Positions 1 through 64,000 of a stretch of DNA of 64,000 bases are shown one piece after another. Source of the stretch: a virus (Duplodnaviria; Heunggongvirae; Uroviricota; Caudoviricetes); IMG/VR virus record IMGVR_UViG_3300044796_000394, one strand, 5' to 3'. The notes beneath the pieces are model-generated. The model made no database searches, was not told where the DNA came from, and worked only from the letters and a program-made list of their open reading frames with translations. The number at the start of each line of letters is the position of its first letter. The stretch's first letter is position 1. The position numbers were made by a program, and so were the translations under genes.

Positions 1-123
1 TTTCGTAAAAAAGCGTAGGATCGTATCCGGCATCGGCAATGATTTGAGCCGACTCGTTAACAAACTTGGCTAGGTCTTTGTTAGCAACAAAGTATTCGTA
101 TTTGTACTTAAACATATCGGTAT

Positions 124-768
124 CTATGGAGCATCATACCAAGTTTTCGGCATTTTTATGGAACGCAAAAAAGACAAAGTTTCATCTTTGTTTTTGCCAC
201 TTGAATAAGCGTTCCATATCATCAAATCCAGATCGGCAACACTTCGCTTAGCAGCATCGGCGAATTCCAAGAATTTGCCTTCAATTTTATTGTATTTCTT
301 GCCGGGACTCTTTGGAACAGTTAACCCTAGATCGTTCAAACAGGCTAGAACGTGAGTATCCAATCCGGCGACTCGTACATTCTCTCTACTATGAAGCACG
401 AAGCAGCGAGCGGTTTTAGGCCCAATACCATAAATGGCATCAAGTTCATCAACCGTACACGTTCGCAAATCCAAATCCGAATAAATCAATTGATGAATTG
501 TTTTGCTTTTGATTTGCCAGCAACCAAGCCCACTTGTTGCCAGAGCGTCCACTACGACACGCCAACCCCATCGCTGATTCGCACTCACTATTGATGCAAA
601 AGGACTGTACGAAGCATCTGGTGCTTTGTACATACGCTTTAGGAACTTGTCAACACCACGGGCAGTCGATATGGCGTTATGCCCTGCTGCGAATACCCAA
701 AAGAGCAATGTTTCTTCAAGTTCTGATATGGTTAAATTGTAATTGGTGATTTTTGTAGGGTCAATCAT
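124..768 (-). CDS. HhH-GPD superfamily DNA glycosylase/AP lyase (8-oxoG glycosylase-like)
   Basis: HhH motif LDAIYGIGPKTA with catalytic-position Lys, and downstream LDTH Asp. Confidence 0.8.
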   Translation of the reverse strand: MIDPTKITNYNLTISELEETLLFWVFAAGHNAISTARGVDKFLKRMYKAPDASYSPFASIVSANQRWGWRVVVDALATSGLGCWQIKSKTIHQLIYSDLDLRTCTVDELDAIYGIGPKTARCFVLHSRENVRVAGLDTHVLACLNDLGLTVPKSPGKKYNKIEGKFLEFADAAKRSVADLDLMIWNAYSSGKNKDETLSFLRSIKMPKTWYDAP

Positions 769-1135
769 TTAAAACTTTGATTTTTGTTTCATTGCGATCC
801 AATAAGGTAAAATGCAGTTCCACTGCATCGAATGTTTGTTTGATCATATCAATAACATCTTTGACTTCAAACGTAGCGCAGGAATAAAGATCGAACCTCA
901 AATACGGTGGTTCGGCCTTGTCCCAAGCGTGAATGCTTAGATGTGAAGTCTCTATGCATACAGCCCCGGTGATGCCGTTATTCCCGTCAGCAGTACAGTA
1001 ATCAGCGAATGGGCCGATCTTGATTTTCATGCCGATTTTATCAACAACATTTCGCAAGAAATCTTCCGTAGCTCTTGGATCTACGGGGGGCTTATTGACA
1101 ATGGCGTTAACTATCAAATGTTTGTGATCAAGCAT
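761..1135 (-). CDS. speD: Pyruvoyl-dependent S-adenosylmethionine decarboxylase family proenzyme
   Basis: CIETSHLSIHAW matches the SHxSxHxW self-cleavage motif; FDLYSC motif; 124 aa. Confidence 0.8.
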   Translation of the reverse strand: MLDHKHLIVNAIVNKPPVDPRATEDFLRNVVDKIGMKIKIGPFADYCTADGNNGITGAVCIETSHLSIHAWDKAEPPYLRFDLYSCATFEVKDVIDMIKQTFDAVELHFTLLDRNETKIKVLND

Positions 1136-1514
1136 CGTATTTCTTCTTGAGTTTGAGAAAGGTTTTATATTCGTTATCTGCAGTTTCTTCGGCTTTTTTC
1201 TTTTGGTATTCGGCTAATTGTTCCTCGTAAATAGCTATTAGTTTTTCATAATTTGCCATTGCCTTGTCATGCCGCCCTTTCATTAAGGCTAATTCAGCGT
1301 CTTCCAGCGGCACATTTTTCATGAATTGAAGATCAACTTCAATATCGCCATATCCAGCTTCTTTAGCATAAATGGTAATATTGCTGGTACCTTCTGGAAT
1401 ATCGTCGATATTTAACATACTGCCATTCGTAAAATCCATCGATTTCAAGTTAACGAATTTGTGAGTAACTAAAGGCGACGGCATTGTCGGCTTATAAGGA
1501 ATTGCTATGCCCAT
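1128..1514 (-). CDS. hypothetical protein (coiled-coil C-terminus)
   Basis: 128-aa ORF overlapping neighbours in a minus-strand operon. Confidence 0.65.
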   Translation of the reverse strand: MGIAIPYKPTMPSPLVTHKFVNLKSMDFTNGSMLNIDDIPEGTSNITIYAKEAGYGDIEVDLQFMKNVPLEDAELALMKGRHDKAMANYEKLIAIYEEQLAEYQKKKAEETADNEYKTFLKLKKKYDA

Positions 1515-1816
1515 TAAATTCTACCTCTCAACATTTCATAACACATTTTGACATCTGCCATTTTAGCATAAATCGGATTGGAACTCAAGAAGGCTGGTTT
1601 ATTTCCTTCATGGATCAAATGCCCCGGAACGGCAAACGGATAAACAATAAACGGTGTCAAAAGCAACCACCACAGGCTCACACCGGCTACTAGAGCGAAA
1701 AACAGCACCAAAGCAAAATAAGTCCACGTTGCCACTTGACCAGCAAGGTGAAAGAGGCGATTGTGCGGATTTTGATGTTTGCTTAGGTAGAACGGATAAT
1801 ACTCAGAAAATGTCAT
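1514..1816 (-). CDS. DUF962/Mpo1-like membrane protein
   Basis: FSEYYPFYLSKHQNPHNRLFH ... GHLIHEGNKPA pattern with hydrophobic core. Confidence 0.8.
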   Translation of the reverse strand: MTFSEYYPFYLSKHQNPHNRLFHLAGQVATWTYFALVLFFALVAGVSLWWLLLTPFIVYPFAVPGHLIHEGNKPAFLSSNPIYAKMADVKMCYEMLRGRI

Positions 1817-1817
1817 G

Positions 1818-2009
1818 TTAATTTCTTTCTTTCTTTTTGTTATGCCAATCTAAAGCTCGCTGTGCAGCCTTGGATTCTATTGGATCTTGATGCTTCAAAG
1901 TTTTTTTCAAATTATTAAGGTAAAATTGTGAGCAATCTGTTAGTCCTTTTTGCTGACAATAACGCAGAACAAATTTGTGAGCCTGCGTTTCCATTAATTC
2001 TTTTGCCAT
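1818..2009 (-). CDS. hypothetical protein
   Basis: 63-aa ORF abutting next gene. Confidence 0.5.
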   Translation of the reverse strand: MAKELMETQAHKFVLRYCQQKGLTDCSQFYLNNLKKTLKHQDPIESKAAQRALDWHNKKKERN

Positions 2010-2304
2010 ATTTTCATCAGACCGATAAAGATGAAATAATTTAGGTCGAAATTTTAAATGATATCGAGCATGACATAACTCATGTAGCAGATAAACTATG
2101 TTTTGTAATGAGTTGTTATTGGCATTGAGGTGTATTGTATTAATGGTTTTTATTTTTTTTACGTACTAAATCACCTTTGCAGAAAGCTTTTTTCTCTTCT
2201 GTCCAATTTTTGATTTCAAAAATTACAATACCCTCTGATCTGACTTGTTCACACAAATTCTTGTAAAATGCATCTAAGTTCATATTAACTTCCGAAAAGG
2301 GTAA

Positions 2305-3864
2305 TTACGAGTAACAGCAAGTTGTCTTAATTTTATTATCAAGATTTCGAGTGATTTTTTTATTGGCCACTTTTTTGAACCCAATAATTTTATTAAGAAG
2401 TTTGGGATAGGTTTCAAAAAACTTTTTTACGTATGAATTGTCTTTGCCATCGTTTCTAAGACTGTAGAGATTAACTTTACGACTAAAGGGCTTACCTTTT
2501 TCTATTGAAGATAAAAGGCTTTGTTGATCATGCTCATCTTTCCACTCATTTAGATTTTTGATATGACCTAAACCACCATATGCTTTATCAGCATTTTTGG
2601 CTTCTATTTCATTTTCATATATTGTGATTTCATACTCTTCTTCTTCTGACCACGTATTGGTGTTCCAAACTCCGCTAGGAATAAGATATTGATCTGATTC
2701 ATAAAATGAAACAGCCTTTTCCATTTCTTTTTTATCGCAATATATTAAAAAAGTATCATCAAATTTTGAATGTTTGTCTTGTCCCAAATAGCCACAACAC
2801 CGACCCGCTACCTGTGCTATATTGTCAGCGTTAGATCTAGCACCCTCAATCCAGCCTTTAATATGTTTGGTTGTAGAAAGAGTCTTGCCTGCTCGTAAAG
2901 AGCCTAAAATAATGACTACAAATGGTTTAGGCGGAATTTTTCCCAATCTGTCATTTAAGGATGAAATAGGAAAATGTCCTTTGCCTTTTTTGGAAGAATA
3001 AATTCTTACATCAATTTGATCGCCATACTTTTCAGCCAGCCATGACCTTAATAATGTTGGATTTTCACCAACTGCTCTCACTATCAAGTAGCCATTACTT
3101 GATTCGCAATTATCAATAAAAACTTCTGCTTGTTTAACAAAGAAGTCAGTAGGTTTTTTGTCTCTACCAATAATTTTTTGAGATTGATGATATCGATTTT
3201 TCAATTTCAAATCACTCAATCCAAAATATTCCGGTGAGACTTTTATTGCTACTGTTGAAAAAACGCCATTTTCAATATTTTCTTTGATGACAGCAGCATA
3301 AGGTGTCGCTGACACTGACAAAATAAAGGTATTTTGATTTTCCCATTCATGACTTTTAGAGCCGTACTTTACACCTCTTGCAGCAAAAAATTTATCAAGC
3401 GGCTTGTCCTTCTTCAAGGCGATATGGCATTCGTCATCAACAATAAGTCGACAATCAACATTTTTAGGTTCAAGTTCCGCTTGTGACAAATGGAGTAAAT
3501 TAACTTTATTTGATAAGGCTGCATCTACCAGTCTATCATCAGTTTGGTTCAATAAGTCATTATCAGCAATGTTGATGATGTAATCAATTTCATAGCTTTT
3601 GCCTTGTGACTCACAGTACTTGATGAACTCGTCAATAATTAAAGCGACGGTGCTGGTTTTGCCTTGTTGTGGTTGTGCTATCAATAAAACTGATTTTTTG
3701 TTGTTCTTGAAATTATCTATAACTTTAATAGAAGCTTCTGTTTGTTGAGGATAAACTTGTAGTTCGCCTATTTTTTTCATTCCAATTATTAATGGTTGTA
3801 TTGGCTTTATTGGAGCAGGAATGCCGAACATATGCGTGAATGTCGTATTTGAAGAAGTTGTCAT
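2305..3864 (-). CDS. SF2 helicase-like P-loop ATPase
   Basis: Walker A-like AQPQQGKTS, Walker B IVDDECH, motif III SATP, motif VI-like QVAGRCCGY. Confidence 0.7.
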   Translation of the reverse strand: MTTSSNTTFTHMFGIPAPIKPIQPLIIGMKKIGELQVYPQQTEASIKVIDNFKNNKKSVLLIAQPQQGKTSTVALIIDEFIKYCESQGKSYEIDYIINIADNDLLNQTDDRLVDAALSNKVNLLHLSQAELEPKNVDCRLIVDDECHIALKKDKPLDKFFAARGVKYGSKSHEWENQNTFILSVSATPYAAVIKENIENGVFSTVAIKVSPEYFGLSDLKLKNRYHQSQKIIGRDKKPTDFFVKQAEVFIDNCESSNGYLIVRAVGENPTLLRSWLAEKYGDQIDVRIYSSKKGKGHFPISSLNDRLGKIPPKPFVVIILGSLRAGKTLSTTKHIKGWIEGARSNADNIAQVAGRCCGYLGQDKHSKFDDTFLIYCDKKEMEKAVSFYESDQYLIPSGVWNTNTWSEEEEYEITIYENEIEAKNADKAYGGLGHIKNLNEWKDEHDQQSLLSSIEKGKPFSRKVNLYSLRNDGKDNSYVKKFFETYPKLLNKIIGFKKVANKKITRNLDNKIKTTCCYS

Positions 3865-3868
3865 GTCG

Positions 3869-4819
3869 TTAATTTTTTTCTTTCTTTTTTCTAATGGTTT
3901 TTGATTTTATTATTTGTCTTTGATGTACCGGATCATTGTCTAGTTTAGCATCAATAAACTTCATAATCAATTTCTGTTTTTCTTGATTGATTGCTGGTTC
4001 AGCGATTGGATATGGGCAATTTTTAATTTTTTGATAAACATAGTTTCTCGCCCACTTGCATTCAGGAATGCTTTGATAATCACCTAAATTTTTCGTCATA
4101 AATCTTAATCTGATACGGTTGTTTTTGTTTTCTATACCACAACCTTCGCAGTATTCAATTAATTCGGGCAAAAATTTATCTACCAAATCTTTTTTGCGAG
4201 ACAAATAAGGGCCGTCGGAATAAATGAAATTCAAAAAAGTTAACACATCGGCCTTTTTGTTCCAAACGATACTCCACGCAGCATTAACGGATTTTGTGTT
4301 TTTGCTCTTTTGTGATGGATGTTGAGGGAGTTTGGTGATTTTTCCGATTTCATCATTCATCATATCAACAAACATCTTTGTGCCAATTAGCGTAACACCT
4401 ACAAGGTTTTTCTTATTTTTGAAAATACAACCATCGCCATCAAAATATCCACGTATAAAATGAGAGAGATATTGTTCTTCAATATTTGGAAAAGGCAAAT
4501 TGAGATAGGTTTTATTGGGCAAAATGCCGTGTTTGTTTACAAGACAAGAAATTAACTTTTTGCTGTAAATGGCAATTTTTGTATAAGGCTTAACGTAATA
4601 GCCTTTTTTATGCCAATAGCCATCCAGTCTGGTAATTTTATGTTTTGAATGAATTGCATTTCTCAAACCAACTACGATCTCTTCATCTTCGGTAGTGCAT
4701 CCAATTTGTAATTTTCCATCACTGATATTGCCATCAGCCCATATCCACCCAAGATAATAAGCCATTTCTGTTGACCAATTTTCAAAATAATCATGTTTCA
4801 TTCCATAAAATAGTATCAT
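3869..4819 (-). CDS. LAGLIDADG homing endonuclease
   Basis: Two motifs YYLGWIWADG and FIRGYFDGDG; start moved to ATG 4819 (or 4801) to avoid overlap with upstream gene. Confidence 0.85.
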   Translation of the reverse strand: MILFYGMKHDYFENWSTEMAYYLGWIWADGNISDGKLQIGCTTEDEEIVVGLRNAIHSKHKITRLDGYWHKKGYYVKPYTKIAIYSKKLISCLVNKHGILPNKTYLNLPFPNIEEQYLSHFIRGYFDGDGCIFKNKKNLVGVTLIGTKMFVDMMNDEIGKITKLPQHPSQKSKNTKSVNAAWSIVWNKKADVLTFLNFIYSDGPYLSRKKDLVDKFLPELIEYCEGCGIENKNNRIRLRFMTKNLGDYQSIPECKWARNYVYQKIKNCPYPIAEPAINQEKQKLIMKFIDAKLDNDPVHQRQIIKSKTIRKKKEKN

Positions 4820-4839
4820 GGAATGAAAATGGGCATATT

Positions 4840-5646
4840 TCACGTAAGTTTCCAAAACTGACAGAGGGTTCGATAATCGCACCGATGGCAATGTCGCCCG
4901 GTATTGCCATGAACTTTATCAGGATCAAGGGATTCGATTTCCTTGTATCTTGCCAAGAGTTTTTCAGGAACACTCAAAAGTTGTTCTTCGCTGAAAGTTG
5001 TCGGTATCAACTTATTGTCGTCCAGATAAAATAAGGCAGCACGGATATTTTTAGCCGGAACCTTGAATGTATTCATGACAACATAGCAATAGCACATTAA
5101 CTGCAAGTCTTGGCCAATGGTTCGTTCGTTCTTGCGCCAACCACCTGTTTTTGTCGTCTTATAATCCAGCAGGAAAAACTCGTCGTCTTTGCGGATCATG
5201 CGGTCAATGAAGCCGGTCATTTTGCGGTTATGTCCATCCATGTCCAAATCAAACTTCCATTCAAGTTCACCACCATAACCAATCTTTTCAGTTAGTCGCT
5301 TATAGTATCCCAACATTCTTATGAGTTTGTTTTGATATTCGGGATCAAATCTCGGAGCCTTCTTGCCGGGCTTCGTGACCATGACTTGCTTATCCTTGTC
5401 AAAATATGATACCGGTGGTTCTAAATCAATCTTGCCGCTGAGAACGTCTTTAGCAACTATTGAAAGTTCTAACGAACCTCTTGCTCTCGTATGTTCTTCA
5501 ATGATCTTGTGGATGGCTTTCCCGAAGGCGAAATAAATTGGCTCTGGTACCGGAGACACGGTTTCCAAGTGATACCGAAATTTGTACTTTTGTGGGCATT
5601 CAGTGAAACAACTTTCACGAGAAATGGATATGTGGTTTATTTTCAT
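4840..5646 (-). CDS. PD-(D/E)XK nuclease, RecB/AddB-like with 4-Cys Fe-S staple
   Basis: CPQKY, FGKAIH, GFIDR, LLDYKT, QLMCY, CHRCDYRTLC. Confidence 0.85.
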   Translation of the reverse strand: MKINHISISRESCFTECPQKYKFRYHLETVSPVPEPIYFAFGKAIHKIIEEHTRARGSLELSIVAKDVLSGKIDLEPPVSYFDKDKQVMVTKPGKKAPRFDPEYQNKLIRMLGYYKRLTEKIGYGGELEWKFDLDMDGHNRKMTGFIDRMIRKDDEFFLLDYKTTKTGGWRKNERTIGQDLQLMCYCYVVMNTFKVPAKNIRAALFYLDDNKLIPTTFSEEQLLSVPEKLLARYKEIESLDPDKVHGNTGRHCHRCDYRTLCQFWKLT

Positions 5647-5695
5647 AATGTCTCTGGTATAATCTAAACAACGTTTGTACATTAAATAAGTTACT

Positions 5696-6703
5696 ATGTC
5701 AATATCTTTTGAATCGTTCTACAATTGGTGCGTCAGCAAATTCGGCGATCACAACGTTAAAGTTTCTGGTCCGGAAATTTGTCTCAACTCACCATTCTCG
5801 CCAAAACACAACCCAGATTCAGGGCATCACTGTTGGTGTAATCCTGATAAGAATGCTTACAACTGCTGGAAAACTAATGAACACGGTTCGCTTCATCAAT
5901 TAGTAGCTGAATTCGAGCCATGCGATTTAGCGGATGCCGATGAAATACTCGGCAATACAAATCTAATTCGTGGACTTGAGGATAAACTCAGACAGTTGTT
6001 CACAAATAAAAAAGAAGAGCGACCGACGGTTAAGTCTTCTATTATACTACCCATTGAAGCAGTTGCCTATAGCAGTTTGTCATCTATTCACAAAGACAGG
6101 GTGCATGATTATATGGCGAAGCGGCAACTTCCGCCAAATGATCTTTTCTATTGTCATACTGGACGATACCGAGAAAGAATCGTTATTCCTTATTATGGGC
6201 CAAAGGGCGAGTTGATCTATTTCAATGGGCGTGACATCAGTAGTAAGGGTACAGGGCCACGGTATTTGGGGCCACCAAAAGAGATTGGAATTGGCAAGGG
6301 TGATGTATTGTGGATGAAGTCTTGGCCAACTCAAGGAAAGATTTATTTGTGCGAAGGAGAATTTAACGCTATGTCATTAGGTCAAGCAAATCTTCCGGCT
6401 GCAGCATGTGGTGGTAAGAACCTGAGTGACAAACAGTTAACTATGCTTCAACCATATGATGTAACGTTTTGTTTTGACAATGACAAATATGGTCAAGAAG
6501 CACTACATAAATTCAGTGCATACAAGAAGTCGTTTCACGGCGGCAAGTCGACAACCGTAGGTTTCGTACTGCCCCCAACGGGTTTCAAGGACTGGAACGA
6601 TTTGCTGATCCACGGGGGAGCCGGGGCGTTAAACTATTACGTCACTTCTCAGGAGAAGCAACTTGATTGGGGCGATTTTATGCGAATGCGATTACGTCTT
6701 TAA
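5696..6703 (+). CDS. DnaG-type DNA primase (Zn-binding + TOPRIM)
   Basis: N-terminal C/H Zn ligands, RIVIPYY, LCEGEFNA, FDND, KDWND. Confidence 0.85.
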   Translation: MSISFESFYNWCVSKFGDHNVKVSGPEICLNSPFSPKHNPDSGHHCWCNPDKNAYNCWKTNEHGSLHQLVAEFEPCDLADADEILGNTNLIRGLEDKLRQLFTNKKEERPTVKSSIILPIEAVAYSSLSSIHKDRVHDYMAKRQLPPNDLFYCHTGRYRERIVIPYYGPKGELIYFNGRDISSKGTGPRYLGPPKEIGIGKGDVLWMKSWPTQGKIYLCEGEFNAMSLGQANLPAAACGGKNLSDKQLTMLQPYDVTFCFDNDKYGQEALHKFSAYKKSFHGGKSTTVGFVLPPTGFKDWNDLLIHGGAGALNYYVTSQEKQLDWGDFMRMRLRL

Positions 6704-6712
6704 AGGCCCAAA

Positions 6713-7213
6713 ATGAAAAAGCGCAAGAGCCAAGGGAAGAGTTCCAAGCGTGAGAAAGTAGACGACATCAGAAGTTTCTTTCTTGCTTGTGAATTCAAAC
6801 CCAATTCAGATTTATTTTCCGTCCTCGATCCCTTCGCCTATGACATTAAGCCAGCCTTTATTCATGGTTCTCTCGGTATCGTAGCATACGAACCAGAAGC
6901 CTATGCCATTGTAGATGCCGATGAGAAAAGCCCACCTCTCATGGGTTATATTATGACCATTACTCATCCTGATACCATTTTATTGCTAGATAAAATCAAG
7001 GGTGTCAATGGGCCAACCGGCTTCAATTACCACACCAAAAAATTAGTACACGTTTATACGGATATTGATGTAGTTCAAAATGCTTGGATTTATATCTTGA
7101 GCGAATCAGCATTGGATGCTTATGAACAAATTGAGCAAGTAGAATTCGGTCTATGGGACGAGGAAGACGAACAACAAATCAGCTTCCTTGAAAAAATGGG
7201 AGATGGGATGTGA
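6713..7213 (+). CDS. gamma-glutamylcyclotransferase/AIG2-like fold protein
   Basis: PAFIHGSL, MGYIMTI, LLLDKIKG, NAWIY pattern. Confidence 0.55.
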   Translation: MKKRKSQGKSSKREKVDDIRSFFLACEFKPNSDLFSVLDPFAYDIKPAFIHGSLGIVAYEPEAYAIVDADEKSPPLMGYIMTITHPDTILLLDKIKGVNGPTGFNYHTKKLVHVYTDIDVVQNAWIYILSESALDAYEQIEQVEFGLWDEEDEQQISFLEKMGDGM

Positions 7214-7560
7214 ATTATCAAGGTGTAGATTTTTTCCAAGAAAACCATCAAACTTTTTCACTCCACGACGGTGATAGAAGTAGCGAAGAAGTATTGGCTA
7301 AGATTTCGCCACACATTAGACTCTACGAAGGCTTTGAACTAAAATTATTGGAAATGTCTCGCACTGCTAAAAGTCTCGTTATGAATGCGACTTTGTGGCC
7401 ACTGACATTAAAAGTTAAAGTTTATCACAAAAAGAAACTCTCTTATGACGTAATTATCACAGCCAATGTGTCATATTACGAATTGGGGTATCGGGGCAAT
7501 AGTGACCAATATCCAATACGCATCGTTTTTCACTGTTTGGATATTGAATGCAATGATTGA
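7210..7560 (+). CDS. hypothetical protein
   Basis: 116-aa ORF, 4-nt overlap with upstream stop. Confidence 0.55.
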   Translation: MNYQGVDFFQENHQTFSLHDGDRSSEEVLAKISPHIRLYEGFELKLLEMSRTAKSLVMNATLWPLTLKVKVYHKKKLSYDVIITANVSYYELGYRGNSDQYPIRIVFHCLDIECND

Positions 7561-7924
7561 AAGCTATAATTTTTTCATCGGAAAAGTTTGCACCATATTA
7601 ACGACAAGTGTCGCTCTCCCTATCAAAGACGCTTTATCTGGTGCATTGTATTTTTCTGGTTTGGTTGCCAAAGTAGACGACAATGGTATCTGGATTCAAC
7701 AACTTGAAACCAATACTATGAGTTATTTTACTTTTCCAATAGTCGGCATCGTACAAGAACAAGCGGTTGCTAAAAGTGATCCCAATTACGAAAAGATCAA
7801 AGAAGAAATTGAAAAGCAAAAACCTGTTGCCCCGCCTAAACCGGTACCGCCAAACTTTACGTCTGTTAGCGATTTGACTCAAAAAGCCAAAGAATTAAGA
7901 CGACGAAAAGAAGAAGGTAAGTAA
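7553..7924 (+). CDS. hypothetical protein
   Basis: Likely start ATG 7553 overlapping upstream gene end. Confidence 0.65.
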   Translation: MIESYNFFIGKVCTILTTSVALPIKDALSGALYFSGLVAKVDDNGIWIQQLETNTMSYFTFPIVGIVQEQAVAKSDPNYEKIKEEIEKQKPVAPPKPVPPNFTSVSDLTQKAKELRRRKEEGK

Positions 7925-7934
7925 TAGGCATTGC

Positions 7935-7956
7935 CTAGGCAGAAAATTCTGCCTAG
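7935..7956. terminator. hairpin between convergent genes
   Basis: CTAGGCAG-aaaatt-CTGCCTAG. Confidence 0.5.
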
Positions 7957-7970
7957 ACCGTTAATCTTCA

Positions 7971-8447
7971 TTAGTCAGCCAAAAATTCTGAAATCTTTTT
8001 CAAGCTCATAATTGCTGAATCAAAATCGTGGTATTGCGAGTTAATGTATTCCAAGTTGAGCGAATCAAACTTTTCCACATCTTCACTGCCTACTTCAAAA
8101 TAGAAGTTCCTAGTTTTGCGACCTACACACTTGAAGCCGTGCATCTTGACAAATGCAGCAGCACCCAAATCGGAAACACTCTTGCGAATCATCCCATTTG
8201 GTTCCATCAATCGCTCTTGAACTTTTTTGAGGCTCATAATACATGCGTCAAAGTCATGGTATGGTGAATTGATGTATTCAAGATTTAAATCTTCGAATTT
8301 ATTTAATCCTTCATCTGCTACGTCAAAATAAAATGAACGACCTTTGCGGCCTACACATTTATATCCTTTCATTCTGGCAAATGCCGCTTCACCTAAATCA
8401 TCGACTGGTCGACGTGTTACTTTCCGAACTTGCTTTTCCATATTCAT
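7971..8447 (-). CDS. hypothetical protein made of two tandem ~65-aa domains
   Basis: DLGEAAFARMKGYKCVGRK..LEYINSPYHDFD repeated as DLGAAAFVKMHGFKCVGRK..LEYINSQYHDFD. Confidence 0.75.
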   Translation of the reverse strand: MNMEKQVRKVTRRPVDDLGEAAFARMKGYKCVGRKGRSFYFDVADEGLNKFEDLNLEYINSPYHDFDACIMSLKKVQERLMEPNGMIRKSVSDLGAAAFVKMHGFKCVGRKTRNFYFEVGSEDVEKFDSLNLEYINSQYHDFDSAIMSLKKISEFLAD

Positions 8448-8511
8448 TCCTGCTTGCTTAATACTGTCACTACAATTTATAGAGGTTTCATAGTAATTAT
8501 TTACTACGAAA

Positions 8512-9051
8512 TTACCCAATGGCGTTTTCCGCCGCAATCAATTGTCTATACGATGTTAAGTTATCACACCATTTTATAAATTTTTCGTATGACATTTTGC
8601 CTTTAGCCCAATTGCATGTTTTGCAACACGGCAAAGAATTTTCGGTGGTATATCCTTGACCGGGTACTTTTTGATCTATCCCTAACCAATGATAATATCC
8701 CCAATTGGTAATGTTAGTTTTGTATAAACGATCAGGATTTGTACCGCAATAATGACAATTGCTAGAAGTTATGTCTTTGAATTCTTTCAAAGTCAAAGAC
8801 ATATAATTTCTCTTGCTATAAATATTAAATAATGCTTCAAGGCCACTTTGACCTTTGGGTTTATTTTTACATTTTTTGCATACTGTATCTCTTTTTATAT
8901 GACTTCTAGTTGATATTTTTATTGCATCGCAATTTTTACAATGAATTTTCCATACACTGGTCTTGCGATTAAATTCCATTTGTTTGATTTCAATAAATTC
9001 ATCAACTATCCAATTTTTTAAATTATCAATCGTTTGTATGAATTTACTCAT
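8512..9051 (-). CDS. HNH-type endonuclease
   Basis: CHYCG ... GIDQKVPGQGYTTENSLPCCKTCNWAKG; ATGA overlap with actin-like gene. Confidence 0.75.
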   Translation of the reverse strand: MSKFIQTIDNLKNWIVDEFIEIKQMEFNRKTSVWKIHCKNCDAIKISTRSHIKRDTVCKKCKNKPKGQSGLEALFNIYSKRNYMSLTLKEFKDITSSNCHYCGTNPDRLYKTNITNWGYYHWLGIDQKVPGQGYTTENSLPCCKTCNWAKGKMSYEKFIKWCDNLTSYRQLIAAENAIG

Positions 9052-10049
9052 TGTAAAGCATTCTCTGCTGCCATTAAGCATCCTTTGCCGACACTAAATA
9101 AGTGATCTTCGGGACGCTTAACTTCACCAACAGGAATCGACCAATCCGCTTCTTTGATACCTTGTTTGAACAATTCAACAAAGCCGGGAGGACTCGCAGT
9201 ACCACCACCCAAAATAACATCTAAAGGCTGACCGGGCACCGCTTTGGCACCAGCATCAACAATCGCCTTCTTGATTGCGCTCGTCGTCTTTTGGATCAAG
9301 ATTTCATATTGACTCTTAATTGCTCTTTCAACTAATGAAGTCGGCGTTTTGGTCAAATCGATCTTCGTCTTTTCTTGATTGATGACTGTCGGACTTTCGC
9401 CGCACGCCTTTGCTGCCATCTTGTCAATCCAGTCGCCACTATTCACAAGCGACATTTGAAATACCGGTTGAGCAAAAATGGAATAACACAAGTTAACCAT
9501 ACCAGCACCGAAACTGATACCAACACCGGTATGCATCTTATTACCTAATTCGGCAAAAACCAATGCTAAGGCTTCGTTGATTGGAAACGCTTGAAGTCTC
9601 TTATTGTTGACGTTGTACGCCTTGAAAATAGAGAGCAAGACGTTACTGTGAAAGTCCGCATCCGTTTCGGTGTTGATAGCGTTGGCAGGAACCGAATAGT
9701 AAAGAATTTCTTTGTCTTTTTCAATTTCGCCGATCAGAGAGTGAATCATGATCTTGAGAATTTCAAAAGCATTACGTTCTTTGGGGTTCAAACACCCATC
9801 AGCCATAGGACGCTTCAGATTTAAAAGCGGAATAGTATAAGCCATATCGATAGCCGGTTGACCGACTACGTAAGCCACTTTATCACGCTCAATCATCTTA
9901 ACTTTATCTTTGAGCATATTGAACATGAAACGATTTTCCAACGGCAATTCAATGAATGCATTTACCGTCTTCTTGCTCTTGATTTCATTCGTTTCATTAC
10001 GCTTGCTACAAATAAGGTTGTAGGTACCCGCATCAAATCCGATTGCCAT
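9048..10049 (-). CDS. actin-like ATPase (MreB/ParM/MamK superfamily)
   Basis: Phosphate-1 IGFDAGTYN, connect-1 INEALA, phosphate-2 GISFGAGMVN, adenosine LGGGT. Confidence 0.85.
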   Translation of the reverse strand: MAIGFDAGTYNLICSKRNETNEIKSKKTVNAFIELPLENRFMFNMLKDKVKMIERDKVAYVVGQPAIDMAYTIPLLNLKRPMADGCLNPKERNAFEILKIMIHSLIGEIEKDKEILYYSVPANAINTETDADFHSNVLLSIFKAYNVNNKRLQAFPINEALALVFAELGNKMHTGVGISFGAGMVNLCYSIFAQPVFQMSLVNSGDWIDKMAAKACGESPTVINQEKTKIDLTKTPTSLVERAIKSQYEILIQKTTSAIKKAIVDAGAKAVPGQPLDVILGGGTASPPGFVELFKQGIKEADWSIPVGEVKRPEDHLFSVGKGCLMAAENALQ

Positions 10050-10146
10050 TCTTCACCTTTTGTTCGTGTAAAATATAATAGTTATAAGTCTAAAATAGAT
10101 TGCTTCCTGTATATAATTAACCGCAAATTAGATTGGTTGGTGTGAT

Positions 10147-10488
10147 ATGGGTGGCATGACAAGAAGTCCCGAATCGTGGTGGGAGTATTTTAAATCCCTT
10201 TTTAATATCAAAAATTATTATATCGATGGCACCGTTACGGTATGTGCTGGTTTCCATCAAATTGAAATTCCTACGGTTACTAGCAATCCATGTTCTGTTT
10301 TTCTTAGCATCGAAGAGCCAGATAGCGCAACGACAACTTGTGTAGGCGATCTCAATTGGGCTACTGCTAAGGTTCAACTCAACGGCTTCACTTTATACGC
10401 CAACATCAAATCTAACACTTGTACTATCAAATACGTTATTCAATATGACTGCGATAATTCTAATCCTCAAAGCCCCATTGGTATATGA
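10147..10488 (+). CDS. hypothetical beta-rich protein
   Basis: 113-aa ORF, ATGA-coupled to next gene. Confidence 0.6.
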   Translation: MGGMTRSPESWWEYFKSLFNIKNYYIDGTVTVCAGFHQIEIPTVTSNPCSVFLSIEEPDSATTTCVGDLNWATAKVQLNGFTLYANIKSNTCTIKYVIQYDCDNSNPQSPIGI

Positions 10489-11474
10489 AAACTGTAACTG
10501 TTTTGGGTTGGTATGGCAAAAGCAATTGTGGTGATGAAAGCTACAAAATGGCTTTTCCTGCCGTGTTCAAAAATTATAAATTCAATTTCGTCAACAAGAT
10601 TACCGATCACAATAGTGATGCTTACATTTTGGGTGGCGGCGATGTCTTGGCCCCTAGTTTCTTGAATCAATTAGTTAACGTCAAAAAACCAAAACACATT
10701 ATTTCTGTTTCTGCTAACGAAAAAGTAGATCCGGAACTCTTGAAGGGTTACGCCAACATCTTTGTACGTGAAAAACAGTCGTTGGATATTTTGACCAAAA
10801 AGGGGGTCAAGGCTTCTTATGCCCCCGATGTTGCTTTCGCCTTATCAGGCGATCCAGTTCGTGGTCTTGAATTGATGCGAAATCACTTCGTTGAACAGAA
10901 ACGGGATATGTACGAACGGCGAATCGTTGTTGTTATCAATGGCTTCTTGGCGGAAGATCACGCCAACGGCTTTGATGTACGGCGTGCTTATAACTTTCAA
11001 GACTTGACATATAAGTTGTCTCACGTTCTGGATCATACGAACGCCAGTTTCGTTTTTGTTCCATTTGGTCAAGAATTGCCGTGGGATGATCGGGTAACAA
11101 ATATGTGGATTGCGAGTAAAGCAAAATTCTGGAAAAAGAATTTATGTATCAGCGAATCCAACGTTCAAAATGTTCTGGATATTATCTCAAGTGCTGATGC
11201 AATAGTCTCAACAAGATTACATTCTACCATTTTTGCTATGACAACAAAAACGCCTATTGTAGACATTACTCACAATCATAAAAATCGTTGGTTGTTGGAA
11301 ACAGTTGATAAAAATCATTTTTCTGTTAATTATCGTGCGATTGATGAAGGTGCTTTGAAATTAAAAATAAATGATTTGATTTCAAATCGTAATATACATG
11401 CAAAAGAACTCTCCATTTTGCTAGATAAACAAAAGGAAATCTTGGGAGGGTTGAGTAATGTATGTCTCGTTTGA
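10485..11474 (+). CDS. polysaccharide pyruvyl transferase family protein
   Basis: GWYGKSNCGDE, GGGDV, FVREKQS, PDVAF, STRLHSTIFA. Confidence 0.85.
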   Translation: MKTVTVLGWYGKSNCGDESYKMAFPAVFKNYKFNFVNKITDHNSDAYILGGGDVLAPSFLNQLVNVKKPKHIISVSANEKVDPELLKGYANIFVREKQSLDILTKKGVKASYAPDVAFALSGDPVRGLELMRNHFVEQKRDMYERRIVVVINGFLAEDHANGFDVRRAYNFQDLTYKLSHVLDHTNASFVFVPFGQELPWDDRVTNMWIASKAKFWKKNLCISESNVQNVLDIISSADAIVSTRLHSTIFAMTTKTPIVDITHNHKNRWLLETVDKNHFSVNYRAIDEGALKLKINDLISNRNIHAKELSILLDKQKEILGGLSNVCLV

Positions 11475-12735
11475 TCGGCATAACGTAATTACTGCTGTCT
11501 CTGAAGTTCCATTCAATTCCAATGGCCAAAGTGTAGTTCGAATCCACATTAACAAGGGTATGGATCTGAACCAAATCGTGGGGCGACTCTTGAGTACTAA
11601 ACCAAAAAAACAGATAAAAGATTTGAAGGTAGCAGCAATATGCAATTGGGGCGATGCCTGCGGTATCGCCACTTACAGTAAATTTTTGTTCGATGAAATC
11701 AAGAAGAAGGTAGCTGATCTTCATGTATTTTCCGAAATCATACTCGAAGAACTGCCAGAAGAGGCTAATGTAACACGCTGTTGGAAGCGTGGTCAAAATC
11801 CATCAAAGCTTCTGGAGCAACTCAAAAAATACGATCCGGATTTTGTCATTATCCAGCACGAATTTGGCATTTTTCCAAAAGCGGGATATTTCTTACAATT
11901 GCTTCAAGGACTTGAACAATATCCTTATGTGTTAACTTTGCACTCTGTATATGAACATCTTGACAAAGCAGTATGTACTTCGGCTATTAAACACATTGTC
12001 GTCCATACCGAAGAAGGCAAAGAGGTTCTTAAGAAGACTGGGAATAATAACGATATTTTTGTAGTGCCTCACGGATGTGTTAGCATTCCTCCAGCAGAAC
12101 GCATAGAATTATGGAATATTTTTCAAACCCCCTACGCTATCGTGCAATTCGGATTTGGTTTTTATTACAAAGGCGTTGATACGATTTTGGAAGCTATTGC
12201 TATCCTCAAAAAAACCAACTACGAAAAATACAAAGAACTCTTCTACTGCTATCTTTGCAGCGAGAATCCCCATGCCAATGCCATCCATACAAACTATTAC
12301 AACTTTTTGATGGACAAGGTGAAAGAGTTGGATATTTCGGAGAACGTTGCCATTATTCGCAAGTTCCAAACCGAGCAGACAATTAACCATTACTTACGAA
12401 CAGCTAAACTCGCAATCTTCCCATATCGTAGCGATCCGAACAATGTTGTTTATGGTGCTTCCGGTGCCAGTCGTATTGCTATGGCCAATGGTATTCCTGT
12501 TATTGTCGGCAAGAACCATCAGTTTGATGATTTGGAAGGTGTTTTGCCAAGAGCCGGTACACCACAAGAATTGGCTAATGAAATTGACAAGATTTTCTCT
12601 AACGACAAACACCGCAAAGCAGTTATTGATCGTTCGTTAAAGTATATCGAAAATACGACTTGGAGCAAATGTGCCGATAAGTATTTGGATCTTTACGAAA
12701 AAGTATTACCCACCAACATCTTCGCCAAAATTTGA
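11458..12735 (+). CDS. glycosyltransferase family 4 (GT-B)
   Basis: CGIATYS, IIQHEFG, FGFGFYYKG, SGASRIAMANGIPVI. Confidence 0.85.
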   Translation: MYVSFDRHNVITAVSEVPFNSNGQSVVRIHINKGMDLNQIVGRLLSTKPKKQIKDLKVAAICNWGDACGIATYSKFLFDEIKKKVADLHVFSEIILEELPEEANVTRCWKRGQNPSKLLEQLKKYDPDFVIIQHEFGIFPKAGYFLQLLQGLEQYPYVLTLHSVYEHLDKAVCTSAIKHIVVHTEEGKEVLKKTGNNNDIFVVPHGCVSIPPAERIELWNIFQTPYAIVQFGFGFYYKGVDTILEAIAILKKTNYEKYKELFYCYLCSENPHANAIHTNYYNFLMDKVKELDISENVAIIRKFQTEQTINHYLRTAKLAIFPYRSDPNNVVYGASGASRIAMANGIPVIVGKNHQFDDLEGVLPRAGTPQELANEIDKIFSNDKHRKAVIDRSLKYIENTTWSKCADKYLDLYEKVLPTNIFAKI

Positions 12736-12951
12736 TAATAATTCCGTTGGACTATCAAAGTCCGGTATGATGAATTGAGTGCTCTCAACAGGGTCAATCT
12801 TCTTGAGAGCTATCGGACTATGCGGTGTTGCTCCGATGCTCAATGAACCATCTTGATTCAAAGTGATCGTTAAATTCAAGTTAACCGTTATTTCGCCTTG
12901 AACGGTTTGAACTCTCTCAGTGATAATTTGTGATTTGATGACCTGAACCAT
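12706..12951 (-). CDS. hypothetical protein
   Basis: 81-aa ORF downstream of GT9. Confidence 0.55.
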   Translation of the reverse strand: MVQVIKSQIITERVQTVQGEITVNLNLTITLNQDGSLSIGATPHSPIALKKIDPVESTQFIIPDFDSPTELLSNFGEDVGG

Positions 12952-12960
12952 ACACCGTAT

Positions 12961-13920
12961 TTACTTAGCAGTAGGCCATTTTACCATTATATCATCAAGC
13001 GATTGAAGAATTTCCTTCGCTGTCAATTCTGTAATACAAGGTTTTGATATTTGAGTATGATGACATTTGTGACATTCACCCCAATTATAACACGGCCCAC
13101 AATCCCATCCTTCATCACGATGTTTCTGAATTAAGTTCCACTTCTCATAATACTTGCCATATACCTTACCATCGGCCCATGAGAAAATTCCGACCATTGG
13201 AATTCCTAGACCACCAGCAATATGAAATGCGGCGCTGTCTACACTTATGACATAATCAGCAGCTCCGACCAATGCCATGAATTGTTTGTTATTTTTGCCG
13301 TGTAGCACTTTTCCATCAAAACCGGGAATGGCCCTTGAGTGAATTCCATAGTAGCTTAATCCCCGCTCTTGTAAACCTTTGCAGACTTGATCAATTTGCT
13401 CAACAGTTAAGTTTTTGCTGGAAATGGCCGATATGGGAGCGAAGCAAACTTTGGCACCTTGCGTTAGTTCTTTTGCTTCGGCTAACTCAGGTTCGCTAAT
13501 TTTCATATGCATATTATGCCGAGTTAATTCTAATCCGCACCAATTGGCCCAAATATCGCTTCGGTGTGGTGCGGAATACGGAGAGGCTATGGCTTCAATT
13601 CTACCGCATATAGTTGTTGTGTCGTAATGAATAATCAATTTACTCATGTCGTAGTTGTTAAAGTCAACGACTTCGTCTACGAATGGATGTCCTTCAATTA
13701 GGGACATAAATTGTGGTGGACAACCGAATATAACTTTGATGTCTGGATTCAATAATTTGAAATCTTCAAAAATCATCCTATGCATGAGGATGTCACCAAT
13801 GCCACCGGTTCCTCGCATAATGAATACGGTTTGTCGTCTATCATAATAATCTCTAAGAGACCATCGTTTCTTCATTGGGGGAATTCGATGGAGTCCAGAA
13901 GCAAGTCGTAATGTTTTCAT
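12961..13920 (-). CDS. glycosyltransferase family 9 (heptosyltransferase-like)
   Basis: GGIGDILM, HPFVDEV, ISVDSAAFHIAGGLGIPMVGIF. Confidence 0.85.
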   Translation of the reverse strand: MKTLRLASGLHRIPPMKKRWSLRDYYDRRQTVFIMRGTGGIGDILMHRMIFEDFKLLNPDIKVIFGCPPQFMSLIEGHPFVDEVVDFNNYDMSKLIIHYDTTTICGRIEAIASPYSAPHRSDIWANWCGLELTRHNMHMKISEPELAEAKELTQGAKVCFAPISAISSKNLTVEQIDQVCKGLQERGLSYYGIHSRAIPGFDGKVLHGKNNKQFMALVGAADYVISVDSAAFHIAGGLGIPMVGIFSWADGKVYGKYYEKWNLIQKHRDEGWDCGPCYNWGECHKCHHTQISKPCITELTAKEILQSLDDIMVKWPTAK

Positions 13921-13934
13921 ACTAATCTAATTGA

Positions 13935-14564
13935 ATGTCGTACACGAATTACTTAAAAATAAAAGATAAGGTCTGTATTTGTTCTGAAGGCCACAACCCG
14001 GAATACCTTATACAGCTTCGAATATTATTGCCAACCCTAACCAAAGAGTTTCCGGAAATTGATTTTACATTTGCCTGCCGAGCAGAAAATGTTCATTATA
14101 TTCGTGGGGCTATTCCTATGGAAATTTACAATCAAACTAAAGGGGACTACGCATTCTCATACGAAATCATTTATGATGCTCACTTCAAAGAGCATCCAAT
14201 AGTCAGTATGTTAAACAATTCTAATATCACTCCAATTAAGATTAAGTCTTCTAGCCCCCGTGGACATATCGCCTACATATCAGCGATAGGCGACTTTCCT
14301 AATTCTAATTTGACAGATCAACAAATCAAAAAAGCATGTTCTTTTGCTGCGAATAAAGGATTCAAAACCAAAATCATTCAAGACAAATTAACTTTGAATG
14401 AAATTCAGAGGATGGTCATAGGGGCTGCGTTCGTTATCGGAACATCAAATGAGTTATTCTATGAGGCTGTAGCAGCAGAAGCTCCAACTGCCTTGATTCC
14501 AACAGGCCCACAAGCCGAAGACATTTACCGAATGCTCGTACAATCGCCAAATGTTTTACCATAA
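13935..14564 (+). CDS. GT9-like/GT-B fragment protein
   Basis: IGAAFVIGTSNELFYEAVAAEAPT resembles GT9 C-terminal motif. Confidence 0.5.
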   Translation: MSYTNYLKIKDKVCICSEGHNPEYLIQLRILLPTLTKEFPEIDFTFACRAENVHYIRGAIPMEIYNQTKGDYAFSYEIIYDAHFKEHPIVSMLNNSNITPIKIKSSSPRGHIAYISAIGDFPNSNLTDQQIKKACSFAANKGFKTKIIQDKLTLNEIQRMVIGAAFVIGTSNELFYEAVAAEAPTALIPTGPQAEDIYRMLVQSPNVLP

Positions 14565-14634
14565 AGAAAAAAATGATGGTAAATGAGCCTAAATAAAAGT
14601 GAGCTTATAACTTTTACATCCAAGGAGAGAACTC

Positions 14635-15216
14635 ATGAGTGTTTTCCGTGTTAATTTAGATCAAGGTGTTGGCCGTACGGCTGGTGGTTATCTTGATCCT
14701 TCGAAATCTGGTGGCTACAGCATTCAGCGTACTATTTACGCCCCTGGCCCAAACAAAATCAATCGCAAACTCGTTGACGGCAGCACCTTTACTGACGTAA
14801 ACTACTGGAAGCGTTTTTCAAGTTCAGTTCTTGCTCCTGAGCAAGCCTTCATTGAAGTTGTTACCGATGACGGTAGCGTTTGGAGCGATTACAGCGCCGA
14901 CAACAGCTTCCCTCGTTCATATCACGTAATCATTGCCGACAACTCAGCTTATGCTGCTAACGTTGTTGACATTTTGGGCGACAATGGCTCAGCAGCCGTG
15001 TTCACCCAAATCACCGTAACCGCTTCTGGCTCAGCCCCAACATTCCGCTTCAACGGTTTGTCAACGGCTACTTTGACAATCGCTGGTGGTGTTACCCAAG
15101 TGTTTGATAAGGGCGACCTTGTCATCAGCAAGATTGAAATCAACAACACTCAATCTTCACACGCAGCCGCAACTGCCGACATCTTTGTTTCAATCAAATC
15201 TGTCGCCAATAGCTAA
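14635..15216 (+). CDS. probable virion structural protein
   Basis: SD AAGGAG, G/S/T/A-rich beta-type sequence, own terminator; function inferred. Confidence 0.55.
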   Translation: MSVFRVNLDQGVGRTAGGYLDPSKSGGYSIQRTIYAPGPNKINRKLVDGSTFTDVNYWKRFSSSVLAPEQAFIEVVTDDGSVWSDYSADNSFPRSYHVIIADNSAYAANVVDILGDNGSAAVFTQITVTASGSAPTFRFNGLSTATLTIAGGVTQVFDKGDLVISKIEINNTQSSHAAATADIFVSIKSVANS

Positions 15217-15228
15217 CTTGCCAAAAAT

Positions 15229-15260
15229 AAAAAAAAGCCCCGCAAAGCGGGGCTTTTTTT
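15229..15260. terminator. bidirectional intrinsic terminator
   Basis: A-tract AGCCCCGC-aaa-GCGGGGCT T-tract. Confidence 0.9.
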
Positions 15261-15280
15261 ATTTAACGTCTAAATAAAAC

Positions 15281-15532
15281 ATGCTAGGATTCAAATTGTG
15301 GATAGAAGCGAAAGCCGCTCCTCTGATTATCAGTAGACGCAATGAATATGACGATTTTCCGTACATCGTTGTTGCGTTCCCTAGCGGTGCCCGTTGGAAA
15401 TATATTTTCCCTAATCAGCACACGATGGAAGAATATTTGTATCGATACAGTCGGAACGTTGGCAGATTAGTTTCCAAGATTAAAGACGACGATACTGTTA
15501 AACAAGAGCAATTACCTCTTCCACAGAGTTAA
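15281..15532 (+). CDS. hypothetical protein
   Basis: 83-aa ORF directly after TAAATA motif. Confidence 0.6.
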   Translation: MLGFKLWIEAKAAPLIISRRNEYDDFPYIVVAFPSGARWKYIFPNQHTMEEYLYRYSRNVGRLVSKIKDDDTVKQEQLPLPQS

Positions 15533-16225
15533 GTCTTTGCCTGTGATCTTTTCTAATTCTTCGGTATGCGGCAGATAATAATCAAGCCACTTCTTTCTTT
15601 GTTCAGGCGTTGGCTTTTGGGCGTTAAATTTCTTATCATGTTCGTGATAACTGAACTTGAACCAGTCTTTATAGCTATCTGGCACAAAAGACTCATCTAC
15701 ACCTAAAAACTTCCAAACTTCTTTCAGCACTTTTACGGGTTGTGATTCAATATCATCGTACCAAACAATGTGAATTTGCTCTTTTGGAAATAGTGCGTAC
15801 CACTGCTTCAACCAACGTGAGTATATGCTTCTCTCTCTTACCCGCCAGAATTCAAAAGAATCCATGAAGGTTTTGTTTTTATCAAATCTTCCAGCATTTG
15901 TGGCGTGTTTCCAATTAGAAAAAGCACGTTCTAATGGGTGTCTGAATGAAACTATTAACTTAGATTGCGGTGAATACTCTTTGATCAGGTGCATGGCTTC
16001 GTAGTGATGAAAATAATCCGGTGTAAACTCACCGGTTTTTTGTTCATCTGTTGCCCGACCCAATTGTTTCATATACACAGACATTGATCGTTTAACGGCA
16101 TTGTTAAAGAAATGCATTTCTTTGACTTTGGGGGAATAGAGTTGCGGATGGCTCTTCATTTCACGCCATAGCCAACTCGTACCGCATTTGACGCAGCCGA
16201 TACCAATCCAGTCTGGTAATCTCAT
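15512..16225 (-). CDS. sulfotransferase (PAPS-dependent)
   Basis: 5'-PSB GCVKCGTSWL, KEMHFF, EFTPDY, 3'-PB FRHPLERAFS; SD AGGTGA before ATG 16225. Confidence 0.85.
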   Translation of the reverse strand: MRLPDWIGIGCVKCGTSWLWREMKSHPQLYSPKVKEMHFFNNAVKRSMSVYMKQLGRATDEQKTGEFTPDYFHHYEAMHLIKEYSPQSKLIVSFRHPLERAFSNWKHATNAGRFDKNKTFMDSFEFWRVRERSIYSRWLKQWYALFPKEQIHIVWYDDIESQPVKVLKEVWKFLGVDESFVPDSYKDWFKFSYHEHDKKFNAQKPTPEQRKKWLDYYLPHTEELEKITGKDLTLWKR

Positions 16226-16252
16226 AAAAGTTCTCACCTGTTTAAATACAGT

Positions 16253-18106
16253 ATGAAAATAATGTTTTTGTCAGATCGCAAAGACGATTTACTGGAAACT
16301 CTATATGAATATTTTTCCAAGATGTATCCGTGCGAATATGGCATGAATACCACCGAAGCAGATTTATTCGTCGCAAATTGCATAACTAATTTTCCGAATA
16401 AGACGATTTACTATGCGACTGATCCAAGTGATTATTTGTCCGACATCAGTACTCGGCGATTCAAAATAGGGTTTTTTCAAAAAACTAGGAGCATATTATG
16501 CCCATCTTTGTATCTCGCACAAACTTTTTATCGCAGGTTCAAAATACCTTGTGAAATACAATATCCACATTATTTGACAAAAGAAACATCACCTCAAAAC
16601 ATAATTTGTCATCCCAAGTTCGCATCTCAACACTCTATTGATGTTAATGAATTGTCACATGAAAACTTAAAATTGTTAGATGGCAACTTATCTCATGCTA
16701 AATTATATATTTCAAATGATGGGCCAATTGATGGTTCCCTTATAGAAGCATCGGCAAGAGGGGTTCCGGTTATTGCTCCGAATGATGTTTGGGTGCAAGA
16801 ATTTTTAATTAACGGCGATCAGACTTTTCGATGGGGAACAACAGAGTGGATCGCAGCCACTAAAAAATGCTTGCGTAATATTGGAAGCAAAGTGCCGAGT
16901 GGTAAATATTCAAACATGTCTACATTACATGACAAAATTCAAAAGGCATTAGAAAAGAAGCCTACCGTTCTGCTTGATTTTCAACCAAAACCAGTCAAGC
17001 CCCCGCAAGTTTTTGGCAGACGACCAAATCGCACTACGAGAGTAGAACCACGTCGACCAATTATGTTGCCTGAAATATCAGACAGAACAATTTACATCAG
17101 CGGCAGTTGTATCGGCATATCGGGATACGACAATTTGGTTTATGAAACAATTCGTGGGTTCAAATCTATTGGTGCTGACGTTCGCATCAATGCCAACAAT
17201 CAAATTAATTATAATGTTTGTCCGGTATGGTTTCAAGATATTCACGCAGCCAAACCGGCCAATGCGTGGGAAATTATCATTACCCCACCGTGTAATTTGA
17301 ATTTTATCACACCGGGAAAGCGATCTGTTGTTTTGACAATGTGGGAAACGGATTATCTGGAACCCGAATGGGTGAAGATGTTGAATAATGCCCATATGGT
17401 ATGTGTACCGAGTCAGTGGGCTGTTGAGTGCTTCAAGAAGTGTGGTGTCACGGTTCCTATTGCTTGTGTTCCTCTCGGATATGATCCACTCATATTCAAT
17501 CCTTTGGGTGAATTTCCAAAATTGTGTACCTTTGGTACAGCGGCAGCACTGACCGCTGGCGGTTTGCGTAAAAACACAAGATATATCATAGACTTATTCC
17601 GCAAAGCATTTCCTGAAGAAGCAGACGTAAGACTTAAAGTTAAAGTAAGTCCAGCTTGCCCATTGCCGGAATTTCAGGATTCAAGAGTTGAAATCATTCG
17701 GGAGATGTTGCCCCCTGCTAAATTGGCTGATTGGTATCGATCCATTACTGCTTTTGTTAACGCTTCGTACGCTGAAGGGTTTGGACTACACCTAATAGAG
17801 TCAATGGCATGTGGTCGGCCATTGATTTCCACATACTATAGTGCCGTAACTGAATATTTTGATGATAGTGTTGGTTGGACGGTAGATCATGAAATTATCA
17901 AAGCGGCGGGTGGTGCTTACTCTGGACATTGGGGAAAGCCGATAGAACAATCTATCATCAACAACATGAGACAGGTTTATAGCGATAAAGAAGCGGTTAA
18001 AAATAAAGGTGAGGCGGCTTATCTGAAATCACGGGATTTCACTTGGAAGAAATTCGGTCATAAGTTAATAGAGGCTATTGGGAAAAATGGAGTGGTGAAT
18101 TTATGA
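16253..18106 (+). CDS. two-domain glycosyltransferase family 4
   Basis: EASARGVPVI in N-half; MWET, PLGYD, EGFGLHLIESMACGRP in C-half. Confidence 0.85.
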   Translation: MKIMFLSDRKDDLLETLYEYFSKMYPCEYGMNTTEADLFVANCITNFPNKTIYYATDPSDYLSDISTRRFKIGFFQKTRSILCPSLYLAQTFYRRFKIPCEIQYPHYLTKETSPQNIICHPKFASQHSIDVNELSHENLKLLDGNLSHAKLYISNDGPIDGSLIEASARGVPVIAPNDVWVQEFLINGDQTFRWGTTEWIAATKKCLRNIGSKVPSGKYSNMSTLHDKIQKALEKKPTVLLDFQPKPVKPPQVFGRRPNRTTRVEPRRPIMLPEISDRTIYISGSCIGISGYDNLVYETIRGFKSIGADVRINANNQINYNVCPVWFQDIHAAKPANAWEIIITPPCNLNFITPGKRSVVLTMWETDYLEPEWVKMLNNAHMVCVPSQWAVECFKKCGVTVPIACVPLGYDPLIFNPLGEFPKLCTFGTAAALTAGGLRKNTRYIIDLFRKAFPEEADVRLKVKVSPACPLPEFQDSRVEIIREMLPPAKLADWYRSITAFVNASYAEGFGLHLIESMACGRPLISTYYSAVTEYFDDSVGWTVDHEIIKAAGGAYSGHWGKPIEQSIINNMRQVYSDKEAVKNKGEAAYLKSRDFTWKKFGHKLIEAIGKNGVVNL

Positions 18107-19128
18107 TTGTTGGAATCTCAACACCGACATTAGTAGGGGGCGATGCCGTCGGTAATGATGTTATGGGGATGTACTATGCATTATTATATCATGGTCACAA
18201 AGTGAGACTGTTTGCCAACCATTATGACGTTAATGCCACAGTAGAACCATTGACAAGGCTTGATAACAACATGGATGTTTTGATCTATCATCATTCCATC
18301 AATTGCCCATTGGGTATTCAGGCACTCCAAAAAGGTAAATATCAGAAAGTTATTAAGTACCACAATATTACGCCACCTGAATTTTTCATTGGTGATGAAA
18401 AAACTAAAAAGGAGTGCGAACTTGGACTAGAGCAGAACCACGAAATCGTTAAACATAACGTATGGTCTGACTCTCATTACAACGCCAGCCAGTTGAAGGC
18501 TATCAAACCCGATTTAGAATATTCGGTAATTCCCCCATTTACACAAGCCGAAGATTTAGGGGCAGTAGAAGCAAATTTTCAAGCAGCAATACCATATGAC
18601 GATTGGTTGACAAACATCATTATGGTTGGACGAGTTGCCGCCAACAAAGATGTTATGATGGGGATAAGAGCTTTTGAAGAGTATTTAAAAATCAATCGCT
18701 TTGCTCGCCTCATCATCATTGGCGATAAAAGTACCGATTATGCCAATAGTGTCATTGATTATGCCAAAAAGTTTGGCGATAAAGTTGTTATGACTGGTCG
18801 GGTTACACTTTCAACATTGAAAGCGTTCTATTTGATAGCAGATGCTTTATTGATTACAAGTCTCCATGAGGGTTTTTGTGTACCGCTCATTGAAGCAATG
18901 TCTCTGAATGTTCCGGTGGTAGTTAATGATAAGTGTGCTTTGCCTGAAACTGCCGGTGATGCTGCCATTGTCATAAAAGGCAATGATCCCAAATCTTTTG
19001 CAGATGGATTACATCAAACGATTGATAGTATCACATATGTCAAAGCCGGAAAAGATCATTACCGAGAAAAATTTCATCGCTCTGCCGTAGCTAAAACTTT
19101 TATCACGGCTTTTGAAGCAGTTCGGTAA
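18103..19128 (+). CDS. glycosyltransferase family 4
   Basis: GDAVGND, YHNITP, VGRVAANK, SLHEGFCVPLIEAM. Confidence 0.85.
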   Translation: MIVGISTPTLVGGDAVGNDVMGMYYALLYHGHKVRLFANHYDVNATVEPLTRLDNNMDVLIYHHSINCPLGIQALQKGKYQKVIKYHNITPPEFFIGDEKTKKECELGLEQNHEIVKHNVWSDSHYNASQLKAIKPDLEYSVIPPFTQAEDLGAVEANFQAAIPYDDWLTNIIMVGRVAANKDVMMGIRAFEEYLKINRFARLIIIGDKSTDYANSVIDYAKKFGDKVVMTGRVTLSTLKAFYLIADALLITSLHEGFCVPLIEAMSLNVPVVVNDKCALPETAGDAAIVIKGNDPKSFADGLHQTIDSITYVKAGKDHYREKFHRSAVAKTFITAFEAVR

Positions 19129-20008
19129 TACTTTCAGCTAATGCTAGTTTGAGATTCGTGTAATAAATGTGTCTGTATTTCTTCTCAAAGTAATTAGTGG
19201 CTCTTTCAGGTTTGAAGCCTTTGATTTTATTTTTGAGTGGAACCAAATGCATGACATTGTCACAAATGTCAAAAAAGTTAATGGGGTGGTGTTTGTGCCA
19301 TACGCCGATACTAGGTGTGGTTGTTGTTCCGGCAACGTGTAACGGGCCAGAATCTATGCCAACGTAAAGTTTGGCCCTACCAATCAATGCTGCCAATGTA
19401 CCAGCACTTGAATTTTTAACGCCCCCCCAAATTGGATTTTTGGCGTCGGGATTGAATATGGTTTTGTTGTCTGGAAGTGGTGACTCTTTTTTCCAATCTA
19501 AGATCACTGGTGTACAATTCATTCCTTTGACACACTTACAGATAAACCTTGCGTCGGCATGTGTGAGGCTCTTGGCTGTTTTGAGTGTCTTAGCCAAATA
19601 GTGAATTAGTACAAATGGTTTATCTGGCAGAGTTTTGATGAAATCGTCAGCTAATTGATGCTCATGAGGCTGGATTGTAATATCGTAGCCTTCATAGAGC
19701 TTTTCAATTGGCTTAACTTTTAATACGTGCTTCAAAAATTGCGTAGGCTTAGTGGAAGGTAAATTACTGCAACAACTCTTTGGAATTGGCCAAAGAATAT
19801 CTAAAATTTCGTCATAAGAACGACTTTCATATTGATCAATTTTTCTACGAAAGATGTTTCCGACTTTGCCTAGAAAGTAAGATTCCTTTCCGGAGCCGAC
19901 TTCAATATCCAGATTCCAATGAGGAAAGTAATGTGCAATATGCCGCATCACAATTGAAAATTGGGCATTGTCGCCCAAACCGTGCCTCATCTTAAACAAA
20001 ACTCGCAT
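19103..20008 (-). CDS. glycosyltransferase family 9-like
   Basis: HGLGDN, YVGIDSGPLHVAG. Confidence 0.8.
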   Translation of the reverse strand: MRVLFKMRHGLGDNAQFSIVMRHIAHYFPHWNLDIEVGSGKESYFLGKVGNIFRRKIDQYESRSYDEILDILWPIPKSCCSNLPSTKPTQFLKHVLKVKPIEKLYEGYDITIQPHEHQLADDFIKTLPDKPFVLIHYLAKTLKTAKSLTHADARFICKCVKGMNCTPVILDWKKESPLPDNKTIFNPDAKNPIWGGVKNSSAGTLAALIGRAKLYVGIDSGPLHVAGTTTTPSIGVWHKHHPINFFDICDNVMHLVPLKNKIKGFKPERATNYFEKKYRHIYYTNLKLALAESITELLQKP

Positions 20009-20024
20009 ACTCTATGAAAGTAAG

Positions 20025-21011
20025 TTAAATCATATTCGGCGAACCACCGAGAAAATGTCTAACTCTTTGCCCTCTCATAAGACCGTCATATATCTCCTTA
20101 TTGATCATATCCTGTAGCTGATATGGAGTTCCTCGCCAATCTTCGTGCGGGCCAATGAAATCACTATCTTTCATTGGTGGCAACGCAAGCAATGGCGGAC
20201 GACTCAATCCAAGGGTTTTTTCGCCAAATGCTAAATCATCGATGTGTTCACCGAGTATTGAAATTTCTGCCGTAAACTTTTCCCGCATCCGTGGTTTACT
20301 ATTAAAGATTTTCGGTTGCGGCAAATTGGAAAGAGGATCGGCATCAACACCCAATAACCGACATCGTAATATATTCCATTCGTCCAACGGCATTTCGTTG
20401 ACGTTGATACGGTAATCATTTGTGAAAAGGTCTAATGTTGGTGCAACATCGGGAGCACAATTATGAATTAGATCGTAAGTTAAACAAATCGCTACTCCCA
20501 TCCAAAAGTTGGGATTGTTCAACGGAAACACTTTTTGGTTACGAGTGATCTTATCGAGTATGGTTGGCGGGCTGCGGTGATACGTTTTAACATATCGACA
20601 TTGCCCGTGCAATAAATTCCGATAGTGATGACTTAGATCACGGATACTATGAAATTGGTGTTGGGCGAGATGTTCACTTTTGCCAAAGATTGCCCAAGGA
20701 ATTACGCTGACGCTACGACTTCCCGCAACAAAAAGTGTGCGATATGACAAAAAGCCGTTAACTCTATCAAACATATCACATACCGTTTCACCCCATTCAC
20801 ACCAATGCTGCCGACGGCGGAAGCGGGAATCTTCGGGGTACGTATCGATATGCGCAAAGTATTTTTTCAAGAAAAAGGTTTTCTTGAGAGCGCCTTTCGG
20901 TATAGCGAACTCCAGAACGTGATATTCGGTATCATCGACTACTTCGATGCTTGATGAGACATTGCCGTTATGGAAGGCTTCTTTTGGTGTCATAATGTTG
21001 CTATTTTGCAA
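20025..21011 (-). CDS. hypothetical protein
   Basis: 328-aa ORF inside glycan cluster; no motif recognised. Confidence 0.65.
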   Translation of the reverse strand: MQNSNIMTPKEAFHNGNVSSSIEVVDDTEYHVLEFAIPKGALKKTFFLKKYFAHIDTYPEDSRFRRRQHWCEWGETVCDMFDRVNGFLSYRTLFVAGSRSVSVIPWAIFGKSEHLAQHQFHSIRDLSHHYRNLLHGQCRYVKTYHRSPPTILDKITRNQKVFPLNNPNFWMGVAICLTYDLIHNCAPDVAPTLDLFTNDYRINVNEMPLDEWNILRCRLLGVDADPLSNLPQPKIFNSKPRMREKFTAEISILGEHIDDLAFGEKTLGLSRPPLLALPPMKDSDFIGPHEDWRGTPYQLQDMINKEIYDGLMRGQRVRHFLGGSPNMI

Positions 21012-21031
21012 ATTTAAGGTATACTAAACCC

Positions 21032-21916
21032 ATGAGCAAATTTCTAATTACCGGTGCTAGTGGTTTCATAGGATCAAATCTAGTAAATAACTTACTAGAC
21101 ATGGGGCATGAAGTCACATGCATCGGAAGAATAGACGAACAACCAGTTCGATGTCTATCATACACTTTCCATGACATTAATTGGAAGAGCATTGGGCAGA
21201 TTGATGGTATATTTCATCAAGCGGCAATCACCAATACGCTTCATCCCAACAAAACAGATTTTAACTTAATAAACTTTGAATACACGAAGTCACTGTTTGA
21301 GGCGGCTAAGCATAATGTCAAATCTATTGTGTACGCAAGTTCCTGTGGCGTTTACGGCGATGTTCCCACCCCATTTAGGGAAGATGGCCCCACCAAGCCA
21401 CTCAATCTGTACAGTCAATCTAAATTGGATCTTGATCAATGGGCAATGAAATGGTCTCTTGCAAATCGTGTTAAGGTCGTTGGCCTCAGATATAGCAACG
21501 TGTACGGTGCTGGCGAATCACACAAGGGCAAGAGTGCCAGTATGATTTACCAATTGGCCAAAAGTATCAGTCGGGGAATTCGTCCTAGATTATTTGAACA
21601 TGGCGAACAAAAGAGAGATTTCGTTTACATTGAAGATGTCATGACAGCAAATCGTTTGGCTTTAAGTGCTCCGTCCGGTGTCTACAATGTTGGCTCTGGA
21701 TCAGCTACCTCGTTCAATGATATTGTTAATCATCTAAATGCCACCTTAAGCACAGATGTTAAACCTGAATACTTCCCCAATCCACATCAATCAGTTTACC
21801 AAAATTCTACATTGTGCGATTTGAGTTTATCAAAAGATCGTTTGTGCTATTTCCCTCTGTACGACATTGCTTCTGGCATCAAAGCATATCACCAATCGGG
21901 AAAGCTAGTCTCTTAA
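21032..21916 (+). CDS. hldD: ADP-L-glycero-D-manno-heptose 6-epimerase-like extended SDR
   Basis: ITGASGFIGSNL, YSQSK (YxxxK), GLRYSNVYGAGESHKG, QKRDFVYIEDV. Confidence 0.8.
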   Translation: MSKFLITGASGFIGSNLVNNLLDMGHEVTCIGRIDEQPVRCLSYTFHDINWKSIGQIDGIFHQAAITNTLHPNKTDFNLINFEYTKSLFEAAKHNVKSIVYASSCGVYGDVPTPFREDGPTKPLNLYSQSKLDLDQWAMKWSLANRVKVVGLRYSNVYGAGESHKGKSASMIYQLAKSISRGIRPRLFEHGEQKRDFVYIEDVMTANRLALSAPSGVYNVGSGSATSFNDIVNHLNATLSTDVKPEYFPNPHQSVYQNSTLCDLSLSKDRLCYFPLYDIASGIKAYHQSGKLVS

Positions 21917-22759
21917 GCCGCTGGTCGTATTAATAGCAACCGGCAAGCCCATAATTTTGACGCCGAATTTGTCCGGATGAACCGGCAGAGTACCTTGCGA
22001 CACTTCTCTTTTTATCCAAATCGGCAATATGTCACCCGGTAACATTGTCCCAATTTCCAATGGTTCACGACGAGCATTGGTGTCAAACACAACGCCAGTT
22101 GGTGGATTGTTTGATATTCCTATGTTCGGAGCAGTGCTGTTAATTGGCCCGCCATAGCCGATACGTGTAATCCGAACATTCAAACCTTGATCATCAACTA
22201 CTCTAAGCAATTCTTGCGCTCGCCCTTTTGCGGTACCCGAAAACGTAATAATAAAATCATATGAATCGCTTGTTCTTTGGCCCAAACAAGTCACGCCTGT
22301 CAAATTCCCCAGAGAGTTGATTAGAGCCGCAATCCGTTGAGACATAAATGCGGTGTCTGGTACCCATAGAATATCCCGTGTTTGGGTAGTTTTTGTACCT
22401 TGTGCAGAAGATTCTGTATAAGCCAATCGGAATGAACCACCAACTGGACTTCCGGGTATTGTAATGGCTTGTACATCATTGGTAAAAGCAAATCCTAATT
22501 CAATATCAGCACCTTTATCTGCTTCTTTGGTCAAAAATACACTGGCATTTTTGAGTTTTTCAATAGAAGACAAGAGTTTAACATAGATACAACGGTAATC
22601 AATTGAACCATCAATTGTTTGCTCTCTGGTTACGTCATCGAATAAATTGTTAAATATTTTTTTGACTGGCGAGCGAGATGGTTCACCGCCAATAGATAAC
22701 AATGGATCTGAATTGTGCTGTCCGCCGGATAGCATAAACTCAATGTCTTTTTCAGTCAT
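21905..22759 (-). CDS. probable virion (tail/baseplate-region) protein
   Basis: LSGGQHNSDPLLSIGG..NLFDDV..YRCIYV pattern typical of myophage structural proteins. Confidence 0.55.
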   Translation of the reverse strand: MTEKDIEFMLSGGQHNSDPLLSIGGEPSRSPVKKIFNNLFDDVTREQTIDGSIDYRCIYVKLLSSIEKLKNASVFLTKEADKGADIELGFAFTNDVQAITIPGSPVGGSFRLAYTESSAQGTKTTQTRDILWVPDTAFMSQRIAALINSLGNLTGVTCLGQRTSDSYDFIITFSGTAKGRAQELLRVVDDQGLNVRITRIGYGGPINSTAPNIGISNNPPTGVVFDTNARREPLEIGTMLPGDILPIWIKREVSQGTLPVHPDKFGVKIMGLPVAINTTSGLRD

Positions 22760-22860
22760 TTGGTCTATATACCTTTATAGAAATTTGTAGCCTTGTGTAT
22801 ATATGTCATATCGTTGCAAGTGCCGATTGTACATTGGGTTGACTAGGAGAATACAGAAAC

Positions 22861-23877
22861 ATGATGAATTATCAAACATACAAACTCCTTAACGAAACTT
22901 TGGGTTTGTCGGCTCTTGGTGTTAAGTCCCCCCACAACTTGGGAATTGGCGCAGCACCATCGGGCTGGAGTGAAGCGGGTATGCTGCCTCCAGTGGGTGG
23001 GGCACTTAGCGGTGGCAATCCTTTTGGCGGCGTTGGTGGTGGCGGTGAAGCCCCTGCTCCCGGTGCCGATGATATGGGCGGCGATGACATGAATGCTGAT
23101 CCTGATGCCGGTGACGATCAAGGTGATCAAGGTGATAAAGATCCAGCCGATATGTCTCACGAAGAATTGGTTGCTGCTTTAACTGATTTGGGACACGAAG
23201 AAGACGAACTTGAAGGCAAAGAAGACGACGAACTCCGTGATATGCTCGTCCAAGCCCAAGCCGAACAAGGCGATGATAGTGGCGACGGCGAAACCGATGC
23301 CGATCTGGATGCCGATCACGGCGACGATATGGGTGATGCTTCAGCGGGTAGTGGTGATGACAATCTCGTACCTAATAAGAAGCCAGTTAGCCCATTCATG
23401 AAGGCTTTTATGAAGAAAGAAGCCGCTGAAGCTAAGGCCAATGACAAAGAAGACAAAAAGGGCAAAGACGACGGCAAGCCTACTTTCATGATGAAGAAAA
23501 AGTGCGGTTCCGGCATGGATGATAAGAAGATGGTTATTGGCAGCAAGAACTGCAAAGGGTGCAAAGACAATATGAAGAAAGAAAATACCGCTGGTGATTA
23601 CGCTCGTCCAAAGAGTTACGATGGCAGCGAAGCGGCCTTCAAGAAGAGCATTCGTGAACAACTCGCTGCTACCAATGTTAATCAAAAATTCAACGATGGT
23701 ATGCGAGATTTCAAAAAGGAAGATTTGCTGATTATGCCAAATCCCCTTGAAACCCCTGCTATGTCTCAACCCGGCGAAGCAGGTTTTGCACCACAGGGCA
23801 AGATTGGTGACTTAGGATTTACTGCGGAAGCCGTTGCCAGTATGATGAAGCGAATTGAAAAATTGGAAAAGAAATAA
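22861..23877 (+). CDS. low-complexity acidic/basic protein, possible prohead core/scaffold
   Basis: G-rich, D/E-rich and K/M-rich blocks; SD AGGAG; own terminator. Confidence 0.6.
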   Translation: MMNYQTYKLLNETLGLSALGVKSPHNLGIGAAPSGWSEAGMLPPVGGALSGGNPFGGVGGGGEAPAPGADDMGGDDMNADPDAGDDQGDQGDKDPADMSHEELVAALTDLGHEEDELEGKEDDELRDMLVQAQAEQGDDSGDGETDADLDADHGDDMGDASAGSGDDNLVPNKKPVSPFMKAFMKKEAAEAKANDKEDKKGKDDGKPTFMMKKKCGSGMDDKKMVIGSKNCKGCKDNMKKENTAGDYARPKSYDGSEAAFKKSIREQLAATNVNQKFNDGMRDFKKEDLLIMPNPLETPAMSQPGEAGFAPQGKIGDLGFTAEAVASMMKRIEKLEKK

Positions 23878-23883
23878 CTCATC

Positions 23884-23912
23884 AAAAAAAGCCCGCATTT
23901 GCGGGCTTTTTT
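23884..23912. terminator. bidirectional intrinsic terminator
   Basis: A7 GCCCGC-attt-GCGGGC T6. Confidence 0.9.
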
Positions 23913-24072
23913 ATTTGGGTTCACAATATTATACTACTGTGCAAGTTAATACAAGGAAAATATGGACAAGACGAGATATTTGAATTTTTGGCTCTTGAGA
24001 GCTGAAATAAGGAGACGATTAGTAGAAGAAAAAACCAAAGAAGTTAAAGTGGTCTACAAAAAGTCTTGATAC

Positions 24073-24097
24073 AAGCCCCGCTAAGCGGGGCTTTTTT
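24073..24097. terminator. intrinsic terminator
   Basis: AAGCCCCGC-taa-GCGGGGC T6. Confidence 0.85.
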
Positions 24098-24761
24098 ATT
24101 TGCATTTCCATTGATTACGGCAAACAATCTCTTTCCAATCTTCTTTTTTCTTTGGTAATTTTTTTTCAAGAAGCCAAGAGGGATCAAAAATAGGTGTCTT
24201 TTTCAAGAGCTCTAATGTCCAAGTTTGAGTTTCTTGATAGGGCAACTTGGATGTTTCGTGGATTGATCCCGGCCCCACAAAGAGGCCACCGTCGCCTCGA
24301 ATGTCCAAGTTATATTTAACGCCGTCTTTGACTATTTTTTGAACATTACGAATACTTCTGTTCATTGGATGCCGATAAATGTAATGTGTACCGTGTCCGG
24401 AACCGCTGACCTGCATGAGTGGTGTAGGTGGACATGCTTTTTGTACGACTTGCTCAGCGGCCTCATCGTCGGCATCTACAACGATAATACCAGAAATTTT
24501 GCCTGTGATAATGGCATAATTCAAACCGGCATACCTTTGATACCAATAAACAATTTGGTCTAAGCTGGCTCGTTCTGATTGATAGGGCTTCCATCGTTCT
24601 ACGGTACACCCTTTGTTGGATGCTCCCTTAACGAGTGGCGGTGATATGGAGAAGCCGAGATTGCATAATCGCAAAGCATTTTCAAAGATCAGTCTATGAT
24701 TCATAAATATGATATGGGTTCTTTCAAAAAATGGCTTGAGTCTGCTGATCAACAACGACAA
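24096..24761 (-). CDS. bifunctional primase/polymerase (Prim-Pol) N-terminal domain protein
   Basis: IITGKISGIIVVDADD, GTHYIYR, LDIRGDGGLFVGPGSIH; real start possibly ATG 24704. Confidence 0.8.
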   Translation of the reverse strand: MSLLISRLKPFFERTHIIFMNHRLIFENALRLCNLGFSISPPLVKGASNKGCTVERWKPYQSERASLDQIVYWYQRYAGLNYAIITGKISGIIVVDADDEAAEQVVQKACPPTPLMQVSGSGHGTHYIYRHPMNRSIRNVQKIVKDGVKYNLDIRGDGGLFVGPGSIHETSKLPYQETQTWTLELLKKTPIFDPSWLLEKKLPKKKEDWKEIVCRNQWKCK

Positions 24762-24844
24762 AAAGATAAGGCTTCCCTCGCTCTGAAAAAACCAGAAGTG
24801 AGAGATAGCCTAATATCTCGTTACGGTGGATTTTTGAAGAAAAC

Positions 24845-25522
24845 TTAATACATGTCTTCCCCGACGTTTTCGTTTTCAATGACTTCGTAATCATCGTAGT
24901 AACCGAATCGTTTTGAGAAAAAGTCTCTCAGTAATCTAACGTCCAGATGGGATACTTGATGCCCACCGTGGTATCTTTCTACAAAGTCCACTGGATATTT
25001 TTGCTTTTGAAGTGCCTTTTGCATTGGTACATATCGTTCGTCCCACTTGAAACAATTATCATCCATGTTGTGTTGGACGATGAGCGGCGCACCGGTAGGG
25101 CATTTTGGCAATTGTTTCGGATTGAGAATTGCACCAGCCAAACACACACCACCTGCCAATGGCTCAACGCTATGTGCCATGACGTTAATTGTCATAACAC
25201 CACCTGCCGAGAAGCCCATAATGCCGATTTCGTTTCGCTTAAAGCCCCAACCGTTTTGGATGGTACTAATTGCCTTTTCGATCACGGCACGGGCAGCAGG
25301 CAAGCCTTCTACAGCGTCGTTTTGATCGTGGATGCCGTTTGGTTGAGGGTACCATTCAAGATTGTTTGGCTCTAGAATGACGGCCATACTTCGCCATAAG
25401 CCACTATGCTCGAAGATGGATTCCATGTAAGAAGTGGGAATTCCACGCCCCGGCAAAGCCAACATACAACCCACTGGCTTTGTACCAGAAACGGGTTCAA
25501 TAACCGTCCATTTAGAAAGCAT
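24845..25522 (-). CDS. phospholipase/carboxylesterase (alpha/beta hydrolase)
   Basis: GFSAGG nucleophile elbow, HNMDD, GGHQV. Confidence 0.85.
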   Translation of the reverse strand: MLSKWTVIEPVSGTKPVGCMLALPGRGIPTSYMESIFEHSGLWRSMAVILEPNNLEWYPQPNGIHDQNDAVEGLPAARAVIEKAISTIQNGWGFKRNEIGIMGFSAGGVMTINVMAHSVEPLAGGVCLAGAILNPKQLPKCPTGAPLIVQHNMDDNCFKWDERYVPMQKALQKQKYPVDFVERYHGGHQVSHLDVRLLRDFFSKRFGYYDDYEVIENENVGEDMY

Positions 25523-25548
25523 GACAACTCCGAAAATATGTACGTATT

Positions 25549-25577
25549 AAGGCCACCGATCAAAAGATCGGTGGCTT
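25549..25577 (-). terminator. intrinsic terminator hairpin
   Basis: GCCACCGATC-aaaa-GATCGGTGGC after amidoligase stop. Confidence 0.7.
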
Positions 25578-25588
25578 AGAGACGACGA

Positions 25589-26551
25589 TTAGAAACCCCA
25601 TGCCGTTGCGAGGTCAGTCCACGTTGCGGTGCAGTGTCGCTTGCCGTTGATGGGTTCGCAAGCCAACAGCAATTCTTCGTACAGCTTGGCGGGCATGTAC
25701 TTCTTCACCAACCCGTTCAAGAAGGTTTTGCCCAACTTCTTGTCGGAATTGTTAATTGCGTTTTTGAGGTCTTCCACCTTGTAGGCGGTGCAGGTCTGTT
25801 CATCTTTCCAGAGTTCCAGATGCTTCTTTTCGGCGACGAAATCGACCGTGAACTTGCTCAACCGATAAATCAGTTGAACGAGGGCCGGACTGCGGAGCCA
25901 GAAGTTGCCGGTTGCTCGGTATTCAACGCCGTAATCCTTCGGACGGTGGGTACCGGCGTTCCCATAGAGCTTCCGACGAGCGGCGCTGGTTGGGTCTTGA
26001 TCCATCCACAGGGAGGGAATGCCGACGAACAAATCCATCATGCGTACCACCCACACCCGACCCCAAGGGCGTGCTTGGCCTTCGTCTTGGTCTTCCGGGG
26101 CAGTTAACGGGTACACTTGGTCGGCAAAGCCCAAGTGGATGTGCCCGCCCGCCGAACGGAATGTGGTTTCGCAGCTCGGTGCTTGAACCATTGCCATTTC
26201 GTAGGCATCGAATTCGGGTTCGCAGCCGAAGACCAGTGCGTCGGGGTGTTGGCATTCCGATTTCGGATATTCGCCCGAAGCACGCAGTTCCAATTGATAT
26301 GGGTACACTGCCTTGGAAAGACGATACAAGCAATCCTTGATGGTAGCGACCAGTGCGGCATCGCTATCAGCGGGATTGATGTTAACTTCGACGTTCACGT
26401 TGTCCGGAAACGCCTTGCCGCCGTTCCCCAAATCGAGTTTCTTTTCCTTGTTACCGTGAATCACGCCGATGGCGGATTTCAGGTAGCCGGTTTTGGGATC
26501 GCAGAGCATCATCTCCGGATCGGTGCCCACAAGCAGTTTCGTCTTCGCCAT
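25589..26551 (-). CDS. phiEco32-like COOH-NH2 ligase type 2 (amidoligase)
   Basis: VGTDPEM, DNVNVEVN, GCEPEFDAY, RSAGGHIHLG, YGVEYRATGNFW; SD AAGGGAG. Confidence 0.85.
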   Translation of the reverse strand: MAKTKLLVGTDPEMMLCDPKTGYLKSAIGVIHGNKEKKLDLGNGGKAFPDNVNVEVNINPADSDAALVATIKDCLYRLSKAVYPYQLELRASGEYPKSECQHPDALVFGCEPEFDAYEMAMVQAPSCETTFRSAGGHIHLGFADQVYPLTAPEDQDEGQARPWGRVWVVRMMDLFVGIPSLWMDQDPTSAARRKLYGNAGTHRPKDYGVEYRATGNFWLRSPALVQLIYRLSKFTVDFVAEKKHLELWKDEQTCTAYKVEDLKNAINNSDKKLGKTFLNGLVKKYMPAKLYEELLLACEPINGKRHCTATWTDLATAWGF

Positions 26552-26564
26552 GACTGTCGCTCCC

Positions 26565-27389
26565 TTAAGGTTTAATCGCCGTAGTAGTCGCACCGACCAT
26601 CGATGAAACTACCTTTTCTTCCACCTTTTTCTTTTCGTCAATACTCTTTCGTGTCCAATACTTGCACACGTTTTGCGTTGCGCCACTGGCAAAACCGCAA
26701 ATCCCGGCACTGTTGTGCATAGTACTAATTGGCACTTTCGCCGGGTAATTCTTCTGAGTATCGATGAAGAAGAACTTACGATAACCCATCTTTAGTATCT
26801 TTTCTATCCCTTTCAACGCCTGCGAAACCTGATGCTGATCGTTAGTTTGGTATGCGGGTATTTTTCCTGAACCCACGCCTCTTAACGTTACCATAAAGTC
26901 AGTGCCGGGCTTATGTACGAAGCCAACTCGCAACATAAGGCTGTACATGCTAACCATGACCGGTGAATTGAACCACTTGCCCGATCCGCTAATGCGATAT
27001 GCACCCGTTTTAGCGTATCTTGAAGGGGGATTCGATACCTTCCAAATTCTGGTCGGCTTTAATTTGAGTTTTTGTTCTACCTGATTTAGAAAATCAAGCA
27101 CCCCCTGAATTTTTTCATTGAATTTCTTATCACGAGAATTAACCACCACCAACCGAATCCTATCCATCGATATTTTCGGCATTGTGGCCGGGTTATAGGT
27201 AAAACCGTAAATGGATGCCGTGCGGTTATTCAGATGCCCTTGAACGGCATCTTGAATAAAGTCCTTGCAGAAAACAAAAGGATGGCATTGCTCATTGTTC
27301 GCATTGACCAAACAGTACTGCAGTCCCGTGTCATAGATTTCGGAAATGCTCTGACTCGTTTTCAGCCACTTGATTTCAATTTCCTTCAT
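26565..27389 (-). CDS. hypothetical protein co-oriented with amidoligase
   Basis: ATG 27389 with G-rich SD; stop 14 nt before amidoligase start. Confidence 0.7.
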   Translation of the reverse strand: MKEIEIKWLKTSQSISEIYDTGLQYCLVNANNEQCHPFVFCKDFIQDAVQGHLNNRTASIYGFTYNPATMPKISMDRIRLVVVNSRDKKFNEKIQGVLDFLNQVEQKLKLKPTRIWKVSNPPSRYAKTGAYRISGSGKWFNSPVMVSMYSLMLRVGFVHKPGTDFMVTLRGVGSGKIPAYQTNDQHQVSQALKGIEKILKMGYRKFFFIDTQKNYPAKVPISTMHNSAGICGFASGATQNVCKYWTRKSIDEKKKVEEKVVSSMVGATTTAIKP

Positions 27390-27438
27390 TTGATTTCCCC
27401 CAATTACAGAATTCAGTCTCCCAACAATACATACGAAT

Positions 27439-27750
27439 ATGGACAGTTTCAAGCTATTCGAGACAGTAGAACGACATACAGAACACGAAGTTCTCAACAT
27501 GTACTACAGCCGAAACCAATACAAAATTGCCGACATTAGTGAATTAACTGGCCTCTCCACCGCTGGCATTTATCGCATCCTTCAAAAACACGAAATTGTA
27601 CCACAACGACGTACAGCCAATGCTGGTCAATATGAAACCATTTATCATTTTGCCGATACAGGAGTTCCCGCTAAGAGAATTGCTGAGTTATCAGGTTATT
27701 CTTTGAGACAAGTTTACAATATCTTAAATTCCCGCACCCAATCAATTTGA
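27439..27750 (+). CDS. tandem helix-turn-helix protein
   Basis: IADISELTGLSTAGIYRIL and AKRIAELSGYSLRQVYNIL. Confidence 0.75.
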   Translation: MDSFKLFETVERHTEHEVLNMYYSRNQYKIADISELTGLSTAGIYRILQKHEIVPQRRTANAGQYETIYHFADTGVPAKRIAELSGYSLRQVYNILNSRTQSI

Positions 27751-27787
27751 TATTACTTTATTAGAGTAAATCAACAGATTGGAAAAT

Positions 27788-28861
27788 ATGTCTATTTGTT
27801 TAACGATGATCGTCAAAAACGAAGGCGCTATTATTGAGCGAGCGTTGGCATCGGTTAAAAATCACATTGCTCATTACATCATTTGTGATACCGGTAGCAC
27901 AGACGATACAGTAGTAAAAATTAAGCAAGTTTTACATGACGTACCGGGCCAAATTTTACATCACGATTGGGTTAACTTTTCGCACAATAAAAATCTTGCA
28001 ATTGATATAGCTGCCACTACGAGATGTGACTGGATTTTACTTTTAGATGCCGATGAAGCTCTTATTGTTAACAATAATACCCTAGATCAGCTTTTGGACA
28101 AAGAAGTTGATAGTTATTTGGTTACATTGAAGACCATGAACACCAATAACGTCTACAAAAAACGTAAAATCTTACGCTCCAACTCACAGTGCCGCTTTGA
28201 GGGCGCAACGCACGAAGTATTGGTAAAAAAAGAATTTGTTAAAGATGCTGATTTGATAGGTGCTGAAATTGCCGAATTCAATGATTCTTCAAGGCGTTTG
28301 GGTGGCTTGAAATACATTGACGATTTAATGATTTTGGAAAAGGACTTCAATACAAATCCAACGCCAAGAAAGTGCTTCTATTTAGCACGTACATATTACG
28401 ATATGGGATTTTACAATCCTGCTGCTTTGTATTTTGAAAAAAGAATTAAGATGGGAGAATGGGAAGAAGAAGTTTATTATTCGATGTACCAATTAGCCAA
28501 TTGTCAATGGAATCTTACGCACGACATTTGGAAGTGCTTTGATTTGTTTATAGCGTCGTACAACTACCGCCCCAGTCGATCTGAGGCTTTGGCTGATCTT
28601 GCACAATATTTAGAACAGGCGAAGATGTGGAATACGTTGTACCATGTGACGAAAGGGGAATTCGCCTTATCACAAGATATGTTATTTGTAAACAGCTCAG
28701 CCCATTGGCGGATCATCGAAAAGCACGCTTTCGCTGCTTATTACTTAGGTGATCGCCAAAAGGCTAAAATGTTATTACAGCGAATTATTGATTCTCAAAC
28801 TTTGGATGCCAATCAAGCCCAAACCCTTGCTAAGAATTTGGCTATTATGAATTCGGTCTAA
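27788..28861 (+). CDS. glycosyltransferase family 2 with TPR-like C-terminus
   Basis: ICLTMIVKNEG, CDTGSTDDT, LLLDADE, FEGATHE, FYLARTY. Confidence 0.9.
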   Translation: MSICLTMIVKNEGAIIERALASVKNHIAHYIICDTGSTDDTVVKIKQVLHDVPGQILHHDWVNFSHNKNLAIDIAATTRCDWILLLDADEALIVNNNTLDQLLDKEVDSYLVTLKTMNTNNVYKKRKILRSNSQCRFEGATHEVLVKKEFVKDADLIGAEIAEFNDSSRRLGGLKYIDDLMILEKDFNTNPTPRKCFYLARTYYDMGFYNPAALYFEKRIKMGEWEEEVYYSMYQLANCQWNLTHDIWKCFDLFIASYNYRPSRSEALADLAQYLEQAKMWNTLYHVTKGEFALSQDMLFVNSSAHWRIIEKHAFAAYYLGDRQKAKMLLQRIIDSQTLDANQAQTLAKNLAIMNSV

Positions 28862-29306
28862 TTGTTAACGTATAACCGAATTCTTCCCCGTAATAAATGT
28901 TGGCTTTCGGGATCTTCGTATTGGACGCCTTGTAATTCTTGGCTTGCCCTTGAAGGAACGAAAGCGTGTCACGGAAATTCTTAAATGTCGTTTTCGTCCC
29001 ATCCAGTAATTGAAGGTTGATGGTATCGTCGGCCATCACTGTAACCTTGAATCTCTTTTCTTCTTCTTCCTCTCTGTCGTTAATACTGAAAGGAAGGTCG
29101 CCATCCGTTGCCTCTGTCAGAATTTCTTTCGTCTTATTCTCAGTGGTGGAATAGACGATGTGCTTGCCTGCTTTCCTTTGATCGACAATATGACTCACAA
29201 GGTTGAGGCCAAGAATAATGACTTCGTGTTTACCCATTCCCATGCTTGAAGCAAGGTTTGTGATTCTGTTGTCTTCTTCCGTAATCGCTATGATGATCTT
29301 TCCCAT
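28845..29306 (-). CDS. hypothetical protein
   Basis: 153-aa ORF. Confidence 0.6.
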   Translation of the reverse strand: MGKIIIAITEEDNRITNLASSMGMGKHEVIILGLNLVSHIVDQRKAGKHIVYSTTENKTKEILTEATDGDLPFSINDREEEEEKRFKVTVMADDTINLQLLDGTKTTFKNFRDTLSFLQGQAKNYKASNTKIPKANIYYGEEFGYTLTIRPNS

Positions 29307-29437
29307 GTCTTTTGTCCCTGCTGAATAGAAAGTTAATTTGATAAATCGCTACGGATTTCGCAATTCGCACATAATACCACCATATTTTTTGTAATCAACA
29401 CCACTCTAATAGTTAATCTTCTCGTTAGGGTGAAAAA

Positions 29438-29953
29438 TTGAAAATCGCTTACTTCATTTTGGGGCCGGAAAGCAGCGGCACTCGCATGATCACCAAGGCT
29501 TTTTGTTCGCTTGGCATTTATGGCGACCACAAGCATCGCCAAAGAATGGATGATCTGAATTTTGCTAAGACGCCTGCGAGCATCGTCTTAAGACGGAGCT
29601 TGCCTCACGGTGAACTTTGGCCCGCTATTGCCGATACAATCACATTGATGAAACGTGGCGGCTACCAGCATGTCGTGCCTATCTTAATTATTCGTGACAA
29701 AGACGCCACTGTTAAATCTCAACTTCGCCATGTTCACGAAAAGGACGAAGAAGTCTCTCGTAACAATGTTGCTTATAGCATCGATCACACCTATAGAGAC
29801 TTGGCCAAGATCGGCTTACTGCCGACCATAATTTGCTATGAACCATTTGTTAAATATGAACATGTCCGAAAACTATTCTTTGACAGCTTGGGTTTGCCAA
29901 ATCCGGTCATGGATTTTTATGACGCAAACGAGCAATACAAGGAGGGCGAATGA
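29438..29953 (+). CDS. P-loop/sulfotransferase-like protein (paralog 1)
   Basis: ILGPESSGTRM, LRRSLPHG, IIRDKDA, YEPFV. Confidence 0.6.
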   Translation: MKIAYFILGPESSGTRMITKAFCSLGIYGDHKHRQRMDDLNFAKTPASIVLRRSLPHGELWPAIADTITLMKRGGYQHVVPILIIRDKDATVKSQLRHVHEKDEEVSRNNVAYSIDHTYRDLAKIGLLPTIICYEPFVKYEHVRKLFFDSLGLPNPVMDFYDANEQYKEGE

Positions 29954-30471
29954 AAAGAGCGTTCTTTGTAATTGGACCAGAAAGTAGCGGCACACGAATG
30001 ATGACGAGAGCGTTCATTAAATGTGGTGCGTACGGCAGTGGTGGACATCTTCAAATACTGGACGAAGAGGGTTTTAAAGGTGGACACGAAATGATCGTTT
30101 TTCGTCGGAGTGTTCCTCATGGAAAATTCATGCCCAAGTTGTCCAGACTCGTTGGGCGTATGACAAAAAACAATTACGTTATTACCCCCATAGTCATTTT
30201 GCGAGATAAGGATGCTTGTGCTGCATCTCAAGTCAAAAATAAACATGCTAAAAATTTAGAAGAGTCTCGTTTGAGTATTGAAGAAGCAGTTAATCATATT
30301 TACTCGGAATTGTCTTCTGTCGAGCTCCATCCCATCATCATTCATTATGAACCATTCGTGAAAAATCAGGATGTTCGTAAGGCTTTTTTCACATCGTTAG
30401 GTCTCTCAGTACCTCAGATGGAATTCTACGATGGTAACGAACAGTACAAAGAAAATAATGAGAGTGACTAA
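29950..30471 (+). CDS. P-loop/sulfotransferase-like protein (paralog 2)
   Basis: VIGPESSGTRM, FRRSVPHG, ILRDKDA, YEPFV. Confidence 0.6.
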   Translation: MKRAFFVIGPESSGTRMMTRAFIKCGAYGSGGHLQILDEEGFKGGHEMIVFRRSVPHGKFMPKLSRLVGRMTKNNYVITPIVILRDKDACAASQVKNKHAKNLEESRLSIEEAVNHIYSELSSVELHPIIIHYEPFVKNQDVRKAFFTSLGLSVPQMEFYDGNEQYKENNESD

Positions 30472-30499
30472 TTTAAGTTATTCTCATTTAGGAATCATT

Positions 30500-31276
30500 A
30501 TGCCAATTCGTTTAAAGACTCATTCAACAATTAATCGTGGTTACGGCTGGAAGCGTGGACTCCCCGACCAAAGAAAACCATTCTGTAATATCACCTTTGC
30601 CGGTGATCTGCCTTCTAAGGTAGATTTGCGTGACAAGTGTCCGGCAGTTTACGATCAAGGCGACTTGGGCAGTTGTACAGCAAATGCTCTCGCTGGCCTT
30701 TCCGAATTCTTAATGATCAAACAAGGTTTGACTCCTTATGTCCCTTCAAGATTGTTCATTTATTATAATGAAAGAGCGATTGAAGGCAGCATTAGTGACG
30801 ATGCCGGTGCTTCGTTAAGTGACGGCGCTTCGGTCATGGGAACCTTCGGTGCTCCTCATGAATCGTTGTGGTGGTACAATACCGCCAAGTTCAAAACCAA
30901 ACCCAATAAGTCTGTTTATACAGACGGTGCCAAACATCGACTTCACGAAGTTACCCGTGTTCAACAGAATCTTGATGCTTTCCGCAAAGTACTAGCTAGT
31001 GGCGTACCTTTCGTCGGCGGCTTCACTGTTTACAGTAGCTTTGAATCACCTTCGGTAGCTGCCAATGGCATTGTTTCAATGCCTAGCGTTGATGAAGACG
31101 TTTTAGGTGGACACGCAATTCTAATTGTAGGATACGATGATGTGGCCCGCCACTTTATCGTACGCAACAGTTGGGGATCAGGTTGGGGCGATAAGGGTTA
31201 TTTCTATATGCCTTACGACTACCTGCTCAGTAGCGATCTGGCAGATGATTTTTGGACTGCGAGCAAGATAGATTGA
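30500..31276 (+). CDS. papain-like C1 cysteine peptidase
   Basis: DQGDLGSCTAN, GGHAILIVGY, VRNSWG. Confidence 0.92.
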   Translation: MPIRLKTHSTINRGYGWKRGLPDQRKPFCNITFAGDLPSKVDLRDKCPAVYDQGDLGSCTANALAGLSEFLMIKQGLTPYVPSRLFIYYNERAIEGSISDDAGASLSDGASVMGTFGAPHESLWWYNTAKFKTKPNKSVYTDGAKHRLHEVTRVQQNLDAFRKVLASGVPFVGGFTVYSSFESPSVAANGIVSMPSVDEDVLGGHAILIVGYDDVARHFIVRNSWGSGWGDKGYFYMPYDYLLSSDLADDFWTASKID

Positions 31277-31310
31277 GTCCAGAAATCACTTCTAGTGTCT
31301 ACATAATTAT

Positions 31311-31880
31311 ATGAAAATAGCAATTGAAGACATTGATTTTGAATTTATTCTCAATGATAAGATGTTTTTGGGAACTCTTTGTAAACGTGGACATGATTAC
31401 GAAAATACCGGCAAGAGTCCGAGGTATAAAAAAGTACCCGGCTCTTGTCGTATTTGTCATGAAATTCGTCGGCGACAATGGTTGGTAGAAAACTCTTCAA
31501 GAATGAAGGAGCTTCAACGCACATGGAATTCTTCGCATAAAAAACATCATGCTGAGTGGAAGAGAAAATTCCGTAAACAAAAACCATTTTTGAGATATTT
31601 GGGTCGGGCGAGACGTGTATCTCACATAAAAGAAAATTTAATTGATGCTTCTTATCTAGAGGAGCAATGGTTCAAACAAGATGGCAAATGCTATTGGCTA
31701 AAAGTTAACTTAGAAATTGAAGCAGCGTCAAATTCACTTACAAAAGCCACACTTGATCGCCTCATTCCAGAAATGGGCTATACAAAAGAGAATGTCGTAT
31801 GGGCAAGCAGATTCGCCAATATTGGTAGAGGCAATGTTCCCGTTAAAGATTTCACGGCATTCTTGCAAGTAATTTTATAA
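31311..31880 (+). CDS. HNH-like endonuclease
   Basis: CKRGH..CRICH, CYW, TLDRLIPEMGYTKENV. Confidence 0.65.
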   Translation: MKIAIEDIDFEFILNDKMFLGTLCKRGHDYENTGKSPRYKKVPGSCRICHEIRRRQWLVENSSRMKELQRTWNSSHKKHHAEWKRKFRKQKPFLRYLGRARRVSHIKENLIDASYLEEQWFKQDGKCYWLKVNLEIEAASNSLTKATLDRLIPEMGYTKENVVWASRFANIGRGNVPVKDFTAFLQVIL

Positions 31881-31918
31881 TAAATCGAGATTTTATAGGT
31901 TTGGTTGATAGATAATGT

Positions 31919-32608
31919 ATGAAAAATAAATTAATGACAATTGGCGAATTGGCCGAAAGGTTATCCGTGAGTCCTGATGCAATCCGCAAATGGGAGCAGC
32001 GAGGATTGGTTAACTCAGCAAAAACTATGGGTGGTCATAGAAGATATACTGAATATGAAGCAGAGCGACTGCAACATCAAATGAACTTTCCACTTGAAAA
32101 AGGATTTTTTTCTGAAGTGACTGATGCTTGGCATCGAAAATCGAAATTTATTTCTTGGAAAAAGTTTGTTGCCTCTCACGATTCCGAAGAAAAAAATAAA
32201 CTCGGTAAGTGTCAAGGCTCTAAGATGGCTTTACTTGCTTTAGAAAAATTGGCTGACGCAGATTGGGAATCTATCGACAAAATAGATGAAGCTTTAGAAC
32301 CAATTTATGATTGGTATCGTCAAAATAGAGAATACTATTGGGAAACATTTTGTATTGGGTTACCCATGACACCAGAAAGACAAAATGTTGGGTATCAACT
32401 AGACGGCATATATCAAACTCTTTGGGGTATGCTTGGTATAGCAAGCAATGGTGAAAAAAGTGTTTTAGAAGGCAACGGGTCATTTCCACATGAAAGAGAT
32501 CGCATTAAGCTTGCCATTAAAAATGGATGGGACGGCAAAGGCAGTATTCATGATTGGCAGCAAAAACGTCTCTTTGAAAGAATTAAGCAATATGGTGAGC
32601 AAAATTGA
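31919..32608 (+). CDS. MerR-type HTH protein with unknown C-terminal domain
   Basis: MTIGELAERLSVSPDAIRKWEQRG..GGHRRY. Confidence 0.75.
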   Translation: MKNKLMTIGELAERLSVSPDAIRKWEQRGLVNSAKTMGGHRRYTEYEAERLQHQMNFPLEKGFFSEVTDAWHRKSKFISWKKFVASHDSEEKNKLGKCQGSKMALLALEKLADADWESIDKIDEALEPIYDWYRQNREYYWETFCIGLPMTPERQNVGYQLDGIYQTLWGMLGIASNGEKSVLEGNGSFPHERDRIKLAIKNGWDGKGSIHDWQQKRLFERIKQYGEQN

Positions 32609-32615
32609 CTAAAAC

Positions 32616-32648
32616 AAAAAAAGCCCGGCAATGCCGGGCTTTTTTTTT
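32616..32648. terminator. bidirectional intrinsic terminator
   Basis: A7 GCCCGGC-aat-GCCGGGC T9 between convergent genes. Confidence 0.9.
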
Positions 32649-32649
32649 A

Positions 32650-33201
32650 TTACTCATCACTCTCTTCTGAACCACCCGAACTTGATGAAATGCCTTCTTC
32701 ATCCTCTTCTTCCAATTCCGCTAATTCTTCCGTTGGAACTTCAACATCGTCGGACATCACTTTGAACTCTTCGCATTGAGGAATGGATTTGCTCTTCAGC
32801 CAATCGTGGAATACCATTAACAATTGTTTCCATACTTCTTCGGTCATTGCCATATAGACTTCGGAAGACACGATCAAGTTAATGGCGTCGTATCTCGCTT
32901 CATCTTCTTCCGACAAATAAGCCTGGCCGGGAACAAAGATTGCGCCGTGAGTATCGGCCAATAGTTTTTCGTCAGTTGTTTCTTTGAACCACAACCAAGG
33001 AAAATACCATTCACCTGTCTTTGTCTTCAATCGCCCTACGTATGACTCTTCGGGATTAACATCAGGCTCCATTTCGCCCGTTACAGTAAAGACGATTTTA
33101 CCGCAAAAGTAATTTTCATCATCTGTAGTGATATTGAAAAAATCCACAGGATAGTCATAATCACCTATCTTGAATGTTCCGCTACCAGTTGTTTCGCTCA
33201 T
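32650..33201 (-). CDS. acidic hypothetical protein
   Basis: 183-aa ORF with SD AAGG. Confidence 0.7.
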   Translation of the reverse strand: MSETTGSGTFKIGDYDYPVDFFNITTDDENYFCGKIVFTVTGEMEPDVNPEESYVGRLKTKTGEWYFPWLWFKETTDEKLLADTHGAIFVPGQAYLSEEDEARYDAINLIVSSEVYMAMTEEVWKQLLMVFHDWLKSKSIPQCEEFKVMSDDVEVPTEELAELEEEDEEGISSSSGGSEESDE

Positions 33202-33245
33202 TGTTATTTACCTTGTGTATTTGACCTCAATAACAAAGTGTCATC

Positions 33246-33995
33246 GTGCAAAATCTCACCGAAACTCGAATGACTTTTGAACAGGCATACAAAAATGCCA
33301 TCATGAACTCCGCTCTTTACGAACTAAAGGAAAATTCCAAAGGGCAGCAACCATCCCTCGCAGCAGTAGAAGCAGCAGCAAAGCAAGATGCTGCTACGAT
33401 CCACGGCTTAGTTGATGATCTTTGTAAAGATATGACACTTTTGTTTGGTAAACCTTTTAAGCGGCAGAGCATGTTACATGTTTTCACCTCTTTTATGTTT
33501 ATAGGTGTTGGTCAACCACTTAACTATGCGATCAATAACTACAACACATTTTTATCTGGATACATGAACGGCGTTATACAAACCATATCCCACTATCGTA
33601 AATTGAAATGGGTTGGGTCAGATGTTTTGATCGACAATATCGTGATCAAAAATGCCGAAATTAATGTTTCTAAAAATTTGAATGGTAATTTACAGAAAAC
33701 GAAATTTAATTATGAACCTTATGTTCTCCAAGGCGAAAACAAAAAATCTGTTGTTGCGATCCGCTTCGGGTCAGCATGGAGCAAGATCGGTCTCGTAAAA
33801 AATATTCAGAAAATGTATTACTTCTGGATGGGCTTGCCATTAAGTGGTGCAGCATTTACAATTTGGCTGCTGACGAAATTTGAAGATTCTGTTGTAGTAC
33901 TGATGTTGAGTATTATCAGCCTGCTTTGCGTGTCATTGACGGTATTGATGGGCATCAATATCTATCAGAAAAACCACAGCCCCATTAAGGTTTAA
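33246..33995 (+). CDS. hypothetical membrane protein
   Basis: Two C-terminal hydrophobic segments. Confidence 0.6.
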   Translation: MQNLTETRMTFEQAYKNAIMNSALYELKENSKGQQPSLAAVEAAAKQDAATIHGLVDDLCKDMTLLFGKPFKRQSMLHVFTSFMFIGVGQPLNYAINNYNTFLSGYMNGVIQTISHYRKLKWVGSDVLIDNIVIKNAEINVSKNLNGNLQKTKFNYEPYVLQGENKKSVVAIRFGSAWSKIGLVKNIQKMYYFWMGLPLSGAAFTIWLLTKFEDSVVVLMLSIISLLCVSLTVLMGINIYQKNHSPIKV

Positions 33996-33996
33996 G

Positions 33997-34746
33997 ATGT
34001 TCAACTTCCTGAAAAACAAAGTTAATTCCATCAACACCGAAAAGGTGTTTGCTGTTTGCCGATGGTTCAACATTAAGCTTTGTTCGGCCTTTGGGATCGT
34101 GACGACCATTCACTGGTCTGTTCTCGCATTCATATTGGGCCTTGTAGTGTTCAGTGGCACCGAGACAGCGTGGATTTTCGGTATTGCTATGTTGAGCGTC
34201 GTACCGCACGAATACGGCCACTCTTTGGCTGCACTCTATTACGGCATCAAGACTCAACGCATCCTTATTTATCCAGTCGGTGGCGTAGCACTTATAGAGA
34301 AGATGCCGCCTAAATGGTACCAAGAAACTGTTGTGTCATTGGCAGGCCCGGCAGTGTCACTAGCACTGGCATTGATAGGGTTTTTAGGTGCGTGGGCCGA
34401 AGGCAAAACCAAACTCGTATTACATGATGGTGAGTTGGGAACCACATATGACATACGCAGTTTTTGGTGTGCGTTGTTTTTAGTAAATATCGGACTCTTC
34501 CTCTTTAACATGCTTCCGGCATTCCCAATGGATGGCGGGCGAGTTTTACGATCAGTCTTATCGAGCTTCTTGGGCTTCTTCCGAGCAACACAGATCAGTC
34601 ATTATGTTGCTATGGCATTAGCTGCTTTGATGGGTGTCGTCGGTTTACTAACTGGCGGATTTGGCTTGATAGTGACGGGAGTGCTGGTATACTACATGTC
34701 GTCGCAGGAGTACAATTCTGCGAAGGCCCAAAGAAATATTTATTGA
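33997..34746 (+). CDS. site-2 protease (M50 family)
   Basis: HEYGH, AGP, NMLPAFPMDGGR, multiple TM segments. Confidence 0.92.
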   Translation: MFNFLKNKVNSINTEKVFAVCRWFNIKLCSAFGIVTTIHWSVLAFILGLVVFSGTETAWIFGIAMLSVVPHEYGHSLAALYYGIKTQRILIYPVGGVALIEKMPPKWYQETVVSLAGPAVSLALALIGFLGAWAEGKTKLVLHDGELGTTYDIRSFWCALFLVNIGLFLFNMLPAFPMDGGRVLRSVLSSFLGFFRATQISHYVAMALAALMGVVGLLTGGFGLIVTGVLVYYMSSQEYNSAKAQRNIY

Positions 34747-34771
34747 AAATACAAAAAGGCCACTATATAAT
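34743..34771 (+). promoter_or_regulatory. sigma70-type promoter
   Basis: TTGAAA-17 nt-TATAAT. Confidence 0.75.
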
Positions 34772-34805
34772 CTTGTTGTTGGAACACCGTTTTAGAGAAT
34801 TACAA

Positions 34806-34895
34806 ATGTCATCGAGCTACGAGCATAAATCTGGAAATCAAGGCTGGCACATCGCCAAGCGTCCAGAATGCGCACAGCCTACCACCAACACATAG
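34806..34895 (+). CDS. putative 29-aa leader peptide MSSSYEHKSGNQGWHIAKRPECAQPTTNT
   Basis: ORF between promoter and terminator; below ORF-track cutoff. Confidence 0.4.
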   Translation: MSSSYEHKSGNQGWHIAKRPECAQPTTNT

Positions 34896-34949
34896 TCTCA
34901 GGTCTTATATGAACCTGAGTTAAACACTCGGTTCAGTAAAAACTTTTTT

Positions 34950-34977
34950 ACCCATCCGAGTTCCGGATGGGTTTTTT
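34950..34977 (+). terminator. intrinsic terminator upstream of CDS 35006
   Basis: ACCCATCCG-agttc-CGGATGGGT + T-run. Confidence 0.8.
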
Positions 34978-35005
34978 GTTTTGTATATGGTAAACTGGTT
35001 AGACC

Positions 35006-36385
35006 ATGATACCAGAATTGAAAATCGTGAGATGCATTAGTCCACAGCAAGAAACTGTGGACATGCGACCCCAAGAACTTTTAGAAGTTGTCTTGGTGGG
35101 ACATAGCAATGCGAGGTGGGCGTACTTAAATCCGTCTAACACCAGCTTGCCAAGACTGAGAGTTGTAAGACAAGAAACCTCCGTAGATGATGGTTTCAAA
35201 AGAGGCGGCAGATTGAACTTTAAGGTTCAAAGAGCAGCCCGAAAGCCTTGTGAATGGCAACATCATTTTTGGTTCCGTATAGAGCCAAGTGATGTACGAA
35301 AACTGGAAGACGCTCTCGAAGGCAGAGGTTCATTTGAGATAGCTCATTTGATGTTCTCGGTAATGGTTAACGACAAACTGAGAACGGTTGCGGATTTGCG
35401 GGTGAATGTTATAGCCGAAAAAGAAGACAAAGAGGAATACTTTGAACTTCTTAACGGTACGAACTTCGCAGGCAAAGATCCGATTTTGAATGAGGGTTTG
35501 TCAAGCGGATCAAGCGGTAGAGTCTTCAAACTTGAAGATGGTTACATGCTCAATCCTTCGAATGAGCAAGTGATTTTTGAGAGAAATGAGCAACAGATGC
35601 TCGCTGAATTTGCTGCACCACCCAAGCATCAAATTAAGAATAGACGATGGGTGTATAGAGCCGAAAATCAATGGGATGGAATGTCGGTCAATGAATTGCC
35701 TCCGAGGCAAATCAATGGCCAAATCATTCAAAGGTTCATGATTCAGAATTTGAATAGCTCCGCTTTGATCGGAGTCGCCTGCCGCAAGATGGGCAAGATT
35801 CTGTTTACCATAGTTGATGGCGAAAATGCTCGATATTCCGCTTTTGATCGGAAGCTCGATGTGATCGTCACAAACCAGCGGGAGCTTGGACAAGAGTTTG
35901 TAGCCACGGAAGACGATGACTTACTTGAGTTAACAGAGAACGTTGCCAAAGAGGCATGGTTAAGTAAGTTCGCAAGAGACTACAAGGAGAGACGTACCGC
36001 TCGATCAAAAGTCGTGATCGATGAGCTTGAATGCTTCAATCATGACTTAGGACACGGACTGTATGTAAAAAGTTTGGAAAGTATGGACTTGAAAACAGTC
36101 TTTGATGCAAGGGATTTGGATGTAATCTATCTTCCAGAACATCAGGATTTGTTGATCATCCTACCGTCCAATCCGGATGCAAGATGGATGCTTGAAAACC
36201 AAGAGCAATTTCTAAAAACTTTGCTTGCTTTGAATGATGGGAATCGACAACGATTTACTTTCTGTCATAATGACAAAAAGGGCGAGTGTAATAATTTGAC
36301 TTTCCGTGTAGGGAAGATAACGAGACGAGTTTACGTCAGAAGGAAACGAGAAACGGTTTACGATGTAGACCGATACCCAGACTAG
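35006..36385 (+). CDS. hypothetical protein
   Basis: 459-aa ORF; no motif recognised. Confidence 0.75.
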   Translation: MIPELKIVRCISPQQETVDMRPQELLEVVLVGHSNARWAYLNPSNTSLPRLRVVRQETSVDDGFKRGGRLNFKVQRAARKPCEWQHHFWFRIEPSDVRKLEDALEGRGSFEIAHLMFSVMVNDKLRTVADLRVNVIAEKEDKEEYFELLNGTNFAGKDPILNEGLSSGSSGRVFKLEDGYMLNPSNEQVIFERNEQQMLAEFAAPPKHQIKNRRWVYRAENQWDGMSVNELPPRQINGQIIQRFMIQNLNSSALIGVACRKMGKILFTIVDGENARYSAFDRKLDVIVTNQRELGQEFVATEDDDLLELTENVAKEAWLSKFARDYKERRTARSKVVIDELECFNHDLGHGLYVKSLESMDLKTVFDARDLDVIYLPEHQDLLIILPSNPDARWMLENQEQFLKTLLALNDGNRQRFTFCHNDKKGECNNLTFRVGKITRRVYVRRKRETVYDVDRYPD

Positions 36386-36396
36386 AGGTAAAAGCC

Positions 36397-36675
36397 ATGA
36401 AATTCAGCAAAGTTGAAACTTATGAAAATTGGTGTAATATCGACAGACTGAACGACAAGGAATTCGTCAACGGTGAAGCAGTAGAAGTTCAATGGCCGGA
36501 TGGAACCACGACAACCGAAAAGATCGTGTACGATAAAGACTCAAAGGTACTCAATGACGCAGGGGAAGATTACCTTGCCAGAGACTACAAAGCCTTTATT
36601 AAAGCGGATGTGCGAGGCAGCAAAGTTAAAGTTCCACTTCGGAAATCAGACATCTTGCTGAGACGCTTGGGATAA
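36397..36675 (+). CDS. hypothetical protein
   Basis: 92-aa ORF with SD GAGGT. Confidence 0.65.
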   Translation: MKFSKVETYENWCNIDRLNDKEFVNGEAVEVQWPDGTTTTEKIVYDKDSKVLNDAGEDYLARDYKAFIKADVRGSKVKVPLRKSDILLRRLG

Positions 36676-36681
36676 ACAACC

Positions 36682-36749
36682 GGGTCTACTTGCGGGCAAG
36701 CTCTGGGTTTTGCAAATCCGGCAACGGGGTTCAACTCCCCGTAGATCCA
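36682..36749 (+). tRNA. atypical 68-nt tRNA, Ala-like (TGC), mini D-arm
   Basis: GGGTCTA/TAGATCC acceptor with G3:U70 and A73; T-arm CGGGG-TTCAACT-CCCCG; loop TTTGCAA in 6-bp stem. Confidence 0.6.
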
Positions 36750-36763
36750 CTAGGAGAAGAAAA

Positions 36764-36958
36764 ATGTTTCACGTATTCAAATGCGACAATGGAACAGTGA
36801 TTGCGGTTCATGTTAATAAGTATGGGGACATTAGTGTTTACGATAAGGTGAACCCTAAAGAACTCAAAGAGGTTGGAACATTTGAAGCAGATGGTGTTTC
36901 AGATTTCAATCACGGCATGAGGCGGGCAATAGAAGTAGCAATGGATGAAGGGGCATAA
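36764..36958 (+). CDS. hypothetical protein
   Basis: ATG 36764 with SD AGGAG. Confidence 0.6.
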   Translation: MFHVFKCDNGTVIAVHVNKYGDISVYDKVNPKELKEVGTFEADGVSDFNHGMRRAIEVAMDEGA

Positions 36959-36963
36959 AACAT

Positions 36964-37036
36964 GCCTTCGTAACTCAACTGGCAGAGTAGCGGTCTTTTA
37001 AACCGAAGGTTGTGGGTTCGACTCCCACCGATGGCA
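36964..37036 (+). tRNA. tRNA-Lys(TTT)
   Basis: Cloverleaf; loop CTTTTAA. Confidence 0.9.
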
Positions 37037-37088
37037 CTAACATTCAATCGAAAGATTGAAGTTCTTTGACAACTTAGTTTTTATTTTT

Positions 37089-37156
37089 GAACCATCCGGC
37101 GGATCGGCGCTAAGTTTGCGAAATTTGGATGGCAAGTTCGACTCTTGCATGGTTCA
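37089..37156 (+). tRNA. atypical 68-nt tRNA-Arg(GCG), mini D-arm
   Basis: GAACCAT/ATGGTTC acceptor; loop TTGCGAA; T-arm GCAAG-TTCGACT-CTTGC. Confidence 0.6.
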
Positions 37157-37181
37157 CTTTGACTAACTCTGTGAAGCGGAG

Positions 37182-37288
37182 CGGTAGCATAACCCCTACC
37201 GGTTTAATGAGTGTAGGCTGTGGCAGGCGAAATAACGCTAAGGCCAATGACACTTAACCTTTATCGTGACATTAAGATGATGATAAAG
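37182..37288 (+). ncRNA. candidate structured RNA
   Basis: Stems CGGTAG/CTACCG, TGAGTGT/ACACTTA, CTTTATCGT/ATGATAAAG in ORF-free gap. Confidence 0.35.
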
Positions 37289-37302
37289 TGAATGTCGAAC
37301 AT

Positions 37303-37375
37303 GCTCTCATAGCTCAACTGGAAGAGTACCTCGTTTCGACCGAGGCGGTTGTAAGTTCAACTCTTACTGAGAGTA
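37303..37375 (+). tRNA. tRNA-Arg(TCG)
   Basis: Cloverleaf; CCTCG-TTTCGAC-CGAGG. Confidence 0.85.
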
Positions 37376-37446
37376 CTAAGGCGACGACTGCCTTTCAAAT
37401 GATAGAGCCTTCAACGGTTTAGTGCCTTTTGATAAATGTCGTAATT

Positions 37447-37519
37447 GATCCCGTCGCCAAGAGGCTCAAGGCATCGATCTGCAAAATCGACATCGTAGGT
37501 TCAAATCCTACCGGGGTCT
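37447..37519 (+). tRNA. tRNA-Cys(GCA)
   Basis: TCGAT-CTGCAAA-ATCGA; U73. Confidence 0.92.
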
Positions 37520-37546
37520 CTGTTAACTTTTCAACTAGGAATAACC

Positions 37547-37762
37547 ATGAACGACATTCAACTTCGAACATTAATCGGTCAAACTGTTGGCGATGCCGAA
37601 CTTATTGTAATCGCTAATGGATTTACCCCTATGATTTTTGAAGTTAACGAAATCAGAATTAGTTTGGGTTATTCAGCCAATGTGGTAACATTAGAACATC
37701 AAGACAACATTGTCGTCGGTGCGTACACACAAGCTACCATTGACAGCCAGTACAGGAAATAA
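37547..37762 (+). CDS. hypothetical protein
   Basis: 71-aa ORF with SD AGGA between tRNAs. Confidence 0.6.
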   Translation: MNDIQLRTLIGQTVGDAELIVIANGFTPMIFEVNEIRISLGYSANVVTLEHQDNIVVGAYTQATIDSQYRK

Positions 37763-37768
37763 CATAAT

Positions 37769-37841
37769 GCCACCGTAGCTCAATTGGCAGAGCAAGTGTC
37801 TCTTAAACACGAGGTTGTGGGTTCGACTCCCGCCGATGGCA
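37769..37841 (+). tRNA. tRNA-Lys(CTT)
   Basis: GTGT-CTCTTAA-ACAC; cloverleaf. Confidence 0.9.
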
Positions 37842-37861
37842 CTCAACACAAGAGGTTAACA

Positions 37862-38536
37862 ATGTGGGATTTAGAAACGATCAAAAGGATCAATAAAATC
37901 GCACTAGCAAAAGGTAGAAAATCTATGCTTCCTCAAGAAAACGTTTCGGTAGTTGACAAAATTTTGGCATCTACCGAAAAAGCAACCAAAGGTTATTCCA
38001 AGCAAGATAAGGCTTTGGTTTGCTTAATGGCTAAGAATGGATTCTTGAAAGCGTTTTTGGCAACTGCTTCGCTCAAAGAGAAAAGTCTTTGGCATAAGAT
38101 TGTTTACAACCTTTTGATGAACGACGTTTATCCGTACATTGAAGAAATGGGCTTTGAAAGATTATACGCTGACACTATTCCCGATTTGATGAAAGATGAT
38201 GTTCAAGACATCGCATTTTTGAGATTGCTCAAACTCATCAATGCACAACAAGCTCATCAAATGGTGCGGGATAGTTGGTATCTTGGCGACAGTCATCAGG
38301 CATTGTTCGCCTTGAAGTTAAACGACGATGCCGGTGATGATGAACTTTTGGAAATCATCAAAACCGTTATCGCAGGTAGCGGCAAAGTAGTCGCTGATTA
38401 TTATGGTGGAAAAGCTGCTGCTGCTAATAGCTTGTTGGGTCAAACGATCAAGCGAGCAAAAGAAGCAGGCAAGAATACAGACCCGACAAAGACCAAAGAG
38501 TTAATTGTTAAAACCTTAGATGAGACAAAACCATGA
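37862..38536 (+). CDS. protein with C-terminal GatB/YqeY-like domain
   Basis: ELLEIIKTVIA..VVADYYGGK..SLLGQTIKR..DP; start corrected to ATG after tRNA (SD GAGG). Confidence 0.7.
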   Translation: MWDLETIKRINKIALAKGRKSMLPQENVSVVDKILASTEKATKGYSKQDKALVCLMAKNGFLKAFLATASLKEKSLWHKIVYNLLMNDVYPYIEEMGFERLYADTIPDLMKDDVQDIAFLRLLKLINAQQAHQMVRDSWYLGDSHQALFALKLNDDAGDDELLEIIKTVIAGSGKVVADYYGGKAAAANSLLGQTIKRAKEAGKNTDPTKTKELIVKTLDETKP

Positions 38537-38721
38537 TTTTAGTAGAACTAGATCCGAAAGTCACGCCGAAGTTAGGCGATGCGCAATCAATGGGCAGTGT
38601 TCAATTGGTGGACATGAAAGATGGTACACACCAAGTAGTTGATCATCTTAAGCGATCTGAACAAAACCTTGCAGACGATCTTCGCAAATGTGGCGATGTT
38701 CGTACCGTCAAGGTAATATGA
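38533..38721 (+). CDS. hypothetical protein
   Basis: Overlaps upstream stop by 4 nt. Confidence 0.55.
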   Translation: MILVELDPKVTPKLGDAQSMGSVQLVDMKDGTHQVVDHLKRSEQNLADDLRKCGDVRTVKVI

Positions 38722-38728
38722 AACAAAT

Positions 38729-38798
38729 AGGACGTATTGCGTGGGAGTAACATCGAACTCCAAATCCGAATGAGACGGTTCGAATCCGTCACGTCCTA
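38729..38798 (+). tRNA. tRNA-Trp(CCA), short irregular D-arm
   Basis: AGGACGT/ACGTCCT acceptor; loop CTCCAAA; T-arm GACGG-TTCGAAT-CCGTC. Confidence 0.75.
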
Positions 38799-38814
38799 CT
38801 TAGAAAAGAGGAAA

Positions 38815-39180
38815 ATGTCTTCACAAGATTGGAAAGATAGCAATGCTGACAAATTACGTCTTTATCGACGTGAGTGGTATCATCGCAACAAAGAAAAAGA
38901 AATTGAAAGGATAGTTGCTCGCAAAAAAGAAATGCGAACTTGGTTAAATGAATACAAATCTAATCTTGCTTGCAAAGCTTGTGGTGAAAATCATATAGGA
39001 TGCTTGGAATTTCATCATAAAAATAGCGAAGATAAAGATGTAGCTATAGCAATTGCTATGCAGCGTGGGTACAGTAAAAAAAGAATTATGGAAGAAATGG
39101 CCAAATGCGAAGTACTATGTGCAAATTGTCATAGAAAATTACATTGGGAAAATGGGAAAAAGGGCCAAATCGAATATTAA
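38815..39180 (+). CDS. HNH endonuclease
   Basis: CKACGENHIGCLEFHH..LCANCHRKLH; start after tRNA-Trp with SD GAGG. Confidence 0.85.
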   Translation: MSSQDWKDSNADKLRLYRREWYHRNKEKEIERIVARKKEMRTWLNEYKSNLACKACGENHIGCLEFHHKNSEDKDVAIAIAMQRGYSKKRIMEEMAKCEVLCANCHRKLHWENGKKGQIEY

Positions 39181-39194
39181 CCAAAAGGTGCTTT

Positions 39195-39599
39195 ATGAGA
39201 CTTGTCGCTATATTTCATTATCCGGGCTGTTGGGAATGCAGTGGACATGATGAAGTACGCCCGATGGTCTACGAGAGCGCCGAAGCCTTACTCGTTCATT
39301 TTGACGATAAAATGAAAGCGTACATTGCGGCACAAGAAGCCCAAAAGAAGGCTTATAAGGCATGGGAGAAATTAAAACCGAAGCCTCGCAAACACAAACA
39401 GCCTTTAACGGAATACGATGAGGCGTTTACCAAATGGTACCAACAACAGCCTAGAAACATGCCGGGTAGTTTGCACATTGAAATTGGCGGCTATACTTTC
39501 TATGCTGAAGACCTGATGAGCGATGGAAAATATCAACTGCCGACGATCTTGACAGTGGATGAATGGTTTGAACAATGGACGATTAGTTCGCAAGATTGA
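39195..39599 (+). CDS. hypothetical protein
   Basis: ATG 39195 with SD AAGGTG. Confidence 0.6.
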   Translation: MRLVAIFHYPGCWECSGHDEVRPMVYESAEALLVHFDDKMKAYIAAQEAQKKAYKAWEKLKPKPRKHKQPLTEYDEAFTKWYQQQPRNMPGSLHIEIGGYTFYAEDLMSDGKYQLPTILTVDEWFEQWTISSQD

Positions 39600-39678
39600 G
39601 TTAATAAACGAGTTTGGTTGAATCGAGAAAATGATTTGGTATGATGGAGAAAGACTCGTAAGTGATCTTTTTATGTTG

Positions 39679-39833
39679 GCTTTCACGGAATGAAAGTCGC
39701 ATAAGGGTGAACAGGTGGGTGGCCTTTTCCTCGATGACACCTGCTTCACCTGCGGAACCGGACGGCTCAAGGAGGTAGTTCACACCAGACGAGGTTTGTC
39801 GCCGACCCGTCGCTATGCCGTCCGGTTAACCGC
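39679..39833 (+). ncRNA. candidate GC-rich structured RNA
   Basis: Stems GCTTTCA/TGAAAGT, GGTGAACAGGTG/CACCTGCTTCACC, AACCGGACGGC/GCCGTCCGGTT. Confidence 0.5.
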
Positions 39834-39848
39834 AAATGGAATAATTGA

Positions 39849-40100
39849 ATGCCAGTAGAAAACGTGATGATTTGGGTGTTAACTATTGTTGCTGTTTTGT
39901 CGATGTTTGGAGCAGTAGCAGTAGTTTTAAACGTAGCAGAAAAGATTTCTCGCCGACGACAACGAAAAAAGTGTGAAATTGTTTTTGGTGGACACTCTTA
40001 CATTGAACTCTCTCATGGTAGACATTGTTGTTTTAGGTGTTTGACACTTCGAAGCAAATTACCCATTAGAGCCAAAATTGAAATCTTGATAGAGAAGTAA
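39849..40100 (+). CDS. small membrane-anchored protein
   Basis: N-terminal TM segment. Confidence 0.55.
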   Translation: MPVENVMIWVLTIVAVLSMFGAVAVVLNVAEKISRRRQRKKCEIVFGGHSYIELSHGRHCCFRCLTLRSKLPIRAKIEILIEK

Positions 40101-40101
40101 T

Positions 40102-40425
40102 ATGAGATGCCCATTATGTAACGCATTGTTAATTATTAAGGTCATTAAAAAGCGTGATATTGATCTTCAATGTCATAATTGTGATTTTGTTTGGGGAAAT
40201 TGTTCTCGCAAAATTCCCGATGAAATGAATGAATTCTATACTTGCGGCAACGTAGAGTGGACAAGAGAGGAATTGTCTCTTATTGGCCAAGCAATGAAAA
40301 GAAGTTATCTTTTTGATGATGACAGAAGGTTTTTCAAAGGCAGAAAAACTTATAGTGTTTGGCGTGAAAACGATAAGATAATTAACGTCTTTGATAAATG
40401 TGAAGAACTAATCAAAGACATTTAG
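40102..40425 (+). CDS. Zn-ribbon hypothetical protein
   Basis: CPLC..CHNC. Confidence 0.55.
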   Translation: MRCPLCNALLIIKVIKKRDIDLQCHNCDFVWGNCSRKIPDEMNEFYTCGNVEWTREELSLIGQAMKRSYLFDDDRRFFKGRKTYSVWRENDKIINVFDKCEELIKDI

Positions 40426-40605
40426 TGGAGATCGTCATGCAGTGTATTAATTGTAATAAAGAATGTGAATTTGATAGTCCTTATTTTCTTTGTCGTGAAC
40501 ACTGGATTGAATGGTTTGCCGAAAATACGGCAGATGATGAAATTCAATTAACACCACAAGAAATCATTGAATTCAAAAAAGAATTACAAGAAACAATTTG
40601 ATTTT

Positions 40606-40679
40606 CGGGCGGTAGCTCAATTTGGTAGAGCGCCTGGTTTGGGACCAGGAGGTTGCAGGTTCAATTCCTGTCCGCCCGA
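40606..40679 (+). tRNA. tRNA-Pro(TGG)
   Basis: CCTGG-TTTGGGA-CCAGG; canonical cloverleaf. Confidence 0.95.
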
Positions 40680-40763
40680 CTGACTTTTACAGAATTTCGT
40701 ATGTAACTACATTTTTAGGCAATGAATTGTTACATACACTACTCGTCAGTAAAAGTCTATTTT

Positions 40764-40934
40764 CTCATACCACCCTGATGTTGCAAAACGTGGCGGGTGG
40801 AATTTGTGAGACCGCTATCTTAATGTGTGATAGCAAAGAGAGTGAAAAGTGGAAGCCTCATAAGCGTTCATGCTCTGAAGTTAATAACTCAGATATAATA
40901 ACTCTCTAATACGACGGGATGGCATCCTGTCGTG
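40764..40934 (+). ncRNA. candidate multi-hairpin RNA
   Basis: CCACCC/GGGTGG stem with GCAA-capped inner hairpin; GCTATC/GATAGC; TACGACGGGA/TCCTGTCGTG. Confidence 0.35.
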
Positions 40935-40935
40935 T

Positions 40936-41013
40936 GACAACATCTCAGAAACCTTAAACAAGTGGTCTGGCTTGCCCGCAAGGGAAGATCGGTTCAATTC
41001 CGATGTAGTTGTT
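40936..41013 (+). pseudogene. tRNA-like element lacking a D-arm
   Basis: GACAAC/GTTGTT closing stem, T-arm ATCGG-TTCAATT-CCGAT, CCC-GCAAA-GGG arm. Confidence 0.35.
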
Positions 41014-41017
41014 TTTA

Positions 41018-41091
41018 GGCTCGTTCGTCTACGTTGGCTAGGACCGTTGTTTTTCAGGCAACAGAAGGCGGATCGTCACCGCCACGAGTCA
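41018..41091 (+). tRNA. tRNA-Glu(TTC), atypical T-loop ATCGTCA
   Basis: GTTGT-TTTTCAG-GCAAC; GGCTCGT/ACGAGTC acceptor. Confidence 0.8.
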
Positions 41092-41194
41092 TCGACCGAA
41101 AGGTCACAATACTGAGTTCTGTCACACAGAATACAACACCCGGAAGGGGAAGGGAAGTTAATAGCTTTCGCTCGACAATTTTTTGAGGTGCGTT

Positions 41195-41422
41195 ATGGAA
41201 GTAATGGTAATTGTTGAAGATGATTTTCATTGTCAATCTGTTGCTGGTGAATTGGCAAAGATCGGCATGGTAATCACAGAAATTTTGCCAGCAGTCGGTG
41301 CTGTAACGGGAAGCATTATGCCTCCTCTCACACTGTCAGACTTGAAAAAAGTTAACGGTGTTCTGGATGCCGAAGAAACGGTAATTTCAACTACAAACCA
41401 TAAGTACGGTTGCTGTGGATAA
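41195..41422 (+). CDS. small hypothetical protein
   Basis: ATG 41195 with SD GAGGTG. Confidence 0.6.
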   Translation: MEVMVIVEDDFHCQSVAGELAKIGMVITEILPAVGAVTGSIMPPLTLSDLKKVNGVLDAEETVISTTNHKYGCCG

Positions 41423-41678
41423 TAAAATCTTAACTGTTGAACATGTGATGAGATGCAAAGGCACTCAACTCATTGGCAAACTTGAATGCGATGTTAAGGT
41501 AAACGATCAAGTTAACATCAAAAATAACACTGTTCGTATTTTTGCTATCCTTAAGGGTATGTCACAAGACCTTCAAGACTTTGCCAGCAAGGGTGACCAT
41601 GTAGTATTAATGTTTAGAAATATACCACATGTTCCAATTAGTCCCGGCGATGAAGTCTTGACTGCTCCCAATACATAA
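41415..41678 (+). CDS. stand-alone EF-Tu domain-2-like beta-barrel
   Basis: GKLECDVKVNDQV..DFASKGDHVVLMFRNI..ISPGDEVL parallels EF-Tu/SelB domain II. Confidence 0.55.
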   Translation: MDNKILTVEHVMRCKGTQLIGKLECDVKVNDQVNIKNNTVRIFAILKGMSQDLQDFASKGDHVVLMFRNIPHVPISPGDEVLTAPNT

Positions 41679-41681
41679 GGC

Positions 41682-42263
41682 ATGGAAACCTTTAAGCAGT
41701 TTTTTGAAGTTCAAAGTGGTGTCATTGTAGCTTATCACGGAACGCCCCACGGACTTTTTGATAAATTTGACGCATCAAAGCGTGGTGAAGGCGCTGACCA
41801 AGGCGACTTTGGCAATTATGGTAATGGTTTTTATTTTACCATTGATAAAGCAATGGCAATAAGGTATGCTAAAAAACTTACTGAACGCCAAATTGGTAAT
41901 CAGCCATATTTGTACACTGTCAATTTGAGAATATTCAAACCATTCTCTTTTGACAGGTTGCGTAATTATGAAAAAGACTTTTGGGATACAATTAAGGCTA
42001 ATCATGCGGCAGGAATGAAACACGGTTTGATAAACATTTCAAGTGAGCAAGAAAATGCTATAATGAAAAAGTATCAGACGACAGAAGATGAAATTGAGTT
42101 TATGAAGTGGTTAGAGTCGAAGATGAATGACAATTGGGAAGATGTGAACTTCGCACAAATATTGAAAAAGAAAAGATATGATAGTGTTGTGATCAAAGGC
42201 GGCGAAGAAATAGTCGTCTTTGACGAACATCAAATACAGATAATCAAAAGAGAACCAGTATGA
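41682..42263 (+). CDS. ADP-ribosyltransferase-fold protein (H-Y-E type)
   Basis: AYHGT, GNGFYFT, AIRYA, YDSVVI, EEIVVFD. Confidence 0.75.
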   Translation: METFKQFFEVQSGVIVAYHGTPHGLFDKFDASKRGEGADQGDFGNYGNGFYFTIDKAMAIRYAKKLTERQIGNQPYLYTVNLRIFKPFSFDRLRNYEKDFWDTIKANHAAGMKHGLINISSEQENAIMKKYQTTEDEIEFMKWLESKMNDNWEDVNFAQILKKKRYDSVVIKGGEEIVVFDEHQIQIIKREPV

Positions 42264-42532
42264 GCAAAAAAGTATATTACAGACAGTGTCGGTTAAGTAA
42301 GCCGGGTTATTTGGATCAAGTAAGTTGGATTCCTGAAACCTTCGCCGAAGCTGGCAAGATAGTCAAGTTGAAGAATGAAGGAACAGAGGATTGGGCGAAT
42401 GGATGGTCAGTTAAGTCCGTTGGTTTGACAAGACTTGCTGAAACGCCTCATACCGAAGGATTGATTCGCAATCACAGAAATGCGACTGGCGACTCAATGC
42501 CAAAGAAGGCAAATGTCGTTGTAGCGGAATAA
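42260..42532 (+). CDS. hypothetical protein
   Basis: ATGA-coupled, 90 aa. Confidence 0.65.
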   Translation: MSKKVYYRQCRLSKPGYLDQVSWIPETFAEAGKIVKLKNEGTEDWANGWSVKSVGLTRLAETPHTEGLIRNHRNATGDSMPKKANVVVAE

Positions 42533-42546
42533 ATAAGAAGTAAAGA

Positions 42547-42617
42547 CGGCCCGTAGCACAATGGTAGTGCAAAGTTCTGATAAAGCTGAGACAAAGGTTC
42601 AATTCCTTTCGGGCCGA
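42547..42617 (+). tRNA. tRNA-Ile(GAT)
   Basis: Loop CTGATAA; CGGCCCG/CGGGCCG acceptor. Confidence 0.85.
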
Positions 42618-42681
42618 TTTGAGTTATGTTTGGTTAACCAGCATCGTTTGGAAGCAACGAAGCATAACTTGATTTTTTGTC

Positions 42682-42748
42682 CAACGTCAGTGATTAAAAA
42701 GTAGCTAAGCCCGATGCGAAGAGGCAAACGCTTACTGTTCAGACGTTG
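42682..42748 (+). ncRNA. candidate structured RNA hairpin
   Basis: CAACGTC/GACGTTG and AGTGA/TTACT stems in ORF-free gap. Confidence 0.25.
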
Positions 42749-42757
42749 TGCTTTTTT

Positions 42758-42778
42758 GCGGGGATAGCTCAATTGGTA
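42758..42778 (+). pseudogene. tRNA 5' fragment (acceptor strand + half D-arm)
   Basis: GCGGGGATAGCTCAATTGGTA ends abruptly before AT-rich gene. Confidence 0.55.
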
Positions 42779-42812
42779 TATTGGTTGTTAGAAAAGCTTT
42801 AATAGATTTGAG

Positions 42813-43655
42813 ATGTTTAATATGAAATCGGCGATTAACGAAGACTTTGTTTGGAAAACAACAGTCGTAAAACCGGTAGACATTCTTGATGCCATTAAAA
42901 CTATTGATGGCGATGGCTTGGAGTTGAGCTTAGTTCCAGAAAATTGGGCTAATGCTCATTTGTACCTAAGTTGGGCAAAAGCGGAACTTGAGAATGATAA
43001 CCCGTTCGGATGGGAAAAGGTTGTGAATTACGCCAAGAAGACAGTATGTCGACTTATAGACGGTCTACTCTTGAACAATTACTTCGGAAAATATCTTGGA
43101 TCGAATTATCCAAAAAAAATTAAATTACTACAGACTCTCGGAATTGAAATTCCTGACCTAGTCCATGATTGGATCATTCATAAACGAAATAAAATCGAAC
43201 ACGACTATCAGTTGGCGGACAAAAAACAAGCAAAGAATGCCGTAGAAATTGCTGGACTATTCCTCGCAGCAACAACGGGAGATGCGGCTCGCAAACCATT
43301 CCTAATTGGCGGTACATCAATTGTGTGCCGTTTTGGAAGTGGATGGCCTGGGGATCATGTAGAAAAATTGAATAGAATGAGGGTGAACGGAAATCCATTT
43401 GTTTTCTTCGATTCTCATGAAGATCACAAAAAATCAATTGTTAAAATTATTTATCCTATTGATATGGAAATTCGATCTTCTCAAATAAAAGAATTTTCAG
43501 AAGTGGAAATGATTGAATTTTCTAAGATTATGCGAAAATATAAGTTTTTTCTTGAATTTGCAAAACCAATGATAGAAAATTCGGGATTGTCTCTGGAGAG
43601 TGTGATGAATTATCAAGTTATGGAAGCATTCAAAAAACGATTAAATGTTGATTAA
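42813..43655 (+). CDS. protein with HEPN-like RxxxxH motif
   Basis: KRNKIEH in helical N-terminal region; AT-rich. Confidence 0.55.
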   Translation: MFNMKSAINEDFVWKTTVVKPVDILDAIKTIDGDGLELSLVPENWANAHLYLSWAKAELENDNPFGWEKVVNYAKKTVCRLIDGLLLNNYFGKYLGSNYPKKIKLLQTLGIEIPDLVHDWIIHKRNKIEHDYQLADKKQAKNAVEIAGLFLAATTGDAARKPFLIGGTSIVCRFGSGWPGDHVEKLNRMRVNGNPFVFFDSHEDHKKSIVKIIYPIDMEIRSSQIKEFSEVEMIEFSKIMRKYKFFLEFAKPMIENSGLSLESVMNYQVMEAFKKRLNVD

Positions 43656-43672
43656 TGAAAGCGGTTCAATAA

Positions 43673-44071
43673 ATGAAAAAATGTTGTATGTGTCAGAAGG
43701 AACTTGATAAAATAAATTTCAAGACAAACAAAAGACGATTGGATGGATTACAATCTCAATGTATTAACTGTCATAAAGAATACCGTCGTCAGCACTACTT
43801 GAAGAACCGTGAAAAATACATTAAGTTAGCTGCTGACGGTGGTGATAATTTTAGAACATGGTGGGCAGAATACAGAAAACAATTTGTTTGTTCCTGTGGT
43901 GAAAGTCATCCCGGTTGTATAGATTTTCATCATCCAAACGATAATAAATCTGCCAATGTTTCAAAACTTGTTATTGATAAGTGCAAGACAAAACTTTTGA
44001 CGGAAATTGAAAAATGTATTCCATTATGTGCTAACTGTCATAGAAAACATCATTGGAATGAGAGAAATTAA
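43673..44071 (+). CDS. HNH endonuclease
   Basis: CCMC..CINC N-terminal Zn module; CGESHPGCIDFHH..LCANCHRKHH. Confidence 0.85.
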   Translation: MKKCCMCQKELDKINFKTNKRRLDGLQSQCINCHKEYRRQHYLKNREKYIKLAADGGDNFRTWWAEYRKQFVCSCGESHPGCIDFHHPNDNKSANVSKLVIDKCKTKLLTEIEKCIPLCANCHRKHHWNERN

Positions 44072-44142
44072 GCGGAATTGGCATATCGGTTGTGCTCCAG
44101 CCTTCCAAGCTGGCCAGACGGGTTCGACTCCCGTATCCCGCT
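44072..44142 (+). tRNA. tRNA-Gly(TCC)
   Basis: CCAGC-CTTCCAA-GCTGG; U73. Confidence 0.92.
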
Positions 44143-44144
44143 CT

Positions 44145-44224
44145 GAATATAGGTCGTTTTAAGTCAGTTAAGACTCCGTCAATCGTCTGTTGCCGGAATA
44201 GAGGTTCAAATCCTCTCCTATTCA
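44145..44224 (+). pseudogene. degenerate tRNA-like element (possibly Asp GTC-derived)
   Basis: Intact T-arm AGAGG-TTCAAAT-CCTCT, bulged acceptor, distorted anticodon arm. Confidence 0.4.
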
Positions 44225-44323
44225 CAAACGCAATGGCCGAGGGGTCTAAGCCCCCCATAAACTAGGTAGCGATCCCTAAATTCTGGGACGACTTGCTCCG
44301 AGTGCCTATGCTGATCAAATTGT

Positions 44324-44396
44324 ACGGGCTTAGAGAAACGGTTATCTCACAACCCTCATAAGGTTGAAATAGGTGGTTCGACTCCATCAGTCCGCA
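44324..44396 (+). tRNA. tRNA-Met/Ile2(CAT)
   Basis: CAACC-CTCATAA-GGTTG; 1:72 mismatch but no GGG/CCC initiator stem. Confidence 0.85.
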
Positions 44397-44449
44397 TTGA
44401 TTTTGTAAATTAAATATGATACTATTGTCGTATCAGAAAGGTTAGTCAG

Positions 44450-44791
44450 ATGCATTACACGCTTTGTAAATATGGGAATGTGTCAGAGAGGTTGCTGGAC
44501 ACGACATATCCACTGACTTTAACCCCCGATGAAGTTGAGAATATGTTTGACTGCGGTGGCAACCCTCCCGTCCATTGTTACAGCGTCACTCACATGCATG
44601 TGGTAGATCGTCTGAAAAAAGACCTTCCTGATTACAAATTTAATTTCAATCGGTGTTCGTATATGATTGAAGCGGGTGCCGATGTTTGGAACGAGCAATA
44701 CGAAGGTTTGTATCCTGCTCCCGATGAATTCACGCAAGGCATTCCAGATAGTTCGCCGTTAAATTCAGCGGTTGCTGTTATGCCCGGTTGA
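44450..44791 (+). CDS. hypothetical protein
   Basis: 113-aa ORF with SD AAGG. Confidence 0.6.
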   Translation: MHYTLCKYGNVSERLLDTTYPLTLTPDEVENMFDCGGNPPVHCYSVTHMHVVDRLKKDLPDYKFNFNRCSYMIEAGADVWNEQYEGLYPAPDEFTQGIPDSSPLNSAVAVMPG

Positions 44792-44801
44792 TGGAAAATT
44801 T

Positions 44802-44873
44802 TGCCTTATAGCTCAACGGTAGAGCGGCGTGCTGTTAACACGAAGGTTGAAGGTTCAAATCCTTCTAGGGCAG
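44802..44873 (+). tRNA. tRNA-Asn(GTT)
   Basis: CGTG-CTGTTAA-CACG; G73. Confidence 0.92.
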
Positions 44874-44913
44874 CTTGGTTTGTATTTTTTGGAAACTCTG
44901 TCTAAAGGTCATC

Positions 44914-45222
44914 ATGAAAACGACGCAAAACTTCATCACGTGTAAGCTGGTTTTCGGCTTCGGGTTTAAGAAGGAAGATGTTGTGGCGTTGTTGGCCAAG
45001 TACACGCAAGATGGTGTCATTGCCAATTTCGTTGAAGACATCCATATCGGCTGCAATCGCTTGGCTTTTGCCGTCGTGGACATTCCTGCCTCTGTTAGCC
45101 ACCAGTTGGTTAACGATAACGTAGTGAAGGAAATGGATATGCTTGCTTCATATGGCAAGCCTCTATCAATGGCCGAAAACTGCGGGGCTGGCGGATGCTG
45201 TGGTGGTGGTTGCGGACCTTAA
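44914..45222 (+). CDS. hypothetical protein with Cys/Gly-rich tail
   Basis: ATG 44914; tail CGAGGCCGGGCGP. Confidence 0.6.
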   Translation: MKTTQNFITCKLVFGFGFKKEDVVALLAKYTQDGVIANFVEDIHIGCNRLAFAVVDIPASVSHQLVNDNVVKEMDMLASYGKPLSMAENCGAGGCCGGGCGP

Positions 45223-45268
45223 TATTGATGGGGCTTAGATCGCCTTAATGTTGTGAAAGAGAAGACTT

Positions 45269-45463
45269 ATGATAAATGTAGAGACAAATGCTGAGATTAG
45301 AGTAAGAGTAGAAAATGCTCTGCGTCGTCGCAATTTGTGGGACGTATTCAAGCAAGAAGGAATAATGGAAGAAGTGATTTCCGATATAACGAAAATACAA
45401 GGCGGTAGAAGTCCGTTATTGTGGTCGCAACTTGAAGATTTCTTGATAGGTTGGAGGGGCTAA
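45269..45463 (+). CDS. hypothetical protein
   Basis: 64-aa ORF. Confidence 0.5.
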   Translation: MINVETNAEIRVRVENALRRRNLWDVFKQEGIMEEVISDITKIQGGRSPLLWSQLEDFLIGWRG

Positions 45464-45485
45464 AGTGGGCCTCGCCTAAGCCCCC

Positions 45486-45749
45486 ATGTCGTATTCAGGG
45501 AAACGAATCATGGCAACAGTAAAGTTCCAATTTGAAGCTGGCATGGTTGTGCGAAGTGATGTTCGCTCAATCATTAAAAAGTATTGCTTTCGGTGGAATT
45601 ATGATTTGGCCATTGAAGAGGATGCCGGATTTTTTTCTACGACTTTTTATTGTAAGGTTAAGTGTCCAGACTCACAAAGCAAACTGGCCAAGGAACGAAT
45701 CAATACATTGTTGATCGCATTGAAAAATCAACTTGACAACGGCAAATAG
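45486..45749 (+). CDS. hypothetical protein
   Basis: 87-aa ORF. Confidence 0.55.
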   Translation: MSYSGKRIMATVKFQFEAGMVVRSDVRSIIKKYCFRWNYDLAIEEDAGFFSTTFYCKVKCPDSQSKLAKERINTLLIALKNQLDNGK

Positions 45750-45760
45750 GTGTGTATAAT
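45733..45760 (+). promoter_or_regulatory. sigma70-type promoter for the trpS operon
   Basis: TTGACA-16 nt-TATAAT, ATG 45768 near predicted +1. Confidence 0.65.
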
Positions 45761-45767
45761 GGGTGAA

Positions 45768-46070
45768 ATGTCGCCATTCGCCTCTCGTGGAAGGGGCTTA
45801 GTTAGACAGGGTGTTAAACCTATTTATAACTATGTGAGTGGCCCGTTCGCAACTTACATACAAGCGGACACGTATCGGCGAAATTGTTGTCATATGGGGT
45901 TTGAGATAGTGACGTTGGATGCGGTGACGGGCGGCGGATTTCGTCCCCCGAACTATCCATCCTACGGTTTCTATATTGTTCACCATCTGAATAAACATCC
46001 ACAAACGCCACCACCCGAACCAGTTGTTAAATCAACTTTCAAAACCTACTTTCGTGAGGCAAAAAAATGA
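45768..46070 (+). CDS. hypothetical protein
   Basis: Ends in ATGA overlap with trpS leader start. Confidence 0.6.
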   Translation: MSPFASRGRGLVRQGVKPIYNYVSGPFATYIQADTYRRNCCHMGFEIVTLDAVTGGGFRPPNYPSYGFYIVHHLNKHPQTPPPEPVVKSTFKTYFREAKK

Positions 46071-46796
46071 CTATGGTGTTACTTTGGCTCTAAGAACCTT
46101 TGCGGTTTGCGTCCTACGGGTCGCCTTCATATCGGTCACTACTTCTCGGTAATCTTGCCGGGTCGTGATGGGGCTGAAGTCCTCATAGCCAATTATCACG
46201 CTCCGCAAGAAACCAACTTGGAGGAGCTTGTTAAAGTTCTCAACAAATTCGGTGTAAACCAAATCAGAATGCAGCGTGATGTATTCAATGCCGAACTTTA
46301 CTTCCGCCTTCTCTCAATTGCCGGTTTTGGCGATTTAGCCAGAATGCCGCAATTCAAATCGGCTGATGAAGACAAACAAACTGGTCAACTACTCACCTAT
46401 CCAGTCTTGATGACACACGATGTCGTCGGCTATGAGAACGTGTTGGTAGGTGAAGATCAGAAGGTGCATTTGGAATACGCTCGTAGGCTAATTCGCAAAT
46501 ACAACAAAACCTTTAATGAAGAAGTTGTTTTGCCTCGTCCGATGATTGTTGGCGGGAAAGTTAAGGACTTGCGGAAGCCGACTGAAAAGATGAGCAAGTC
46601 GTCACCTGATGGTTGTTTGTTCCTTGACGATACGCCCGACGATATTCGTACAAAATTGAAGGCAGCAACCACGACACCGGAAGGGATAGAGAACCTTTCT
46701 ACATTGTACACTCATTTTGTTGGGCCTACAGTGCCTTCTATGAATTCTGAGCTTAAGTCTCAGTTGGCAGATGCTTTGATTGAGGCTTTTAAATAA
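46067..46796 (+). CDS. trpS: compact tryptophanyl-tRNA synthetase, probably made by +1 frameshift
   Basis: CGLRPTGRLHIGH, YPVLMTHD, VLVGEDQ, KMSKS; SD GAGG + ATG 46067 is one frame off the catalytic ORF. Confidence 0.85.
46073..46093 (+). promoter_or_regulatory. putative prfB-like +1 ribosomal frameshift cassette with Trp codon
   Basis: ATGGTG TTA CTT TGG CTC TAA versus prfB AGGGGG TAT CTT TGA C. Confidence 0.65.
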
Positions 46797-46815
46797 TCTT
46801 GGCAAAGGAAACGCC

Positions 46816-46998
46816 ATGCAAACCGCACCGTTAGGTCATTGGATAGCATTTTTCCTTTCCATGATCACATTGATATTTTTATCAGTGGTTCCAGCAACCG
46901 ATTTATCAGTTAATCAAAAACTGATTACTGCTGTTTATTTATTTCTATTTGGCCTTATTGGATTTCTAATTGGGCGAATTGGAACAAAAAAAGATTGA
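46816..46998 (+). CDS. small membrane protein
   Basis: Two TM segments; SD AAGGA. Confidence 0.6.
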   Translation: MQTAPLGHWIAFFLSMITLIFLSVVPATDLSVNQKLITAVYLFLFGLIGFLIGRIGTKKD

Positions 46999-47023
46999 CT
47001 TTCTGTAATGATGCGGGTATAGT
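46995..47023 (+). promoter_or_regulatory. sigma70-type promoter
   Basis: TTGACT-17 nt-TATAGT. Confidence 0.7.
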
Positions 47024-47075
47024 ATCTCTATGAAACCCGGCTAGACCAAGGCCGATACTTTATGAGGATTTTGCG

Positions 47076-47801
47076 ATGGAAGCGTTGTATGACAAAAATG
47101 GCTTAATGTTTTATTCGGAGCGGGAAGTCAAGTTGCGGGAACAGTTCCGTGATTACTTTGCGGATCGAATGAGGGAAACGTTGTTAGCGACGAATCCTAT
47201 GTGGCGGTTTTTGATGGTGGAAGCACCTCTGTTAACGCCCAACAAACACATCAACAAGAATTACACTGCCGAAGATGTATTCGTGTGTGACGATCTAACC
47301 TTAAGGCCGGAAACGACGCCGGGTACTTATCAGTGGATTCGTTCCAAGTTTGATGACAGCAACAGTGGTTTTCGTCCCCCGATTTGCGTTTGGCAATACG
47401 GCAAGAGTTTTCGGCAAGAACAGGATCAAGTATCAAAGCATTGCCGGTTCAAAGAGTTTTACCAGCAGGAATTCCAGTGCGTCTTTACGTCGGATACTGC
47501 GAATGATTATCACACGGTTTTACAAAAACCGGTTGAAAAGATGATTCGTGATATGATTGGCTTGCCGACTCGGTTGGTGGTTAGTGATCGGTTGCCGGAT
47601 TACAGCAAGAGTACAATGGATATCGAAGTAGACAACGGCGACAAGTGGATGGAAGTTTGTAGTATGAGCCTGCGAACCGATTTTCCCGGTACGGTCAGTT
47701 TCACGACCAAAACGAAGGTTGTGGAAAGGGATCTGTTGGTTGCGGAGGTTGCCATCGGTTTAGATCGGTGTGTTTACAATTTCCTGCAAAGGGTAGATTA
47801 A
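47076..47801 (+). CDS. minimal class II aminoacyl-tRNA synthetase catalytic core, GlyRS(alpha2)-like
   Basis: LRPET, GKSFRQE (motif 2), RFKEFYQQE, RTDF, AIGLDR (motif 3); no anticodon-binding domain. Confidence 0.75.
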   Translation: MEALYDKNGLMFYSEREVKLREQFRDYFADRMRETLLATNPMWRFLMVEAPLLTPNKHINKNYTAEDVFVCDDLTLRPETTPGTYQWIRSKFDDSNSGFRPPICVWQYGKSFRQEQDQVSKHCRFKEFYQQEFQCVFTSDTANDYHTVLQKPVEKMIRDMIGLPTRLVVSDRLPDYSKSTMDIEVDNGDKWMEVCSMSLRTDFPGTVSFTTKTKVVERDLLVAEVAIGLDRCVYNFLQRVD

Positions 47802-48067
47802 TGCGTGATTTTATTCGCTGGTTATTAGCTGGCATTTGCTTGATTATTGCCTTGAACTGCATAGTAGAGGTTTACTTTGTTATGCGGGCGGCAGAGAGCT
47901 TGAAGCATTACACCAAAGTTAAGTTTTATGTTCCTTCGGGATGTGATCTTTACATTGAGGGGCAGAAAAGCAGGTTGCCAGTCTACTTGAATAAAGAACA
48001 CGTGTACAAGATGGAATTTCGGCGTGGTGATGTTGTTGAGAAGCAGTGGGACTATAAACCAGAGTGA
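47801..48067 (+). CDS. hypothetical membrane-anchored protein
   Basis: TAATG overlap; N-terminal TM. Confidence 0.55.
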   Translation: MRDFIRWLLAGICLIIALNCIVEVYFVMRAAESLKHYTKVKFYVPSGCDLYIEGQKSRLPVYLNKEHVYKMEFRRGDVVEKQWDYKPE

Positions 48068-48070
48068 TTT

Positions 48071-48298
48071 ATGTGTTTAGACTTTTTAGCCTTTTGTGTT
48101 GTTCTTTTCCTTTTGCTAAGTGTAACAGGACGACCGCACGATCAAAAGAATGATGCTCTTTTCCCGAAACCAAAACCTGTGTCGCCCCGCAAAGGTCGCA
48201 GATTGGAACGAGAGTTATTTCAATGGGTGCGTATAAACTCAATGCGGTTTCACCATTGGCTTTGTGGAATTTTGATGCGATGTCGTCTAGGCCGGTAG
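48071..48298 (+). CDS. hypothetical protein
   Basis: 75-aa ORF; 3' end overlaps tRNA-Gln. Confidence 0.4.
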   Translation: MCLDFLAFCVVLFLLLSVTGRPHDQKNDALFPKPKPVSPRKGRRLERELFQWVRINSMRFHHWLCGILMRCRLGR

Positions 48299-48348
48299 GA
48301 CAACTGTCTCTGAAGCAGTTTACGAAGGTTCAAATCCTTCCGTCGCAA
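48276..48348 (+). tRNA. tRNA-Gln(CTG)
   Basis: ACTGT-CTCTGAA-GCAGT. Confidence 0.9.
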
Positions 48349-48375
48349 CTTTTTACTTAACTAAATAAACTAATC

Positions 48376-48612
48376 ATGAATGTAATCCGTAGTAAATATT
48401 TTTACCAAATCAGTCACTTTATTTCTGGCTCGCCGGAAAATATGCAAAAAGTTGATGAGAACTTTCTGAGGCAAATCGAAGAGATAGCCGGGATACAGGA
48501 AGAGGATGTTTATTCGTGGAGATTCGATGTATACTCACAATACCTCCAAGGGCGTTGTCAGTTGGTCGATGAAAGAATGGGACATGTACTTGCCGACATA
48601 GGACAAGTATGA
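48376..48612 (+). CDS. hypothetical protein
   Basis: 78-aa ORF after TAAATA motif. Confidence 0.6.
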   Translation: MNVIRSKYFYQISHFISGSPENMQKVDENFLRQIEEIAGIQEEDVYSWRFDVYSQYLQGRCQLVDERMGHVLADIGQV

Positions 48613-48685
48613 TGGGGTTTCGTCTAATCTGGTAGGACAACTGTCTTTGGAACAGTCTGTGAAGGTTCAAATCCTTCAACCCCAA
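48613..48685 (+). tRNA. tRNA-Gln(TTG)
   Basis: ACTGT-CTTTGGA-ACAGT. Confidence 0.9.
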
Positions 48686-48703
48686 TTATAGGGAGGCGTA
48701 TAT

Positions 48704-49102
48704 ATGATATGTGAAAGAATGTGGCGCAACTGCATTATTAAGCATCTGAATATTGCTAATATTTGGCGAAATGCTGACGCAGATCGTATCAAGCCTGCCA
48801 AGCAAGACATATTTTGGGTAGAGGCTTCATTGGCCGATGCTTCTTATCTTATGTCTTACGTACACGATGAAGATCATATTAGCCGTATTCGGTTTGCTAT
48901 CAAAGGGGTTCAGGTGTCCCCTCGCAAAATGAACTTCATTGTTTCTCGAAATGGGCTTTTTGTTCAATACTATCCGATGTTAAGTTTTGATTCGCCGGGG
49001 ATAAAATGGGAAAAAGTTCATCCATTTTCATTTTCCAGTTTTGCTGAAATGAACAAGAAGATTCCTGTAGTTGCGGAAAAGATTTATTGTGGTGATTTGT
49101 GA
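48704..49102 (+). CDS. hypothetical protein
   Basis: SD GGGAGG. Confidence 0.65.
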   Translation: MICERMWRNCIIKHLNIANIWRNADADRIKPAKQDIFWVEASLADASYLMSYVHDEDHISRIRFAIKGVQVSPRKMNFIVSRNGLFVQYYPMLSFDSPGIKWEKVHPFSFSSFAEMNKKIPVVAEKIYCGDL

Positions 49103-49105
49103 TAG

Positions 49106-49179
49106 GGCAACGTGGTGTAGTGGTTTCTGCATGTCTGGTTGTCAACCAGTTGGTGCGAGTTCGATTCTCGTCGTTGTCG
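49106..49179 (+). tRNA. tRNA-Asp(GTC)
   Basis: CTGG-TTGTCAA-CCAG; G73. Confidence 0.88.
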
Positions 49180-49193
49180 TTTTTAGGTGAAAG

Positions 49194-49484
49194 ATGAAGA
49201 GTTTATCCGAAATATACTCGGAAGTTAAGAAGGTGCCTTTTCGGGTGCGAAATGTTGAGACGAATGAAGATTGGTTTATTGTGATGGTAACTTTGGCACA
49301 AAATCGTCCGGTGATAATGTCGGCAATAAGATTAGAGGGATGTTCGTTTACGAAATATCAATATTCAGCTAGTCATAAAGTATATGCTTTGTTATCATCA
49401 AAAGAAGAATGTGTTTTTTGGCAAGGCTTAAGTCATCAACAGGCTACTTTCAGGGCTAAATCCTTTTATCGCAGGGCATCATGA
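49194..49484 (+). CDS. hypothetical protein (similar to next ORF)
   Basis: PFRVRNVET..YALLS vs SFRVRDINT..FALLS. Confidence 0.55.
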   Translation: MKSLSEIYSEVKKVPFRVRNVETNEDWFIVMVTLAQNRPVIMSAIRLEGCSFTKYQYSASHKVYALLSSKEECVFWQGLSHQQATFRAKSFYRRAS

Positions 49485-49849
49485 CACCGAAAAGTATTGC
49501 CCAATTATGGGTAGAGCTTAATGGCCCAACATCTTTTCGAGTGAGGGATATTAATACATTGGAAGACTTTGTAACTTGTTACAAATATGAATGGAAATGT
49601 GAAAATGGCGTTCCAGTATTAGTGGCTTTGGAAGCTGCCGATAATATGGAAAAGTCCATGATCAAAATAGATGCTAATGAAAAAAGATTTGCATTACTTT
49701 CAACGCTGCCTGAAATTAAGAAATACACAGAAATGCCTCCGTCAACTTGTGTATACTTTGTAAAAGGTGAATATCGTAAAGCAAAAGAAAAGATTGCGAA
49801 AGAAGCGAGACAACCTGTTCATAGCACTTATGAGCATGATTATAGTTAA
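49481..49849 (+). CDS. hypothetical protein
   Basis: ATGA-coupled. Confidence 0.6.
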   Translation: MTPKSIAQLWVELNGPTSFRVRDINTLEDFVTCYKYEWKCENGVPVLVALEAADNMEKSMIKIDANEKRFALLSTLPEIKKYTEMPPSTCVYFVKGEYRKAKEKIAKEARQPVHSTYEHDYS

Positions 49850-49852
49850 TAT

Positions 49853-49925
49853 GGTGGATATGGTGTAGTGGTCTGCACAAATGTTTGTGAAGCAAAAGGT
49901 GCGAGTTCGATCCTCGTTATCCACC
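49853..49925 (+). tRNA. tRNA-His(GTG)
   Basis: G-1, C73, loop TTGTGAA; weak anticodon stem. Confidence 0.85.
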
Positions 49926-49945
49926 CTTTTTTATAGAGAGAAATC

Positions 49946-50380
49946 ATGCGATATACTAAAAAGTTCAGCAGTGTTGCTGCCGAAGAAGTAAAGGCCAGAG
50001 AGAGCATAAGAAAAATGTTTCATAAGGACATCAAATCAGATAAGATATTCAAAAGAATAATCAAAAAACAAGCTACTGCAATTTCGGAAGCAGAGCATGC
50101 ACTTAGACTTGCTAGACTTTCAAGAGCTGGACTCAGTGCCCAAGCTAGTCGGATATTACAAGTTAATAATTTGTTGCCTGTATCAATGGTGGTGTTGAAT
50201 AACGCTGTCATTGGAAAGACGGTTGCCAATGCCGAATCGGAGTTGAAAAAAATGGGTTATGAAATGCGAGTCGTCATGGATGATGGGGAAAGATTGGTTG
50301 TGACGGAAGACTTGCATAATCGCCGGGCGAATGTTGAAAAGCTCAACAACACGATCATGAGAGTTATTGACGTACGTTAA
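49946..50380 (+). CDS. hypothetical protein, C-terminal I78-like protease-inhibitor domain
   Basis: GKTVANAE..MRVV..VVTEDLHNRRANV pattern. Confidence 0.5.
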   Translation: MRYTKKFSSVAAEEVKARESIRKMFHKDIKSDKIFKRIIKKQATAISEAEHALRLARLSRAGLSAQASRILQVNNLLPVSMVVLNNAVIGKTVANAESELKKMGYEMRVVMDDGERLVVTEDLHNRRANVEKLNNTIMRVIDVR

Positions 50381-50487
50381 CTGGTTGTAGTTTATCGACG
50401 GTTAAAATTACAATTAGGGAAAACGTGACTAATCCAAGTTATGTTGCCCATATAATTGAGAAACGGGTTCAAATCCCGTCAGCCAGA
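50381..50487 (+). tRNA. tRNA-Pro-like gene with ~35-nt anticodon-loop insertion
   Basis: CTGGTTG/CAGCCAG A73, T-arm ACGGG-TTCAAAT-CCCGT, CAATT/AATTG stem enclosing extra hairpin. Confidence 0.55.
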
Positions 50488-50515
50488 TTTTTGATAGTTT
50501 TCACTAACTTAAGTT

Positions 50516-50767
50516 ATGGAATCAATCAAACAAAAACACGTTGACCCTGTTTGGGGTGAATGTACTCTAATTTTCGCACCAGAAGCCGCCCAAGATATGG
50601 CTATGTACCAAATGATGTCCGACATGCCAAGATCGGGTGAAATTAGGGAACAAGAGGTAAAAGATTGGCGAACAATTAATAGTTTGATTTCAGAATTGTA
50701 CTGGACAACAGATTTCAAATATGGTAGTATTGATGGGGAATTAGACCCCTTTGGATACTACGAATGA
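50516..50767 (+). CDS. hypothetical protein
   Basis: 83-aa ORF coupled to nadD. Confidence 0.6.
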   Translation: MESIKQKHVDPVWGECTLIFAPEAAQDMAMYQMMSDMPRSGEIREQEVKDWRTINSLISELYWTTDFKYGSIDGELDPFGYYE

Positions 50768-51327
50768 AAATCAGTATTTTGGGTCTGTCAGCCAATCCAG
50801 TTACAAATGGGCACATAGGTGTTTCTGAACTTATTGTAGCTTCGGGTGCTGTTGATGAAGTATGGTTTTTGCCTTGCTATCATCACATGTACGGCAAAGA
50901 CTTGATTGATTCGTCGCATCGGCTCAAAATGTGCGAGTTGGCAGGAGTTAAGGTTTGTGATTGGGAAGTCAAAAATGGAAAATCTGGTAAGACCTACGAA
51001 ACTGTCGTCGGTTTGAAGAAGGAATTTCCCGAACATGAATTCTCTTGGATTATTGGCTCTGACAACGCAGACACAATACACAAATGGTACAACTACGAAG
51101 AATTGGTGAATACAATTCCGTTCCTAGTTGTCCAAAGAGCGGGTAGTCCACTAAAAGGCGGCTGGTACGATTATCCCCCGCACAAAGTCATTCCCACGAA
51201 ATGGGTAAATGAAATAAGCTCCACTTTGGTGAGAGCAATGGTCAAGAGTGGCGATCCCAAAGTTGTTGATCTTGTACCGGCGAGTGTCCTAGATTACATT
51301 CGCAAACACAATTTTTACAAAGGTTAA
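50764..51327 (+). CDS. nadD: nicotinate/nicotinamide mononucleotide adenylyltransferase
   Basis: SANPVTNGH, WFLPC, HRLKMC, IIGSDN, ISSTLVR. Confidence 0.9.
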   Translation: MKISILGLSANPVTNGHIGVSELIVASGAVDEVWFLPCYHHMYGKDLIDSSHRLKMCELAGVKVCDWEVKNGKSGKTYETVVGLKKEFPEHEFSWIIGSDNADTIHKWYNYEELVNTIPFLVVQRAGSPLKGGWYDYPPHKVIPTKWVNEISSTLVRAMVKSGDPKVVDLVPASVLDYIRKHNFYKG

Positions 51328-51328
51328 T

Positions 51329-51676
51329 ATGAAAGTCACCATCACCCCCAAAGCCGTTGCCGAAGTTCGTCGTATTATTACCGAACAATTGGCAGAAGAA
51401 ACCAAAGAAAACGAAAAGACTTATCTGCGGATTCGGGTTCAAGGCGGTGGCTGTTCTGGCTTCCAACACAAATTGGATTTGTCCAGTGAAATCAACGAAA
51501 AGATCGACACCGTCATGGTTGTCGAAGGCGTTGATGTGGTTATTGATAAGAGAAGTGCCTTGTATCTGGATGGCGTGGTTGTGGATTTCTTGGATGAAAT
51601 TAACAACCGTGGATTCAGTGTCAAAAATCCGAATTCCAAAGGTACATGCGGTTGTGGTAGCTCCTTCACAATGTAA
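51329..51676 (+). CDS. iscA: A-type Fe-S carrier (IscA/SufA/ErpA, HesB family)
   Basis: GGGCSGFQ, VDF, NPNSKGTCGCGSSF. Confidence 0.92.
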   Translation: MKVTITPKAVAEVRRIITEQLAEETKENEKTYLRIRVQGGGCSGFQHKLDLSSEINEKIDTVMVVEGVDVVIDKRSALYLDGVVVDFLDEINNRGFSVKNPNSKGTCGCGSSFTM

Positions 51677-51685
51677 GGCGATCCA

Positions 51686-51958
51686 ATGAGCAAGTTAAAA
51701 AAAGGCAGAACCATTTATTTGGCTTGTTCTGCCACAGTGGCTTACTTGGATAAAAATAAAACGTACTATTTCAGTGGCACTTGGTCGGTTGAGCCGTTTG
51801 AAACTCATTGGAGTGCTGACGAATATCTCAAGACCTTGAAAGCAAAATACAAGGATAGGATTTGGGAGCCGTTAACTGTTCAGGGTCGTAAGGGTATCGG
51901 CAGTTGGGCACATGGAGATTGTTGGTTTTTATTCGTTGACACCAAAATAATGAAATGA
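51686..51958 (+). CDS. hypothetical protein
   Basis: 90-aa ORF. Confidence 0.55.
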   Translation: MSKLKKGRTIYLACSATVAYLDKNKTYYFSGTWSVEPFETHWSADEYLKTLKAKYKDRIWEPLTVQGRKGIGSWAHGDCWFLFVDTKIMK

Positions 51959-51964
51959 GTCACA

Positions 51965-52216
51965 ATGAAAATCACAAAAGAAAACTTGTTGGCTTTTGGG
52001 TTCAAAGAACTTGAAGGTCGTGAAGACTGCTACAGTTTACAATCCAAGGATACATCTTTTTTGATTATGCTTTTGAGGGATGGATGGGATTTCAGTGGGC
52101 ATATCGTTACTGAAATGGCCGAATTGGTTTCATGGGCATATCAAGATGGATGGATAGATGGTAAATACAGAGTAGAAGCAAAATTGGCGGCGTTCATGGA
52201 TTTGGATAAGGAATAA
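51965..52216 (+). CDS. hypothetical protein
   Basis: 83-aa ORF. Confidence 0.55.
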   Translation: MKITKENLLAFGFKELEGREDCYSLQSKDTSFLIMLLRDGWDFSGHIVTEMAELVSWAYQDGWIDGKYRVEAKLAAFMDLDKE

Positions 52217-52217
52217 T

Positions 52218-52547
52218 ATGGGTTTTGGAGTTTTTGGTTGTTGTTGTAAAGATTGTAGTGCCGAATGGAATGTCGTTACTACCGATCATTTGAATGACCA
52301 CTTCTGCCCAAATTGTATCTCGGAGAATGTTAATGTTCTCAACAGGTCTGTTCCTTTCTGCGTGAATGACGGTTTGCCGCCCGATCATGTCTATAACTGT
52401 ATTTGCGGTAAAGTTTTTCAACGTCAACCCGATGCGGACTTCGATCCGTTCGTTAAAGATGTTGAAAAAATAAGAAAACAATTATGTGTTCAATGCCCTT
52501 ACTGCAAAAGGCGTAATGATCACGAATTGGGTTGGTATGTACCATAA
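52218..52547 (+). CDS. Cys-rich Zn-finger hypothetical protein
   Basis: CKDC, CPNC, CICG, CPYC. Confidence 0.6.
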   Translation: MGFGVFGCCCKDCSAEWNVVTTDHLNDHFCPNCISENVNVLNRSVPFCVNDGLPPDHVYNCICGKVFQRQPDADFDPFVKDVEKIRKQLCVQCPYCKRRNDHELGWYVP

Positions 52548-52628
52548 GGATCTGCTTACTAAGTGGGATTAGTACCCGGCTGTAACCCGGTTGCCAAGTG
52601 CTAAGGAGTTCAATTCTTCACAGATCCA
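52548..52628 (+). tRNA. tRNA-Tyr(GTA)
   Basis: CCGG-CTGTAAC-CCGG; long variable region. Confidence 0.85.
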
Positions 52629-52698
52629 TTTGATTTCGGTTGAGCAAAAGTAGGTTAATTTCTTCAAAAAAATGCATACATACCACAGGAGGTTTGTG

Positions 52699-53091
52699 AT
52701 GCATAAAAAAAGAAAAAACCTAATGGGACGTATGAAGCACAACGTCGCAGAAGCAGCTGCCGGTCAATGCCCCGATTCTAACGAATTGAAGGGTGATAAT
52801 ATTCCAGACCATAAGATGTTTCACAAAGCCCCTAAAGCTAAAAAAGGCAAAAAGGGTAAGATGAAAGCTAAGATGGGCAAGAAAGCCCATATGAAGCGGA
52901 ATGTTAAGGCTAAGATGAAACGTCGTAATGCTAAGGCTAAAATGAAGCATCGTAATGCTCAAGCCAGTCAATGGCATTTAGTCAAGAAGAATAATGGCGA
53001 ATGTAAGTGTACACAAAACTTACGTCGTCGTCTCTCTTTGAGGAAATTTACTACGCAGAGCGAATGTGAAAATCATCGCAGCGGTTGCTAA
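52699..53091 (+). CDS. Lys-rich basic protein with KAKMK repeats (histone H1-like)
   Basis: SD AGGAGG before ATG; repeated KAKMK..RNA units; terminator downstream. Confidence 0.7.
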   Translation: MHKKRKNLMGRMKHNVAEAAAGQCPDSNELKGDNIPDHKMFHKAPKAKKGKKGKMKAKMGKKAHMKRNVKAKMKRRNAKAKMKHRNAQASQWHLVKKNNGECKCTQNLRRRLSLRKFTTQSECENHRSGC

Positions 53092-53103
53092 ATTGCTTCT
53101 ACA

Positions 53104-53132
53104 AGGGAGGCTGAGTCCTCCCTGTTTTATTT
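53104..53132 (+). terminator. intrinsic terminator
   Basis: AGGGAGG-ctgagt-CCTCCCT + GTTTTATTT. Confidence 0.7.
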
Positions 53133-53135
53133 AAC

Positions 53136-53209
53136 GGGCCTATAGTTCAACCGGGGAGAACATCCAACAGGAATGTTGGAAGGTCGAGGTTCAAATCCTC
53201 ATAAGCCCA
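53136..53209 (+). tRNA. tRNA with undetermined anticodon (aberrant loop)
   Basis: Normal acceptor/D/T arms; anticodon arm TCCAAC-AGGAAT-GTTGGA without U33. Confidence 0.55.
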
Positions 53210-53213
53210 CTTT

Positions 53214-53284
53214 GCTTTCATAGTATAATGGTATTACCCTAATTCGGTAAATTAGAAACCTGCGTTCGATTCGCAGTGAAAGCT
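53214..53284 (+). tRNA. tRNA-Thr(GGT)
   Basis: CTAAT-TCGGTAA-ATTAG (C33 atypical). Confidence 0.8.
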
Positions 53285-53289
53285 CTCTC

Positions 53290-53360
53290 GCTTCCATAGT
53301 ATATTGGTATTATTCTTCCTTCGTACAGAAGAGATAGTGGTTCGATTCCACTTGGAAGCC
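53290..53360 (+). tRNA. tRNA-Thr(CGT)
   Basis: Loop TTCGTAC; cloverleaf. Confidence 0.8.
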
Positions 53361-53372
53361 CTTGGTTAATTT

Positions 53373-53445
53373 GCCTCAGCAGCACAAAGGCAGGTGCACC
53401 GCTCTTGTAAGGCGGAACTTGTGGGTTCGACTCCCACCTGTGGCT
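53373..53445 (+). tRNA. tRNA-Thr(TGT)
   Basis: CCGCT-CTTGTAA-GGCGG. Confidence 0.9.
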
Positions 53446-53447
53446 CT

Positions 53448-54041
53448 ATGAAGATGTCAAGAAGTGATGCGGGCAAGTTAGGACACTTAGCATCCAAAGA
53501 AATACAACAAAAAAATAGAGATTTAATCGTTAACCAATACGAGCAACATCCTAATCTATGTTTGTATTGTCAAGAAGCATTGCCTTATAAAAAAAGATTT
53601 AATGTTTTTTGTAATCATTCATGTTCTGCTAAAAAGAATAATCGCAACATCGATAAACCTTGTTTGAATTGCAATACAATAACTAAAAATCCTGTATATT
53701 GTACAAAAAAATGCGCCAATGAATATCGCTGGAATGTGATATATCAAAAAATCACAACAGAAGGCAAGCTCTTGAATATTCCTAGTGGTTATGGCTATAA
53801 TGCCGTAGTCTCTAAAAGATATTTAGTAGAAACCCGTGGTCATTGTTGTGAAATATGTAAAGGCGATACTTGGATGGGTAAACCAATGCCATTAGTTTTA
53901 GATCATATTAACGGTAATCCTACTAATCATAATTTGGACAATGTTAGGCTTGTTTGTGGAAATTGTAATATGCAGCTTCCAACCTTTTGTGGTAAAAATA
54001 TAGGCAATGGCCGAACGAAACATCGTGAGACGAATAAATGA
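53448..54041 (+). CDS. HNH endonuclease
   Basis: CNHSCS, CEIC..LDHINGNPTNHNLDNVRLVCGNC. Confidence 0.88.
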   Translation: MKMSRSDAGKLGHLASKEIQQKNRDLIVNQYEQHPNLCLYCQEALPYKKRFNVFCNHSCSAKKNNRNIDKPCLNCNTITKNPVYCTKKCANEYRWNVIYQKITTEGKLLNIPSGYGYNAVVSKRYLVETRGHCCEICKGDTWMGKPMPLVLDHINGNPTNHNLDNVRLVCGNCNMQLPTFCGKNIGNGRTKHRETNK

Positions 54042-63055: not shown

Positions 63056-63089
63056 GACTTAACTTAGTAAGACACAATATGAGGTATTT

Positions 63090-63590
63090 ATGACTCTTCT
63101 CGCAGACCTTAGAACAAAACTTGTAGTGGCCTTAAAAGCCAAAAAAGAAACTGAAAAATCGATCATTCGTATCGTTTTGGGTGAAGTGGCGACACATCAA
63201 GGCCGTACTGGAAAAGAACCGTCAGATGATGATGTCAAGCGTATTATCAAAAAATTGATTCAAAGTAATCAAGAAACAATGAATTTTTATGAAGATGAAA
63301 TAGGTGGGTGTTTAGACGCCCAACGCAAATGGGACACCCTTGCCGAAGAAAACTTGATTTTATTAAGTATTGTCCCACCTGCTAGGAAGTTGGATGCTAA
63401 CGGCATTTACAACACTGCTTTGCTTGCTGGCGAACCGATATTTAACAACCTCAAAGATGCCAAATCGGAAGGTCAGGCAATTGGGCTTTGTTTTAAATAT
63501 CTTAAGAGTTATAATTGGGAGTCTGAACCCGATGATGTATTACAGGCAGTTAAAAGGATTCGCTCTGAAGGACATATCCTCAGCATTTAA
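63090..63590 (+). CDS. GatB/YqeY domain protein
   Basis: LVVALKAK..IIRIVLGE..DDDVKRIIKK..EENLIL; SD GAGGT. Confidence 0.75.
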   Translation: MTLLADLRTKLVVALKAKKETEKSIIRIVLGEVATHQGRTGKEPSDDDVKRIIKKLIQSNQETMNFYEDEIGGCLDAQRKWDTLAEENLILLSIVPPARKLDANGIYNTALLAGEPIFNNLKDAKSEGQAIGLCFKYLKSYNWESEPDDVLQAVKRIRSEGHILSI

Positions 63591-63598
63591 GGTATCTA

Positions 63599-64000
63599 AT
63601 GGAAGTTCACATCAGATCGCATAAAGAAGCATTGGCAATGATTGTTGCCAAGCCGAATACGTACGATGTGATTTTCATCAATGAGCCGTATTTCGGTGTT
63701 GATGCGATATTTAAACAAAAATCTCGCAGCTTAACAACTCACTTTTTCCATGATCTTGAAAGACCTATCAAGGGAAGAAGGATGCCAAAATACAACGACG
63801 TTAAGGCAATGTTGGATTTTGTAGATAAGAAATCCAACATTCTCTGCTGTTGTCCAAGTGGAATTTCTCGCAGCGCAGCCATTGGGTATGCTGTTACGTG
63901 TATGAAATTTTACAACCCCGAAGCGGCCTTGAAAATTTTAGATTATGATAAGCATATTCCCAATGTATTAATTTCACAATACGCAAGTGAAATTTTACAA
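63599..64000 (+). CDS. protein-tyrosine-phosphatase-like (CX5R), truncated by window end
   Basis: Translated by hand: FHDLERP..ILCCCPSGISRSAAIG. Confidence 0.75.
   Translation, partial: MEVHIRSHKEALAMIVAKPNTYDVIFINEPYFGVDAIFKQKSRSLTTHFFHDLERPIKGRRMPKYNDVKAMLDFVDKKSNILCCCPSGISRSAAIGYAVTCMKFYNPEAALKILDYDKHIPNVLISQYASEILQ

Follow-up and report, generated by a model that had tools for sequence, protein, structure and literature searches.

The trpS-like gene described here raises a simple question, namely how ribosomes enter its reading frame. The gene, which is predicted to encode a tryptophanyl-tRNA synthetase (TrpRS), belongs to a 430-kb virus record from IMG/VR (IMGVR_UViG_3300044796_000394, Caudoviricetes; 43% GC, 38 predicted tRNA genes), from which a stretch of 64,000 nucleotides, hereafter the window, was analysed. 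The TrpRS frame is closed on its 5' side by a TGA at 46068-70, directly 3' of which it reads LWCYFGSKNLCGLRPTGRLHIGHY, and it ends at a TAA at 46794-96. The first ATG, GTG or TTG within it is a TTG at 46107, which lacks a Shine-Dalgarno (SD) sequence. An earlier note on this DNA had proposed that the frame is entered by a +1 frameshift resembling that of prfB, the RF2 gene, with a Trp codon in place of the stop codon, so that synthesis of the enzyme would respond to the supply of charged tRNA-Trp. Comparison with homologous loci supports the frameshift interpretation and, as discussed below, favours the proposed response to charged tRNA-Trp.

A putative +1 frameshift cassette precedes the TrpRS frame

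The elements of the locus are collected in Table 1. The TGA that closes the TrpRS frame is overlapped by the ATG of a short 0-frame ORF (ATGA), which has its own SD sequence, and a slip of one nucleotide from CTT 46082-84 to TTT 46083-85 would bring ribosomes into the TrpRS frame at GGC 46086. The predicted product of such a shift, MTMVLL-GSKNLCGLRPTG..., has 242 amino acids and contains no Trp. The sequence thus agrees with what had been claimed about the mini-ORF and its SD sequence, and about the position of the slip. The cassette also resembles the prfB site as had been suggested, since GGTG stands exactly 3 nt from CTT, which is the spacing of the SD-like element in prfB.

Table 1. Coordinates of the features discussed in the text (positions in the window)
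Feature	Position	Strand	Remarks
Phage tRNA-Trp(CCA)	38729..38799	+	Predicted tRNA gene
Upstream ORF	45750..46070	+	No Pfam match; same frame as TrpRS; ends with TGA 46068-70
Shine-Dalgarno GAGG	46056..46059	+	7 nt before ATG 46067; serves the short 0-frame ORF
0-frame mini-ORF, ATG ACT ATG GTG TTA CTT TGG CTC TAA	46067..46093	+	8 codons; ATG overlaps the upstream TGA
Internal SD-like GGTG	46075..46078	+	Exactly 3 nt before the slippery CTT
Spacer TTA	46079..46081	+	Would be the E-site codon when the shift occurs; variable across loci
Putative shift heptamer CTT TGG C	46082..46088	+	CTT 46082-84; TTT 46083-85; TGG 46085-87; GGC 46086-88
Predicted compact TrpRS body	46086..46796	+	+1 frame; 236 codons plus TAA; PF00579
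HIGH motif	46128-46139	+	P0001 residues 20-23
KMSKS motif	46587-46601	+	P0001 residues 173-177

On the window sequence by itself the motif GGWG-NNN-CTTTGG is weak evidence: it occurs once in the window, and at least once in 13 of 100 shuffled sequences. The full cassette architecture is found at a single site in the 430-kb genome. The weight of the case comes instead from the 31 distinct homologous loci that keep the motif, which are described below.

The gene product is a predicted compact TrpRS

Several lines of sequence and model evidence identify the product as what appears to be a compact TrpRS of the bacterial type. It matches PF00579 with an E value of 1.1e-29, and the family profile retrieves bacterial TrpRS from the PDB at 1e-31, with TyrRS at 1e-12 or worse. 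The HIGH and KMSKS motifs are invariant in the family alignment (A1), as are L-M-x-H-D-V and G-E-D-Q, which align to PLMAADIL and VGEDQ of 5dk4; the last two we take to be the Trp-specific pocket (equivalents of Met129 and Asp132 of B. stearothermophilus TrpRS, and GxDQ). An AF2 model with a pLDDT of 89.9 has a Rossmann fold, and its best 50 fold matches in the PDB are all of the TrpRS fold, 49 of them being natural bacterial or mitochondrial TrpRS and one an esterase designed on that scaffold. The TMq to TrpRS-fold structures is 0.75-0.84, and the TM-score normalised by the target is about 0.6.

In the model the first four residues (LWCY) are predicted to be disordered, and strand beta1 is formed by NLCGL, that is, 5' of the TTG 46107 codon and including it. 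Both sequence and model therefore agree with the claim that the TrpRS frame encodes the first Rossmann strand upstream of its only near-start, and a protein started at this TTG would be expected to lack beta1. The C-terminal anticodon-binding helical domain is incomplete: the product has about 240 residues in comparison with 320-345, about 90 residues are missing, and three helices follow KMSKS. The enzyme would charge tRNA-Trp, an activity that stays putative because those C-terminal residues are missing.

The cassette is conserved across distinct homologous loci

Relatives were collected from DNA in IMG/VR, JGI and ENA metagenomes, Logan assemblies and GTDB genomes; those in IMG/VR were found by an alignment-based scan, and a single-protein scan of IMG/VR found no relatives. 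The TrpRS family comprises 1515 proteins at E<1e-10, the closest homologue (P0003) being 82% identical. No near-identical DNA was found in cultured or GenBank phages, in which the best tblastn matches were 34% identical genes of huge phages with a plain ATG start. Cassettes were counted as distinct homologous loci, 31 in all including those of 30 relatives, with amino acid identities of 53-77% and saturated synonymous sites. All relatives of at least 53% identity with readable upstream DNA share the cassette, except one locus with a plain start (L055) and two damaged ones (L033 and L052).

The TrpRS body lies in the +1 frame relative to the ATG in all 31 cassettes. A purine-rich SD sequence is located 5-10 nt before the 0-frame ATG in the 29 relatives (29/29) whose upstream DNA can be read, the remaining one (L026) being cut at a contig end. 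The ATG is separated from CTT by 3-5 codons, and by 11 codons in one locus; two loci (L009 and L029) have in common the mini-ORF beginning ATG ACT ACG GTG. The SD-like element is GGTG in 27 cassettes and GGAGG in four (L024, L032, L034 and L056; for example CGGAGG TAT CTT TGG C in L024), it always ends at position -4, 3 nt from CTT, and its G-7 and G-4 are invariant. The spacer codon varies (TGT in 11 cassettes, CGT in 10, TAT in 6 and others in 4). CTTTGG is found in 31 out of 31 and is followed by C in all of them except L007, which has T, and the 0 frame is closed 0-11 codons past TGG in every cassette.

This pattern points to constraint on the nucleotides of the cassette, because third positions in the body are randomised (0.02-0.06 bits at invariant Pro, Thr and Gly codons) and cassette positions that would be synonymous in one or the other frame are invariant (2.0 bits). 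The earlier note had asked for the SD-NNN-CTT-TGG motif and the frame offset to be looked for in phage trpS homologues, and had held that a continuous frame in them would speak against the model. Both features are present in the 31 distinct loci, and a continuous frame is excluded by the offset that all of these cassettes keep.

Alternative routes into the TrpRS frame

A frame that lacks a start codon could be the trivial result of an assembly or sequencing indel, or of gene decay, and the window does come from a single metagenomic contig. An equal offset is nonetheless shared by 31 distinct cassettes, whose DNA was obtained from many samples and put together by many assemblers, and the catalytic motifs are invariant in the body; the persistence of the cassette across independent assemblies makes an assembly indel or a private mutation untenable, so that this explanation deserves almost no credence. 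About as little can be given to readthrough or recoding of TGA 46068, which would fuse the upstream ORF, lying in the frame of TrpRS, to the enzyme. That ORF is not kept elsewhere, its place being taken at many loci by tRNA genes, and the nearest upstream +1-frame stop is TAA in 12 of the 31 loci and TAG in one; in the nearest relative (L057) a TAA stands 5 codons upstream. Readthrough of this TGA, which the earlier note had named as a result that would count against it, is thereby excluded, and TGA recoding in general is rejected on the same 12 loci. In 10 of the 31 loci the start codon is overlapped by a TGA (ATGA) that shuts the +1 frame there, and ORF coverage under alternative genetic codes did not discriminate among codes.

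Somewhat less improbable, and still very unlikely, is that the mini-ORF acts as a Trp-sensing leader peptide and that ribosomes begin the enzyme at TTG 46107, or reinitiate once past the 0-frame stop, with no frameshift at all. Bacterial trp genes are indeed regulated by leader peptides with Trp codons, and in the window a TTG in the enzyme's frame follows the site at a distance of 8 codons. A leader peptide or uORF calls for a start and a ribosome-binding site belonging to the downstream gene itself, and in 17 of the 31 loci no ATG, GTG or TTG is found in the +1 frame until past the PTG/HIGH motif, which disposes of a start at TTG 46107, another result that had been named as adverse. The codon equivalent to this TTG encodes Phe or Leu in the relatives, and the stretch G-S-K-x-L-C-G that precedes it is kept as protein, with synonymous changes. 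Its Leu codon before Cys-Gly, for instance, may be CTT, CTG, TTG, TTA, CTA or CTC, and such synonymous variation indicates that it is read as Leu by elongating ribosomes and not as a start. Other means of entering the frame were also considered and rejected. Transcriptional slippage has little to act on, since the T run is just 3 nt long and the A7 run (46061-46067) lacks conservation; for a non-canonical start in the +1 frame, no NTG or ATN is available between the +1-frame stop and TTT in L004 and L010, inspected by eye; and the TTG contained in CTTTGG belongs to the third frame, which is closed after 22 codons.

The position at which the frame would change can be delimited from stop codons in individual loci. 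In L007 a TGA directly follows TGG, and in L004, L012 and L031 a +1-frame TGA stands 4 codons before TTT, so that the shift is confined to GTG-NNN-CTT(-TGG), that is, to three or four codons, within which re-pairing is possible only at CTT_T. Taken with the comparison above, the sequence evidence makes it very likely that the TrpRS of this phage is expressed by a programmed +1 frameshift, and we infer that ribosomes do shift at CUU_U.

Evolution of the cassette and tryptophan content of the enzyme

In a maximum-likelihood tree, all the cassette-bearing genes (those of GGAGG type, L024, L032, L034 and L056, being counted as such) fall in one clade. More distant relatives (43-47% identity), such as the huge-phage genes in LR756501 and LR756502, have a plain SD-ATG start with a protein beginning as MK-x-L-V-G-I-R-P-T-G. 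Only two plain-start members, L055 and L035, are found inside the cassette clade. L055 is nested among the closest relatives of the window with 99-100% support, and in it the cassette is replaced by GGAGGTG-ATG (MNKRLCG); a secondary loss of the cassette is well supported by this placement. L035 lies on a long branch. The clade also includes two damaged copies. L052 (positions 1480-1520), a variant of L020 from a sibling sample, is missing 8 nt (GGTGCGTC), and with them the G of the ATG, the SD-like element and CTT's C; it is either a defective copy or an assembly variant. In L033 (positions 540-600) the N-terminal region up to HIGH is replaced and has a stop in front of it, and this gene is probably a truncated or recombined pseudogene.

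The absence of Trp from the product, which had been claimed for the window, is borne out and holds for all 29 distinct cassette-bearing bodies, which contain no Trp in 6467 residues. Eleven Trp residues are present in 13 plain-start relatives, at least one in 7 of the 13, including L055 and L035. The difference in Trp presence is significant by Fisher's test without correction for phylogeny (p = 6e-5), and the correlation is partly phylogenetic. Of 120 homologues in the database, 118 lack Trp after the HIGH motif. As for the phage's own ORFs of 200-300 aa, Trp makes up 1.9% of residues on average and is absent from 6 of 131. Both L055 (in GHW) and L035 have acquired a single Trp in the body of the enzyme, as would fit a selection against Trp that is relaxed after loss of the gate.

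A candidate sensor of charged tRNA-Trp

The mechanism that we propose is as follows. Ribosomes would initiate at ATG 46067, and after four to five codons CUU would be in the P site and UGG in the A site, while GGUG, 3 nt upstream, would pair with the tail of 16S rRNA and favour slippage. With charged tRNA-Trp arriving quickly, UGG would be decoded and translation would stop two codons later, yielding a useless octapeptide. With charged tRNA-Trp arriving slowly, the pause at UGG would be longer, and peptidyl-tRNA-Leu could re-pair from CUU to UUU so that GGC is read next. The shifted ribosomes would make a synthetase that itself needs no Trp, and restored charging would close a negative feedback loop. 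The phage carries a single predicted tRNA-Trp(CCA) gene and a tRNA-Leu(GAG) gene among its 38 tRNA genes; the former is likely to be both the substrate of the enzyme and one decoder of the sensing codon.

It can also be the case that the shift is real and programmed but constitutive, setting a fixed low level of TrpRS with no response to charged tRNA-Trp. Many viral frameshifts have a fixed ratio (PMC5009743), and conservation of the cassette proves the shift site and not its regulation. A fixed ratio, on the other hand, could be obtained with a stop or any slow codon, yet the codon in the A site is the cognate TGG in 31 out of 31 loci; moreover, the cassette-bearing bodies are strictly free of Trp, which is found in the plain-start L055 and L035. 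The combination of an invariant TGG, the cognate enzyme and a Trp-free body favours sensing over a shift of fixed ratio, which we consider unlikely while giving it more weight than any of the other alternatives. If the frameshift is accepted, it is probable that its rate rises as Trp-tRNA falls.

Two features temper the model. GGTG is a 4-nt match to the extended SD sequence, weaker than GGAGG, and at equal spacing its pairing with the 3' tail of 16S rRNA would be displaced by 2 nt to the 5' side, so that one can be less sure than in prfB that it stimulates the shift. Besides, peptidyl-tRNA drop-off is frequent near the start codon, and a shift site 3-5 codons from the start lies in this drop-off-prone zone, which counts against the model. 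All things considered, the probability that a prfB-like +1 shift gates TrpRS with feedback from Trp-tRNA is roughly 0.7.

Genomic neighbourhood

A perfect sigma-70 consensus promoter (12/12; TTGACA-16-TATAAT) is located at 45733-45760, just 5' of the ORF preceding the cassette, and probably drives the transcript that carries it. On the other side of TrpRS, at 46995-47801, there is a gene for a 241-aa protein similar to a class II aminoacyl-tRNA synthetase (aaRS) catalytic core (PF00587, E 2e-11), a second truncated synthetase adjoining the first. This gene has its own SD sequence and an ATG at 47076, a mini-ORF was noted ahead of it, and a promoter-like site (TTGACT-17-TATAGT) accompanies it at 46995-47023. 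Farther downstream, directly 5' of three tRNA-Thr genes, a tRNA predicted by ARAGORN at 53136-53210 has an anticodon of four bases (ggaa) and thus an anticodon loop of 8 nt; it may decode quadruplets or be prone to frameshifting, or it may be a tRNA for Phe or Ser that was mis-called.

The compact TrpRS genes of the related loci (L004-L058) are usually embedded in phage arrays densely packed with tRNA genes, of which there may be as many as 17 in 3.7 kb. Of the 29 related loci scanned, 9 have tRNA-Trp genes (CCA, sometimes duplicated; 12 in total) no more than 1.5 kb from the homologous TrpRS gene. Odd tRNAs with 2-base 'anticodons' were called in L005, L006 and L037, and in L056 (positions 1-130) a reverse transcriptase of the group II intron type (RVT_N, RVT_1, GIIM, HNH) lies just 5' of the TrpRS-bearing tRNA array.

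Comparison with known systems

The prfB site is defined by an SD-like element, a 3-nt spacer, CTT_T and an RF2-specific stop (TGA, rarely TAA) followed by C (PMC12421855). In its AGGGGG-TAT-CTT-TGA-C, as in the phage cassette, the SD-like element stands 3 nt from CTT, CTT_T is read by tRNA-Leu, and C follows the A-site codon. Both genes, too, have a short 0-frame and a functional +1-frame product that speeds decoding of the A-site codon, which yields a negative feedback that is putative in the phage. The phage site is nevertheless a variant of the prfB site and not a member of that class, since its A-site codon is the sense codon TGG (31/31) instead of an RF2-specific stop. Accordingly it would sense charged tRNA-Trp and not a release factor, and the gene encodes a phage aaRS. 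It also lies 3-5 codons from the start, in comparison with codon 26 in E. coli prfB, and its SD-like element is mostly GGTG. The RF2 site with sense codons was reportedly used by Curran and Yarus in 1989 to measure rates of aminoacyl-tRNA selection. Kinetic analysis of the RF2 site indicates that P-site slippage, E-site release driven by the SD-like element and a hungry A-site codon act jointly in +1 shifting (PMC2377451).

The +1 heptamer of Ty1, CUU_AGG_C, owes its shift to the slow decoding of AGG and is a single base away from CUU_UGG_C; in both, as proposed for the phage site, the P-site CUU slips by one base next to a slow A-site sense codon, and the next +1 codon is GGC (PMC5009743). 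Ty1 differs from the phage cassette in that it is eukaryotic, has no SD stimulator, depends on a constitutively rare tRNA-Arg and sets a fixed Gag/Gag-Pol ratio.

The regulatory logic, in which shortage of a charged tRNA raises the gene that relieves it, is that of trp leader-peptide attenuation, trpS T-box riboswitches and the thrS operator. In trpL it is the Trp codons that serve as ribosomal sensor. In these systems RNA structure controls the termination of transcription or initiation, whereas in the phage cassette there is neither a terminator/antiterminator nor a separate start, and the reading frame would be the switch. The enzyme likewise shares HIGH, KMSKS, LM-x-H-D, GEDQ and the Rossmann fold with bacterial TrpRS (class Ic, PF00579), and differs from it in its length (about 240 aa vs about 330), in lacking most of the C-terminal anticodon-binding domain, in having no Trp and in its location inside phage tRNA arrays.

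Significance

The earlier note had regarded the feedback loop as one not known to be described, and in agreement with this, the searchable full-text literature yielded no account of frameshifting in trpS or another aaRS gene. In a 2016 review of recoding it was considered that hungry-codon shifts could in principle yield functional trans-frame proteins under starvation, of which 'no examples are known' (PMC5009743). If our model is true, the cassette is an example of the functional hungry-codon frameshifting that this review lacks. It is somewhat probable that it represents the first natural +1 frameshift at a hungry sense codon that is both sensor and effector, in which a single UGG in a prfB-style cassette reads charged tRNA-Trp and yields the cognate Trp-free synthetase, in a design that may be general for aaRS genes in phages.

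There are practical consequences as well. Gene callers give ragged and often truncated N-termini for these genes, and the database products start at internal or non-ATG codons. At 20 nt the cassette is compact, which makes it a candidate portable reporter of Trp-tRNA charging in vivo. If the model is true, moreover, a sense codon has taken the place of the stop codon as target of the RF2 frameshift design, and T-boxes, attenuators and operator mimicry are joined by a new way of regulating aaRS genes. Large phages that carry tRNA arrays of their own may by such means match synthetase supply to tRNA charging during infection, for example in the face of host shut-off, starvation or tRNA-targeting defence.
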